From the NCBI GenBank assembly GCA_040222015.1, contig JAVJWO010000165.1, positions 1 to 64,000 of the forward strand: DNA of 64,000 nucleotides. The letters are read 5' to 3'. Made by a program: the position numbers and the translations under genes. Below, one piece after another: positions 1 through 64,000 of this stretch. The notes under the pieces were generated by a model that ran no database searches, had not been told where the DNA came from, and was given only the letters and a program-made list of their open reading frames with translations. The stretch is from Coleofasciculus chthonoplastes F2-STO-03. GTDB lineage: Bacteria; Cyanobacteriota; Cyanobacteriia; Cyanobacteriales; Coleofasciculaceae. Every line of letters starts with the position of its first letter. Within the stretch, counting starts at the first letter, position 1.

Positions 1-1
1 T

Positions 2-373
2 CGCATTTTTGCCAAAATTCTCACGAAGCGGGGTGGCTTGAATGTCAAGGGAACCGAAGATGTAGAGGAGGTCATGAAAATTGCCCAGGCGGGAGATGCA
101 GATATTATCTTGATGGATGTTTCCCTGGCTCACAGTGTTTACCAGGGTAAGCCAGTCGATGGCATCAAGATTACCCAGATGCTGAAAGCTGATGCTCAAA
201 CCAGCAATCTGCCCATTCTATTAATCACGGCTAATATGACAGATGGTATGATGGAAGGCGAGCGCGAAAACTTCCTTAAGCAAACTGGTGCGGATGGTTA
301 TATTCAAAAACCTGTTGTTGATCATCAACAGTTTGTCGATCAAATCCTGGCACTTTTGCCTAAAGATGATTAG
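2..373 (+). CDS. Response regulator receiver protein (5' partial)
   Basis: ILMDVSL phosphoacceptor motif, ITA and QKP receiver motifs; frame is open to the window edge. Confidence 0.85.
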   Translation, partial: RIFAKILTKRGGLNVKGTEDVEEVMKIAQAGDADIILMDVSLAHSVYQGKPVDGIKITQMLKADAQTSNLPILLITANMTDGMMEGERENFLKQTGADGYIQKPVVDHQQFVDQILALLPKDD

Positions 374-382
374 TACATCAGC

Positions 383-1824
383 TTGACATCCTCCCCCGGC
401 TAAAAGCGCGGGGTATTCCCTACCAGATTGCCCAGCCGGCAAATTCCAGATAATCGAATATGTCCCAATCATAGGGATCTGGATTTTCAGGCGGGATAAC
501 CTCTCGGAGGGTTGACAGCTCATCACACACTGCCTCAAAAGAGGTCTTACACGCGCTCCCTGTCCATTTAACGTCGTGGGTATGCCCTACCCCGACTCGT
601 TCTATATTTATGGATGCATTATCATCCCTATCGTGTTCTGTGCCACAGTTGACACATACAACTGTTCTAACTGATAGGTCTAATTTCCCCCATCGGTAGC
701 CGCATTCGGAGCATACCTGACTGGTAGGTTCCCATCGGCTGATGACCCTGAAATCTCGACCATATTTATCAGCCTTGGACTCACACATTGTCCGGAATTC
801 ATACCAGCCAGCTTGACTGATTGCCCGTGAGAGTTTGCGGTTTTTGAGCATTCCCCCTACGTTGAGATCCTCTAACACTGTGACTTGGTTCTCGTTGACG
901 ACCTTAGAGGATAACTTGTGCAGGAAGTCCTTGCGCTTGTCCCTAATTCGGGCATTCAGTTTAGCCACCTTACGACGCATTTGCTCACGTCGCTTACTCC
1001 CTTTTTCTCGTTTAGCCAACCGTCTTTGGTAGCGTTTAAGCTTTCGGTACAGGTAGCCATAATCCGGACTATCGATCTTTTCCTTGTTGCTGCATGATGC
1101 AAATGTTTTCAGCCCTAGATCTATCCCGATTGATGGATATAGGGCGGGTTTAATTTCTGGCTGTACCTCTACCACGAAGCTTAAGAAGTATCTACCGCTA
1201 GCGTCTTTGATGGCGGTTACAGACGTGGGTTCAGAGGGCAAAGGACGTGACCATTTGACCTTTAGGTCGCCAATCTTGGCAAGATAGACTTTTTCTCCTT
1301 TGAGAGAAAAAGCACTTTTAGTGAAACGCGCCGATTGCCTGCTGGTCTTTTTCTTGAACCGAGGTCGCTTAAGTTTTTTACCTTTGCGCTTACCCTTTTT
1401 GGACGAGAAATAATTGCTAAATGCTATTCCTAAGTCCGCAATTGACTGCTGTAGTGGAGTAGCCGACACCAGTCCTAACCATTCCCGCTGGCTAGTCTTT
1501 TTGGCTTGCGTTATACAAATTTTCTGGAGTTCACTATTCTTGGGTAGCTTATCCGACCGTTTGCATAAGGCAAGTGCATCATTCCAGACAACTCTCACGC
1601 ACCCAAATAATTGGGCTAATGCTATTCGCTGACCGGGAGTGGGATAAATCCTGTACTGGTATCTTGATTTCATGAATCGACCTCTCATGATTACCTAGTA
1701 TTGTATACACTTATAAGGCGAGTGTCATTCGGAATATTTGACTGGCAAATAAATTTGCTGCCTAAGCGGTTCGCTCGGTTTCATCCCCCGATTAAAATAC
1801 GGGGGCTTTCACCATCGCTTATCT
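383..1824 (-). mobile_element. IS200/IS605-family element carrying tnpB only (IS1341-like)
   Basis: Minus-strand right end ...GCCGGGGGAGGATGTCAA with subterminal hairpin; left-end hairpin at about 1783-1806 preceded by TTAC; no tnpA inside. Confidence 0.8.
420..1673 (-). CDS. tnpB: RNA-guided endonuclease TnpB
   Basis: N-terminal YRIYPT HTH; RuvC motifs GIDLG, VLEDL, HDRDDNA; CxxC...CxxC zinc ribbon. Confidence 0.95.
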   Translation of the reverse strand: MKSRYQYRIYPTPGQRIALAQLFGCVRVVWNDALALCKRSDKLPKNSELQKICITQAKKTSQREWLGLVSATPLQQSIADLGIAFSNYFSSKKGKRKGKKLKRPRFKKKTSRQSARFTKSAFSLKGEKVYLAKIGDLKVKWSRPLPSEPTSVTAIKDASGRYFLSFVVEVQPEIKPALYPSIGIDLGLKTFASCSNKEKIDSPDYGYLYRKLKRYQRRLAKREKGSKRREQMRRKVAKLNARIRDKRKDFLHKLSSKVVNENQVTVLEDLNVGGMLKNRKLSRAISQAGWYEFRTMCESKADKYGRDFRVISRWEPTSQVCSECGYRWGKLDLSVRTVVCVNCGTEHDRDDNASINIERVGVGHTHDVKWTGSACKTSFEAVCDELSTLREVIPPENPDPYDWDIFDYLEFAGWAIW

Positions 1825-1931
1825 GTAAGCCAGCCGCTTGGTTTATGTCGTTACCATAGAGAAGAAGAACTTAGAAACTTGAGCGCAAAAACTCTGCTGT
1901 AGCAGATTAATGGGAAAACCTGACACAGACT

Positions 1932-3374
1932 ATGGGTAAAGTCAAAAATCCTCTCCCTTGGGTAATGGGATTCATCACAGCCAGCCTTCTTGTCGCGGGT
2001 GGTGCGGGATATTTTGTGATTGCGGCAAAACCAGACACAGTTGATCTTGATGAACTAACTGTGCCAGTGGATGTGCAGGATTTAGCAGTACGGATCACGG
2101 CAAATGGTACGGTACAACCGATTCAAACCGTCAACCTGAGTCCGAAAACCTCAGGTCGTTTGGTCAAGCTAGAAGTCGAACAAGGGGATCGGGTTGACGC
2201 GGGAGACGTGGTGGCGGTAATGGAACAAGAGGATGTTAAAGCTCGGTTTTTAGCCGTCAGAGCTGACCTAAAACAGGCACAAGCCCGTCTCGCTGAAGCC
2301 AAAGCAGGTCCTCGTCCAGAAGAAATTGAACAAGCCAAACAGCGATTTCAGCAAGCACAAGCCCGTTTAGCGGAAGCCCTCGTCGGTAATCCCAGAGAAA
2401 TTGACCAAGCGGTTGCTCAAGCCCAAACTGCCAGTTCCCGCTTAGATTTAGCCACGGTACGAGTCCAACGGTATAAGTACTTAGTGGAAGAGGGAGTAGT
2501 ATCTCAAGATCGGTTTGATGAGGCATTAACGGAAGCCCGTACCGCTAAAGCCCAGCTTGAGGAAGCCAAACAACGTCTAGCCCAAGTCCGCAATACTAAA
2601 AATACCGAGGAGCCAACTAGCCCAGAGATTGTTCAACTCAAAGCGGCGGTCAATGAAGCGGGTTTTGCGGTACAGGAATTGCTCAAAGGAACGCGCCAAG
2701 AAGAAATTGCTCAATTTGAAGCCGCGGTAGAAGCGGCGAAAGCCCAAACCCAAGCTGCCTACATCCAACTACAAGACACGATTATTCGTGCGCCTTTTCC
2801 GGGGATTATTACTCAGAAATATGCCACGGTTGGCGCATTTGTCACGCCAACAACCTCGGCATCAAGTACCGCTTCAGCCACCTCGACTTCAATCGTGGCA
2901 TTAGCCACCAAACAACTGGAAGTTCTGGCTGAAGTCCCAGAGGTTGATATTGGACAAATTCAAGAAAAACAGCCCGTACAAGTTATCTCAGATGCGTTTC
3001 CCGATCAGGCTTTCCGAGGTCAGGTGAGGCTAGTTGCTCCAGAAGCTGTTGTCGAGAATGATGTCACCTCCTTTCAAGTGCGAGTTGCCCTAGCACCTGA
3101 AGCACAAGAGAAATTGCGATCAGGGATGAATGTTGATCTGACATTTTTAGGAAAACCGATTAGCGATGCTCTTGTTGTTCCTACGGTGGCGGTTGTGACT
3201 CAAGAGGGCGAAACTGGGGTTATGGTTCCTGATTTTGAAGATCAGCCGAAGTTTAAACCTGTCACAATTGGAGCAACTATTGAGGATAAAACTCAGATTA
3301 TTAGGGGATTGAGAGAAGGGGAAAAGGTTTTTATTGATTTGCCTGAAAACTATAATCCTGACGAAGAAGAGTAG
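1932..3374 (+). CDS. Efflux RND/HlyD-family periplasmic adaptor subunit
   Basis: N-terminal TM, lipoyl-like halves (GRLVKLEVEQGD, IRAPFPGII), long coiled coil, LRSGMNV. Confidence 0.9.
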   Translation: MGKVKNPLPWVMGFITASLLVAGGAGYFVIAAKPDTVDLDELTVPVDVQDLAVRITANGTVQPIQTVNLSPKTSGRLVKLEVEQGDRVDAGDVVAVMEQEDVKARFLAVRADLKQAQARLAEAKAGPRPEEIEQAKQRFQQAQARLAEALVGNPREIDQAVAQAQTASSRLDLATVRVQRYKYLVEEGVVSQDRFDEALTEARTAKAQLEEAKQRLAQVRNTKNTEEPTSPEIVQLKAAVNEAGFAVQELLKGTRQEEIAQFEAAVEAAKAQTQAAYIQLQDTIIRAPFPGIITQKYATVGAFVTPTTSASSTASATSTSIVALATKQLEVLAEVPEVDIGQIQEKQPVQVISDAFPDQAFRGQVRLVAPEAVVENDVTSFQVRVALAPEAQEKLRSGMNVDLTFLGKPISDALVVPTVAVVTQEGETGVMVPDFEDQPKFKPVTIGATIEDKTQIIRGLREGEKVFIDLPENYNPDEEE

Positions 3375-3482
3375 GAGAAATGTGGAGAAGTTTAAGGGGA
3401 ACCAAGATCGCTAATTGCCAATCCGTCTTTGTCGCCTCTTTTATCTATTGGTCTTCCGAAAAACCCTCTCTAGGTAAACATT

Positions 3483-3715
3483 GTAGGGGCGACCCGCCAT
3501 ACATCTGTGTCAACTTAAGCTCAACCCCTCTCCCCCAGCCCCTCTCCCACGCCGGGGAGAGGGGATGGGGGTGAGGGTTCCCCTTCTCCCCACGGTGGGA
3601 GAAGGGGTTAGGGGATGAGGGGGAAATGTCGAGGAGTAGACAGACACAGCTTAAAACCTTGTCAGTATTAGTTTGCACCTTAAGTTGACACATAAGCACG
3701 TCTATGCGCCCCTAC
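3483..3715. repeat. Nested repeats: GTAGGGGCG/CGCCCCTAC palindrome containing a MITE (TIR TGTGTCAACTTAAG) that contains CCCCTCTCCC-type hairpin repeats
   Basis: TIRs at 3506-3519 and 3679-3692; internal segment recurs near 12000-12245 and 16830-16950. Confidence 0.75.
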
Positions 3716-3732
3716 CGTTAACCAATGACAAA

Positions 3733-6315
3733 TCAAGACGATTTCGCTTCTAGGCTTTCTAGGCGGCTTTTGAGTTCCTGATTCTCTTGCTTAATCTGAT
3801 CCAATTCTTCGCGAAGCTGTTTAATCGCTTTGTCTGAACCCACCTGCTTCTGCACCGTTTGAATCGCTTCTTCCGCCCGCCGACGCACACGCCCATCCGG
3901 TGTTTGATCACATAGCGATCGCAAAACCCCAATCGCTTTGACAGTCTCCATTTGGGCTAAAGCAGAAACCACAGCCACTTGAGTCAGGAAGAACGATTCC
4001 CCAGATAACTCCTCTAACGCCTCCACTATCTCCTCTAGCTTATTCGGGGTTTGACCCGTGGAAATCGTACCTAAAGCCCGAATTGACGCCAGTCGCAAGG
4101 GTTGAGGAACACCGGGCTTGGTATACTCCATAATTACATCTAACGCCTGGGGTGAAGACTTCATCTGACTCAATCCCGCGATCGCACCCGAACGCACGAC
4201 TTCATTCCAACCCGCACGTTCATTCAGGATCGTTGTCAACAGGTGCAGCACCTCATCTGCTTTATCCTTCATACTCCCAGACGCCAGTTTACCCAGCACC
4301 TTCGCCGCCGATGCTTCCACGTAATAGCTAGCATCTCCCCCTTCTAACAGATGCTTTAAAGCTTCATAACTTTCAACCGTTTTCACCTTACTCAAGGCTT
4401 CAACCACCGATCGCCGCACCCGTGCATCTTTATCCTGCAATCCAGCGACTAACGCAACAGAGGCTTGATCCAGTTTGACTTTTGCTAATTGTTTAGCCAC
4501 TTCAACGCGCACCCCCCAGAAGGGATCATCCGTCAAGGCTTCCGCTAACGCCTGAACCACTTCTAATCCCCCCTTCTTCACTAACGCTTGGGCGGCGTAA
4601 ATCCGAGAAACGGGGTCAGGGTCAAATTTAAGTTGGGCTTTCAGTTCAGCTAAAGGATACTCCAGCGTCACTGTTTTTAAGTAATTATTCCCCGCATCAA
4701 AACTAATAAACTGGGGCTTTTTCTCCAAGGGGAAATAGAAACTCTGTTCCCGTTCATGGATGCGAACCTTAAAGGTTTTCAGTGGGGAATCAGCATCAGT
4801 GTAACCAAAGGCGATGGGAATTTTCAGGTCAAATCGCTCATTCTTACTACCATTTTGACTCTCTTTCACTTGAGTTTGCACAACCGTAACTTTGGCTAGC
4901 TGGCTATCTCCATCCCAGGTGTAGCTAACTTTATAGTCGGGATGACCCCCTCGGAAGACATATTGATCAAACAGAAATAGAAGATTTCGACCTGTGGCTT
5001 TTTCAATTGCCCGTAATAGGTCAACAGTTTCTACGGTATTATGAGCATTATCTTGAACAAAGGTTTGAATGGTTTTCCAGAATAACTCATCCCCCAATTC
5101 TGCCCGGATTATATGATAAACACAAGCCCCTTTTTCATAAAGGTGGCGGTCATACAATTCAATCGCTTCTCGGTAAATATGGGTAACAATCGGGCGGCGA
5201 TAGCGGGAGGTGTCTTCCTGGATGTAGCTGCGGGCTTCATTAAGTAGATAATACGCCGCATCATCTTTCCCATACTCCTGTTCAGTCCACAAAACCTCCG
5301 TATAAGACGCCATTCCTTCTTTAATCCAAGCATGGGACCAATGCTTGATCACCACCAAGTCGCCAAACCATTGGTGTGCCAATTCGTGGGCGACTAAGCT
5401 TTCGGTACGCAGACTATCAAGCGCCGCCCGTTCATCCAGTAAACAGCGATCGGTAAGTAGGGTGGTGGAGGTGTTTTCCATCCCCCCAAAGATAAAGTCA
5501 TCAACACAGACTTGGGCGTATTTGGGATAAGGATAGGGATAGCCAAAGACATGACTAAAGAAGTCCATCATTTTTGGCGTCTTACCCATACTGCGCCGCG
5601 CGTCGGCTTCCCGCCCTTTTTCCACATAATAGGTAACGGGTTTTCCTTGCCATTCATCCCGAATTTCGGCAAAGTCCCCTACCGCCAAGGTCATTAAATA
5701 GGTAGGATGAACGTGGTTTTGTAACCAGTGATAAGTTGTGCGATCGCCCTCTTCTTGAGTACCGATCAGTTCCCCGTTGGATATCGCCATCAAGGGTTTA
5801 GGAACCGTGACGCGCAGTTCAGAACTCGCTAATTGACCGGGATAATCGAAACAGGGGAACCAGAAGCGGGAGTCTTCATCTTCTCCCTGTGTCCACACCT
5901 GGGTGGGTTTGTTGGGGTAATGTTGGGTGGGAGTGATGAAATAGATACCCCGTTGCGGCTGTTCAACCTGATACGCGATCGCGATTTTTACCTCTTTCCC
6001 CGCCTCAGTCGGGTTACGAAGCTGGATCTGTAGTTGTTCCCCATCACAGTCAAAGGGTTGGGATTCCCCATTAATCTGCACCGATTCAATCGTCAGGTTC
6101 ACCGCATCCAGGACAAACTGACGGATATCATCACGCACTGGCGTTAGGGTAATGGTACAATTCCCCTCTAAGCGCTGCTTGGGGATATCCAAGACCAAAT
6201 CCAGGAAAATATGATTCACTTGTCCCGGGCGATCGGGGTTGTAGTGGGGTCTAGCACCGGGTAATTCAAAGGACTTGTGACCGTTTTGATCCGAATCAAA
6301 ATAAGACTGTGCCAT
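3733..6315 (-). CDS. pepN: M1-family aminopeptidase N with C-terminal HEAT repeats
   Basis: GGMEN and HELAHQWFGD...WIKEG zinc motif; HEAT-like repeats; ATG at 6315 preferred. Confidence 0.93.
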   Translation of the reverse strand: MAQSYFDSDQNGHKSFELPGARPHYNPDRPGQVNHIFLDLVLDIPKQRLEGNCTITLTPVRDDIRQFVLDAVNLTIESVQINGESQPFDCDGEQLQIQLRNPTEAGKEVKIAIAYQVEQPQRGIYFITPTQHYPNKPTQVWTQGEDEDSRFWFPCFDYPGQLASSELRVTVPKPLMAISNGELIGTQEEGDRTTYHWLQNHVHPTYLMTLAVGDFAEIRDEWQGKPVTYYVEKGREADARRSMGKTPKMMDFFSHVFGYPYPYPKYAQVCVDDFIFGGMENTSTTLLTDRCLLDERAALDSLRTESLVAHELAHQWFGDLVVIKHWSHAWIKEGMASYTEVLWTEQEYGKDDAAYYLLNEARSYIQEDTSRYRRPIVTHIYREAIELYDRHLYEKGACVYHIIRAELGDELFWKTIQTFVQDNAHNTVETVDLLRAIEKATGRNLLFLFDQYVFRGGHPDYKVSYTWDGDSQLAKVTVVQTQVKESQNGSKNERFDLKIPIAFGYTDADSPLKTFKVRIHEREQSFYFPLEKKPQFISFDAGNNYLKTVTLEYPLAELKAQLKFDPDPVSRIYAAQALVKKGGLEVVQALAEALTDDPFWGVRVEVAKQLAKVKLDQASVALVAGLQDKDARVRRSVVEALSKVKTVESYEALKHLLEGGDASYYVEASAAKVLGKLASGSMKDKADEVLHLLTTILNERAGWNEVVRSGAIAGLSQMKSSPQALDVIMEYTKPGVPQPLRLASIRALGTISTGQTPNKLEEIVEALEELSGESFFLTQVAVVSALAQMETVKAIGVLRSLCDQTPDGRVRRRAEEAIQTVQKQVGSDKAIKQLREELDQIKQENQELKSRLESLEAKSS

Positions 6316-6567
6316 GAATGTGTCAAACGTTAACAGAACAACTACAAGTATCTCCTCCTTCCAGGTTAGCTTGTCTCCCCTTCTGTCGGTCAATGCGAAT
6401 CCAGGTTCTAACGGGGAACTCTCTTAATCTTAAGCAATCATGGCTCAAAAAATAAGTTTTCGTAGGGTGGGTTAGGCGGTGTTTTTCTCAGGACAATAAC
6501 TATTTAATGAAATATCCGCCGTAACCCACCACTATTCACGGGAGCGTCTATCATTTACCCTACCTTA

Positions 6568-6645
6568 TATAGCAATAGACACATCGATTAGGACGTTCGG
6601 CACCATTGTAGAGACGCGCCATGGCGCGTCTCTACATAAATGATG
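6568..6645. repeat. Truncated copy of a MITE also present at 37287-37392
   Basis: About 78 bp identical to the 5' part of the 37287 copy; contains GTAGAGACGCGCCATGGCGCGTCTCTAC palindrome. Confidence 0.75.
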
Positions 6646-6663
6646 GGTTAATACGTTCCCCTT

Positions 6664-8781
6664 TTAAGCGGAAACAATGTAATCCGAATCAATCACACTC
6701 ACTTTATTCTCATCCACTAATGCTTGATAAACCATAGCCGCCACCTCCCCACGAGTAGCCGCTTTGGTTGGATTAAGTTTTTTGACATCGGGGTGATTCA
6801 CCACAATTTGTTTTTTCGTTGCTGTGACTACTTCCTCCTTACCATAGTCAGGAATATCATCGCTATCCTCGTAAACATTTAAGGCATTATCATCGGATTC
6901 TGATAATCCTAATCCATTCACCAAAGACACCAGAACCTGAACCCGTTCTACATTATCTCCCTGGCGGAACATATCACCAGGATAACCAGACAGAAATTCG
7001 CCGCGATAGGCTGTTTGAATCGCATCCTTTGCCCAAGACTTATCACTAACATCGAGGAAGTTTTTGGCTTCCCGTTTGGGTTCAGGGTCAAAGGCTTTAA
7101 CCAATAATGCCGCATATTGGGCGCGGGTCATTTTTTCATTGGGTTTAAATGTACCATCGCCAAAACCGCTAATTAACCCTTTGTTGAGTAATCCTTCAAT
7201 AAACAGTTTTGCCCAGTGGTTTTGGATATCGGCGAAGGTTTTGGGTTGGTCATCATCGGAAATAGCGCTAACAATATAGTCTGAGTTAACTTCACTCACC
7301 TGATTCGCATCAACCAGCGCCTGATATACCATAGCGGCTACCTCAGCACGGGTAGCATCTTTGGTCGGGTTAAGTTGTTCCGTCTTGGGATAACTCACCA
7401 CAATTTCTTTCTTCGTTGCCGTGTTGACTTCATCTTTGGCATAATCGGGGATAGCGTCGCGATCGCTATAGGTATTAAACACGGTTCCATCACTTGCCGA
7501 TAACCCCAATCCATTCACCAAAGACACAATCACTTGCGCCCGTTGCACATTATCATTGGGTTTAAAGATATTGTTAGGAAAACCCGATAGGAATTCGCCG
7601 CGATAAGCCTGTTGAATCACATCCTTTGCCCAGAAATCATCAGCAACATCGGTGAAATTTATCCCATCCCGTTTCGTCGAGGGGTTGAAGGCTTTCACTA
7701 ATAACGCCGTATATTGAGCGCGGGTCATTTTTTCATCGGGCTTAAATGTACCATCTTTAAAGCCGCTAATTAATTCTTTGTCGAGTAATCCTTGAATAAA
7801 GGGTTTTGCCCAGTGGTTTTGAATATCGGAGAAGCTATCCGGTGTTTTACTTCCACCATCACCATCACCGTCACCACCATCTCCACCATCTCCACCGCCA
7901 CCATCGCTGATACTGCCTTCAATTTGAATTAATCCACTCACTTGATTACTCGTCAACTGATTTCCCCAAGACAGCAGTGTATTTTTGCTGGAGTTGAGAA
8001 TCGCAAATTTGCCATTGTTGCGAAAAATATTATTACCCAGATCCTCTTTGCTTTTCCCTAAATCAGGCTCAGCATTACCTGTCACAGCAATACCGTATTC
8101 TTCATTATCTTCAATGGTGTTATTTCGCAGGATAGGTTTAGAATCGACAGAAATTCCCACGCCGAATCGGTTTTCGGTAATGAGATTATCGACAACTCGC
8201 GGCGTCGCCTCACCATCAATACTAATCCCATAACCTGCTCCTTTACAGGTATTATCTTTAATTTCTCCTTGAGCCTTTTTGGTAAAGGAGATGCCATTGC
8301 CACCGTTATCAATAAAGTCATTATCAACAACCTTAGGTTTAGCGGTTCCGGTAGCTAAAACCCCTTCGCGATTACATTGAGTAAAGGTACAGTTTGTTAT
8401 AGTCGGATCAGTCGATTCGATCCAAATCCCTGTGCCGCGTGTGGCTTTATTCGTCACCGTGACACCGCGCACTTCGGTTGTATCTTCCAGTAAAAAGGTT
8501 ATATTTTGTTTAGCCAGCGTGGGACTAATATACTCGCCATTCCCTTCAATTACAATACCATTGCCTTTATTTCCTTCATTGCCTACCAGTTTGACCCCAG
8601 ATGGGACTTGCAGTGGGAAAATCTCGCCACTCGTCCCATTATAGGTTCCCGCCGCCAGTTGGATGGTTGTATCGGCTTGGGCTTGTTGCAGGGCTTTGGA
8701 CAAGGTTTTAAAGGGAGCAGATTGGTCACCCGCCGCGCTATCGTCTCCGGTAGCGGGATTAACGTAAAGAGTTTGAGCCAT
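6664..8781 (-). CDS. DUF1565/parallel beta-helix protein with two S-layer homology (SLH) triplets
   Basis: LYVNPATGDD...PFKTL N-terminus, beta-helix repeats, Gly/Asp linker, duplicated FxDIQNHWAK SLH blocks. Confidence 0.85.
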   Translation of the reverse strand: MAQTLYVNPATGDDSAAGDQSAPFKTLSKALQQAQADTTIQLAAGTYNGTSGEIFPLQVPSGVKLVGNEGNKGNGIVIEGNGEYISPTLAKQNITFLLEDTTEVRGVTVTNKATRGTGIWIESTDPTITNCTFTQCNREGVLATGTAKPKVVDNDFIDNGGNGISFTKKAQGEIKDNTCKGAGYGISIDGEATPRVVDNLITENRFGVGISVDSKPILRNNTIEDNEEYGIAVTGNAEPDLGKSKEDLGNNIFRNNGKFAILNSSKNTLLSWGNQLTSNQVSGLIQIEGSISDGGGGDGGDGGDGDGDGGSKTPDSFSDIQNHWAKPFIQGLLDKELISGFKDGTFKPDEKMTRAQYTALLVKAFNPSTKRDGINFTDVADDFWAKDVIQQAYRGEFLSGFPNNIFKPNDNVQRAQVIVSLVNGLGLSASDGTVFNTYSDRDAIPDYAKDEVNTATKKEIVVSYPKTEQLNPTKDATRAEVAAMVYQALVDANQVSEVNSDYIVSAISDDDQPKTFADIQNHWAKLFIEGLLNKGLISGFGDGTFKPNEKMTRAQYAALLVKAFDPEPKREAKNFLDVSDKSWAKDAIQTAYRGEFLSGYPGDMFRQGDNVERVQVLVSLVNGLGLSESDDNALNVYEDSDDIPDYGKEEVVTATKKQIVVNHPDVKKLNPTKAATRGEVAAMVYQALVDENKVSVIDSDYIVSA

Positions 8782-9063
8782 AATGTAATCTATCTATCGA
8801 AACAATAATGAGAGTATTGACTTGAGATAATGGTGAATGTTTCCCAGCATAGGCTCGACTTGTAGCAAAAATCATCCTTCATTAGGGTGAAATCTAGCGA
8901 CTCACGGTTCCCTAAAAAGACATACTTTTAACCTTCAAATCACCTTCTCAACTTAATTTGACAGACGTGCGGGTTAAGTGGTTTCTGTCAAGCCGGAGTC
9001 GGCTTGCATCCCTTACTACGATCACGGCGCTAGAATGAGTATGGCTTGATTTCCCGGAAAACA

Positions 9064-9336
9064 ATGGCTTTAGAACCCTGTAAGGTGTGTGGTTCCCTAA
9101 CTAGCACGAATGATGAAATTTGCATGATTTGTGGCTATCCGGCGAAAGGACGCCCGAAGATGATTTGGTTTAAGTGGATGGCGCTGATTCTGGCGCTGGC
9201 TATTGGTTTACCTTTAATTATTGCTACGGTTCAAAATCTAGTGAGTTCAGAGACGCCGATTCAATCCGTACCCTCTGAAATTGACACTCCCGGCTCTAAA
9301 GAGACGGGGATACCTTCTTCTCCGATCCGCCGTTAG
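9064..9336 (+). CDS. Small zinc-ribbon membrane protein
   Basis: CKVC...CMIC followed by one TM helix; 3' end runs into an IS-end remnant. Confidence 0.55.
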   Translation: MALEPCKVCGSLTSTNDEICMICGYPAKGRPKMIWFKWMALILALAIGLPLIIATVQNLVSSETPIQSVPSEIDTPGSKETGIPSSPIRR

Positions 9337-9460
9337 ACGACAGGATTGCTCCAATCGCTTGCGTAGGGCAGTTTTTCACCTATCATGGCTTAGACGCTTG
9401 CACTCAATGTATCGATCTGCATCTCGATGAGAAGCCGATGAGTTCTCAAAGTTTTCAGTT
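9281..9460 (-). mobile_element. Orphan IS200/IS605 right end / omegaRNA-like remnant with no tnpB
   Basis: TTGACACTCCCGGCTCTAAAGAGACGGGGAT closely resembles the TnpB right end at 23487-23519; upstream boundary uncertain. Confidence 0.55.
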
Positions 9461-9664
9461 ATAAACTCCGATAACTACCCGTTTGAATGAGGATGTTGAG
9501 TCAAATCGATTATCCTCTAGATCCTAATGCACATCTGTGAATGTCCCTACACAAAGCTACTACTCTCTCTATTCTCCAATTACAACAAAAACATAGACAG
9601 GATGTATTAGGCTATTGATTCCCGGAGAGCGATCGCGAAATAGTCCATCACAGAGCAGGAGAAT

Positions 9665-9976
9665 ATGATGCATTATCCCAACTATACTACTGAATCCCCA
9701 GAACGATTCCCTCATAGTACAAATGCTCTATATCAAGAGCGACTGGATGAGAATTTGCAAGATGTATCACTGACTAATCTGGAATCGATTCCTTTCTTTG
9801 AATTTATCCCCGCGACACCGAAATCGCCGCCAGGAGTTTTGAGAATTGCAGGTGTGGTGATTCTCTTGGTGGTATTGGGGATAAGTGGCGCGATCGCCTT
9901 AAGTAGTTGGACAAGAGGAAACGGCTCTGTACTAAGTCTTGTAAATAGTCCTCAAACCCTGACAAAGGACAAATGA
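9665..9976 (+). CDS. Hypothetical single-TM protein
   Basis: ORF with one hydrophobic helix; ends in a heptamer repeat array. Confidence 0.5.
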   Translation: MMHYPNYTTESPERFPHSTNALYQERLDENLQDVSLTNLESIPFFEFIPATPKSPPGVLRIAGVVILLVVLGISGAIALSSWTRGNGSVLSLVNSPQTLTKDK

Positions 9977-10006
9977 CAAAGGACAAATGACAAAGGACGA
10001 AGGACA
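9961..10006. repeat. Short tandem heptamer repeats (STRR-type GACAAAT/GACAAAG)
   Basis: Same family recurs near 19220, 22370, 43120, 51610, 56755 and 60950. Confidence 0.85.
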
Positions 10007-10167
10007 ATGAATGAACATCATTATTATATTGGTTTACTACTAATCTTGCTGGTATTCGGGTTTGAACTCCTAGTTCAGTCAGCCGATATCAACGCCGGAT
10101 CACGAGTGCGATCGCGTGCGTCGCGTCAGGAAGATAGTTTATTAGTTAGTCGTTGAGATGGAATGGG

Positions 10168-11838
10168 ATGAATCAGCGTTACTATCGGATTTTAGGATTA
10201 AGTTTATTCCTGGTTTGTCTAGGACTCCTGCTATGGACAGGTTTTCAGCTAACTTTCGGTATTGAATCTCAATCCGTCGCGATTCCGATCAACGCTAAAC
10301 AGAATTTAATCACTCGCATTTATACGCCTAAAACGACACCAAAACCCCAACCTGTGATGATTTTATGTCATGGGGTGAATGCCAGTAAAGAAAGCATGAC
10401 CCCTTTAGCCATAGAATTAGCCAGACATGGGATTGCAGCCATTCCCTTTGACTTTGGCGGCTATGGAGAATCCTATTCGGTGGGGATGCAAAATAAATCG
10501 ATTAACAGCCTAGAAGCCAGTACCGTCGCTGATGCCAAAGCCGTCTTAGATTTTGTGCGATCGCGTTCGCGAAGCGTGTCCTCGGACGCAAGCGTGTCCT
10601 CGGACATATCGCATCCCTCCCAGTTTGATGCTAAACGTATTGGTATTGCGGGTCATTCGATGGGGGGAACCACGGCATTAAAATTAGCTGAACTTGAGTC
10701 TCAACTACAAGCCACGGTTGTCCTGAGTATCAGTGGATTTGCCACGCCCACCATTCCCAACAATCTCTTCCTCGGTGTTGGCGTATACGAACAACTGAAT
10801 CCGCCGTCAGAGTTGCGCCAAATGTGGCAAACGGTTTGTCCGGATGGTATTTGTAATAATTTTAATAATGGAACCGCACGTCGGTTAGTTATCTCCGATA
10901 CAACCGATCATTTTACTGCACCCTACGACCCAAAATTAATCCGCCAAGTAATTCGCTGGACACAACAGGCTTTTGATCTGCCGCTTCAAGACAAGCCTTT
11001 AATAGTTCCCTGGTTTATTGTGGGCGGGATTGGTACAGTTAGCGGCAGTATTGTGGGGGGTGTTTGGCTAGTTTTGCGTTGGCAGAATTCAAAGCCTTCT
11101 CAAGAGCAGGAGAGAGGTTTGGAGAGAGGACTAAAAGTAAGAATCCGATCCAGTGTCACTGGATTTTGGGGGATTGTTCTCCTGATTTGCTGGATAGCTG
11201 GAACGAGTAATCTTTTAGTCTTATGTAGCCTCCTGCAACTGGTCAGTAATTATGGTTTGCGTCATCCCGGAAAGATTAACCAAGCGGTACGAATTACCGG
11301 ATTGTATTTCGGTTTAGGGTTAGCTGCTTTCTGCTTATCGGGTTTACTCCGGGGTGCAGTTGAATGGTGGCATCATCCTCTATCATGGCTCAAATTACCC
11401 CAATTTTTACTGCAATGGATTATTTTTATTGTTTATAACTATAGCATCGCCATGAAAGTGGCTTTTTTCGAGACATACACGTTTAAGTTACAACCGAATT
11501 GGCTCTTTTTTCTAATCATCGGATGTGAGTTAGTTCAACCCGGTATCATTTTAACTGGGGTGGAAAACGTAGGGACTTGGCTGATTCAATGGTTACGTCG
11601 TCCGCTGACTGTAACCGGATTGGGTAAAGTATCGGGAAAAGACGCCGGATTAATCGGAGGTTTGGTGGTGTTACTCATCGTCTTATTGCATCAGCGCCGT
11701 GGGGATATTGGTCAAGTTGCTAGTCAGGGAATCGCCGCGCTGGAAGTGTTTGGACTATTGTTAGTGTTACCGATTGGGGTAGGAATTGGAATTGTGCGAT
11801 CGCGCTGGTTTCAGCGTCTGGAAAATCGGTTAACTTAA
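10168..11838 (+). CDS. Alpha/beta hydrolase with C-terminal membrane domain
   Basis: ILCHG oxyanion motif, GHSMGG nucleophile elbow, TDH; several TM helices. Confidence 0.85.
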   Translation: MNQRYYRILGLSLFLVCLGLLLWTGFQLTFGIESQSVAIPINAKQNLITRIYTPKTTPKPQPVMILCHGVNASKESMTPLAIELARHGIAAIPFDFGGYGESYSVGMQNKSINSLEASTVADAKAVLDFVRSRSRSVSSDASVSSDISHPSQFDAKRIGIAGHSMGGTTALKLAELESQLQATVVLSISGFATPTIPNNLFLGVGVYEQLNPPSELRQMWQTVCPDGICNNFNNGTARRLVISDTTDHFTAPYDPKLIRQVIRWTQQAFDLPLQDKPLIVPWFIVGGIGTVSGSIVGGVWLVLRWQNSKPSQEQERGLERGLKVRIRSSVTGFWGIVLLICWIAGTSNLLVLCSLLQLVSNYGLRHPGKINQAVRITGLYFGLGLAAFCLSGLLRGAVEWWHHPLSWLKLPQFLLQWIIFIVYNYSIAMKVAFFETYTFKLQPNWLFFLIIGCELVQPGIILTGVENVGTWLIQWLRRPLTVTGLGKVSGKDAGLIGGLVVLLIVLLHQRRGDIGQVASQGIAALEVFGLLLVLPIGVGIGIVRSRWFQRLENRLT

Positions 11839-12290
11839 AACCCCTCACCCCCAGCCCCTCTCCCACACCGGGGATAGGGGAGCAAGAGCATCCGGTTCCC
11901 CTTCTCCCGTGAAACAAAAGTGAAACTTCCTCTGTCCTCCGTGTGTGTTAACTCAACCCCTCACCCCCAGCCCCTCTCCCACGCCGGGGATAGGGGAGCA
12001 AGAGCATCCGGTTCCCCTTCTCCCCACGGTGGGAGAAGGGGTTAGGGGATGAGGGGAAAAATGCCGAGGAGTAGATACAGCACCTTCTAACACGGTGTAG
12101 TACAGTAACGATGAGACAGTAAGTGAAGCATCCTCTGTCCTCCGTGTGTTAACTCAACCCCTCTCCCACACCGGGGAGAGGGGAGCGGGGTGAGGGCGGT
12201 TCCCCTTCTCCCCACGGTGGGAGAAGGGGTTAGGGGATGAGGGGGAAAAATGCCAAGAAGTAGACAGACACCCCCTTAACTTGACACCAA
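11838..12290. repeat. Cluster of CCCCTCACCCCCAGCCCCTCTCCC / GGGAGAAGGGGTTAGGGGATGAGGG hairpin repeats ending in a MITE TIR
   Basis: About three degenerate units; CTTAACTTGACACC at 12275-12288. Confidence 0.75.
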
Positions 12291-12698
12291 TGGAGGATGA
12301 GGGTGTCCAAACTCCCCGCGAATTCGACTCAAAACCCCTGCCAAATTCCTCTCCACCTCCTCACGACTCACTCTGACAAATCGTAATCCTAAAGACTCCA
12401 AAAGTTGCTGTCGTTGCTCATCCAAATATTTCTGGGATTCATGAATTCCACCATCAACCTCAACAATCAACCGCTCAGAAGCACAGAAAAAATCAACCAC
12501 AAATCGCCCGATGGGTTGCTGACGCCGAAACTTTCGCCCCTCTAGCTGCTTTTTCCTGAGGGCTTGCCATAAAATTGCCTCACTCGGCGTTGGTTCCTTG
12601 CGAAACTGACGGGCAATTTCTATCATCTTCTGTTCTAATTGTCTGGGAACTTCCCATCGCTCTACCTTTTCAGTTCTTTTCACGGCGTTACCTCTCAA
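12276..12698 (-). CDS. DUF559 (Vsr-like) endonuclease
   Basis: ARQFRKEPTPSEAILW, FRRQQPIGRFVVDF, IVEVDGGIH motifs. Confidence 0.9.
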   Translation of the reverse strand: MRGNAVKRTEKVERWEVPRQLEQKMIEIARQFRKEPTPSEAILWQALRKKQLEGRKFRRQQPIGRFVVDFFCASERLIVEVDGGIHESQKYLDEQRQQLLESLGLRFVRVSREEVERNLAGVLSRIRGEFGHPHPPLVSS

Positions 12699-12820
12699 GA
12701 ATAAATTGTGTAGGGGCGGGTTTTACTACTATCTTCTCGGTTACACCCCGATGTAACTAAACCCGCCCCGACTCAGGTTTATCTCTCCGAGAAGGCTTCA
12801 CCTATATTTTTCAACCGCAC

Positions 12821-15579
12821 CTACACAGTTGGCTCGGTTTCTTGAGAGCTAATCGGTACTTTGCCCTCAAGGATTGTTCCCTTAAGATTCGCCCCTTCAA
12901 GATTTGCTCCTTCAAGATGTACCCAGTAAAGATTTGACCCTTCAAGATTTGCCCATGAAAGATTCGCCCTTACAAGATTCGCTCTTTCAAGATTTGCCCA
13001 CGAAAGATTCGCCCGTTCAAGATTCGCCCGTTCTAGATTAGCCTCGGAAAGCTCCGCATCGACAAGATTTGCCCGTTCTAGATTTACTTTGAAAAGATTT
13101 GCCCCTAAAAGATTCGCCTCGGAAAGATTCGTCCCGATAAGATTTGCGCTGTAAAGGTTTGCCTCGAAAAGATTCGCCTCGGAAAGATTCGCTCTTTCAA
13201 GATTCGCCCTATAGAAATCTTTAAAATTAAGTATGCAACCTCGCAAGTCTAAAAAACTTAAGCAACTTAAGCAAAAAACATCTTTATCAATCCGTTGTCC
13301 CTGCAGCCGGGAAATCCAAGTACCAAAAGCATCTGGAGAATGCCATTTAATTTCCGACAGTTTCTCAGTCAAACGCGCACAACTATTAAGAACCGCTAAC
13401 AAGGCTTCCTCCGCATTACGTGCTTGTCGATTTTCTTCCTGAAAATTAGGTCGCGGTTCTAGCCGTTCCATTGGCATTCCGTGGCGCAGCATGAAACCAA
13501 TCAGATGACAAAGAGTATCCTGCCACTTTGCTACATCCTCTGGCTTGTTTTGATAATGCAGCCCCATTTCATCTAAAACAAACTTAAATAAATATTTATC
13601 CATCGCCGTAGAACCACAGACTAACACCCAGCGATGTAACGCCCGACGCTCATCCCAATCTTCATAAGGATCATCATCGCGGGCTTCTAGTTTGCGGTGG
13701 ATATACCGCACTTCTTGAACAATACGTCTGGCGGTTAAATATTCTCCAAAACTTTTGTGGGTAAATTCAAAAGTTTTGTCTCCTGAATTATCATATCCAC
13801 TTTGACGGAAATAGAACGCCGTCATCAAACGAGTAATGCTAGCTTTAGCATCATCTTGAAAGCCTTCTTGAAATCGCTTGAGCAGATTTTTGAGACTGCT
13901 GTTGTCACAATGGTTTTGAATGTCTCGCACTGTGGTTGTCCGCCCATTGCCATGCCAAGCAGCGAGGGCAATTTCTTCTAAAATACGGACAAAATCCTTT
14001 TCTTCAATTCCCTGAATCGCTCTATGTTGATGTCCTGCCCACCCTCGCTCATAAATGGCTTTGAGTAAGTCATTATAAATGGCATTCAAGTTAGTGTCTT
14101 GGGAAAAAGTGAGTTCTCCCCGTCTTAAACTGAGAGCCACTAAATAATTGAGCAAGGGTTGAGCGGTAATTTCAGTTAAATTGCCTTGGTTTAGCTCATT
14201 GGGTAAATCCGTATAGCCATAACCACTCACAGCACCATAGTTTTGCCACCAATTCTGGCGCTGATCTTGTTCTAGTAGCTGGTTCGTATCGACATAATTA
14301 TCCCGCTTATCTTCAGGCACAAAATAGGGCAAAACGTGCAAAATTTGTCCCTGTTTACGCAAGTCGATTTCATTTGCCTGGACTGCCAATTCTCGTCCGG
14401 CAATGAGTACCTGTAAGCAGAGTTTTTGCTGGTTTAATCGGTCAACGGTGCGCTGGACTTCTCGGACAAAATCTTGAGCAATTTTCTCGGCAATTTTCCC
14501 CTGCATGGCTAACTCATCTAGTCCATCAAAAATAATCAATAGACGAGATTCGCGATAGTCGGCGGCTAGGGGATTGTGCGGTAAGATGCCGTCCATCTGG
14601 ACGAATTTACCCACAGCATCAATTAAATCATCGGCGGGATTAAAATGATGCAGAGGAATCAATAAAACTGAAATCTTATCTGTTTCTGCTAGGTTGGCGG
14701 CAAACATTTTAGCAAAGGAGGATTTGCCACTCCCCGGACTGCCACTAATTAAGCGAATGGCATCATCTTTATGGGCTTTATTCAGCCAGGTTTCTAGTTC
14801 TTTGTCTAACTCAATGACGACTTGCTCAGATTTTTCACGATTGGTCAGTCTCGGTTCTAAGTCTTCAGCGTTTTCTCCTTCAACTTTACGCTTATAGTAC
14901 GCCCGTAGCGGCACATAGACTCGCTTGAGGCTAAAGGCTTCTAAAAACATGGGTTCTTCCACCTGTTTTTGTAGCCAAGTTCCATATTTTAACCATGCCT
15001 GAATGCGTTGATTGGCTTGGGTGAAGGGAGTATCTAACTGTTCTTTGAGTCCAGCATAGTCTTTAGCATGACGCCTCCACTCATCGTGTAATGCGGCAGC
15101 AAAGTAGATGGGGAGTCGGTCACTAATGGCAATGGCGTCGGCTTCACTGAGGTTACACTGCTTTAACCAGTCCATAAAAGCAGGTTTAACCGCTTGAATA
15201 ATCGGGTCTTTATCGGGATGGTTAAAAAACTTTTGATTTAAAATTAAGTGGCTATTCTCTAATGCCTGTTCAATTCCCTTTTTTAAGGGTTTGAGATTAA
15301 AGTGTTTAGGTTCAATTTCTGTTTTCTCATCAACCAGATTCTTAATGGCTTGAAGTAATGAGCGCAAAACCAGCCACCACCCTTTTTCACTGGCATTTTC
15401 AGCTAAACCCAGGGCAGATAGGGCTTCAACTCCATCCCCGGCTAAACTATCCCATTTGCCAAAAAAGAAATCAATCCCTCCTTTTCCTAGGGCTTTTGAG
15501 AAATCTTTTAAGCCGACTGCATTGGTTTGTGAACCAATGCAGTCGGCTTGCTGATGGGGAGTCCAGATTCGTTTGTCAT
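12821..15579 (-). pseudogene. NACHT/STAND NTPase with C-terminal pentapeptide repeats, frameshifted near the 5' end
   Basis: GSPGSGKS Walker A, IFDGLDEL Walker B, FTHKSFGEYL, ANLxx repeats; ATG at 15579 is one base out of frame with the long ORF. Confidence 0.75.
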
Positions 15580-16150
15580 GATGGGTTTAGAGGAATTGTT
15601 ACAGGGTGATAATGTAGAGACGCGCCATGGCACGTCTTTACAGGGTATCGGAACAGGGAATTTTGACCTCGGAACACGGCATTTTGACCTCAGCAATTCC
15701 ACCTTAGCAGGTGCGTTACGCTGACGCTAACGCACGATGGCGGACTGACACAGCTAAAATAGGACTTTGTTTGTAGTGAGAACTTTAGTTCTCTAACGCC
15801 TAGCTGGAGAGGGCTAAAGCCCTCACTACGTACCCAATCTATTGCACCATTTTAGTTGGGTCACGGCACTACGGCTGGTACACCTTAATTGGTGGATTAA
15901 AAGGGGCGCACCGACGTGCGCCCAATTTCTGACGACGTGCGCCCGGTTTAAACGTCAAATCTGTTTAACAATTTTAGCGGTGTCAATCCAGTCGAGTTTG
16001 TTAGCTATTTTACCTTGGCTGGTGCGTTACGCTGGCGCTAACGCACCCTACGAATCTTCAAATCAAGTCGATGAGAAGTCGATAAGTTCTCAGTCATGTT
16101 CTCAAAGTGTGACCTGTTTTAATCAAGGTGTAGAGTTAAAACCTAATCTC

Positions 16151-16657
16151 ATGGGTAGGAAAACTGGAACAGATGCAACTGGCGTAGGATGCTTTCTAGG
16201 ATTGATGTTACTGATAGCCGGATTTGTTTACATACTTGCACCCACGTTTTTCAATCACAGTCATAAAATTAGACAATCAGAAGGTAAACAATATATTGGC
16301 TCAATGAATCGCGCCCAGCAAACTTACTACTTAGATGAACAAAAATTCAGTGGCAATATTCCTGATCTAGGTTTGGGTATCAAAACTGAAACCGAAAGCT
16401 ACACCTACTCAACTCAGATAACTGATAATGCTGCATTTAACTATGGCATATCTCGTAAGGACAACGTTCGGAGTTATGTCGGTGGTGTTTTTGTCGTTCC
16501 CGCAACTGATGTTGATGCTGATGCTGCATCGGATGAAATAACTACAGTTGCTATTCTATGTGAAGCGGATACACCAGGTTCAATTAAGCCTGTAGTACCT
16601 ACCTATCAAAAGGGTGAACTGGCTTGCGGTGAAGGGACAACAGATTTATTCAGATAG
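16151..16657 (+). CDS. Type IV pilin-like G/H family protein
   Basis: QSEGKQYIGSMNRAQQTYY and SYVGGVF...ILCE motifs; ATG at 16151 preferred. Confidence 0.85.
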   Translation: MGRKTGTDATGVGCFLGLMLLIAGFVYILAPTFFNHSHKIRQSEGKQYIGSMNRAQQTYYLDEQKFSGNIPDLGLGIKTETESYTYSTQITDNAAFNYGISRKDNVRSYVGGVFVVPATDVDADAASDEITTVAILCEADTPGSIKPVVPTYQKGELACGEGTTDLFR

Positions 16658-17001
16658 GAATAAGTTGAACAATTATCCAACTGCTTCGTTAATTTAGGGT
16701 TGCTTACATCAATGAAGTATTTAGATAAGGGTGCAACCCCTCTCCCAAGCTTGGGAGAGGGGCTGGGGGTGAGGGCCCGGTTCCCCTTCTCCCATGAAAA
16801 AAAAGCGAAGTATCCTCTGTCCCAACTCCGGTTCCCCTTCTCCCCACGGTGGGAGAAGGGGTTAGGGGATGAGGGGGAAAATGCCGCTGAGTAGATAGAC
16901 ACAGCTTAAAACCTTGCCAGTATTACTTTTCAAGCTTAACTTGACACCCATGCAAGCCTTGCGCCCCTACATTTAGATTATCAATTAGGACTTATTCAAC
17001 T

Positions 17002-17502
17002 ATGGTTATTTTGGAAAAAACCTCTACCCAACTGAAACTTCGACATCGCCCCTATTTTATTTGGCAACTCTCTGGATGCTTAGTGTTTAGCGTTCCTTTA
17101 CTGATTGTTTTCGTTAGCTTAATCCTCCCTTGGATTATTTATATGTTGGGGTTGTATGTCTTGTGCGCTTTTAATATAATTTCGAGCATTGTATTACTTA
17201 TCTGTGCTGGACGTATTTTTATCTATCACTTTGACAAAGACAAAAACAGTCTCTTGATAAAACAGCGAGGATTATTTAAAACCCAAGTCACCTTATATCC
17301 CCTGAGTGATATTTTCCAGGTGCAACTCAAATCGACAAGCTGGAATCAGGATAATACGGCAAACTATCAAATCGCGATTATTTTGAAATCAGGGAAACAC
17401 TTGCCTATCAAATCGGGAGAAAAATCTCTACAGCAAAAGCTGGAGATAGTTAACCTAATTCGCCGATTTCTAGGTATGCCACCACAGAAACTAGCTGATT
17501 AA
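17002..17502 (+). CDS. Hypothetical membrane protein
   Basis: Two TM helices followed by a soluble beta-rich region. Confidence 0.65.
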   Translation: MVILEKTSTQLKLRHRPYFIWQLSGCLVFSVPLLIVFVSLILPWIIYMLGLYVLCAFNIISSIVLLICAGRIFIYHFDKDKNSLLIKQRGLFKTQVTLYPLSDIFQVQLKSTSWNQDNTANYQIAIILKSGKHLPIKSGEKSLQQKLEIVNLIRRFLGMPPQKLAD

Positions 17503-17687
17503 TCTCTACTTTACTACCCTCTGCCTGATTCGTAAGTAAGTCAGTGGAAATGAACCTAAATATATTAATATAAATAATCCTAAAACTCTTACAAAAGACG
17601 TGGCTTGCTTGGCGCTTCGCGAGTATGACAAATGACGACTGACGAATTGTGTATGCTAGCAATAGCACAATCATCAAGGAAAGGATC

Positions 17688-19187
17688 ATGAGTGCAGTAA
17701 CATCAACCCCGAATCAACCCGCTTTAACGGAATTACGAGAAGGATTACCCAATATTTGCGGGTGGGAAGAGCAAATTCGGGCAGCGGTGCAACAAAATGA
17801 ACCCGTATTTTTACCGACAACGAATCTGCGTATCGAGGATATCACCTCAGGATTCGCTTGCGCCTTACATCTGCACCAACCCACGATTCCAGCCGGGGCG
17901 AATGGTGAATTAATCAGTAATCTCCAGTATATGTTTGAACATCCCCACGACGGGGATAATCATAATGCTGAACCCTTCGCCTGGTGCTACCGTCGTATGG
18001 GTGACTTTATTCCCCAACTGGTAGCTGAGGGGTGCAATCCTCGGATTATGCTGGACTATTCGGGTAATCTATTGTGGGGATTCCAGCAAATGGGGCGGGA
18101 GGATATCCTGAATAATCTTAAACGGATTACCTGCGATCGCGCTTATCAGCCTTATGTGGAATGGCTGGGAACGATGTGGAGTCATGCGGTTGTTCCTTCT
18201 ACTCCAATTCCTGATATTAAACTGCATATTCAGGCATGGCAACATTATTTTGCCGCTATGTTTGGGTACGATGCCTTAAAGCGGGTGAAAGGCTTTTCGC
18301 CACCAGAGATGCATTTACCCAATCATCCTGATACTTTGTATGAATACATCAAAGCGCTGAAAGACTGTGGCTATCGCTGGTTAATGGTACAGGAACATTC
18401 TCTGGAAAATCTGGATGGTTCGGGATTATCGCAGGATCAGAAATATATTCCTAATCGTTTAGTCGCTCGCAATTCTCAGGGTGAAACAATTTATATCACA
18501 ATTTTGGTTAAAACGCAAGGGTCAGATACCAAATTAGTGGCACAAATGCAGCCCTATTTTGAGGCAAAGGGGCGGGGTAAGCAAAAAATGGGTCATCATT
18601 CGATTCCGTCTTTAGTCACCCAAATTGCCGATGGAGAAAATGGGGGAGTAATGATGAACGAATATCCCCGTGATTTGTTTCGCATTTACCATGAAATCCG
18701 TGACCAAGGGGGCGGTAAAACGGGTGTCGTGCCGATGAATGGGACGGAGTATTTAGAATTAATTGAAGCGGCGGGCGTTAATCCAGAAGATTATCCCCCT
18801 TGTCAAGCCATTGGTCAGCATAAAATTTGGCAACGAGTCGATCTGGATAATGTTACACCTGATGCCGTCGCGAATGCAATTGAAGACTTGACCGCCACGG
18901 ATCATCAATTCCATGTTGATGGGGCATCATGGACGAATGATTTAAGTTGGGTGAAAGGGTATGAAAATGTCTTAGAACCCATGAATCAACTCAGTGCAGC
19001 ATTTCATCTGAAGTATGACCCATTAGTGCAGCAAGATTCCTCGGTGACGCAGCGGAGTGATTATCAGCAAGCATTATTGTACACGTTGTTACTGGAAACC
19101 AGTTGTTTTCGCTATTGGGGACAAGGAATGTGGACGGATTATGCCCGTGAACTTTACCAACGCGGTGAAGCGATTATTAAGGGTTAA
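17688..19187 (+). CDS. Glycoside hydrolase family 57 protein
   Basis: HLHQP, FSPPEM, DGENG and ETSCFRYWG motifs. Confidence 0.88.
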   Translation: MSAVTSTPNQPALTELREGLPNICGWEEQIRAAVQQNEPVFLPTTNLRIEDITSGFACALHLHQPTIPAGANGELISNLQYMFEHPHDGDNHNAEPFAWCYRRMGDFIPQLVAEGCNPRIMLDYSGNLLWGFQQMGREDILNNLKRITCDRAYQPYVEWLGTMWSHAVVPSTPIPDIKLHIQAWQHYFAAMFGYDALKRVKGFSPPEMHLPNHPDTLYEYIKALKDCGYRWLMVQEHSLENLDGSGLSQDQKYIPNRLVARNSQGETIYITILVKTQGSDTKLVAQMQPYFEAKGRGKQKMGHHSIPSLVTQIADGENGGVMMNEYPRDLFRIYHEIRDQGGGKTGVVPMNGTEYLELIEAAGVNPEDYPPCQAIGQHKIWQRVDLDNVTPDAVANAIEDLTATDHQFHVDGASWTNDLSWVKGYENVLEPMNQLSAAFHLKYDPLVQQDSSVTQRSDYQQALLYTLLLETSCFRYWGQGMWTDYARELYQRGEAIIKG

Positions 19188-19429
19188 GTAGGTGGGGACA
19201 ATTCAAGGTAACGGTTTAGATTGTCATTTGTCATTTGTCATTTGTTAAGTCGGGGCGGGTTTAGTTACATCTGGGTGTAACCAAAAAGATAGTGGTGAAA
19301 CCCGCCCCTACACACTCTCCCTCATTGAAAGGCTTGACGCTTTACTTTGGCTTGGCTAAAATTCAACATCCGACTGCAAAGCAGTGAACTTATTACTGCT
19401 TTGCATAGACTAACCGAGTGGTACTGGAA

Positions 19430-21100
19430 ATGGGTCAACTAGACAATCAACCGGACAACGGGGAGAATCGAGACCAACAAGCTGCCGATCTCTTGCAATC
19501 GATGACCGAGAGTATTGAGGGCATAGAGACGTTGCGTCACAGTCTCATGACCCAGTTTACTCAGGAGATTGAACAGCTACAACAACAGAAAGCCCAGTTG
19601 AGCGAGGAAATTAAAACGCTGCACGATCAACGACAGCAGCACTTGACTCAACCGCCAGCACTGACGTCTGAGATTGTCCCAACCTTAGCCAATCAACTGC
19701 AAGACTTACTCAGTCAACACCTCCAACAACTCACCCAGTCTTCAGAAAGACTATCGGTTGATCAGACAGTGGAAAATCACCAGCAAACTATCCAGGAATT
19801 AGTAGCTTCCTTGGATGACACCCTGAGAACTACATTTAGAACCCTGCAACAGGATATGAATAGCTATCACAGCTCAATGTCTCAACAGTTGAGCCAGATG
19901 TACAGTCTCCAGGAACAAGCCGAGGTGATTCTAGAGACGCTGGTGAATCGACTCAAAGCTGAAATTCCTCCCCCATCCTCTGAACCCCGTTCTCAAATTC
20001 CTCCCGCCGCCCCTAATCCTCTAACGTTACCAGCGCCGGATCAGAATGGGTCTTCTCCTCTTTCTAATCAGGGCGAAATCGTTAGGTCGCCTGCTGAATC
20101 ACCTTTACCTGTTGTTCCACCTACCCAGCTTCAAAAACGCCCGCCAAAACAATCCACAGGAAAACGGTTAGTCGGATTAGTTCTGGTGTTGTTATCGTTG
20201 CTAGCTATAGCATTTGAAAACGTTTTTGTCAATATTATTTTTAATGCCACAGCGATTGCGGGATTCCCAGAACCTGTGGGTGGTTTTTGGATGCCGACGT
20301 TAGGGAATTCCTTACTGGTACTATGGTCGCGGATGTTGGTAGTTGTACCGATGGCGGCAATCTTGAGTCGGGGATTTTATCGGGGGGTGTGGCGAGATAT
20401 TCAACAGGTTCTGCGTTGGCGCAATTGGGGTTTATTCGGTACTCTCCTATGTAGTGGGTTTTTCCTATTCTTATCCAAAGTATTGCTGTATTGGGCATTA
20501 GGAATCATTGTGTCCGGTGTGGCTGTGAGCATTTTCTTTATCTATCCCATCGTGCTGTTACTACTGAGCGATCGCTTTAATCGATGGAGTCATTTCATTC
20601 CCTTCGCGATGGTAATTGCTGGGTTTGTGCTAACGACTCTACCCAGTGGTAGCGAGGAACTGTCATCATTCGGCGTTACTCTGGCATCAGGGGCTGCGAT
20701 CGCCTTTGGCCTACATTTAAGGCTAATGCAAAACATGGCAAAACAGCTTCATCCGATGCCAATTCTGTTGCTGAACTTAGCCATCGTTCTGATATTTTCT
20801 GCCTTGGGTGTAATGATATCCTTCCCAGCATCGTGGGGTGTAGTATTTGCGCCGAGTTTAAGTTTAAATTTAGTGATCAGTGGTCTGGTTTTAGGCGGTG
20901 TTACTCTAATTAGTTATGTTTTCAATACCATGGGAATTGCCAGAAGTAGTGCAGCTAGTGCTTCGGTTTTGGGGGCTACGTTACCGATTTTAACCGCACT
21001 CTTGGCTTTGATTCTAATTCAAAGTTCATTAACGGTTCCTCAAGTCGTGGGTATGGTGCTGGTAACGTTAGGAGTAGCGGCTTTAAACATTGTGCGGTAA
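19430..21100 (+). CDS. sepJ: SepJ/FraG-like protein (coiled coil, Pro-rich linker, DMT/EamA permease)
   Basis: Three-part architecture typical of septal SepJ; about 10 TM helices at the C-terminus. Confidence 0.65.
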   Translation: MGQLDNQPDNGENRDQQAADLLQSMTESIEGIETLRHSLMTQFTQEIEQLQQQKAQLSEEIKTLHDQRQQHLTQPPALTSEIVPTLANQLQDLLSQHLQQLTQSSERLSVDQTVENHQQTIQELVASLDDTLRTTFRTLQQDMNSYHSSMSQQLSQMYSLQEQAEVILETLVNRLKAEIPPPSSEPRSQIPPAAPNPLTLPAPDQNGSSPLSNQGEIVRSPAESPLPVVPPTQLQKRPPKQSTGKRLVGLVLVLLSLLAIAFENVFVNIIFNATAIAGFPEPVGGFWMPTLGNSLLVLWSRMLVVVPMAAILSRGFYRGVWRDIQQVLRWRNWGLFGTLLCSGFFLFLSKVLLYWALGIIVSGVAVSIFFIYPIVLLLLSDRFNRWSHFIPFAMVIAGFVLTTLPSGSEELSSFGVTLASGAAIAFGLHLRLMQNMAKQLHPMPILLLNLAIVLIFSALGVMISFPASWGVVFAPSLSLNLVISGLVLGGVTLISYVFNTMGIARSSAASASVLGATLPILTALLALILIQSSLTVPQVVGMVLVTLGVAALNIVR

Positions 21101-21290
21101 GCGAAGCTATCCCGTAGGGAATCGCGCCATGTAGAGACTTTTCATGCTACGTCTGGGAGCGATGTAGAGACTTTTCATGCTACGTCTGGGAGTGAATAAG
21201 GGCGGGTTTTGTTGATACGTTATTATGAACCGAGTTTTATAAGTGGCTAAACCCGCCCCTACAATATAACTTTTGAATTTAGCAAGGTAA

Positions 21291-22295
21291 TCAGGATGCT
21301 GTGACAATGCGATCGCGCCCTCCAGCCATGGCTAAATTTAGGGCGATCTGAGCCGCTTGTAGCACTTCTTTTGCTGTCTTACCATGTTCTGCAAAACTGG
21401 CTATCCCCGCAGAAATGGTCAGAGAACCCAGGGATTGACCGCGATAGTCTAAATGAAGTTGCTGAATAATCTGTCGCACTTGTTCAGCGCGTCGTTGGGT
21501 GACGGTTAACTTGGCTTCTGGTAACAATAGGAGAAATTGTTGACCGCCATAACGACAGGCAATATCAGACGCCCGAATTTGGCTAGGTAACAAAAATCCA
21601 ATCTCGCGCACCAGAAAATCCGCCACAGATTTCCCAAATTGCTGCTGTAACTGTTCCATCTCATCGATTTCCAATAAAATGACTCCGATGGGTTTGGGTT
21701 GACGTTGAGACTTGCGGATTTCTCGTTCAAAGCATTCTTTCAGGTAACGTCGGTTATACAGTTTCGTCAGCGGATCTCGAAACGTCTGGGTTTTCAGCGT
21801 TTCTCGCAGTTTTAAGTTCGCTAATGCCAAGCCAATATGCTTCGCTACCTTTTCTGCTAATTGTCGAGTTTGGGCAATTCGCCCCCGTTGGAGTGAACTA
21901 ACGGACAATAATCCCACAGTGTCTCCATGGGTAATCATGGGAACACAAAAGGTTTCCACAGCCGGAGAATTTGCGCGAATATGCTGACAGTTTAAACAAT
22001 ACTGAGTGTCATCGACCAAATGAGACTGTCCGCGTCGTAAGGCTAAACATTCGTGGGGCGAAAAGACAGAATCGCTCGTTAACGGGATAGAACCCCACGT
22101 CGCGATCGCCTCCAGCAAGTTTTTTGAGGAGTTCATGACAAAAATCGCCCCAATTTCATTGGGAAAAAGGTGTCGGACTAATGGTTCAATCGTTGAACAC
22201 GCTTCTTCTACCGAATAACTGGATTGAAGTGAATCAATCAATTGTTCGAGTACAGGGGTATTTACGAGTACAGGGGTATTTAATTGACTTTGCAT
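21291..22295 (-). CDS. GAF plus GGDEF-domain protein with degenerate active site (GGQQF)
   Basis: RDPLTKLYNRRY, RxxD I-site (RASD), YGGQQF. Confidence 0.85.
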   Translation of the reverse strand: MQSQLNTPVLVNTPVLEQLIDSLQSSYSVEEACSTIEPLVRHLFPNEIGAIFVMNSSKNLLEAIATWGSIPLTSDSVFSPHECLALRRGQSHLVDDTQYCLNCQHIRANSPAVETFCVPMITHGDTVGLLSVSSLQRGRIAQTRQLAEKVAKHIGLALANLKLRETLKTQTFRDPLTKLYNRRYLKECFEREIRKSQRQPKPIGVILLEIDEMEQLQQQFGKSVADFLVREIGFLLPSQIRASDIACRYGGQQFLLLLPEAKLTVTQRRAEQVRQIIQQLHLDYRGQSLGSLTISAGIASFAEHGKTAKEVLQAAQIALNLAMAGGRDRIVTAS

Positions 22296-22587
22296 TATAC
22301 CTGCGGTTTTTAACGGTGAGAGATTATCGTGATGCCCCTGATGTTGGTTCCTCTATACTGGCATTGTTATTTGTCATTCGTCATTTGTCATACTCGCGCA
22401 AGCGAGAAGCAAGCTACGTCATTGGTCATTCGTCAAGTCGGGGCGGGTGTAGGGTGAGGAGAGCGAAGCGTAACGCACCATTTCAAAAGATAGTAGTGAA
22501 ACCCGCCCCTACACCATCTTCCCTATCTTCCCCATCTTCCTCATCTCCCCCATCTTCCTCTTCTCCCCCATTTACTCCGCCCCTCTG

Positions 22588-23139
22588 TTAAAAAATAGCT
22601 GCTTCTAGCTTCGATAGTGCCTCTTCTAGGTTGTCATTGACAATTTGCAGATCGAACTCATCCACCGCCTCGATTTCAGCTTTAGCTCGTTCTAGGCGTC
22701 GTGCGATCGCCTCCTCATTATCTTGAGCCCGCCCACGAAGGCGCTGTTCGAGTTCCGCCATATTGGGGGGCAGAATAAAGATACGCAATGCGCTGGGAAA
22801 GGTTTGTTGAATTTGCCTTGCTCCCTCCAGTTCAATTTCTAAAAGGACAGACTCACCCCGTTGAATATGCTGGTCTACGGGTTGACGAGGTGTACCATAA
22901 TAATTTCCCGCATATTCTGCCCATTCTAATAACTCATTGGCGGTTACCATCTGCTTAAAGGTATCCTGACTGACAAAATAATAATGTTGTCCCTCAATTT
23001 CGCCGGGACGAGGTTGACGGGTGGTGGTGGAAATCGATAGATACAGTTGCGGGTGTTTCTGTAAGAGTAAACGGACTAGAGTTCCTTTGCCTACGCCACT
23101 TGGACCGGTTACTACAATAAGTCTGCCTGGTTTGATCAT
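22588..23139 (-). CDS. gmk: Guanylate kinase
   Basis: [22 protein letters not shown] motifs. Confidence 0.97.
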
Positions 23140-23154
23140 CGGTTCCTTGTCGAA

Positions 23155-23421
23155 TCAATTGTGGGTGGTTGCCCCATCTTTGCCAATGACAAAGCGATGA
23201 GCAACGGTTTCTGGCTGAATCGCTGATAAAATGACATGGCTAGAATCGGTAATAATGACAGATCGAGTGCGCCGCCCATACGTGGCATCAATCAGTTGTC
23301 CGCGATCGCGAGCATCTGTAATGATACGCTTAATTGGGGCAGACTCTGGGGAAACGATTGCCACGACACGGTTTGCCGAAACAATGTTACCAAAACCGAT
23401 ATTGATCAGTTGAATATCCAT
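23155..23421 (-). CDS. remA: RemA/DUF370 family protein
   Basis: [27 protein letters not shown]; usual position upstream of gmk. Confidence 0.93.
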
Positions 23422-23486
23422 GAAAAACTAACGGCAAAAGCCGCCTGAGGAGCGATTACGAGGGATTTGATTTCAATGTTATCTAC

Positions 23487-24800
23487 TTGACACTCCCCGC
23501 GTCTTTAGAGCGGGGATTCTTGGTTCCCTGACTCACCGTTAGCCAGCAGGATTACTCCAACTGACCAAGAGGGTGTGTCTCCCCAAGCGTAAGTTCCGGT
23601 ATGCCCTACCGTACTTAATCCTTTTTGCAGGATGTTTAGACTGGCGGCAATGTCCCTATCTTCAACGTACCCACAGTTGCCACAGAGGTGTGTTCGTTGA
23701 GATAGGGATTTTTTAACTCTATGGTGACACTTTGGGCAATCTTGAGAGGTGTAATGTGGTGGAACCGCCACGGTTACTTTCCCGTACTTATATCCAAAGT
23801 ATTCTAGCCATTGTCGAAATGTAGACCAGCCTGCATCAGAAATGGACTTAGACAAGTGACGATTTCTTACCAGCCCTTTCACATTTAAGTCTTCATAAGC
23901 TACCAAGTCGTTAGATTGGATAACGGAATACGCAACTCGCTTACAGTATTCTTTTCGCTGCCTACTTACTCTTAAATGCTTCCGGGCATATCGTTTCCTT
24001 GCCTTATGATAGTTTTTTGATTGCGGTTTGGCTCCCTTCCGGTACTTCTTAGACTTTTTGCGGTTAGCTCTGTTGAGTTGCCTTTCTGAGAAGCGGTAAA
24101 ACTTTGGTGAATCCTCTGTATGACCATTAGAATCAGCCAGAAAGTATCTGATGCCCAAGTCTAAGCCGATGGCTTTCCCAGTCGGTATAGACGCGCCATG
24201 GTGCGTCTCTACAAGCCGCACGTCAACCTTAACCGCAAATTGTGCATAGTAACCGTCAGCACGTCGAACTAACCTTACTCGCTTGATTTGGTCAAGTTGG
24301 TAGAAGTTCAGATTGTAAGTGCCTTTAAGCTTTAGTCGCCCTATTCCTTTCTTGTCGGTAAAGGTAACGGCTTTCCGATTCTCCGATAGCTTCCATCCTG
24401 ATGTTTTGTACTCAACAGAACGGCAGTTTTTCTTGAACTTAGGAAAACCCTTTTTCCCTTTGATTTTGTTCCGACAGTTTTCGTAGAAACGGCTAATAGC
24501 ACTCCAAGCACGTTCAGCCGATGATTGACGCGCCTGAGAGTTGAGTTCCGCAGCAAAGCTAAACTCTTTCGCTAATACACTGCAATATTTGTTGAGGTCG
24601 TACTTGTTGACACCTTTGTTATCCATCCAGTATCGTAAGCATTTATTTCGGACAAATTGCGCTGTCCGAATTGCCTCGTCAATAGCTGCGTATTGAGTTA
24701 GTTTAGCTTTTACCTTGAACTCAAAAACTATCATGGTCGTTTTTAGGCTTATACTGCTTATTTTAGCATAAAACCTGATAATTGTACTAGACTCGCAACT
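23487..24800 (-). mobile_element. Second IS200/IS605 tnpB element; left end not recognised
   Basis: Right end ...GCGGGGAGTGTCAA with hairpin at 23487-23519. Confidence 0.7.
23505..24734 (-). CDS. tnpB: RNA-guided endonuclease TnpB
   Basis: GLDLG, YEDL, DRDIAA RuvC motifs and zinc ribbon; in-frame palindrome insertion VETHHGASI. Confidence 0.93.
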   Translation of the reverse strand: MIVFEFKVKAKLTQYAAIDEAIRTAQFVRNKCLRYWMDNKGVNKYDLNKYCSVLAKEFSFAAELNSQARQSSAERAWSAISRFYENCRNKIKGKKGFPKFKKNCRSVEYKTSGWKLSENRKAVTFTDKKGIGRLKLKGTYNLNFYQLDQIKRVRLVRRADGYYAQFAVKVDVRLVETHHGASIPTGKAIGLDLGIRYFLADSNGHTEDSPKFYRFSERQLNRANRKKSKKYRKGAKPQSKNYHKARKRYARKHLRVSRQRKEYCKRVAYSVIQSNDLVAYEDLNVKGLVRNRHLSKSISDAGWSTFRQWLEYFGYKYGKVTVAVPPHYTSQDCPKCHHRVKKSLSQRTHLCGNCGYVEDRDIAASLNILQKGLSTVGHTGTYAWGDTPSWSVGVILLANGESGNQESPL

Positions 24801-24822
24801 TTTGTCCAACTACTTATCAAAT

Positions 24823-26661
24823 ATGCAACAGGTTGACGTTACGACCTTGACAGCCGCTTGTGCTGAGTTACAAGCTGGCTGGATACCAGGACGACTCGAA
24901 CAAGTTTATCAGCGCGATCGCTTTACCATTGCTCTATGCTTACGAACACTTCAGGGTAGAGGATGGCTGACGCTGGCTTGGCATCCCCAAGCCGCCCGAA
25001 TTTGCTTGACTGATCCGCCACCTCGCCTACCGGATACGTTTACGTTTAGTGATCAACTGCGACATCAGTTAAAGGGGTTGGCGCTAGTCGGAATTCAGTT
25101 TATTGCCCCTTGGGAGCGAGTATTGGACTTGCAATTTGCCCGACGCCCTAGAGATCCAATTCTCTGGCATCTGTATGTGGAAATTATGGGGAAATATAGT
25201 AACGTTATTCTGACCGATGCTAAAAATATCATCGTCACCGCCGCCCATCAGGTGAGTTCTCAGCAATCCAGTGTCCGTCCAATTCAAACGGGTCAGCCTT
25301 ACGAACATCCGCCAGCATTGTTAGGGGATTTACCCAGTTTAAGTGAGTCCCAGGAGCGTTGGCAAGAACGAGTTAGCTTAGTTCCCGGAGCGTTAAAACG
25401 GCAATTACTTAAAAGTTACCGGGGATTAAGTCCCGCCTTGGTGCGTTCTATGATCCAAGCGGCTGAGTTAGATCCCAACCAATCCACGGAAACCTTAGAG
25501 ACAGAAGATTGGCAACGGTTATTTCAGCGCTGGCAAGAATGGCTATGGGCGCTGGAGAATTGGGGCGCAGAGGTGCTGGGGAGCGGAGGTGCTGGGGAAG
25601 CTGGGGAAGCTGGGGGAGCAGAGGGAGCCGGGGAAGCTGGGGGAGACAAGGAAGTTAACCGTTTACAACCGGGTTGGACAGAGGATGGATATAATGTGCT
25701 GGGTTGGGGTGTGGTTAAGCCTGCGCCAAATGTCCAGGTTTTACTGCATCATTACTATACTGACCAACTGAATCAACAAGAGTTTAGCCGACTCCGTAAC
25801 CAACTGACTCAGAAAGTCAACAATTTTTTAGTGCGATCGCGCTCCAAGGCGTTAGGCTTTGAACAACGGTTACAGCAATCGGAACAGGCGGATGAGTATC
25901 GTCAACAGGCTGACTTATTGATGGCGCATCTGCAAGAGTGGCAACCGGGAATGAATCAGATCACGGTTCTGGATTTTGAAACCAATCAACCGTTGACGAT
26001 TTCCCTCGATCCCGACAAAAATGCCGTGCAAAATGCTCAATCCCTCTATAAACGTCATCAAAAGCTGAAACGGGCGCGTCTGGCGGTTGTACCGTTACTG
26101 CAAGAGGTGCAAGGGGAAGTTGACTATTTGGAACAGGTTGAGGCATCCTTAATTCAGATTGATCGCTACACGACGCCGGAAGATTTGCAGGCGTTACAGG
26201 AAATCCGCGAGGAGTTGATTGGGCAAGGGTATTTGGATGTTCAAGATCAACGCAGTCGGGATGAGAATGAAGCCTCTGAACCCTACCGATATCGCACGCC
26301 CAGTGGGTTTGAATTGTTAATTGGTCGTAACAATCGCCAAAATGACCAACTGACGTTTCGCACGGCTGGGGATTATGACTTGTGGTTTCATACCCAAGAG
26401 ATTGCTGGGAGTCATGTCTTATTACGGTTAGATCCGGGGGCGGTGGCGGATGAGGTGGATCTCCAGTTTGCGGCTGACTTAGCTGCTCATTATAGTCGAG
26501 GTCGTCAGAGTGATGTGGTGCCGGTGGTGTATACTGAGCCGAAGCATGTCTATAAGCCCAAGGGCGCTAAACCGGGGATGGCGATTTACAAGCGAGAACG
26601 GATCGTGTGGGGGCGTCCTCAACAGGCTGAACACTATCGGACGGCAGATATCTCTGGTTAA
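24823..26661 (+). CDS. rqcH: Ribosome quality control factor RqcH (NFACT/FbpA family)
   Basis: EIMGKYSN, NAQSLYK, GRNNRQND, WFHTQEIAGSHV, KPKGAKPG motifs. Confidence 0.92.
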   Translation: MQQVDVTTLTAACAELQAGWIPGRLEQVYQRDRFTIALCLRTLQGRGWLTLAWHPQAARICLTDPPPRLPDTFTFSDQLRHQLKGLALVGIQFIAPWERVLDLQFARRPRDPILWHLYVEIMGKYSNVILTDAKNIIVTAAHQVSSQQSSVRPIQTGQPYEHPPALLGDLPSLSESQERWQERVSLVPGALKRQLLKSYRGLSPALVRSMIQAAELDPNQSTETLETEDWQRLFQRWQEWLWALENWGAEVLGSGGAGEAGEAGGAEGAGEAGGDKEVNRLQPGWTEDGYNVLGWGVVKPAPNVQVLLHHYYTDQLNQQEFSRLRNQLTQKVNNFLVRSRSKALGFEQRLQQSEQADEYRQQADLLMAHLQEWQPGMNQITVLDFETNQPLTISLDPDKNAVQNAQSLYKRHQKLKRARLAVVPLLQEVQGEVDYLEQVEASLIQIDRYTTPEDLQALQEIREELIGQGYLDVQDQRSRDENEASEPYRYRTPSGFELLIGRNNRQNDQLTFRTAGDYDLWFHTQEIAGSHVLLRLDPGAVADEVDLQFAADLAAHYSRGRQSDVVPVVYTEPKHVYKPKGAKPGMAIYKRERIVWGRPQQAEHYRTADISG

Positions 26662-26896
26662 GAATGTAAATTTTGATAAAAAACGTATTCTCTGTTACGA
26701 TAAAAATATAAAGAAATCTTAAGCTGTGCGCTTGGGAACGGGCAGCAGATTTCCTCCAAAAATGACAACAAAATTTGTAGCACATAAAAGACCATCTGTC
26801 AAGTTGATGGTCTTTTTCAGTTATTGGTCATCGGTCAGGGCGGGTTTCGTTGTTTGGTTTAAGGTGTATTTGTTCAATTAATCCCTAAACCCGCCC

Positions 26897-27733
26897 CTAC
26901 GGGATCTCGGTTAACGATAGTGCCATTTGGTAGAGTTGGCGTCGTGGGAGATTGGTGAGGTGAGATAATTGACGGGCGGCTTGCGATCGCGAAAGTCCTT
27001 GGTTAATCAGTTGGCTGAGTTCGGCTTTCAGGGCGGCTTCCGAGAGGACAGGGATTTCAGCAGGTGCGCCAGCGAGGACAAGAGTAAATTCGCCTTTGGG
27101 TTCGTGGTCAGTGTAGTATGCGATCGCGTCTTCAATGGTGCCTCGCCAGAATTGTTCGTGTAATTTGGTTAACTCCCGCGCGAGGACGATTTGACGAGAC
27201 GGACTAAAGATAGTGGCGAAATCTTGTAGGGTTTGCTGGAGACGGTAGGGCGATTCGTAAAAAATTAACGTTCTCGATTCAGCCGCTAACACCTCTAACC
27301 GTTGTTGGCGTTCTTGTCCACTCGCGGGTAAAAAGCCTTCAAACACAAATCGATCTGTGGGGAGTCCAGAGGCGCTGAGGGCGGTGATTCCCGCCGTGGC
27401 ACCGGGGATGGGGATAACTAGAATTCCGGCTTCTATAGCAGCTTGGACGAGTTCATAACCGGGGTCAGATATACTCGGCATTCCCGCATCGGTAACCAGG
27501 GCGATAGTTTTTCCTGTGGTTAACTGATTCAGCAATTCAGGTAGACGCTGCTGGCGATTGTGCTGGTGGTAACTGATTTGAGGGGTTTTAATTTGAAAAT
27601 GCTGCAATAGTTTTCCCGTATGGCGGGTATCTTCGGCGGCGATAGTATCGACGGTTTGTAAGATGCGTATCGCCCGAAAGGTCATATCTTCTAGGTTGCC
27701 AATTGGCGTCCCGACAACATACAGTGTCCCCAT
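26897..27733 (-). CDS. rsmI: 16S rRNA C1402 2'-O-methyltransferase
   Basis: LYVVGTPIGNLED, AAEDTR, DAGMPSISDPG, ARELTKLHE. Confidence 0.96.
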   Translation of the reverse strand: MGTLYVVGTPIGNLEDMTFRAIRILQTVDTIAAEDTRHTGKLLQHFQIKTPQISYHQHNRQQRLPELLNQLTTGKTIALVTDAGMPSISDPGYELVQAAIEAGILVIPIPGATAGITALSASGLPTDRFVFEGFLPASGQERQQRLEVLAAESRTLIFYESPYRLQQTLQDFATIFSPSRQIVLARELTKLHEQFWRGTIEDAIAYYTDHEPKGEFTLVLAGAPAEIPVLSEAALKAELSQLINQGLSRSQAARQLSHLTNLPRRQLYQMALSLTEIP

Positions 27734-27947
27734 TTGTCTAATTTAATACCGGCTGACTTTGTTACTCTAACTTTTTTTTGGGCTAGAATCGACAAAGACA
27801 TCTTGAGTCGAAGTTACCAAAGGTGGGCTATCGCGGCTCTGCCGATACTGGCGAAGCATTTTATGGAGTAGCGTAGCGGCGGTTTTGCTTCTAGGGAAAG
27901 ATTAGACAGACGGCTAATTTATTTTTTCAGAACCTTATTTGGAGATT

Positions 27948-29093
27948 ATGGAAAATTCAGTCAAACCAATCCAAAAAATTCTTTTTGGCAGTCCCGGTAC
28001 GGGTAAAAGTTATCAGGTGCGCGAGATTGCCAAGGAGAAACTAGGTATAGAATTTGATGAAGATACCAAAATTCTAAAGAATACGGTTAAAACTGTATTT
28101 CACCCTGAATATACTTATTCTGATTTTGTGGGTAAGCTATTGCCGTACACTTATGGCAATTCTGTAGTTTACAAGTATTACCCCGGACATTTCCTACAGG
28201 CATTGGGTAAAGCCTATCGAGGTTTAATTGAAAATTCCGAAGAAAAATATCTATTAGTAATTGATGAATTGAATAGAGGAAATGCTGCTGCTATTTTTGG
28301 CTCGATATTTCAGTTATTAGATAGAGAAGATGATGGCTGGTCAACTTACGAAGTGGATATATCTGAATTGGAACTGGTCGGTTTGTTGAATGCGATGGAC
28401 TATAAAGCTAATATTACAGTTGATCGAGAGATACAGGTAAAAGGTTCAACATTAGAAAAATTTTTATTCTATGAATTGCAAAATAAATTAGGCAGCAATT
28501 CTGAGGATAGGGATAGAGTAAGAATGTTGAAAAATTTAAAGGATTATAAAATTAGCCTTCCTCCTAATTTATCCATTCTTGCTACCATCAATACCTCTGA
28601 TGAGTCAATTTACTATCTAGACAGCGCTTTTAAGAGACGTTGGGATTGGAAGTATGTGGATGCTCCTAGTAAGGCTGACATAAGAAGTGAAAACGTACCA
28701 GATATAATATCACAAGCAACTTTGGAACTAGAGAATAGTGAGCATCTAGATTGGTATCGATGTATTATAGGCATCAATGAGTTTATAAAATCCCATCATC
28801 AAAGTATTAGACGAGTAGAAGATAAACAAATTGGTTGGTGGTTTATTAAACCTCGTGATGGCAAAGTTTCGTTGGATCAAGTAAAAGATAAAGTAATGTT
28901 CTATTTGTGGGATAGTGTATTTGCCAGAGACAAAAGACCTTTAGTGCAACTTTTTGCAGAATCATTGAATGACACAAACTTAACTACTTATGCCGATTTC
29001 GTGAGGTATGCAGAAGAGTTTATCAAAAATATGCATAATAGTGTACTTACTTTAGAATATGAAGATGAGTTAGAATATCTTCCTGATTTTTGA
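27948..29093 (+). CDS. McrB-like AAA+ NTPase subunit
   Basis: GSPGTGKS, FHPEYTYSDF, IDELNRGN, TINTSD (McrB NTxD motif), LDSAFKRRW. Confidence 0.88.
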   Translation: MENSVKPIQKILFGSPGTGKSYQVREIAKEKLGIEFDEDTKILKNTVKTVFHPEYTYSDFVGKLLPYTYGNSVVYKYYPGHFLQALGKAYRGLIENSEEKYLLVIDELNRGNAAAIFGSIFQLLDREDDGWSTYEVDISELELVGLLNAMDYKANITVDREIQVKGSTLEKFLFYELQNKLGSNSEDRDRVRMLKNLKDYKISLPPNLSILATINTSDESIYYLDSAFKRRWDWKYVDAPSKADIRSENVPDIISQATLELENSEHLDWYRCIIGINEFIKSHHQSIRRVEDKQIGWWFIKPRDGKVSLDQVKDKVMFYLWDSVFARDKRPLVQLFAESLNDTNLTTYADFVRYAEEFIKNMHNSVLTLEYEDELEYLPDF

Positions 29094-29096
29094 ATA

Positions 29097-30935
29097 ATGA
29101 TAGATTTTAAAGAACTGCAATTAGAGGTTAATAAAACCTATTCATTTGTAGGTATAGAAATACGAAAGTCCCAGCTAATATTATGCTTGCCTAAAGGATT
29201 TGATCCAAGCTTGTTTACTACTTACGACAGCAAGCGAGACTTGTTTTTTCAGTTTTATAGGGTATTGAATCATTTCAAAGAAATTTGCCTCCAGAAAGAT
29301 TATCTTAAATTAGACGCTGATATCAAAACTCAGGATAGGGACGGTGTAATCAGAAATCAGGGAAGTATTCAGCGAATCAGCTTACCTGATGTTGAGATAG
29401 AAGAAAGTATTTTTTACTCGAAGTTAGATCTGATTGATTCTATTCTCAACGCTTATGATGAGCTTAAAATATTGTCTTTAGCTGATAGATTGGGAAAATC
29501 GGAGAAAATAGACTACAGCAAACTGCATTCATTTCTACACCGTGCGGTGTATTTGGATAACGGCGTAGCATATATTGATGCTATGACATTACCCCGGCAG
29601 ATGATGCATTACCAGCCCACTGATATCGTTGGTATGTACTGCTATATCCTGGTAGAGGTTAAGCAGCAGTTGCATGAAGAAGTTAGCGGTGAAGTTACTG
29701 CTTTAGCCGAACGGTTTAAGCACAAGTATATTGATGCCGAGTCTGGCTTATTTCATGCTGAGTATAGCAGTCAAACTGTTGATAGTCTTAAAGATGCACT
29801 GGAATTAATTGATAGAAACACTGCCCTTAAAGATACAGATTACTGGTATTTTCATGATGCAATTGAGTTATTTTTGCATGGGGAGCTATCTCAAACTGAT
29901 GAAGGAAAAATCTGGGGAATAAAAAACTTTTATAGTGTTTGGGAGTCCATGTGCCTGACGTACTTAGCAAAGACAGTTTTACCCGAATATATCTTGCACT
30001 TAGATACCAGATTTCTCTCTAATAATGTAGTATCATTAGCTAATAGTAATACCAAGATAGTGGATCTAGCTAATGTCTTTAGTATTAATGGTAGGCGATT
30101 AGTACCAGATGCGGTTGTATTTTCTACTGGTTTCCATGAATTTAGGTGGAGAGAAAAAAATACTATTTTCTTGAAAAAACAAACTTATAAGGGGACTACA
30201 TGGGATGACTATGGCTATACAACTAAATTCGAGTCACCTGATTTTGCTGAAGTTGATTTGAAAATAGCTTATGAAGGTCAGCCTTTAAATAAACATACTT
30301 TTGAAGAGTTAGAAAAAATTTATAGGAATCAAAATAATCAACTCATTATCAATAGTCAATTGCCTAGCAATTTTTATTCCTTTTGGGAAATAGATCTTAA
30401 ACAGTTAAGTTTCAAATCGCTAGATATGATATTTAAGCTAAATCACGTTTTTTACGTGGCTTTAAATAAAGCTATCTTTACTCCAGATAAATTTGAGAAA
30501 TTTTTATTGGATGAGTTTGGTTTTAATGAAGACAATGTCTTTAATAACTCCTTGTTTAGACGTGAGCTAATAAAATTAACAATAAAAGAATTAATTGATG
30601 AATTTACAAGTTTTACAAGTTTTTTCCGCACAGTATGCTCTTTGAAAGTGATTGACATAAAATACTTATCCCTAGCCTACTGTCGCGACATTAAGAATCG
30701 TCGTTATCTTAAAGAAGAAAGTATCAGAAAACAATTTGTCTATGAATATCTCTTGCAAAAATTTGTTGGTGGCAATGATAGTTTTAATGATTTAGATATT
30801 AAGAGTGAGTTCTGGATACCTTCCTGTCAAAATGATTCTGAGATCATCAAGGAAGTTGAGCCAGAGTACCTAGAGGGATATATTAGTTTAAAAAATATCA
30901 ATTTTGCCGCTCTTGTTAATAGCTACTTAGATTAG
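29097..30935 (+). CDS. McrC/LlaJI-like restriction nuclease subunit (putative)
   Basis: Directly after the McrB-like gene; WESMC, LVPDAV, IDIKY, KQFVYE resemble a PD-(D/E)xK nuclease; AT-rich. Confidence 0.6.
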   Translation: MIDFKELQLEVNKTYSFVGIEIRKSQLILCLPKGFDPSLFTTYDSKRDLFFQFYRVLNHFKEICLQKDYLKLDADIKTQDRDGVIRNQGSIQRISLPDVEIEESIFYSKLDLIDSILNAYDELKILSLADRLGKSEKIDYSKLHSFLHRAVYLDNGVAYIDAMTLPRQMMHYQPTDIVGMYCYILVEVKQQLHEEVSGEVTALAERFKHKYIDAESGLFHAEYSSQTVDSLKDALELIDRNTALKDTDYWYFHDAIELFLHGELSQTDEGKIWGIKNFYSVWESMCLTYLAKTVLPEYILHLDTRFLSNNVVSLANSNTKIVDLANVFSINGRRLVPDAVVFSTGFHEFRWREKNTIFLKKQTYKGTTWDDYGYTTKFESPDFAEVDLKIAYEGQPLNKHTFEELEKIYRNQNNQLIINSQLPSNFYSFWEIDLKQLSFKSLDMIFKLNHVFYVALNKAIFTPDKFEKFLLDEFGFNEDNVFNNSLFRRELIKLTIKELIDEFTSFTSFFRTVCSLKVIDIKYLSLAYCRDIKNRRYLKEESIRKQFVYEYLLQKFVGGNDSFNDLDIKSEFWIPSCQNDSEIIKEVEPEYLEGYISLKNINFAALVNSYLD

Positions 30936-30940
30936 CCGAA

Positions 30941-31543
30941 ATGTCATCAACAAAAGAACAACTCCTGCAACGAATAGAAGCATTAGGGCTACAGCAAGCC
31001 CTCTTTCCCGCAAATGGAGAGCCAATTAATGAAATTGTATACCAGCTCGAAAACCTTAATCCCATTCCCAACCCACTCCACCCCGACTCTCTTCCCTCTC
31101 TACTCGGTAACTGGGAATTGATCTACGCCTCAAGAGGAACCGTTGTTACCCGCCAACTGGCATCAATTCCAGATTTGGGGGAAACCCTAAAAATCAAACG
31201 GGTGTGGCAAACCTTAGTTGCAGGTGATACCCAGAAAATCTGTGCCTCTAACGGTGCATTTCTGGACTTACCTCTGCTAGGAGAATGGCGGTTACAAGCT
31301 GATGGAGTTTGGACGTGGGACACTCCCGATCGCACTGCTAATGTTACCTTTAATGCATTCTCCCTGCAAGCAACCAAACCCTTTAATCTGGAAAACTGGA
31401 GCCTTCCTGAATTGAAAATCCCCGTCTGGGAATTCTTCCGCAATCAGGCTTTATGGACAACCTCCTACCTCGATCCAGAAATCCGGGTAGGGCGAGGTGC
31501 AACAGGCAATCTGTTTGTATTTCGTCGTCGCGATCGCCTCTGA
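30941..31543 (+). CDS. PAP/fibrillin family protein
   Basis: LENLNP, LLGNWELIY, TSYLDPEIRVGRG motifs. Confidence 0.88.
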   Translation: MSSTKEQLLQRIEALGLQQALFPANGEPINEIVYQLENLNPIPNPLHPDSLPSLLGNWELIYASRGTVVTRQLASIPDLGETLKIKRVWQTLVAGDTQKICASNGAFLDLPLLGEWRLQADGVWTWDTPDRTANVTFNAFSLQATKPFNLENWSLPELKIPVWEFFRNQALWTTSYLDPEIRVGRGATGNLFVFRRRDRL

Positions 31544-31725
31544 TACACAACCTTAACATTTATAGTCAGAAAGGGGAGAGCGCGACATAGAGGAAATTAA
31601 CCGACGTCTAAATTGAATCTAATCAAAGTCCCCCTTTTGAAGGGGGATTTAGGGGGATCTAAACTTTGGGCGCTAGTCATACAAAGTCTTAATTTGACAC
31701 CAATGCACGTCGGTGCGCCCCTACC

Positions 31726-32691
31726 TTATCGCTGAATTTGAGCGAAGATTTCGTCTAATATCTCTTGCGCCCCTTGCTGACGTAATAGTTGAGCCAGTTC
31801 CACCCCTAAAGCTTCCGCCTCAGTCGCCTCCCCGGTCACGGTATCTTTAATTAAGCTTGTTCCATCTAAACGGGCAACCATACCTGTAAGGATTAGGCTA
31901 TTCCCTTTAATCTCTGTATTTACGCCAATGGGGACTTGACAACCGCCTTCGAGTTCTCGTAAAAATGCCCGTTCTGCATAACACCGTTGTGCGGTTGGGG
32001 AATGTTCAATGGCTTTGAGTACATCCAAGATTTCTGGATCATCCCCCCGACATTCTATGCCCAACGCCCCTTGTCCAACGGCATGGAGGGAAATCTCCGA
32101 GGGTATAACTTGGTGGATGCGATCGCTCATATCCAATCGTTTTAACCCAGCGGCGGCTAAAATCAAAGCGTCAAACTCTCCAGCATCCAGTTTTCCGAGT
32201 CGGGTATTCAGATTTCCGCGAATATCTTTAAACGTGAAATGGGGGAAGTGGTAGCGCAATTGTGCCAAACGCCGCAGGGATGAGGTGCCAATTACCGCAC
32301 CTTCGGGAAGCGTATCCAGTTGCTTACCTTGGTGCTTAGCGTGAACCACCAATGCGTCAGCGGGGTTTTCGCGTTCCGTCACACACCCCAAGACTAATCC
32401 TTCTGGTAACGCGGTGGGCAAATCCTTGAGGGAATGCACCGCTAAATCAATCTCCTGATTCAGCATCCCTACTTCCAATTCCTTGGTAAAGAGTCCCTTA
32501 TCACCAATCTTGGAGAGTGCCACATCCAAGATTTTATCCCCGTGGGTACTCATCGTCTGGACTTCAAAGTCCCGATCCGGGTAGTGTTTTTTTAGTTGTT
32601 CCTGTACCCAATAGGTTTGCACCAAAGCCAATTGGCTTTTGCGGGAACCGATACGAATCGTGCGAGCAGGACTGGTAACAGTGGAGGACAT
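31726..32691 (-). CDS. hemC: Porphobilinogen deaminase (hydroxymethylbilane synthase)
   Basis: [41 protein letters not shown]. Confidence 0.98.
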
Positions 32692-32857
32692 AGAGCGATC
32701 GCGTCAAACAAATATAAAGAGTCACCTACACTAGACTACCGCAGTTTGGTCATTCGGTCTTTGTCCTTTGTCACTCTTCCCTATTCCCTGTTCCCCTTCC
32801 CCTGTTCCCTTGTCATTACCAATAACGATAAGTTGGTTTTGGTAATCTCAGTATTCG

Positions 32858-33400
32858 TTATACGCTGTTGCGATTTTGCACCGTATTTGCCAAGGGAATC
32901 GGTGAAAGTTGGCGGGTGGTATCCGAAAAATCGATAATGGTCAACGTATCGTGGGGATTAAGTCCCTGGATAAAGCGGCGCATTAATTCCTGACATTTGT
33001 TTAAAGGTTCGCCACTTTGAGAACCAGAAGTGTCAATCAAAAACACTACATCTTTGGGGACGAATTCATCCGGGTTATATTCAATCGCCGGAATCAGATA
33101 AACCGCAAAATGTCCGCCACGATTGTCGGTTTGAGAGAGGACTGTAGTTTGCGTGCGATCGCCTGCGACTTGATAGCGTAAAATTAAGTCCTTATTGGGA
33201 ATGGTATCTCTTCGAGATAGCGTGACTCGTATTCGCTGTTCTTAGCGCTCAATTTGAATCTGGTGTAAGGGAGAATCCACATCTTTAATCTCAACCCCAG
33301 CATCAATATCCACGGTTACATTAATATCATGTCCAGAACCGGTTCCAGGGGGTACAATTGGCGCATTTAAGCGGGACGCATCGGGGACTAAATCGGTGTC
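32858..33400 (-). pseudogene. Fragment of a VIT/vWA domain protein
   Basis: DVVFLIDTSGSQSG MIDAS motif; internal stop at about 33242; truncated at both ends. Confidence 0.75.
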
Positions 33401-33405
33401 TTGAT

Positions 33406-33732
33406 ATAGAGTTAATTGAAACGATCGTGGTTTATAAATTTCCGCAATTGAGTCGGCAGGAGATTGCAGCAATGTTTGGATTGAGTGAGTTGAAGCAGAC
33501 GCGAGTCTATCAGGAAGCGCTGGAGGAAGGAAGGCAACGAGAGGGAGTAGTGCTGGTTCTCCGTTTGCTCAATCGTCGAGTTGGAGTAATGAGTCGAGAA
33601 CTCCAAGCAAAGGTTGAAGCGCTATCGCTGGAGCAAGTAGAGGCATTGGCAGAGGCGTTGTTGGATTTTTCTGGAGTGGAGGAGTTGGTGAGTTGGTTGG
33701 ATAGGCAGGATGAGCATCCTCCAGTGGCTTGA
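33406..33732 (+). pseudogene. C-terminal fragment of an Rpn/DUF4351 family protein
   Basis: IETIVVYKFP...LKQTRVYQEA...LAEALLDF; N-terminus missing. Confidence 0.7.
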
Positions 33733-34035
33733 TAAAATTCTGCCCGGAGTTTAAACTCCGGGCTAATAGCTTAAGTCCACTGAAGTGGACTGAAAACCCT
33801 GGTTGACTGACAAAACTTAACCCCCTCATCCCCCAACCCCTTCTCCCACAAGGGGTGAAGGGGAACCGGAAGAGTTGAAGCTTCTCAAAGTCCCTCTCCC
33901 GCTTTGGGAGAGGGATTTAGGGTGAGGGCAAAGGACTTTTGTCAGTCAATCAACTGAAAACCTTGTCCAGTCCTCTTTAGAGGACTTTTGCTATTAGCCA
34001 GGGAATTGATTCCCTGGCGGATGGGGCTTCACCAT

Positions 34036-36420
34036 CTACATTGGCTTCCAAGTATTCAGGGATTCTCGAATAGAAGTCAAATCACTCAGATACTCATTTA
34101 GTGCGGTTTTTTGATCCTCAAGTTTTGCACGAATGTGATCAGCCTCAGCTTCTTTCGTCTCCCGATCCCTCAGCAAGGTGTCAAGAACCTCTTGACACCT
34201 TTTCATGTATTGGTTGATTTGCTTCTCAGCCATATTGAAGTCTGCTGAAACCTGTACTTGAATCACTCGCTGTAAAAGTTCTCGGCTTCCAGATGCCTGA
34301 TTATTTATCTTCTCCTTGATTACCCGTGCCGTTTCGTGCAAGTCAACTTCGTAGAAGGAGTTTTCCTCTGTAATTTTGACATCAACTTCATATGGCACTT
34401 CTTCTATGTAAAAATCAACAGGCTTGCATAAACTATCACCTACCTTCATTCTGAGTTCTGAGCGATATTTAGTTTCTCTCTTTAACCTCGTATATACCTT
34501 TACTTGATGTTGGATTTGTGCATCTATTCCTTCAAATTAAAAATTAGGAAACTGGATGGTATTAATGTTTAGTTCAACTTGCAATGATTCTCCAAGATAA
34601 CTTGACAATTCATTTGATATTTCTTGGATATCCTTTTGGATCTTTTCTACCAACTCCTCTCGAATTCGTGTTCCTTCTCTGACAAGAGCGTCTTGTGTGT
34701 CTATCCACCAACTCTGAATGTGAGGAGAGCAAAAGTTATTGATAATATTCCCAATTTTTTGGGCTTCTTCACTGTTCTTAACCCTAATTTTGTATGGATC
34801 TAACTTTTCATATTGCTCAAATTCAGGATTATTAAATGATTCGGGTATGGTGTTAATCAGAATATCTAGTAGAGGCGATATTACTTTGAAAGATTTAGCG
34901 AAGCTTTTCCCTACGCCAGGAATATGCTCTAACATAGAACCTGCTATGTTCTTAATATTTCTGAAGAGATTTTTTACACCAAAATCATCATTACTCTGTA
35001 TGATTTCTCCAGATATGGGTATAACTTCAGACTTTGGGCGCTTAGAATCTCTGGCATCAGCAATTTTCTTAATCTCATCATCAATTTTTAACTTAGCACC
35101 CTCAGCAAAAGCACTGATTCCTTGGCTAAACCCCCTAATTAATATCTGTTTTTGTTCTTCTACAGAGTCTTCTACAGTCTTAACCTTCCTTTTAGCAGAT
35201 TCAGAGCGCTGCCTAAACTCTTCTACCTTTTGTTTGAGAGCTTCCAGTTCCATCTCCCAACCTCGGATTTGTGTATTGAGAGTATCTTCTATTGCTTTTG
35301 CCGCTTTATCAAGTTTTGCTAAAACATCATTCAAAAGATTCCATCCCGAATTTTGAATGATAGTTTGAATAACTGTATCCTCAACAGTAGGGATTCCACT
35401 ATCTTTTAAAGCTTGTGGTGCAATCTTTCGAGGCGCAGGAGTAACGAGATCGCCTTCCTCATTCTCTGTAGCATACTTGGCACTAAAGAACCTTTTGAAG
35501 TCCTTTAGCTGGCTCTCTGCTGCTGTACTTTGCTGAATTAGCTTCGCCAATAACCCTTGCCATGCACTTACAGGGTAGACATTTGGTTCTGGAATGCCAA
35601 AGCTGATCAACGTTTCCTTTAAATCTTTAATTACATCAGCAATTTCTCGATCCCTCTCTGACTTCCGGTCAACTTTGTTGAGGATAAAGTAAATTTTTCC
35701 GGTGTTCTCTGCCAGAAACTCTCCACGCTGTTCTATTAAATCTTGCAGCAACTCTGAATTAGTGTTGTCTTTAAACGAAGAGTAATCCAAAACAAACAAA
35801 ATTGCATTACAAGTGCGTAGAGCTTCTAATGCCGTCTGTTTCAGTGCAACTGTATTGAATCCAGTAGACTGCCATTCATTTGGTCCCGGTGTATCAACTA
35901 AGGTGAAGCCTGCCAGAGATGAGTATTTACTGATTGCCTCAATGGGATGCCACAGTTCAAAACGTGTGGTGTTGTCAGAGTTATTATTCTCTCGAATTTC
36001 ACGGGTACGATTAAGAAAATCTTGCCGAATCTTTCCACTGTCACCCTTAGCAATTAGAATGGGCTTCCTTTGTCCCTGTCGATACTCCAAAAGATTGGGT
36101 ACTTGTCCAGCTTCCAACAGGCGGACATCGGTACGGCAAACGGTACAGGCTTCTGATTCACTCGCTAAAATATCCGCACCAATCATGGCATTTAGGAAGG
36201 TACTCTTACCTGCCTTCATTGCAGCAATCACGGCGACTTGATACTTTTGAGCTTGCAAAGCCTCCAGAGCTTTGTTGAGTTCATCCTCAATACTGTGCAA
36301 TCCCTCGCTATTATTTCCCTCACTGCGGCGTCCCTCTTCAATCTCTCGAAGGTACTGCAAAAGCCGCGTACCAGTGCTATGGATGCTTTCGTATGTCGCT
36401 TGGAACTGCTCAGAAGACAT
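34036..36420 (-). pseudogene. Dynamin-family GTPase with one in-frame TAA at 34537-34539
   Basis: AMKAGKST (G1), LVDTPG (G3), LNKVD (G4), coiled coils; frame continues past the stop into the 34036-34449 ORF. Confidence 0.8.
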
Positions 36421-36447
36421 TCTGTAATGACCTTTCCGCGAAAGTAG

Positions 36448-36684
36448 CTAACTTAGCAACAGTCTAGCTGAACAAAACAAAATTGAAACTCCTAGCTCGC
36501 GAGCCAAAGCAACTGCCCGATCCACTCGTGGCAGTTTGACCCCATTTTCCCAGTCGTAAATCTGGCGCTCAGAAACTCCCATACGGTTTCCTAGTTCAGC
36601 TCGGGTAAGTCCCGCAGCTTCTCTGAATAGTCTTAATTGAGATTTCCCTTCGTTTGAATCAGTCATAGCGGAACTAAAATTCAT
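36448..36684 (-). CDS. XRE-family HTH regulator
   Basis: LRLFREAAGLTRAELG...VSERQIYDWENG. Confidence 0.85.
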   Translation of the reverse strand: MNFSSAMTDSNEGKSQLRLFREAAGLTRAELGNRMGVSERQIYDWENGVKLPRVDRAVALARELGVSILFCSARLLLS

Positions 36685-36731
36685 GAACTTTAGCTCTTGA
36701 CAAGGACAAGCAACCGGAGCTAAAGTTCATG
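36682..36731. promoter_or_regulatory. 15-bp perfect inverted repeat upstream of the XRE gene (candidate operator)
   Basis: CATGAACTTTAGCTC - 20 nt - GAGCTAAAGTTCATG. Confidence 0.55.
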
Positions 36732-37250
36732 TTGTGAACAGGATATAAAGACCAGTAGGTTTATTTCTGGTTTATCAAAAACATCCGTTGGTTGCTCTGA
36801 ACGATAAACAAAGACTGACTGTTCCTCTGGATCAATGAGCCATCCCATCTGGCTATCGTACTTTAAACAGTGCAGAATATTCTTAGTAACTTTTGTCTGG
36901 CTTTGGTCTGGGGAGAGAATTTCAATCGTCCAGTCAGGCGCGATCGCAAAAACATTCGCTACCTTACCATTCTCCTGACGTGGAATCCGCTCCCAAGTAA
37001 ACACACCAATATCAGCCACAATTGAGCGTCCGCCAAATGTACACCGAAGTTCCGAAAACGCCCGGGCAATCCGCTTTGATCTGAGGGCGGCGTTAATGGC
37101 GGGGGCTAACTCAGTTTGAATGGCGCTGTGTTCTCCTTGAGGCATGGGTTTTTGGATAATTTTCCCGTCAATATACTCGCTCGCAGGTTCTGTTTCTGGC
37201 TGTTCGAGAAACTCTTCTAATGTCAGGATTTGAGTCGGTGTTTGTACCAT
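36720..37250 (-). CDS. Uma2 family endonuclease, probably 3'-truncated
   Basis: EYIDG, PDWTIEILSP, GWLIDP; atypical C-terminus. Confidence 0.8.
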   Translation of the reverse strand: MVQTPTQILTLEEFLEQPETEPASEYIDGKIIQKPMPQGEHSAIQTELAPAINAALRSKRIARAFSELRCTFGGRSIVADIGVFTWERIPRQENGKVANVFAIAPDWTIEILSPDQSQTKVTKNILHCLKYDSQMGWLIDPEEQSVFVYRSEQPTDVFDKPEINLLVFISCSQHEL

Positions 37251-37286
37251 TGATTTACCTTTACCAGCAGACATTCATACGGTTTT

Positions 37287-37392
37287 TATAGCAATAGACA
37301 CATCGATTAGGACGTTCGGCACCATTGTAGAGACGCGCCATGGCGCGTCTCTACATAAATGATGTGTCCTAACAGCCATGGCGGTTGCTATA
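37287..37392. mobile_element. MITE with TATAGCAA/TTGCTATA ends
   Basis: Terminal inverted repeats; partial second copy at 6568. Confidence 0.7.
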
Positions 37393-38055
37393 CTTGCTAT
37401 TGTATTAAGCTTAGGACTTACCTAAAGCATCACTGTAGGGGCGCATGGCGTGCGCCCATAAAATGTGATGCAAATCTATTCCACAATTTTAGCTGTGTCA
37501 GTCCAGTAGCGTAAGCTGTTCGGCATTTAAACCTTAATATCAATAATGGCGAAATCATTGCAGTGCGTTAAGCGAAGCCATGCCGCAGGCTTTGCATCTT
37601 GCTCGCTACTATAGCAGGTAGCTCTGGTGTATTTACAACTTCCATACCTGAAGCTGATTCCAGATGAAAAGTTCGTACAAACAAAGTGTAACTAGACCAG
37701 CGCGAAGCGCTATAATACCCAATTTAAATGCATGACAGCTTAACGCACCTTTACCACGATATGTGGTGTAGCTAATAATAGGGCACGATAGTATCGTGTC
37801 CCTACGAAGCTCTCCAATATAACTTGACATTAGTAACACACGATGATCACTTTCAGGAAATTCAAAACCGACTAACTGTTGCTTGGTGAGTTGTGCGATC
37901 GCGCTGTTCCCTCTTCATTACCAATAACGATAGGAATAAAAGACTATGAGCGATGAAGGTTACGTTAAGTATCAATGGCAGTGAAGGGTGAATTGTAGGG
38001 GCGGGTTTAGCCGTTAAAACTCGCTTAAGAGCCAATAACTGATCAACAAAACCCG

Positions 38056-38260
38056 CCCTTATTCAGATAGGGATGGGTTTAGCCACTAATATCGTTGTAA
38101 GTTAGGTAAACCACAGGACACTTAACAGGATTTAGGGCTTTAGCCCTAACTACGAACCTGCCCTTATTCAGGTAGGGATTGGTTTAGCCACTAATATGTT
38201 GTAAGTTAGGTAAACCATAGGACACTTAACAGAATTTAGGGCTCGCATCCCTAACTACGA
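38056..38260. repeat. About 100-bp direct repeat, two copies
   Basis: CCCTTATTCAG...CCCTAACTACGAA at 38056 and 38161. Confidence 0.75.
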
Positions 38261-38402
38261 AACGAACTTGCATAAGTCTTACCCGCTGGGAAATATGTGG
38301 TAGTAGACTCTACTCACCACGGATTTACTACCCATACAGCAGCTTTCTTTGGTGAGTGCGATTGGTCTTGAGAAAATCAAAGCTGCTGTTCTGGAAAAGA
38401 CA

Positions 38403-39461
38403 ATGAACAGTTCTATAAAAATTGTACAGTATATCAAACCATCTCATTTATTTCTCGCTGCTTATGGGATGTCGATATCTCTCACGATTTGGGCAATCCA
38501 ATCCGATTCCTACACTGTCTTTATTGCCTTGGTTTGCGTCATCGCCTCCATTATTGGTGCAAATTTAGCCCATCGTTGGGTGATGCAGGGCGTTACCTTG
38601 GATACCATCGATAAAGCGCTGAAACATCATCAGCGACTGGTGTATATTATTCTATTTGGGATGGGTGCGATCGCGACGAGTTTGGCTTCACTTATTCTGC
38701 TACAAGGTGTCAAGGTTACAGACTTAACCATTTTTGCCACAAATCTGCTATTACCCCACTGGATTCCGACAATTATTTTACTTTATATTGCAGAATATCT
38801 AAACCTTTTTATCCTCGGATTAGGATGTTTTGCTTTAGGATTGGTTGTGTTTTTCGTGGGATTTGGTCGAGGAATCTCTCAACCTCTACCTTTATTAATG
38901 GCTACCGTTATCGGAATGATACTACCATTAGCCATATTTAGCCATTACTTACTCCCCGTCACAGGGATGCTAGGCGAACCTTTTGTGGTTGAGGGCGTGG
39001 TGCTACAAACCACTTCTCATACCTGCGCCCCGGCTAGCATTGCGACTCTGGCTCGTTGGGTAGGCTTAGACCCCAGTTTATCAGAGCGAGATGTGGTTCA
39101 ACTCACCCATACGAGTCGATTGGGAACCACGGCTTTAGCCGAAATTCGGGCAATGCGCCAGTTAGGACTCGCGCCAAAGTACCAACGTCAGTTAACTATA
39201 GCTGATTTAATTACCACGAATCAACCGGCTGTTCTCAGTGTCAATGAAGATGTAGATGGCGTCATCTTTTTACATGCTGTTGTCCTATTATCTATCAATC
39301 CAGAATCACAAACTGTAACAATTGGCAACCCTCTCTATGGGCGTCAGGTGAAAACTTTTGACCATATTAACGGATATTGGACAGGTGATGCTGTATTTGT
39401 CAACAATCCCAAAGCCCAAAAATTGCATAACCCCAACTCGGCTAGAGATATACCGCAGTAG
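38403..39461 (+). CDS. Membrane protein with C-terminal C39-like cysteine peptidase domain
   Basis: QTTSHTCAPASIA, FLHAVV, IGNP; about 6 N-terminal TM helices. Confidence 0.75.
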   Translation: MNSSIKIVQYIKPSHLFLAAYGMSISLTIWAIQSDSYTVFIALVCVIASIIGANLAHRWVMQGVTLDTIDKALKHHQRLVYIILFGMGAIATSLASLILLQGVKVTDLTIFATNLLLPHWIPTIILLYIAEYLNLFILGLGCFALGLVVFFVGFGRGISQPLPLLMATVIGMILPLAIFSHYLLPVTGMLGEPFVVEGVVLQTTSHTCAPASIATLARWVGLDPSLSERDVVQLTHTSRLGTTALAEIRAMRQLGLAPKYQRQLTIADLITTNQPAVLSVNEDVDGVIFLHAVVLLSINPESQTVTIGNPLYGRQVKTFDHINGYWTGDAVFVNNPKAQKLHNPNSARDIPQ

Positions 39462-39733
39462 ACTCCACTCGCCACGGATTTACTACCCCATACAGCAGCT
39501 TTCTTTGGTGAGTGCGATCGCACCCTATAGCCATCCTATTCGAGTTGGGAGTTAGATTCCCCACAAGTCGGGATTCTCAGCCTGACGAATCCGGGTTAAT
39601 TCCTATAGGTAAACCACTCAAATTTTGCGCCATTATGTACTAATGTAACAGAGAGTGGGCAAGAAATCCAAAGGTTGAAACGCTTCCAATTTTTGGGTTC
39701 AAAACAATCAAAGCTGCTGTTGTTGAAACAACG

Positions 39734-40723
39734 ATGAACAGTCTACTCAAACTTCCGCTTAAACCGCAGATCACATTGCCTCAACTTTTCCTCGCGGCTT
39801 ATATCCTAGGGGTTTCCCTAACCCTTTGGGCAATGCGATCGCACTATCTCATCCTATTTATTACCCTGTTTTGCCTGATTCCTCTCAGTAGCGGTGCAAT
39901 TGTGGGAAATCGTTTAGCCGCCCAAGCCACTCTCTCTAACAACCCAAAGAATTACCGCCGCAAGATTAATCGCATATTTCTCGCGATCGCGACAACTGCA
40001 ACGGTTATTATTCTCGGTGTACAGTTCAATATTTATCGCTTTCTACCCTTAATTGTTCGCTTATATCTCGGTGCTTATCATAAGCCCATTATCCTGGCGT
40101 TGGGATGCTTAACGTTAGGGCTAGTCGTATCAATTGAGTTGTCTGGACAACGTTCTCGCCGACGGTTACGTCTGCTGCTGGGAGTCGTCGTGGGAATAAT
40201 GCTACCGTTGGTGATTATTCTGTATTACACATTACCCATAACTGGGATGGCAAGTGAACCGTTAGTCATTGAAGGAGTTGTTCTCCAAACCACATCTCAC
40301 ACTTGCGCCCCAGCCAGTATCGCTACACTAGCCCGATTGGTGGGATTAGATCCAAATTTATCGGAACGGGATGTGGTTAAACTCACCCATACGACGCGAA
40401 AAGGAACTTACTCATTAGGTTCAATTCGGGCAATGGAAAAGCTGGGTTTAGCGCCGAACTATCAAAGGGGTTTAACAATTGATGATTTAATTGCGGCGGA
40501 TCAACCGGCTGTACTGACAGTCAAAGAACCTGTAGATGGCGTAATATTTAACCATGCCGTCGCCCTGTTATCGGTTGATGCCAAAGCGCAAACGGTAACC
40601 ATTGGGAATCCGCTTTATGGGCGTCAAGTCCTGACATTTGATCAGATGAAAGACTATTGGATAGGTCAAGCTATATTTGTTACCTATCCACCCACGCTAA
40701 AACACGTAGACTTGAGTGAGTAG
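39734..40723 (+). CDS. Paralogous membrane C39-like peptidase
   Basis: Same QTTSHTCAPASIA / FNHAVA / IGNP motifs. Confidence 0.75.
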   Translation: MNSLLKLPLKPQITLPQLFLAAYILGVSLTLWAMRSHYLILFITLFCLIPLSSGAIVGNRLAAQATLSNNPKNYRRKINRIFLAIATTATVIILGVQFNIYRFLPLIVRLYLGAYHKPIILALGCLTLGLVVSIELSGQRSRRRLRLLLGVVVGIMLPLVIILYYTLPITGMASEPLVIEGVVLQTTSHTCAPASIATLARLVGLDPNLSERDVVKLTHTTRKGTYSLGSIRAMEKLGLAPNYQRGLTIDDLIAADQPAVLTVKEPVDGVIFNHAVALLSVDAKAQTVTIGNPLYGRQVLTFDQMKDYWIGQAIFVTYPPTLKHVDLSE

Positions 40724-41020
40724 TGAGTAGGTTGGGTTTCGACTTCGCTCAACCTAACAGAGTATAGCTAACTTGTGTTGGGTCTCACTCCAAAGACCCA
40801 ACCTACCTCTGGATCAGAATGGTAGTCGGGTTGAACCGAATTAAGCTATAAATCAAGACCTTACGTTTGGCGTCTACCATAACTTAAACTATCTTAACTA
40901 TCTGCTTGAGACTAAACCGATTCAACTTCCAATTGATCGAGCAGTTCCCTAATCTCAACCGTTAACTTTAATGTCCACCCACTTAGTACGGTAAACACAT
41001 TCCCTTGATTAAGTTGCTAG

Positions 41021-41040
41021 AAAAGAATTATTATCAATTA
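41021..41040. promoter_or_regulatory. Candidate Fur-family box
   Basis: AAAAGAATTATTATCAATTA (reverse complement contains TTGATAATAATTCT) upstream of a metal-related cluster. Confidence 0.35.
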
Positions 41041-41063
41041 ATGATTGTCACGAGCCGTCGCTA

Positions 41064-42056
41064 ATGAAAAATCCACATCTAGGATCAAACATGAAACCAT
41101 GGACTCGCCGCCAGATACTGAAGGGGGGATTAATCGGCGCTGGAGTGACGAGTGCCGCGATCGCAGGACAAACCTGGATACGACGTTCCACCTCTAGAGT
41201 ACGCATTCCTGAGAGTCCAGAGACAACACCGGATCAGTTTAACCCCATGTCTGTGTTGCGAGACTTTGACTCTGGCACGATTAAACAGGAAAATGGGCGC
41301 ACCATTCGTGAATTTGAGATTGTTGCTAAAAATTCTTCTCTACAACTCAATAGTGCTGTGTCCTTCGTAAGCTGGAACTTTAACGATCGCGTTCCCGGAC
41401 CCACTTTACGCGCCACCGAGGGCGATCGCATCCGGGTTATTTTCCGGAATCAAGGCGGACATTCCCACAGTATGCATTTTCATGGCACTCACCCGTCGGA
41501 AATGGATGGGGTGAAACCGATACGCCATGGTCAGGAAACGATTTACGAATTTGAGGCTAAACCCTCTGGTGTCCACCTCTATCATTGCCACATTGCCCCT
41601 GTGACCCGCCATATCAGCAAAGGACTTTATGGCATGTTCATTGTAGATCCTCGCCAAAAACGCCCTCCCGCTGATGAGATGGTTCTGGTGATGGGTGGAT
41701 ATGATATCAATAATGATAATCAGAATGAACTCTACGCCTTTAATGGTATCCCTGACTACTATTTAGACCATCCCATCCCGATCTATCAAAACCAACTCGT
41801 GCGTCTGTATCTGCTGAATATGATTGAGTTTGATCCGGCGGCGACGTTTCATATTCATGCCAATCTGTTCCAGGTTTATCCCACCGGGCGCACTCTTACC
41901 CCTACCCTGGAAACGGATGTAATTACCCTGGGAACGGCGGAACGGCATATTTTGGAATTTTCCTACCCCTACCCCGGTGAGTATATGTTCCATCCCCACC
42001 AAGATGCGATCGCGGAAAATGGCTGCATGGGCAAGTTTGATGTGATTCCCCTGTGA
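41064..42056 (+). CDS. Two-domain multicopper oxidase with Tat signal
   Basis: TRRQILK; HSMHFHG, YHCH, FHIH, FHPH copper ligands. Confidence 0.9.
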   Translation: MKNPHLGSNMKPWTRRQILKGGLIGAGVTSAAIAGQTWIRRSTSRVRIPESPETTPDQFNPMSVLRDFDSGTIKQENGRTIREFEIVAKNSSLQLNSAVSFVSWNFNDRVPGPTLRATEGDRIRVIFRNQGGHSHSMHFHGTHPSEMDGVKPIRHGQETIYEFEAKPSGVHLYHCHIAPVTRHISKGLYGMFIVDPRQKRPPADEMVLVMGGYDINNDNQNELYAFNGIPDYYLDHPIPIYQNQLVRLYLLNMIEFDPAATFHIHANLFQVYPTGRTLTPTLETDVITLGTAERHILEFSYPYPGEYMFHPHQDAIAENGCMGKFDVIPL

Positions 42057-42149
42057 GCCATATTTCTTTTTTCCTCAGTTATTGCAAAATACTGTCAATA
42101 GCTGTAGACTAAGAACCGTTCACTCAGTTATTGCTAAAAATTCTTAACA

Positions 42150-42965
42150 ATGTCATCGGTTCGTTTTTTATCCCTCACGGGTGCAGCCGCGACTCTAATT
42201 GCCCTGACAAGCTGTGGCAACCCACAAACCTCTACTCCTGCCACGCCAGAGGCTAACGGTTCACCCGCAACGACTAGCCAAACTACGGCGTCACTATCCA
42301 CCGCCACGGATCAGCAGCCGGATGTTGACTACATGACCACGTTAGGCTTAATGAAAGGGCATCTGTTGGTGGCAAAGGAACTCCTCGATCAAGGAAAACC
42401 TGACCAAGCGGAACCCCATATCGGTCACCCGATTGAAGAACTCTATGCGGATGTAGAAACTCAGTTACCTAAACGCAATGCTAAAGACTTCAAACCCACG
42501 TTAACGACATTGCATGATTTCGTTAAATCTAAACCCAATGCGCCGAAGATAACCACAGAATATAAGGCGGCGATGCAAGGGATTGATCAAGCAATTGAGG
42601 CTTTACCCGCTTCTGTGCGTCAGTCTCCCGACTTTATCCTTAGTGTCATTAACCGAATGCTGAGTACCGCCGAGGAAGAGTATAGCGCCGCGATCGCGAA
42701 TGGCAAAATTGTGGAGACGATTGAATACCAAGATACGCGGGGATTTATCCTCTATGCCAACAGTCTTTATCAAAACATTGCGGATCAGGTGAGTCAAGAC
42801 TATCCTGATGCGGCTCAAACTCTCGAATCCAGCCTAAATGAACTCCAGAACGCTGTACCCAGTGCAACTCCTCCAACAACTCCTGTGAAGACACCAGAGG
42901 AGGTATCAACCCTCACTCAAACGATTCAACAAACCAGTCAAACTATCACCCCCTCCCCATCTTAA
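42150..42965 (+). CDS. Lipoprotein, possibly metal-binding
   Basis: LTSC lipobox; KGHL, HIGHPIEELY, EYQD motifs. Confidence 0.7.
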   Translation: MSSVRFLSLTGAAATLIALTSCGNPQTSTPATPEANGSPATTSQTTASLSTATDQQPDVDYMTTLGLMKGHLLVAKELLDQGKPDQAEPHIGHPIEELYADVETQLPKRNAKDFKPTLTTLHDFVKSKPNAPKITTEYKAAMQGIDQAIEALPASVRQSPDFILSVINRMLSTAEEEYSAAIANGKIVETIEYQDTRGFILYANSLYQNIADQVSQDYPDAAQTLESSLNELQNAVPSATPPTTPVKTPEEVSTLTQTIQQTSQTITPSPS

Positions 42966-43183
42966 GTAGAATGTCACGGACTGGTATGCTGGTGGGCAAT
43001 GCCCACCCTACGGTCTCTCAAGGGTTTGGATATAAAGCTAACGATATTAAGTTAGGGAAATAGCTCTCCAACCCTGACATAAGACGAATGACGTAGCTTG
43101 CTTCTTTTCGGGAAGCGAGTATGACGAATGACGAATGACGAATGACAAATGACGAATGACGATTAAAGAATAGGTGTGAGGAT

Positions 43184-51651: not shown

Positions 51652-54600
51652 TTATTCCCATTCTCGCCACTGGTTCGCCCAGTTTTGGAAAATTCCCAGA
51701 ATTTGCTCCCGTCGCTGTTCAAAATTAGCGGCAATGCTAATAAAAATGATGCCAGCGATTAAGCCAATGACCCATTTGGAAAAGGGATAGCGAAAACTTA
51801 AAACAACTAACTGGTAAAATACCGTTAGAACAAATGTTGCTGTACCAACCATTAAAAATGCCCGAATTCGCAGTCCTAATCCAGCAAATAGGACAATCAG
51901 GCTAATGATTCCCGGAATGAGTCCAGTCTCTTGATGGAAAAAGAACGCGGCTAAACAAATGATGCTACTACCCAGTAAGCGGAGATAATGACGAGTTTGT
52001 CGTTTTCGGGGATGTCTTAATTCTGGATCAATTTGGGCAATGTAGAGGCAAGATCCACCAATTAGGGCAGCATACCATAAGGGTTCAGTGATCTGTTGAT
52101 TAACCAAAACCCGCCAGATTGCCCAATCAACAAAAAATAGACTCAAATATGTCCAGCGTAAATTAGACTGGCGGTTGGCAACCCAGGTATAAAATCCGGC
52201 AACGGCTAGTAAATTGATGGAAGATAGGGTTTGATAATTGAGGCAAACCGTTAGTAAAGGAGAGATAATGGCGTAATGTTGCCAAGGTTTATCATTCCAT
52301 CCCCATCGTCGCCAAGGCAGTTGAAAAAGCGCGATCGCGAATAAACAAGCCATTACCCCTCTCCAAGGGTCAAATATACTCAACTGTGTCCATGTCAAAC
52401 GCGCATAAACACCTGTGGCGGCGACTTCGGTTAATCCGGCGTATATCCAGAGGTTAGCAGCCATGTAGAGACGTGCCATGGCGCGTCTGGGAGATGGGGG
52501 AGATGAGGGAGATAACTGGCGTTTTTGTCTTATACGCCCCTGTAATAACGCATAAATAGCCAGTATCCAACTGATGGCAAGTCCGATGGTTCTCAGATTT
52601 GGTGTTGTTCCCACAGACATTCCCGCCGTTAACACCATCAGCAAACTGGCAATTGCCCAATGAATGTGGGCGGTGATTTTAATTTCAGTGATACTGAGGT
52701 TGAGAAGGGTGGAACGATCGCGCGATTGCCAAAACCAAGCCAACACTCGATAAATAACCGCGATCGCAGCCGCTACACCTCCTAGAATAGTAAAGCCATC
52801 TGCCGGATTTCCGCCATCGGCTTGCATCATCTGGTAAATTACCAATTCATACCAAGCAATGGAAATACCTGCTAGGGAAAGATAGGTGATCCCTTTCCAG
52901 GGAAGACGGCGACGCCCTACGCCTATACCGGTTAATGCTGCACCGAGGGTGAGTAACCCGGTATAAGGGGTGAAATACGTCCAACGTAAACTAACGCCAA
53001 TTAGGGCATAAATTAAGGGTAAAATCTCCAGTGCATCCCTAGATGCGCCAGACGCGCCATGGCGCGTCTCTACAGGTTCCTCTGTATCCCCCTCTAAACG
53101 GGCAAACCACCAATCGGTGAGGAATAGTATCACAAGTGCCAGGATAATGTTGGCGGTGGCTAAGGTTAAGGATGAACCATTTCGTAACAGAATCGTATCC
53201 GCGATCGCTAATTCGATTGCCCAACTGATGCCATAGACACCAAACTGTGTAAATGATCGCCAACAGCGAAACCAAATCGCACCGCCCATTAACACTGATG
53301 CGGCTAGGTAATGCCAACTGGATGAAATGAGTTCGACGTAACTCTGGGTACTGTGCAGCGTTAGGAATCCTAATTCTGTAGAAGACAGGGCAATTGCCCA
53401 TCTATCTGAGGCTTGGGCGTACAAGGCGGCTAAATCGCCAGATTGGGGAATTAAGCTAGCCCGTAGCAGCCACAATCCGAAACTTGCGATCGCACCAACC
53501 AAATACCAATCGGCGACAGATAGGGCGGGTAATCCGGGAATTCCTTGCCACAGCCATGCAGCAAAAAAGCTGAGGGCAAAACCAATCGTAATGACGGCGG
53601 TTACCGTTTGGCGCAAATAGCGACTATTCAGGAACATTACCACTGTGGCTACCCCTAAGCCAATCAGCCGACTCTGCGGTGAGGCTAGGGTTAGCCCTTG
53701 TACTAGAAATAACGCGATCGCACTCCACGAAACTGCCTGAATGCGCCGCGATCGCTGAGTAAGACTGGCAACTCCAGTTAAGGTTAATGGGGTGAGTAAC
53801 CATAAAAGTCCCCAAGGGTTAACCCTGAGCGAAGTCGAAGGGTGCGTGGGAAAGGGAATCAAATAGGTAACACTTTCCCCAGCCAGTAACACATAACTGA
53901 TACCAGCGAGGACAAAACCAATGTGCCAACAACTTAGATACCAACTCTGTTTGGGGACAGAAAACGGAGGATTTGCTGCTACCGTTTGCCCTTCCTGCCT
54001 TCTGGAAACCTCCTGCCTCCTGCCCGGTTGGTGAGCCTGTCGAACCACTGCCTCCTGCCTTCTGAAAGGTTCCTGCCTTATGCTCAGACTCCATTCTGCC
54101 ACCATTAACGCTAACAATAAACTTGCCCAGAGGGGTTCGTTGAGAGTCGGAAACCATCCATCGATAAACGAACAGAGGGTTAATAATCCGGCGATATGGG
54201 TGAGATAAACTAGAGGAATTCGCAGCGGAGGGCGGCGATGAGTAACAATAGCCAGGGTGACAGTGGAGAGTAAAAGATTAAGCGATCGCGCCGTCGGATT
54301 CAGGCTACTGATTACCGTTAACATCACACCCAATCCTAATGTGAGTCCTTCTCCAAACCGGGCTAATTTAGGATTCGACTTCCGATAGAGCCAATCGGTC
54401 AAACCTACCCACAGAATAATGTAGGGAAATAGGACGACACCCCACCAAGCTTCCACGTTTGAACCCACCTGTTGAGAGAGGAAACTGACTACCTCATCTT
54501 GTACCGCCAATGGGATTAATCGCCATAGTAAAAACAGCGTTTGCAAGCCAATCAAAAAGATAGCAGCTAAATCCAGACGCCGCCGAGAATACTGTAAGCG

Positions 54601-55698
54601 CTGGGCGAAAAACCCAATCGCCAACCCACTAACCGCCGTGGCTTGCCAAGGAATTTCTTCTCCTACCGAAACCAACCAACCGATCAACAGTAATCCCCCG
54701 CCAATTCCATCCCAGACTTTTGTACTAAAGGAGGAAACAGACTCACGCGCGTCGGCTGAAGGCTTTCCCTGTCGCGCCAACAACCAACCACAGATTCCCA
54801 TGGCTAAACCAAATTGGACAATTGGCACATTGATCACGAAAATCGCCCGTCCCAGCAACACCGTTAGGGCATAAATCACCACTAAACTACCGGTGGGTGG
54901 ATTATTCGGCACAGATGGAGAAGCGCGAGGGGTTGAAGCGGCAGAGGGGAGAAACATCGCAGTTCCGATGACGCCTAAATAAACAGCGACTAATGGAACC
55001 TGTGACCAATTCCAACCCCAGTGTAGATAACTTAACCATAAAACTAGAGAAGCACGGGAGGTAAGCCGGAATGAGTTGGTTTGGATAGACGGATTGATAA
55101 CCGTAATTCCCGTTAAACTTAACGCCGCAATACCAACAACTATCCATTCCCAGGGATGACGCCCTAACCCAAAACCATCCATTGCCCAAAAATTCACTGG
55201 GACTAAAAGCAGGGCAATCAGTTGTAAGGTTTGAGAGGTTAATTTTAAATTAGAACGTTTTCCCGCCCACAGGCTAATGCCCCAAAAGACAATGGTATAT
55301 GCCCATAACACACCATACTGTCCCGCTGGTGGAAAATTCTGCCATTGAGTTGCGGCGAGGACACCGGAGGAGACAACAACCAGAAAGACACCCAGAAACA
55401 GCAGCCAGCGTACACTCAGTTCCTCTTGCCATGACTGCCAGATGCGGGATAGGGGCGACACAGTAGGAATAGGAACGGGTTCCTCTACCTTGGTTTCCAC
55501 CTTCCGGGATTGGGGGCGAGAGGGAAGCGGCGCAATTGCTGGTTGAGGGAGGCGACAAGATAAATAGAGTTGTCCTAATTGTTTAACTTGGGCATCACTG
55601 ATTAAACCCAAGCGCAACCAGGTTTCTAAACCTTCGAGTAACTTGGGATTGGAGGCAGAAACAGTGAGTTCAATTCTCAGAGAGCGTGGCGAGGACAT
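51652..55698 (-). CDS. Large polytopic membrane protein (DUF2157-like)
   Basis: More than 30 hydrophobic segments; WLLFLGVFLVVVSSG, LLVPVNFWAMD; several in-frame repeat insertions. Confidence 0.8.
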   Translation of the reverse strand: MSSPRSLRIELTVSASNPKLLEGLETWLRLGLISDAQVKQLGQLYLSCRLPQPAIAPLPSRPQSRKVETKVEEPVPIPTVSPLSRIWQSWQEELSVRWLLFLGVFLVVVSSGVLAATQWQNFPPAGQYGVLWAYTIVFWGISLWAGKRSNLKLTSQTLQLIALLLVPVNFWAMDGFGLGRHPWEWIVVGIAALSLTGITVINPSIQTNSFRLTSRASLVLWLSYLHWGWNWSQVPLVAVYLGVIGTAMFLPSAASTPRASPSVPNNPPTGSLVVIYALTVLLGRAIFVINVPIVQFGLAMGICGWLLARQGKPSADARESVSSFSTKVWDGIGGGLLLIGWLVSVGEEIPWQATAVSGLAIGFFAQRLQYSRRRLDLAAIFLIGLQTLFLLWRLIPLAVQDEVVSFLSQQVGSNVEAWWGVVLFPYIILWVGLTDWLYRKSNPKLARFGEGLTLGLGVMLTVISSLNPTARSLNLLLSTVTLAIVTHRRPPLRIPLVYLTHIAGLLTLCSFIDGWFPTLNEPLWASLLLALMVAEWSLSIRQEPFRRQEAVVRQAHQPGRRQEVSRRQEGQTVAANPPFSVPKQSWYLSCWHIGFVLAGISYVLLAGESVTYLIPFPTHPSTSLRVNPWGLLWLLTPLTLTGVASLTQRSRRIQAVSWSAIALFLVQGLTLASPQSRLIGLGVATVVMFLNSRYLRQTVTAVITIGFALSFFAAWLWQGIPGLPALSVADWYLVGAIASFGLWLLRASLIPQSGDLAALYAQASDRWAIALSSTELGFLTLHSTQSYVELISSSWHYLAASVLMGGAIWFRCWRSFTQFGVYGISWAIELAIADTILLRNGSSLTLATANIILALVILFLTDWWFARLEGDTEEPVETRHGASGASRDALEILPLIYALIGVSLRWTYFTPYTGLLTLGAALTGIGVGRRRLPWKGITYLSLAGISIAWYELVIYQMMQADGGNPADGFTILGGVAAAIAVIYRVLAWFWQSRDRSTLLNLSITEIKITAHIHWAIASLLMVLTAGMSVGTTPNLRTIGLAISWILAIYALLQGRIRQKRQLSPSSPPSPRRAMARLYMAANLWIYAGLTEVAATGVYARLTWTQLSIFDPWRGVMACLFAIALFQLPWRRWGWNDKPWQHYAIISPLLTVCLNYQTLSSINLLAVAGFYTWVANRQSNLRWTYLSLFFVDWAIWRVLVNQQITEPLWYAALIGGSCLYIAQIDPELRHPRKRQTRHYLRLLGSSIICLAAFFFHQETGLIPGIISLIVLFAGLGLRIRAFLMVGTATFVLTVFYQLVVLSFRYPFSKWVIGLIAGIIFISIAANFEQRREQILGIFQNWANQWREWE

Positions 55699-56020
55699 AG
55701 TTTTCTGGAGTTCGTTCGTAGTAGGCACGCTTCGTGCCAGAAGAAGCGCTGAAGCGCTTACTACAAACAGATTAATTAATCCTAGCATCAGATTTTCCAG
55801 TTGATGATTGATGACTCAGGGCAAGTTGTTCCGTTAGTGGTGGGGAGGGCGGGTTTTGTTTTTCCGTTATTTCTGAATAGCTCAATTTAGTCCCTAAACC
55901 CGCCCCTACAATTGTCCCTAAACCCGCCCCTACAATTGTCCCTAAACCTACCCCTACAGAGGGCTAAATCTACCCCTAGAATTGACGTATAAGGTATAAA
56001 TTATTACTTATGAACCGGAT

Positions 56021-56258
56021 TGCGATCGCGCCTTGCGTACCCTGACTTCTAAGAGCCTACATACTTAGTACGAGAGGAAGAGTAACGCTGTTCTATTAAC
56101 AGTGGGCGTTTGAGAACGAGGAGTGCGAAGAACCCGATAGGTTGGCTTAGAGGTAGCCATCCTTTAAAGAGTGTGTAATAACTCATCGGCGGAGTCCCTC
56201 TAGTAACTGAGAAGGCGCATAACAACGCTCTGGTAACTTGCACGCGAGGGCGATCGCA
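56021..56258 (+). ncRNA. Putative small RNA mimicking the 23S rRNA sarcin-ricin loop and GTPase-associated centre
   Basis: Closing stem 56021-56038/56242-56258; TAGTACGAGAGGA hairpin 56062-56084; H43/H44-like block 56134-56189. Confidence 0.8.
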
Positions 56259-56307
56259 CAATTACAGGATCTTGGACTATAATAGTACAAAAATACTAAT
56301 TAAAATT

Positions 56308-56769
56308 ATGCCGATTTATTTCTACAGCACCCGTGAAAAACCCTACGGTTGCTTTTCCAACTTCTCTCGCCATGGTTTTGAGTTAGATGGTTGTTGGTGG
56401 GCAACGAGTGAACATTACTTCCAAGCACAGAAATTTGTCGAGACGGATCGTCCTTGGTTCGACAAAATCCGCGAAGTAAAAACGCCTAAAGACGCTGCCA
56501 AAATGGGCAGAAGTCGGCAACACCCTCTCCGTCACGATTGGGAACAGGTCAAGAATGAAATTATGAAGCGGGGAGTGTTGCAGAAGTTTGAAACTCATGC
56601 TGATATCCGTGAGATACTTTTGGCGACAGGGGATGAGTTGATTGTCGAGAATGCCCCCAGAGATTACTACTGGGGATGCGGTAAAGATGGCAGTGGTAAA
56701 AATAAATTGGGAGAGATTTTAATGGCAGTGCGAGAGATATTGCGTCAACCTCTTACAAATGACAAATGA
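56308..56769 (+). CDS. NADAR (YbiA-like) family hydrolase
   Basis: YGCFSNF, TSEHYFQAQKF, LLATGD, DYYWG, GKNKLGEILM motifs. Confidence 0.93.
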   Translation: MPIYFYSTREKPYGCFSNFSRHGFELDGCWWATSEHYFQAQKFVETDRPWFDKIREVKTPKDAAKMGRSRQHPLRHDWEQVKNEIMKRGVLQKFETHADIREILLATGDELIVENAPRDYYWGCGKDGSGKNKLGEILMAVREILRQPLTNDK

Positions 56770-56829
56770 CAAATGACGAATGACGAATGACAATCTCCAC
56801 CGTTAGCTTTTATTGTGTCCACCCACTTA

Positions 56830-56902
56830 GGGTCTGTAGTTCTAATGGGAGAACGCCTGTTTTGCACACAGGAGGTTGCGGGTTCAACCCCCGCCAGATC
56901 CA
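56830..56902 (+). tRNA. trnA: tRNA-Ala(TGC)
   Basis: G3:U70 pair; CCTGT TTTGCAC ACAGG. Confidence 0.88.
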
Positions 56903-56906
56903 TGAT

Positions 56907-56982
56907 GGTGTCTGAAGCCAAAGCGGTCGCGGCGCTTGTTTGTGGAACAAGTCAATAGCGGGTTCAAGTCCCGTCAGACACC
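56907..56982 (+). tRNA. trnH: tRNA-His(GTG)
   Basis: G-1:C73; CTTGT TTGTGGA ACAAG. Confidence 0.85.
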
Positions 56983-56989
56983 CTTCAAT

Positions 56990-57076
56990 GGAAGATGCCG
57001 CTGAATGGACGGCAAGCGGTCTTGAAAACCGTGGTACGGCAGCGATGCCGTAGGGGTTCGATTCCTCCATCTTCCT
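56990..57076 (+). tRNA. trnS: tRNA-Ser(TGA)
   Basis: GCGGT CTTGAAA ACCGT; long variable arm TACGGCA/TGCCGTA. Confidence 0.82.
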
Positions 57077-57080
57077 TTAT

Positions 57081-57152
57081 CCACCGGAAGCCGAAAAGTG
57101 AGGCGCTGTGCTGATAATGCAGAGGTAGAAGGGGCAGTACCTTCCCGGTGGA
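57081..57152 (+). tRNA. trnI: tRNA-Ile(GAT) with non-canonical T loop
   Basis: CCACCGG/CCGGTGG; loop CTGATAA; T loop GGCAGTA. Confidence 0.75.
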
Positions 57153-57157
57153 TTCAT

Positions 57158-57228
57158 CCCTCTGCCAGTGGATTCTGGCACTGATACTACGAATATCGGA
57201 TGCGGTGGTTCAATTCCATCCAGAGGGG
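57158..57228 (+). tRNA. trnR: tRNA-Arg(ACG) with reduced D arm
   Basis: CCCTCTG/CAGAGGG; TGATA CTACGAA TATCG. Confidence 0.72.
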
Positions 57229-57231
57229 TTT

Positions 57232-57636
57232 GATCGGGGGTGAGTAGCTGTAATCAAAAAGCTGGAAACATTTACCCATTATTGCCCATGCATTGGGTAG
57301 AGACTTGTCCCGATGGAATGGGTTCGACAAGAGTAAGTAGTCGGACACAAGTTTTGGGAACTGTATAAAGTTTTGTAAGCATTACCGCAACGCTTGTGAC
57401 ATAAAAATTCGTGCTGTTTTACATTTCTTAACACAGAGCCGTTTATTTATGTCCGACTACTTATGTATACTTTTTGGTGTACCTATCCAGCCAAAAACCA
57501 CAGCTAGATAGGTGACTTTATATAGCCGCCAGTTAGGTGGTGTTAGCCTGTGGACTGGTTAAGTGCCGTCACTGCCAGGATGAAGCAGGAAGTAAGTTCC
57601 AATGATGTCCATGCTTTGGATAAGTTTGGGTAAATC
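57232..57636 (+). ncRNA. Unidentified multi-hairpin RNA between tRNAs, interrupted by a MITE
   Basis: Long-range TTTACCCA/TGGGTAAA pairing and at least five local hairpins; no ORF. Confidence 0.45.
57334..57463. mobile_element. 130-bp MITE with TA target duplication
   Basis: TIRs TAAGTAGTCGGACA / TGTCCGACTACTTA. Confidence 0.8.
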
Positions 57637-57644
57637 TTATATAA

Positions 57645-57717
57645 CGGAATGTAGCTCAATTGGCAGAGCAGGTGACTCTTAATCACTGGGTTGCAGGTTC
57701 GATTCCTGTCATTCCCA
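57645..57717 (+). tRNA. trnK: tRNA-Lys(CTT)
   Basis: GGTGA CTCTTAA TCACT; C1:C72 mismatch. Confidence 0.85.
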
Positions 57718-57722
57718 TTTGT

Positions 57723-57747
57723 TCGGGTGTGGCGCAGTTTGGCTAGC
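57723..57747 (+). pseudogene. 5' stub of a tRNA (Pro-like)
   Basis: TCGGGTGTGGCGCAGTTTGGCTAGC ends abruptly in the D stem before AT-rich DNA. Confidence 0.6.
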
Positions 57748-57785
57748 TAATTAATATTATAATAGTTATACTGCGGATAAAACTA

Positions 57786-58019
57786 ATGTCTGTACAAGCC
57801 ATGAAAATACAAGATCTAAAACTAGAACTAATTCAGTGGATTTTATTATTGCAAGATGTTCAACTTTTAAATGAGATCCAGACTATCAAAGAAAATTCAG
57901 CGGAAAATATAGTCCCTACTAAGCCTCGCCAATTTGGTTGTGGCAAAGGTATTTTTAGTTATGTGGCAGATGATTTTGATGCAACACCTCCGGGTTTTGA
58001 AGACTATATGCTACCATGA
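57786..58019 (+). CDS. vapB: Antitoxin (DUF2281/VapB-like)
   Basis: PRQFG..KG...ADDFD..P..FEDY C-terminus; ATGA overlap with the PIN gene. Confidence 0.8.
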   Translation: MSVQAMKIQDLKLELIQWILLLQDVQLLNEIQTIKENSAENIVPTKPRQFGCGKGIFSYVADDFDATPPGFEDYMLP

Positions 58020-58396
58020 ACTATTTAATTGATACTCATATCTTAATTTGGTTTCTTGAAGGGAACACTAACCTTTCTAAGCAGGCACAAGACTTAATCG
58101 GTAATCCTGCTAATTCCATTTATGTCAGTCAAGCGAGTTTGTGGGAAATGACCATTAAGATTAGTATCGGCAAGTTGTCTTTGTCGATTTCATTGTCTGA
58201 GTTAGAAATTTTTCTAATAAATAATCAGTTTCAAATTTTAGACGCTAAGTTTAGTCATTACGAAATATTGCAGCATTTGCCCTTTCATCATCAAGATCCT
58301 TTTGACCGCTTGATTATCGCTCAGGCAAAAGCCGAAGATTATATGATCATCACAAATGATAATCGCTTCAAACTGTACAATGTAAAATTGGTGTAA
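58016..58396 (+). CDS. vapC: VapC PIN-domain toxin
   Basis: YLIDTHILIW, SLWE, HQDPFDRLIIAQA, ITND. Confidence 0.93.
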   Translation: MNYLIDTHILIWFLEGNTNLSKQAQDLIGNPANSIYVSQASLWEMTIKISIGKLSLSISLSELEIFLINNQFQILDAKFSHYEILQHLPFHHQDPFDRLIIAQAKAEDYMIITNDNRFKLYNVKLV

Positions 58397-58668
58397 TTTG
58401 AACATCATCGGGGCTTTTCTGGATTACTTATTCAATCAAGCTGCGTTTATTGTTTTCAATAGATTAGCCGACACAAACGACACGCAACAAACAGAAAATT
58501 GGAGTAGGTTTCTACATCCAGAAATACGCGATCGCATACATTCAAAACTGACTAAACTCCGTACTTTACGCCGATCAGATTCCCAGAACACCGGTTTCTG
58601 GTGAGGACGACAACAAATCAGCATTTTAGGTGCGTTAGCGAAGCGTAACGCACCCGATTAAATTAATT

Positions 58669-59610
58669 CTAAGCCAACTTACTTAACTCTCCATTACTCT
58701 CCTCTGTTATTATCGAACCAATCCCATCTAACGTCGCTGGAATCGTGCGCGGGTCCATAAACATGATCTTGCTGCTGTTACTACTACCAATTTTTATCCC
58801 CATATCCAAATAGTTTTGTGCCAATAAAAACTGTAGTGCTTGGGCTGATGAGGGAGCAGTGTTTAACTTTTTGCTAAGAATATCCATCGCGGCGGCTGTC
58901 CCTTGCGCCTTGAGAACTTGCTGCTTTTGTTGCGCTTCCGCCTCCAAAATAGCGGCTCGTTGACGCGCTTCTGCCTCAATGATTTGTGCCTCAGCTTCCC
59001 CTCTGGCACTATTAACCACTGCTTCTCGTTCTCCTTCCGATGTCAGAATTGCCGCCTGTTTTTTCCGTTCCGCTGACATCTGTAATTCCATCGCCCCTTG
59101 CACGGTTTTAGATGGCACAATATCCCGCAATTCTACCCGTGTTACCTTGACTCCCCACGGTGCTGTGGCAATATCTAATTCCCGCAATAGCATTTCATTC
59201 ACTTCAGTGCGGGCGGTAAAGGTTTGGTTCAGTTCAAGTTTCCCCATTTCTGAGCGAATTTGAGTTAACACTAAATTCACCATGGCGGCTTTCAGATTCT
59301 GAACTTTGTAATAGGATTTTTCTAAATTAATGACCCGCCAATATACCACAGCATCCACACTAATCGAAACATTATCACGGGTAATGCAATTTTGCGGTGG
59401 AATCTCTAACACTTGTTCCCGAATCGTTTGCTGACAGGCAATCTGATCGAGAAAAGGAATGACAAAGTTTAAACCGGGTTCCAGTTTTTTACCATCATAT
59501 CGACCTAGGGTTTCAACTAACGCCTCTTCTCCCTGCTTAATGATTTTGACACTCCCGGCTAAAGTCGTCCCAGTTAATGCGATAAATGCCATAAATAACC
59601 ACTGATACAT
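58669..59610 (-). CDS. SPFH/stomatin-like protein
   Basis: [36 protein letters not shown]. Confidence 0.93.
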
Positions 59611-59711
59611 TTTAATTCTCCTGTTGAAAGACAATTTGATTGAATGTGAATCGATTAGCCATTAAATGTTACTGGCTTGATGGTTTGCGAATATTGCGGA
59701 GAAAGAACCCA

Positions 59712-60254
59712 TTATGCTCGAAATAAATGTTCCGGCAAAACAATTAATGTGTTATCTTCTTGTCCAACAACATAAACGGTTTGATTGGCAGGAATACTCA
59801 TGTGCCGTTCTTGACAACGCGCTGCCCAAGAACTGCCTTCATAGAGAACTCGTCCGGTTTCTCCTAGTGAAATTTCCGTTAATGTTTTGGCTTCCGTTGC
59901 TTCTGGAACTTTAAATTTTTTCCGCTTGAGCAACATCGGACGTATCCAGATAACCGAGGCGGTAGACAATACCATCCAGTAAGCCACCTGCCAGCGAAAT
60001 GCGATAAATCTTGTCATTCTAAACAAGCTAAACGCTATGATTAGGGAAATAATTCCCATTGATAGAGGCACAAGTCTGAACTTTTGGGTGAAGGCTTTTG
60101 GCAGAAACAACTCCAGTAGGCAAAGTACAACACCACTACCTAACCAGAACAAGGATGGATGAGGAATAAATGCGGATTTCGTAGTCGCTTGTGCCAGAAT
60201 TGTTTGGGCATCAATGCGATTCACTTCTGTCTGCATTAACAGCAATGTGAACAT
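59712..60254 (-). CDS. NfeD family protein
   Basis: TM helices plus GRVLYEGSSWAA OB-fold; adjacent to SPFH gene. Confidence 0.85.
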   Translation of the reverse strand: MFTLLLMQTEVNRIDAQTILAQATTKSAFIPHPSLFWLGSGVVLCLLELFLPKAFTQKFRLVPLSMGIISLIIAFSLFRMTRFIAFRWQVAYWMVLSTASVIWIRPMLLKRKKFKVPEATEAKTLTEISLGETGRVLYEGSSWAARCQERHMSIPANQTVYVVGQEDNTLIVLPEHLFRA

Positions 60255-60302
60255 CTGACTATTTTCAAATAGAAGGACGAATGCAAATGGCGAATGACCA
60301 AC

Positions 60303-64000: not shown

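Follow-up and report, generated by a model that had tools for sequence, protein, structure and literature searches.

The window, that is, the whole stretch of 64,000 nucleotides analysed here, contains a forward-strand tRNA array in two parts, with a Macro-domain gene, a structured RNA element and a NADAR-domain gene lying between them (Table 1). The element is on the same strand as the tRNAs and NADAR, and neither ARAGORN nor Rfam calls a tRNA at its positions. With the TrcR-type motif taken from the text of PMC10272220, exact TGTAGTAT words were found to cluster at the array, and words with up to one mismatch are not enriched in the window (38 against 41.65 expected). The repeats flanking the element are simple tandem repeats and not cassette ends.

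Table 1. Coordinates of the RNA element, its parts and the surrounding genes (positions in the window)
Feature	Position	Strand	Basis or remark
Exact TGTAGTAT word of the TrcR-operator type, two copies in tandem	48193..48211	+	~100 nt before first tRNA
Upstream tRNA array part, 11 tRNAs	48310..49618	+	
Macro-domain gene between array parts	49643..50248	-	
Promoter-like TTGACG.. stretch and first PARG codons (ATG 56010)	55982..56020	+	comparison with same-genus locus L013
Whole element as first described	56021..56258	+	includes genus-specific outer extension of closing stem
Conserved core, family model R1 (205 positions, 51 pairs)	56035..56245	+	window copy 215.7 bits
Shared frame, 5' half	56035..56064	+	pair list, covariation; common to tRNA-cargo RNAs
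Frame P1, 5' strand	56035-56039	+	
Frame bulge/loop CCCTGAC..	between P1 and P2 5' strands	+	conserved
Frame P2, 5' strand, H94-base-like AGAGC	56049-56056	+	likeness to 23S H94
Frame junction motif TACATAC	56058-56064	+	
SRL hairpin (H95-like)	56062..56084	+	15/15 exact match to real 23S
SRL core AGTACGAGAGGA	56067-56078	+	
Short hairpin P4, in H96 position	56086..56104	+	double-sided changes in 6/6 pairs
GAC-bearing arm, 5' strand	56106..56133	+	H42-like GGAGTGC..GAAGAAC; pairs with 56190-56218
P5 (56106-56111), internal loop, P6 (56118-56121)	within GAC arm 5' strand	+	
H43/H44 GTPase-associated-centre block (L11-binding-domain mimic)	56134..56189	+	Rfam LSU match, identities, covariation
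GAC arm, 3' strand	56190..56218	+	pairs with 56106-56133
Frame 3' half: P2 GCTCT(GG), conserved AACTTG, P1 CACGC	56227..56245	+	
NADAR-domain gene	56272..56769	+	PF08719, 1.1e-43; TTG start 56272, ATG at 56309
Downstream tRNA array part: tRNA-Ala, His, Ser, Lys	56830..57717	+	

An RNA joining the sarcin-ricin loop and the GTPase-associated centre

The element is a copy of a conserved structured RNA that joins the sarcin-ricin loop (SRL) and the GTPase-associated centre (GAC) of 23S rRNA within an H94-like stem. A first-pass annotation had described a 17-bp closing stem around an SRL core, and both are indeed present: the strands 56021-56038 and 56241-56258 form 17 bp, of which one is a G.U, with a single G bulged out, and they enclose the core listed in Table 1. 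A pattern specific for the order SRL...GAC has a single match in the window and none in 100 shuffles. The 56-nt GAC block corresponds without gaps to positions 1093-1148 of the Rfam bacterial LSU rRNA model (RF02541), scoring 52.4 bits in a whole-window scan (gathering score 50) and 47.2 bits in a permissive one. Apart from this LSU fragment no other Rfam family was found in the element, and the match is limited to those positions out of the 2925 of the model, with the SRL/GAC order of the gene reversed. The alignment of the block to E. coli 23S rRNA had been claimed to be gapless with 43 of 56 identities; it is gapless, the fetched record giving 44/56 instead, and 46 of the 56 positions are identical, also without gaps, to a cyanobacterial 23S rRNA.

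Compensatory changes relative to 23S rRNA had also been reported and were found at most of the sites named, as numbered in E. coli according to the mapping of the first-pass annotation. The base stem is altered at 1054-56 and 1104-05, and the 1072/1092/1099 triple is U.(U-A) in the window and C.(C-G) in real 23S rRNA, the H43/H44 fold with this triple being present in the element as a gapless structural match. The change of U1058-A1080 to G-C, in turn, is not specific to the element, G1058-C1080 being the ordinary state of cyanobacterial rRNA. The likening of the flanks to H42 and H94/H96 is backed by alignment to real 23S rRNA and its Rfam structure line: the match to H42-H44 spans 82 nt, and the 23S order H94/H95/H96 is kept. 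The element resembles genuine 23S rRNA at both sites, in sequence as in secondary structure, and shares this helix order and the logic of the triple. It differs in that the two sites, which lie about 1500 nt apart with the GAC first in 23S rRNA, are separated by 55 nt with the SRL first, in that the GAC arm replaces H97, in the U.(U-A) form of the triple and in its total length of ~210 nt. The outermost portion of the stem, with GCGATCGC on both strands, is conserved within the window's genus only; the family as a whole still has an extended closing stem, formed by lineage-specific sequences (mean of 5.07 extra base pairs versus 2.33 for mismatched partners).

Mimicry of rRNA sites by ribosomal-protein mRNA leaders is well established, and synthetic oligoribonucleotides representing the SRL and the thiostrepton loop are reported to bind EF-G in vitro. 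As in these leaders and synthetic mimics, an rRNA binding site is reproduced here off the ribosome, but the element is natural and stand-alone, combines both sites and does not lie in the 5' UTR of a gene for a protein that it would bind or upstream of r-protein genes. As a natural RNA uniting the SRL with the L11-binding GTPase centre in a single small molecule it would have no known precedent, and it would offer a compact model of the factor-binding site, tested by evolution. In line with what had been stated at first, full-text literature searches found no description of such an RNA, and a term search of the main texts of PMC8421152 and PMC10272220 turned up no mention of an rRNA-like element and none of a conserved frame.

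Conservation of the family, its frame and its presence in RNA libraries

The family comprises 174 copies, 156 of them distinct. Homologues are spread across many cyanobacterial genera of at least two orders, other tRNA arrays included. Copies occur on complete chromosomes and on plasmids, near-full-length ones being found on two plasmids only in PLSDB (Dolichospermum and Kovacikia). Phage records contain short 23S-like matches only, and viral contigs gave 0 matches to the element pattern. A partial match in G009:C2 was discarded as an assembly chimera composed of a 23S fragment, N and poly-G.

Covariation was measured on 98 representatives, with slid alignments and 500 shuffles as controls; the RNAalifold consensus mis-paired the SRL and a manual structure of 51 pairs was used in its place. 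In this structure 95.8% of the cells are paired, and double-sided changes affect 29 of the 51 pairs. The number of double-sided cells amounts to 354, compared with 9-48 in the slid controls and with 0/500 shuffles as high, and the 324 G.U cells (summed from the pair table) are consistent with the plus strand. The SRL sequence AGTACGAGAGG is unchanged in 98/98 representatives. At the 1072·(1092-1099) triple, U.(U-A) is found in 90, C.(C-G) in 3 and mixed states in 5, and the 1058-1080 pair is G-C in 82, A-U in 11 and U-A in 2. In all 174 copies the SRL comes before the GAC, opposite to their arrangement in 23S rRNA. Pairing is strongly supported, the base triple covarying too, and this, together with the wide homologues and the invariant SRL, argues for a selected mimic rather than debris, as had been proposed.

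The outer stem and junction constitute a generic frame, which in other genomes carries tRNA-shaped cargos. Its 5' strand reads GCGTG-(A/C)CCTAAC... across the 98 representatives. Model R1 also matches 7 framed RNAs with different cargos; these siblings are 76-145 nt long, compared with ~205-213 nt for the element, one of them contains an internal Rfam tRNA match of 53 bits, and none matches a Y RNA or YrlA family of Rfam at E <= 10. A search of metagenome and viral contigs with the frame pattern gave 155 matches at 136 loci, of which 74/155 do not close and were treated as chance, the matches in human-gut contigs among them. The metagenome contigs contain 81 closed frames; none of the 11 matches in viral contigs closes into a frame. 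A tRNA was called in 36 of 72 frame cargos from the metagenome contigs, and 34 of those 36 begin at the frame's TACATAC. The first-pass annotation had not remarked this frame common to tRNA-shaped RNAs, nor the link to a Ro60-like gene described below.

At the RNA level, relatives' copies of the element are present in metatranscriptome contigs. In library X1 a 194-nt contig of a relative covers 56027-56218 with 4 differences at a depth of 2135, and the NADAR contig has a depth of 35, figures to be read as those of assembled RNA-library contigs, which are blind to ends, strand and level and may include DNA. In libraries X8 and X9 the matches to 56139-56185 belong mostly to other organisms' true 23S rRNA, with one element contig of a relative in each. 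Scanning for promoters and terminators gave nothing convincing at the element and no such site within 56021-56258. Over the scanned 55700-56900, 4 terminator-like sites were found versus 1.2 expected, the nearest downstream one (56331-56348) being inside the NADAR ORF.

Genomic contexts and a divergent Ro60-like gene

Two main contexts were distinguished among the places where the element occurs. In 64 of 112 it occupies a slot in a same-strand tRNA array, and a Ro-like gene is absent from the surrounding 1.5 kb. Median distances to a tRNA are 72 nt on the upstream side and 48.5 nt on the downstream side. The array loci resemble the TrcR-repressed cyanobacterial arrays (trn operon/L-arrays) treated in PMC8421152 and PMC10272220, where induction by translation-targeting antibiotics is described; the element fills a same-strand slot with TrcR-type words upstream, differing from its neighbours in not being a tRNA. 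Array copies are often flanked by genes for the RNA de-ADP-ribosylases PARG and NADAR: over the 112 places the neighbours include PARG (22), NADAR (15), Tpt1 (8) and Macro (7), and one or other of these four is found within 1.5 kb in 31/64 array places. NADAR follows within 200 nt on the same strand in 19/157 places. The second context, a Ro-like/ThiF cluster, accounts for 42 places, with an ADP-ribose enzyme nearby in 4 of them. An ORF of ~277 aa and no assigned family starts 33 nt downstream of the element in 29 of 46 non-array places; its 276-aa representative has no match in Pfam, NCBIfam, PADLOC or PDB, and Atlas scores below 0.8. A same-strand ORF is located 26-33 nt downstream in many places, and the downstream feature varies by context (tRNA-Ala or tRNA-Arg, NADAR, the ~277-aa ORF, Tpt1). 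One cluster includes an extra EF-Tu gene. The genes for uL11 and uL10 (contig C175) and uL6 (C210) are single-copy and away from the element. No conserved toxin-gene neighbour was found across the element places; the VapC gene at 58016-58396, named at first as a possible cleaving enzyme, is not a conserved neighbour outside the genus, and neither is a 1378-aa ORF.

In 26/112 places a Ro-like gene lies upstream of the element on the same strand. This kind of gene is itself immediately preceded by framed tRNAs. The profile of this 477-aa family matches Ro60 in the PDB (9nen_A, 5.7e-17), the TROVE chains 9l5y_A/9kop_A (2e-15, profile positions 23-393), 1yvp (1.8e-13) and Rsr (2nvo, 1.5e-7). The protein is not detected by Pfam TROVE, and hhalign of 4 Ro-like against 2 cyanobacterial Rsr sequences returned a probability of 1.5%. 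The gene is present in 24/27 genomes with the element versus 6/34 without it, a contrast that overstates the association because the genomes are related and not independent. Canonical Pfam TROVE is not positively associated (4/27 element genomes versus 13/34 others) and was not found in a search of the window's own genome; the protein that matters here is the divergent Ro60 relative, which escapes that model. Three element genomes lack the Ro-like gene, the window's own among them. The Ro-binding motif published for the 5' strand of Y RNAs, GNCGAAN0-1G (PMC4201824), does not appear in the frame 5' strand of the 98 representatives. As judged from sequence, the co-occurrence of the family with a Ro60-like gene, and its adjacency to it in one context, points to a putative Y-RNA-type ribonucleoprotein.

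The window's strain has suffered two deletions at these loci. Whereas the operon order in the same genus is PARG, tRNA-Arg, element, NADAR, here the microbial-type PARG is deleted together with tRNA-Arg, leaving its start at 55982..56020 and a deletion junction at the GCGATCGC site, and the Ro-like gene is deleted with its framed tRNAs. The RNA element itself is intact in spite of the absent Ro-like gene. The window copy is therefore an intact orphan, for which only a Ro-independent action, if any, may be considered.

Candidate functions of the element

According to PMC4201824, Yrn1 and YrlA, the Y RNAs bound by Ro60/Rsr, are modular RNAs in which the two ends pair into a long stem containing a conserved bulged region, and they are encoded beside a Ro60-family gene in RNA-repair neighbourhoods. 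In the family studied here, a long terminal stem and a large internal module are both present, in the siblings at 76-145 nt and in the element at a length of ~205-213 nt, compared with 80-130 nt for described Y RNAs. A Ro60-like gene is adjacent in one context and co-occurs, although not in the window's own genome, where it is deleted. The second module of YrlA mimics tRNA, and so do the framed siblings, which have tRNA-like D and T arms; this element lacks such arms and mimics rRNA. The best reading, which we advance tentatively, is that the element works as an adaptor in the manner of a Y RNA, with a cargo imitating the factor-binding site of the ribosome. The family would then consist of modular non-coding RNAs of Y RNA build, with a conserved bulge and junction in the long stem. 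The frame would dock the divergent Ro60/TROVE-type protein, and the variable cargo would imitate RNA of the translation apparatus: a tRNA body in the siblings and, here, a chimeric mini-23S made of the H94 base, the H95 SRL, an H96 stub and the H42-H44 arm in the place of H97. This cargo retains the sequence and tertiary fold recognised by uL11/uL10 and translational GTPases on the ribosome. Y RNAs tether Ro60 to an effector and, by analogy, this RNA would link a Ro-like particle to proteins or toxins docking at the factor-binding site. The setting would be an RNA damage and repair response involving TrcR-type-controlled tRNA arrays, PARG, NADAR, Tpt1 and a CCA-adding-type enzyme.

Several observations speak against this Y-RNA-like adaptor or set it apart from Y RNAs. 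The GNCGAA-type Ro motif is absent, the putative partner is a divergent Ro-like protein, and the element exceeds the 80-130 nt of described Y RNAs and carries a two-site 23S mimic. Unlike in YrlA, the long stem departs from the acceptor end of the tRNA-like cargo. In addition, no Ro-like gene is found within 1.5 kb of the 64/112 array places, canonical Pfam TROVE is not positively associated and three element genomes are devoid of the Ro-like gene. If true, the adaptor reading would carry the Y RNA principle, a stem that docks Ro combined with a mimicking module, over from tRNA to rRNA mimicry, bring to light a large Ro60-like family missed by the standard TROVE model and connect the tRNA arrays of cyanobacteria with RNA de-ADP-ribosylases and surveillance of the Ro type in one candidate translation-damage response. 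The role of the bacterial Ro/Y RNA particle is an old question, and the likely ligands of the cargo would make it directly testable.

The first-pass annotation had interpreted the element as a selected mimic acting as a toxin or antibiotic decoy, an L10/L11 sink or a GTPase-recruiting scaffold, an overall interpretation that is partly supported. The main rival to the adaptor, possible albeit unlikely, is that the RNA, once excised from the array, serves as a free decoy or sponge absorbing agents that attack the ribosomal factor-binding site, such as Tre23-type ADP-ribosylating toxins, SRL-cutting or depurinating toxins and thiopeptide-type antibiotics. The flanking PARG and NADAR would remove RNA ADP-ribose, and the spare tRNAs would replace damaged ones. 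The invariant SRL and preserved GAC fold fit with this idea, as do the slot in same-strand arrays with tRNAs close on both sides, the ADP-ribose enzymes or Tpt1 near 31/64 of them, the placement of the element after PARG and before NADAR in the operon of the genus and the survival of an intact element in the window's strain without the Ro-like gene. It also fits with the antibiotic induction of trn arrays (PMC8421152, PMC10272220), with the ADP-ribosylation of H44 nt 1095-1098 by Tre23 (PMC8661411) and with the reversal of RNA ADP-ribosylation by NADAR at guanosine bases and by PARG at the 2'-OH (PMC11833690). However, a catalytic toxin is poorly outcompeted by a substrate decoy, and a section heading of PMC8661411 has Tre23 acting on actively translating ribosomes and not on free rRNA. 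Besides, there is no conserved toxin-gene neighbour, and a decoy leaves unexplained the shared frame, the Ro-like co-occurrence and the 42 Ro-like/ThiF-cluster places with so few ADP-ribose enzymes.

It is rather improbable that the cargo is a working mini GTPase-associated centre that the Ro-like particle uses, along with the framed tRNA mimics, as bait. Away from the ribosome, uL11/uL10 would assemble on the cargo, and translational GTPases or toxins directed at this site would dock there; cleavage, depurination, ADP-ribosylation or drug binding of the bait would be sensed by the Ro-like ring and the signal relayed to linked repair enzymes or a ThiF/E1-like pair. Such a device, if real, would amount to an 'integrated decoy' made of RNA that keeps watch over the translation machinery.

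More doubtful still is a role as regulator or sensor, in which the mimic would titrate free uL11/uL10 or a GTPase, or would itself be damaged or drug-bound, to control the downstream NADAR, the ~277-aa ORF with ThiF or the following tRNAs. The short distance to a same-strand ORF in many places, the nearby NADAR in 19/157 and the recurrent ~277-aa ORF are in agreement with it, as is the precedent of rRNA-mimicking ribosomal-protein leaders. Against it, the downstream feature is inconstant across contexts, no terminator or anti-terminator was found at the element, the uL11, uL10 and uL6 genes lie elsewhere in single copy and the short X1 contig is ~60-fold deeper than the NADAR contig. Finally, the view of the element as a decaying, rearranged and functionless 23S fragment or a misassembly, which the lack of an assembled 23S in the draft genome of the window's strain and a true chimeric 23S fragment in one relative might favor, is refuted by the SRL-first order kept in 174/174 copies, by the compensatory changes, three-way triple included, and by the copies on complete chromosomes and plasmids.

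Fold of the element and its likeness to 23S rRNA

The sequence of the element and the 17-bp pairing of its ends proved to be as the first-pass annotation had given them; the stem has a single bulged G and a single G.U pair. Its ordered pattern (SRL core, 60-90 nt, H43/H44 junction) has one match in the window and none in 100 shuffles. The block that had been read as the GTPase-associated centre (GAC) aligns without gaps to positions 1093-1148 of the Rfam bacterial LSU model, scoring 52.4 bits in a whole-window scan (gathering score 50) and 47.2 bits in a permissive one. The claim of 43/56 identities to E. coli 23S holds with a correction to 44/56 against the fetched record, and 46/56 positions are identical to a complete cyanobacterial 23S (L040). 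The compensatory change in the base stem (1054-56 with 1104-05) and all three positions of the altered 1072.(1092-1099) triple are element-specific with respect to cyanobacterial 23S, as are positions 1070 and 1083; the E. coli numbers follow the first-pass mapping. The G1058-C1080 pair is also present as claimed, but it is the ordinary cyanobacterial state and not specific to the element.

The supposed likeness of the flanks to H42 and H94/H96 was borne out by alignment to real 23S and by the Rfam structure line. About 82 nt of the GAC arm align to distal H42, H43 and H44, the SRL matches at 15/15 positions, and the GAGCC before it and the start of H96 match as well. In the real domain VI, H94 (AGAGC.../...GCUCU) encloses H95, H96 and H97; in the element, an AGAGC/GCUCU stem is followed by the SRL and a short hairpin at the position of the start of H96, and the H42-H44 arm occupies the place of H97. 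Given this arrangement of H94-like stem, SRL, H96-like hairpin and transplanted arm, the element is, as judged from sequence, a chimeric mini-23S. The order is reversed, since the GAC lies 5' of the SRL in 23S rRNA whereas the SRL comes first here. The own draft genome holds one copy of the element, and no assembled 23S was found in it.

The structure was drawn by hand, guided by rRNA homology, because RNAalifold mis-paired the SRL. In the first 27 sequences 96.1% of cells are paired and 21 of 52 pairs show double-sided change, against 4-7 in slid controls. In 98 representatives (copies less than 97% identical to each other, the most divergent of them 67% identical to the window copy), realigned to the covariance model of the family (R1), the values are 95.8% and 29/51 pairs (354 cells; slid controls 9-48 cells), and none of 500 shuffles matches any measure; the alignment was fitted to the hand-drawn structure and is hence biased toward it, which the slid and shuffled controls answer only partly. 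The covariation that the first-pass annotation had proposed to look for is found in every major helix, and 324 G.U cells fit the plus strand. AGTACGAGAGG is unchanged in 98/98 representatives. Ninety representatives have the triple as U.(U-A), three (L115, L125 and L030) as C.(C-G), three as C.(U-A) and two as U.(U.G); at 1058-1080, 82 have a G-C pair, 11 A-U and two U-A, and the equivalents of A1088 and G1071 are invariant. The triple, this pair and the two invariant positions imply that the mimic retains the L11-binding domain's tertiary fold. Outward extension of the closing stem averages 5.07 bp, versus 2.33 when the partners are mismatched (at most 2.83 in controls), and its sequence differs by lineage; the GCGATCGC part is found in this genus only.

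Distribution and genomic neighbourhoods

Homologues outside the strain, another check suggested at first pass, are plentiful: a copy spanning both sites occurs in 27/61 relatives' genomes. In an even sample of the phylum, 40/401 genomes, from several families and a second order, match at E <= 1e-10 (37 of the 40 over both sites), and no match was found in 29 genomes of one family or in 225 of 12 further families. A pattern scan with one genome per species gave at least 121 loci; among the 80 matches listed, all rows naming a taxon are cyanobacteria (Nostoc, Microcoleus, Moorena, Oscillatoria, Coleofasciculus, Calothrix, Tolypothrix, Elainella, Pantanalinema and others). Unannotated copies lie on two named plasmids, Dolichospermum pAfl69 and Kovacikia pA, and none was found in the phage records or viral contigs searched. 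In all, 174 copies were collected, 156 of them distinct. One candidate (L039:2600-3020, G009:C2), 3' of a 5S gene, was discarded as an assembly chimera of a 23S fragment, N and a long poly-G run.

Of 112 non-identical places flanked by 1 kb or more on either side, 64 have the element in a same-strand array of at least three tRNAs. Another 42 places carry a cluster of a 477-aa vWA protein, a ~277-aa ORF and a ThiF/E1-like gene; none has both contexts and six have neither. No opposite-strand tRNA was seen near the element in 157 places. Within 150 nt, the array slot is bordered 5' by tRNA-Arg (UCU 30, UCG 29) or a CUA-anticodon tRNA (7; median gap 72 nt), and 3' by tRNA-Arg (29) or tRNA-Ala (23; median gap 48.5 nt). 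The CUA-anticodon tRNA ('Pyl' by ARAGORN), which replaces tRNA-Arg directly 5' of the element at these seven places (L017, L019, L020, L032, L034 and others), may be of suppressor type.

Enzymes within 1.5 kb at the 112 places include microbial-type PARG (22), NADAR (15), Tpt1/KptA (8) and, on the opposite strand, Macro (7); at least one of them occurs at 40 places, 31 of which are among the 64 array places. The same-genus operon runs from a promoter-like stretch through PARG (280 aa), tRNA-Arg(UCU), the element and NADAR to tRNA-Ala/His/Ser. A deletion between two GCGATCGC sites removed PARG and tRNA-Arg(UCU) from the window, leaving the promoter-like stretch and first codons, with the ATG fused to the outer stem. 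Passages of PMC11833690 describe NADARs as removing guanosine-base ADP-ribosylation from RNA and PARG-type macrodomains the 2'-OH type, and a passage of PMC8661411 has the toxin Tre23 ADP-ribosylate the GAC at H44 nt 1095-1098.

RNA evidence consists of assembled RNA-library contigs, in which ends, strand and level are not readable and DNA is possible. Run X1 holds a 194-nt contig over 56027-56218 (4 differences, word depth 2135) and a 999-nt NADAR contig of depth 35, depth not being level. A 1368-nt contig of X4 (depth 280) passes through the element in the layout of the relatives' operon, and X8 and X9 have one contig each of a relative's element. The remaining X8/X9 signal was rejected as true 23S of other organisms.

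The frame, the Ro-like protein and a possible adaptor

Seven further RNAs at the same loci, 76-145 nt long, are weak matches to R1 (23-34 bits); they resemble the element in the outer frame only: closing stem, CCCTAAC, short helix, TACATAC ... GCTT ... ACTTG, closing stem. They carry a tRNA body as cargo (Rfam tRNA 53 bits within one of them), with TACATAC as its 5' acceptor strand, except for a 7-nt-loop hairpin and one cargo of another kind. A frame pattern with the element excluded gave 155 hits, spread over 136 loci in metagenome and viral contigs. Eighty-one hits (67 loci) close into a full frame; the other 74, among them all viral and human-gut contigs, were taken as chance. Thirty-six of 72 distinct cargos are called tRNA, 34 of them beginning at the T of TACATAC; their anticodons are diverse, UUA and CUA among them, and some stand in tandem arrays. 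The frame is thus read from sequence as a generic carrier, not specific to the element; no other was found in the window's genome. The framed tRNA-like RNAs share a leader/trailer stem and acceptor strand (TACATAC/GTATG) and end in ACAACA, not CCA; further cargos are short hairpins and one of 133 nt.

The gene for the 477-aa vWA protein lies 5' of the element, in the same orientation, at 26/112 places, and the protein's family numbers 1008 representatives (E <= 0.001). For the C-terminal domain, the best Pfam match in 12 of 38 relatives is the Ro60-type vWA model, once over the curated cut-off, and Pfam gave no TROVE match in the 38. Against solved structures, a 53-sequence profile of the protein (A7) ranks Ro60 first (9nen_A, 5.7e-17), then the TROVE-domain chains 9l5y_A/9kop_A (2e-15, profile positions 23-393), and also finds Xenopus Ro60 (1yvp, 1.8e-13) and Deinococcus Rsr (2nvo, 1.5e-7). 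A7 finds a Ro-like gene in 24/27 element genomes versus 6/34 without it, a pattern rather than a test, since related genomes are non-independent. Canonical TROVE is not associated with the element (4/27 versus 13/34) and is lacking in the own genome. In a same-genus relative three framed RNAs, two called tRNA-Leu UAG and tRNA-Ser UGA, lie directly 5' of the Ro-like gene. In the window's genome ~290 nt replaces a ~6.4-kb stretch of L348 (G002:C52) that contains the Ro60-like gene together with three framed RNAs and an IS-like repeat; since the flanks are contiguous on contig C159, the absence is a deletion. Three of eight other genomes of the genus have an in-frame TAA in the gene.

Further cluster members are a CCA-adding/poly(A)-polymerase-type nucleotidyltransferase, DUF4291 and Tpt1, joined in G133 by GNAT, NADAR and an RNase T-type exonuclease. 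Within the framed-RNA, Ro-like and element cluster of G341 sits a second EF-Tu gene, 76% identical to the tuf of that genome; three other genomes checked have one EF-Tu gene each, and uL11, uL10 and uL6 are each single-copy in the own genome. The orphan ~277-aa protein starts 33 nt 3' of the element at 29/46 non-array places and is followed by the short ThiF/E1-like protein; no family or structure match was found for it.

The best-supported reading of this analysis takes the element as a putative adaptor of Y-RNA type, in which the frame would be the docking site for the Ro-like protein and the cargo, by mimicking rRNA, would interact with the usual ligands of the ribosomal factor-binding site; both would act as part of an RNA damage and repair response. 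According to PMC4201824 and bioRxiv 10.1101/312249, Y RNAs tether Ro60 to an effector. Unlike them, the element lacks the Ro motif GNCGAAN0-1G published in PMC4201824, is longer than described Y RNAs, and has a stem that exits the cargo at the acceptor end, which counts against the Y RNA class. The main rival is a free decoy acting with PARG and NADAR, which fits the tRNA-array context and the fact that the window's strain, without the Ro-like gene, still has an intact copy. For the adaptor, the cargo is unprecedented among Ro-associated modular mimic RNAs; should the Ro link fail, the element would form a kind of its own. As the first-pass annotation had supposed, searches of open full text yielded no description of such an RNA, nor of the frame. 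Term searches within the trn-operon papers PMC8421152 and PMC10272220 found neither, and a 2026 preprint on tRNA mimics gave none.

Other features around the array

Exact TrcR-type words, a motif given in a passage of PMC10272220, have four of their eight window matches at the array. The VapC-like gene, with the 77-aa ORF that overlaps it, is not conserved beside the element elsewhere. In metatranscriptome contigs the repeats on either side reach very high depth and give rise to spurious 'joints', and are hence widely dispersed.

Coordinates of the element and of features discussed (L, homologous loci; otherwise window positions)
Feature	Position	Strand	Remark
Element	56021-56258	+	
SRL core	56067-56078	+	
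GAC block	56134-56189	+	
PARG deletion	55982-56031		versus L013:483-1510
Fused ATG	56010		
Exact TGTAGTAT words (TrcR-operator type)	48193-48211		48193, 48204; 5' of first tRNA
Exact TGTAGTAT words	48908-48935		48908, 48928; within array
One-mismatch TGTAGTAT copy	56282-56289		overlaps TATAAT directly 5' of NADAR
209-aa ORF	50627-51256	+	splits array; conserved near arrays in other genera
1378-aa ORF	51652-55788	-	splits array; weak DUF2157 match
77-aa ORF overlapping PIN-domain (VapC-like) gene	57786-58396		directly 3' of array
24-nt tandem repeat x4 and ACAAATG heptamer repeats	55890-55983, 56755-56782		
Ro-like gene deletion	C159 ~57290-57580		
Second EF-Tu gene	L341:1137-2363		G341:C98
Orphan ~277-aa protein	L075:1887-2714		plus homologues
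ThiF/E1-like protein	L042:5057-5692		
Framed tRNA-like RNAs	L042:153-272, L042:577-721		
Framed tRNA-like RNAs	L069:636-900, L116:177-296, L095:248-323	-	
Framed tRNA-like RNAs	L263		four in tandem
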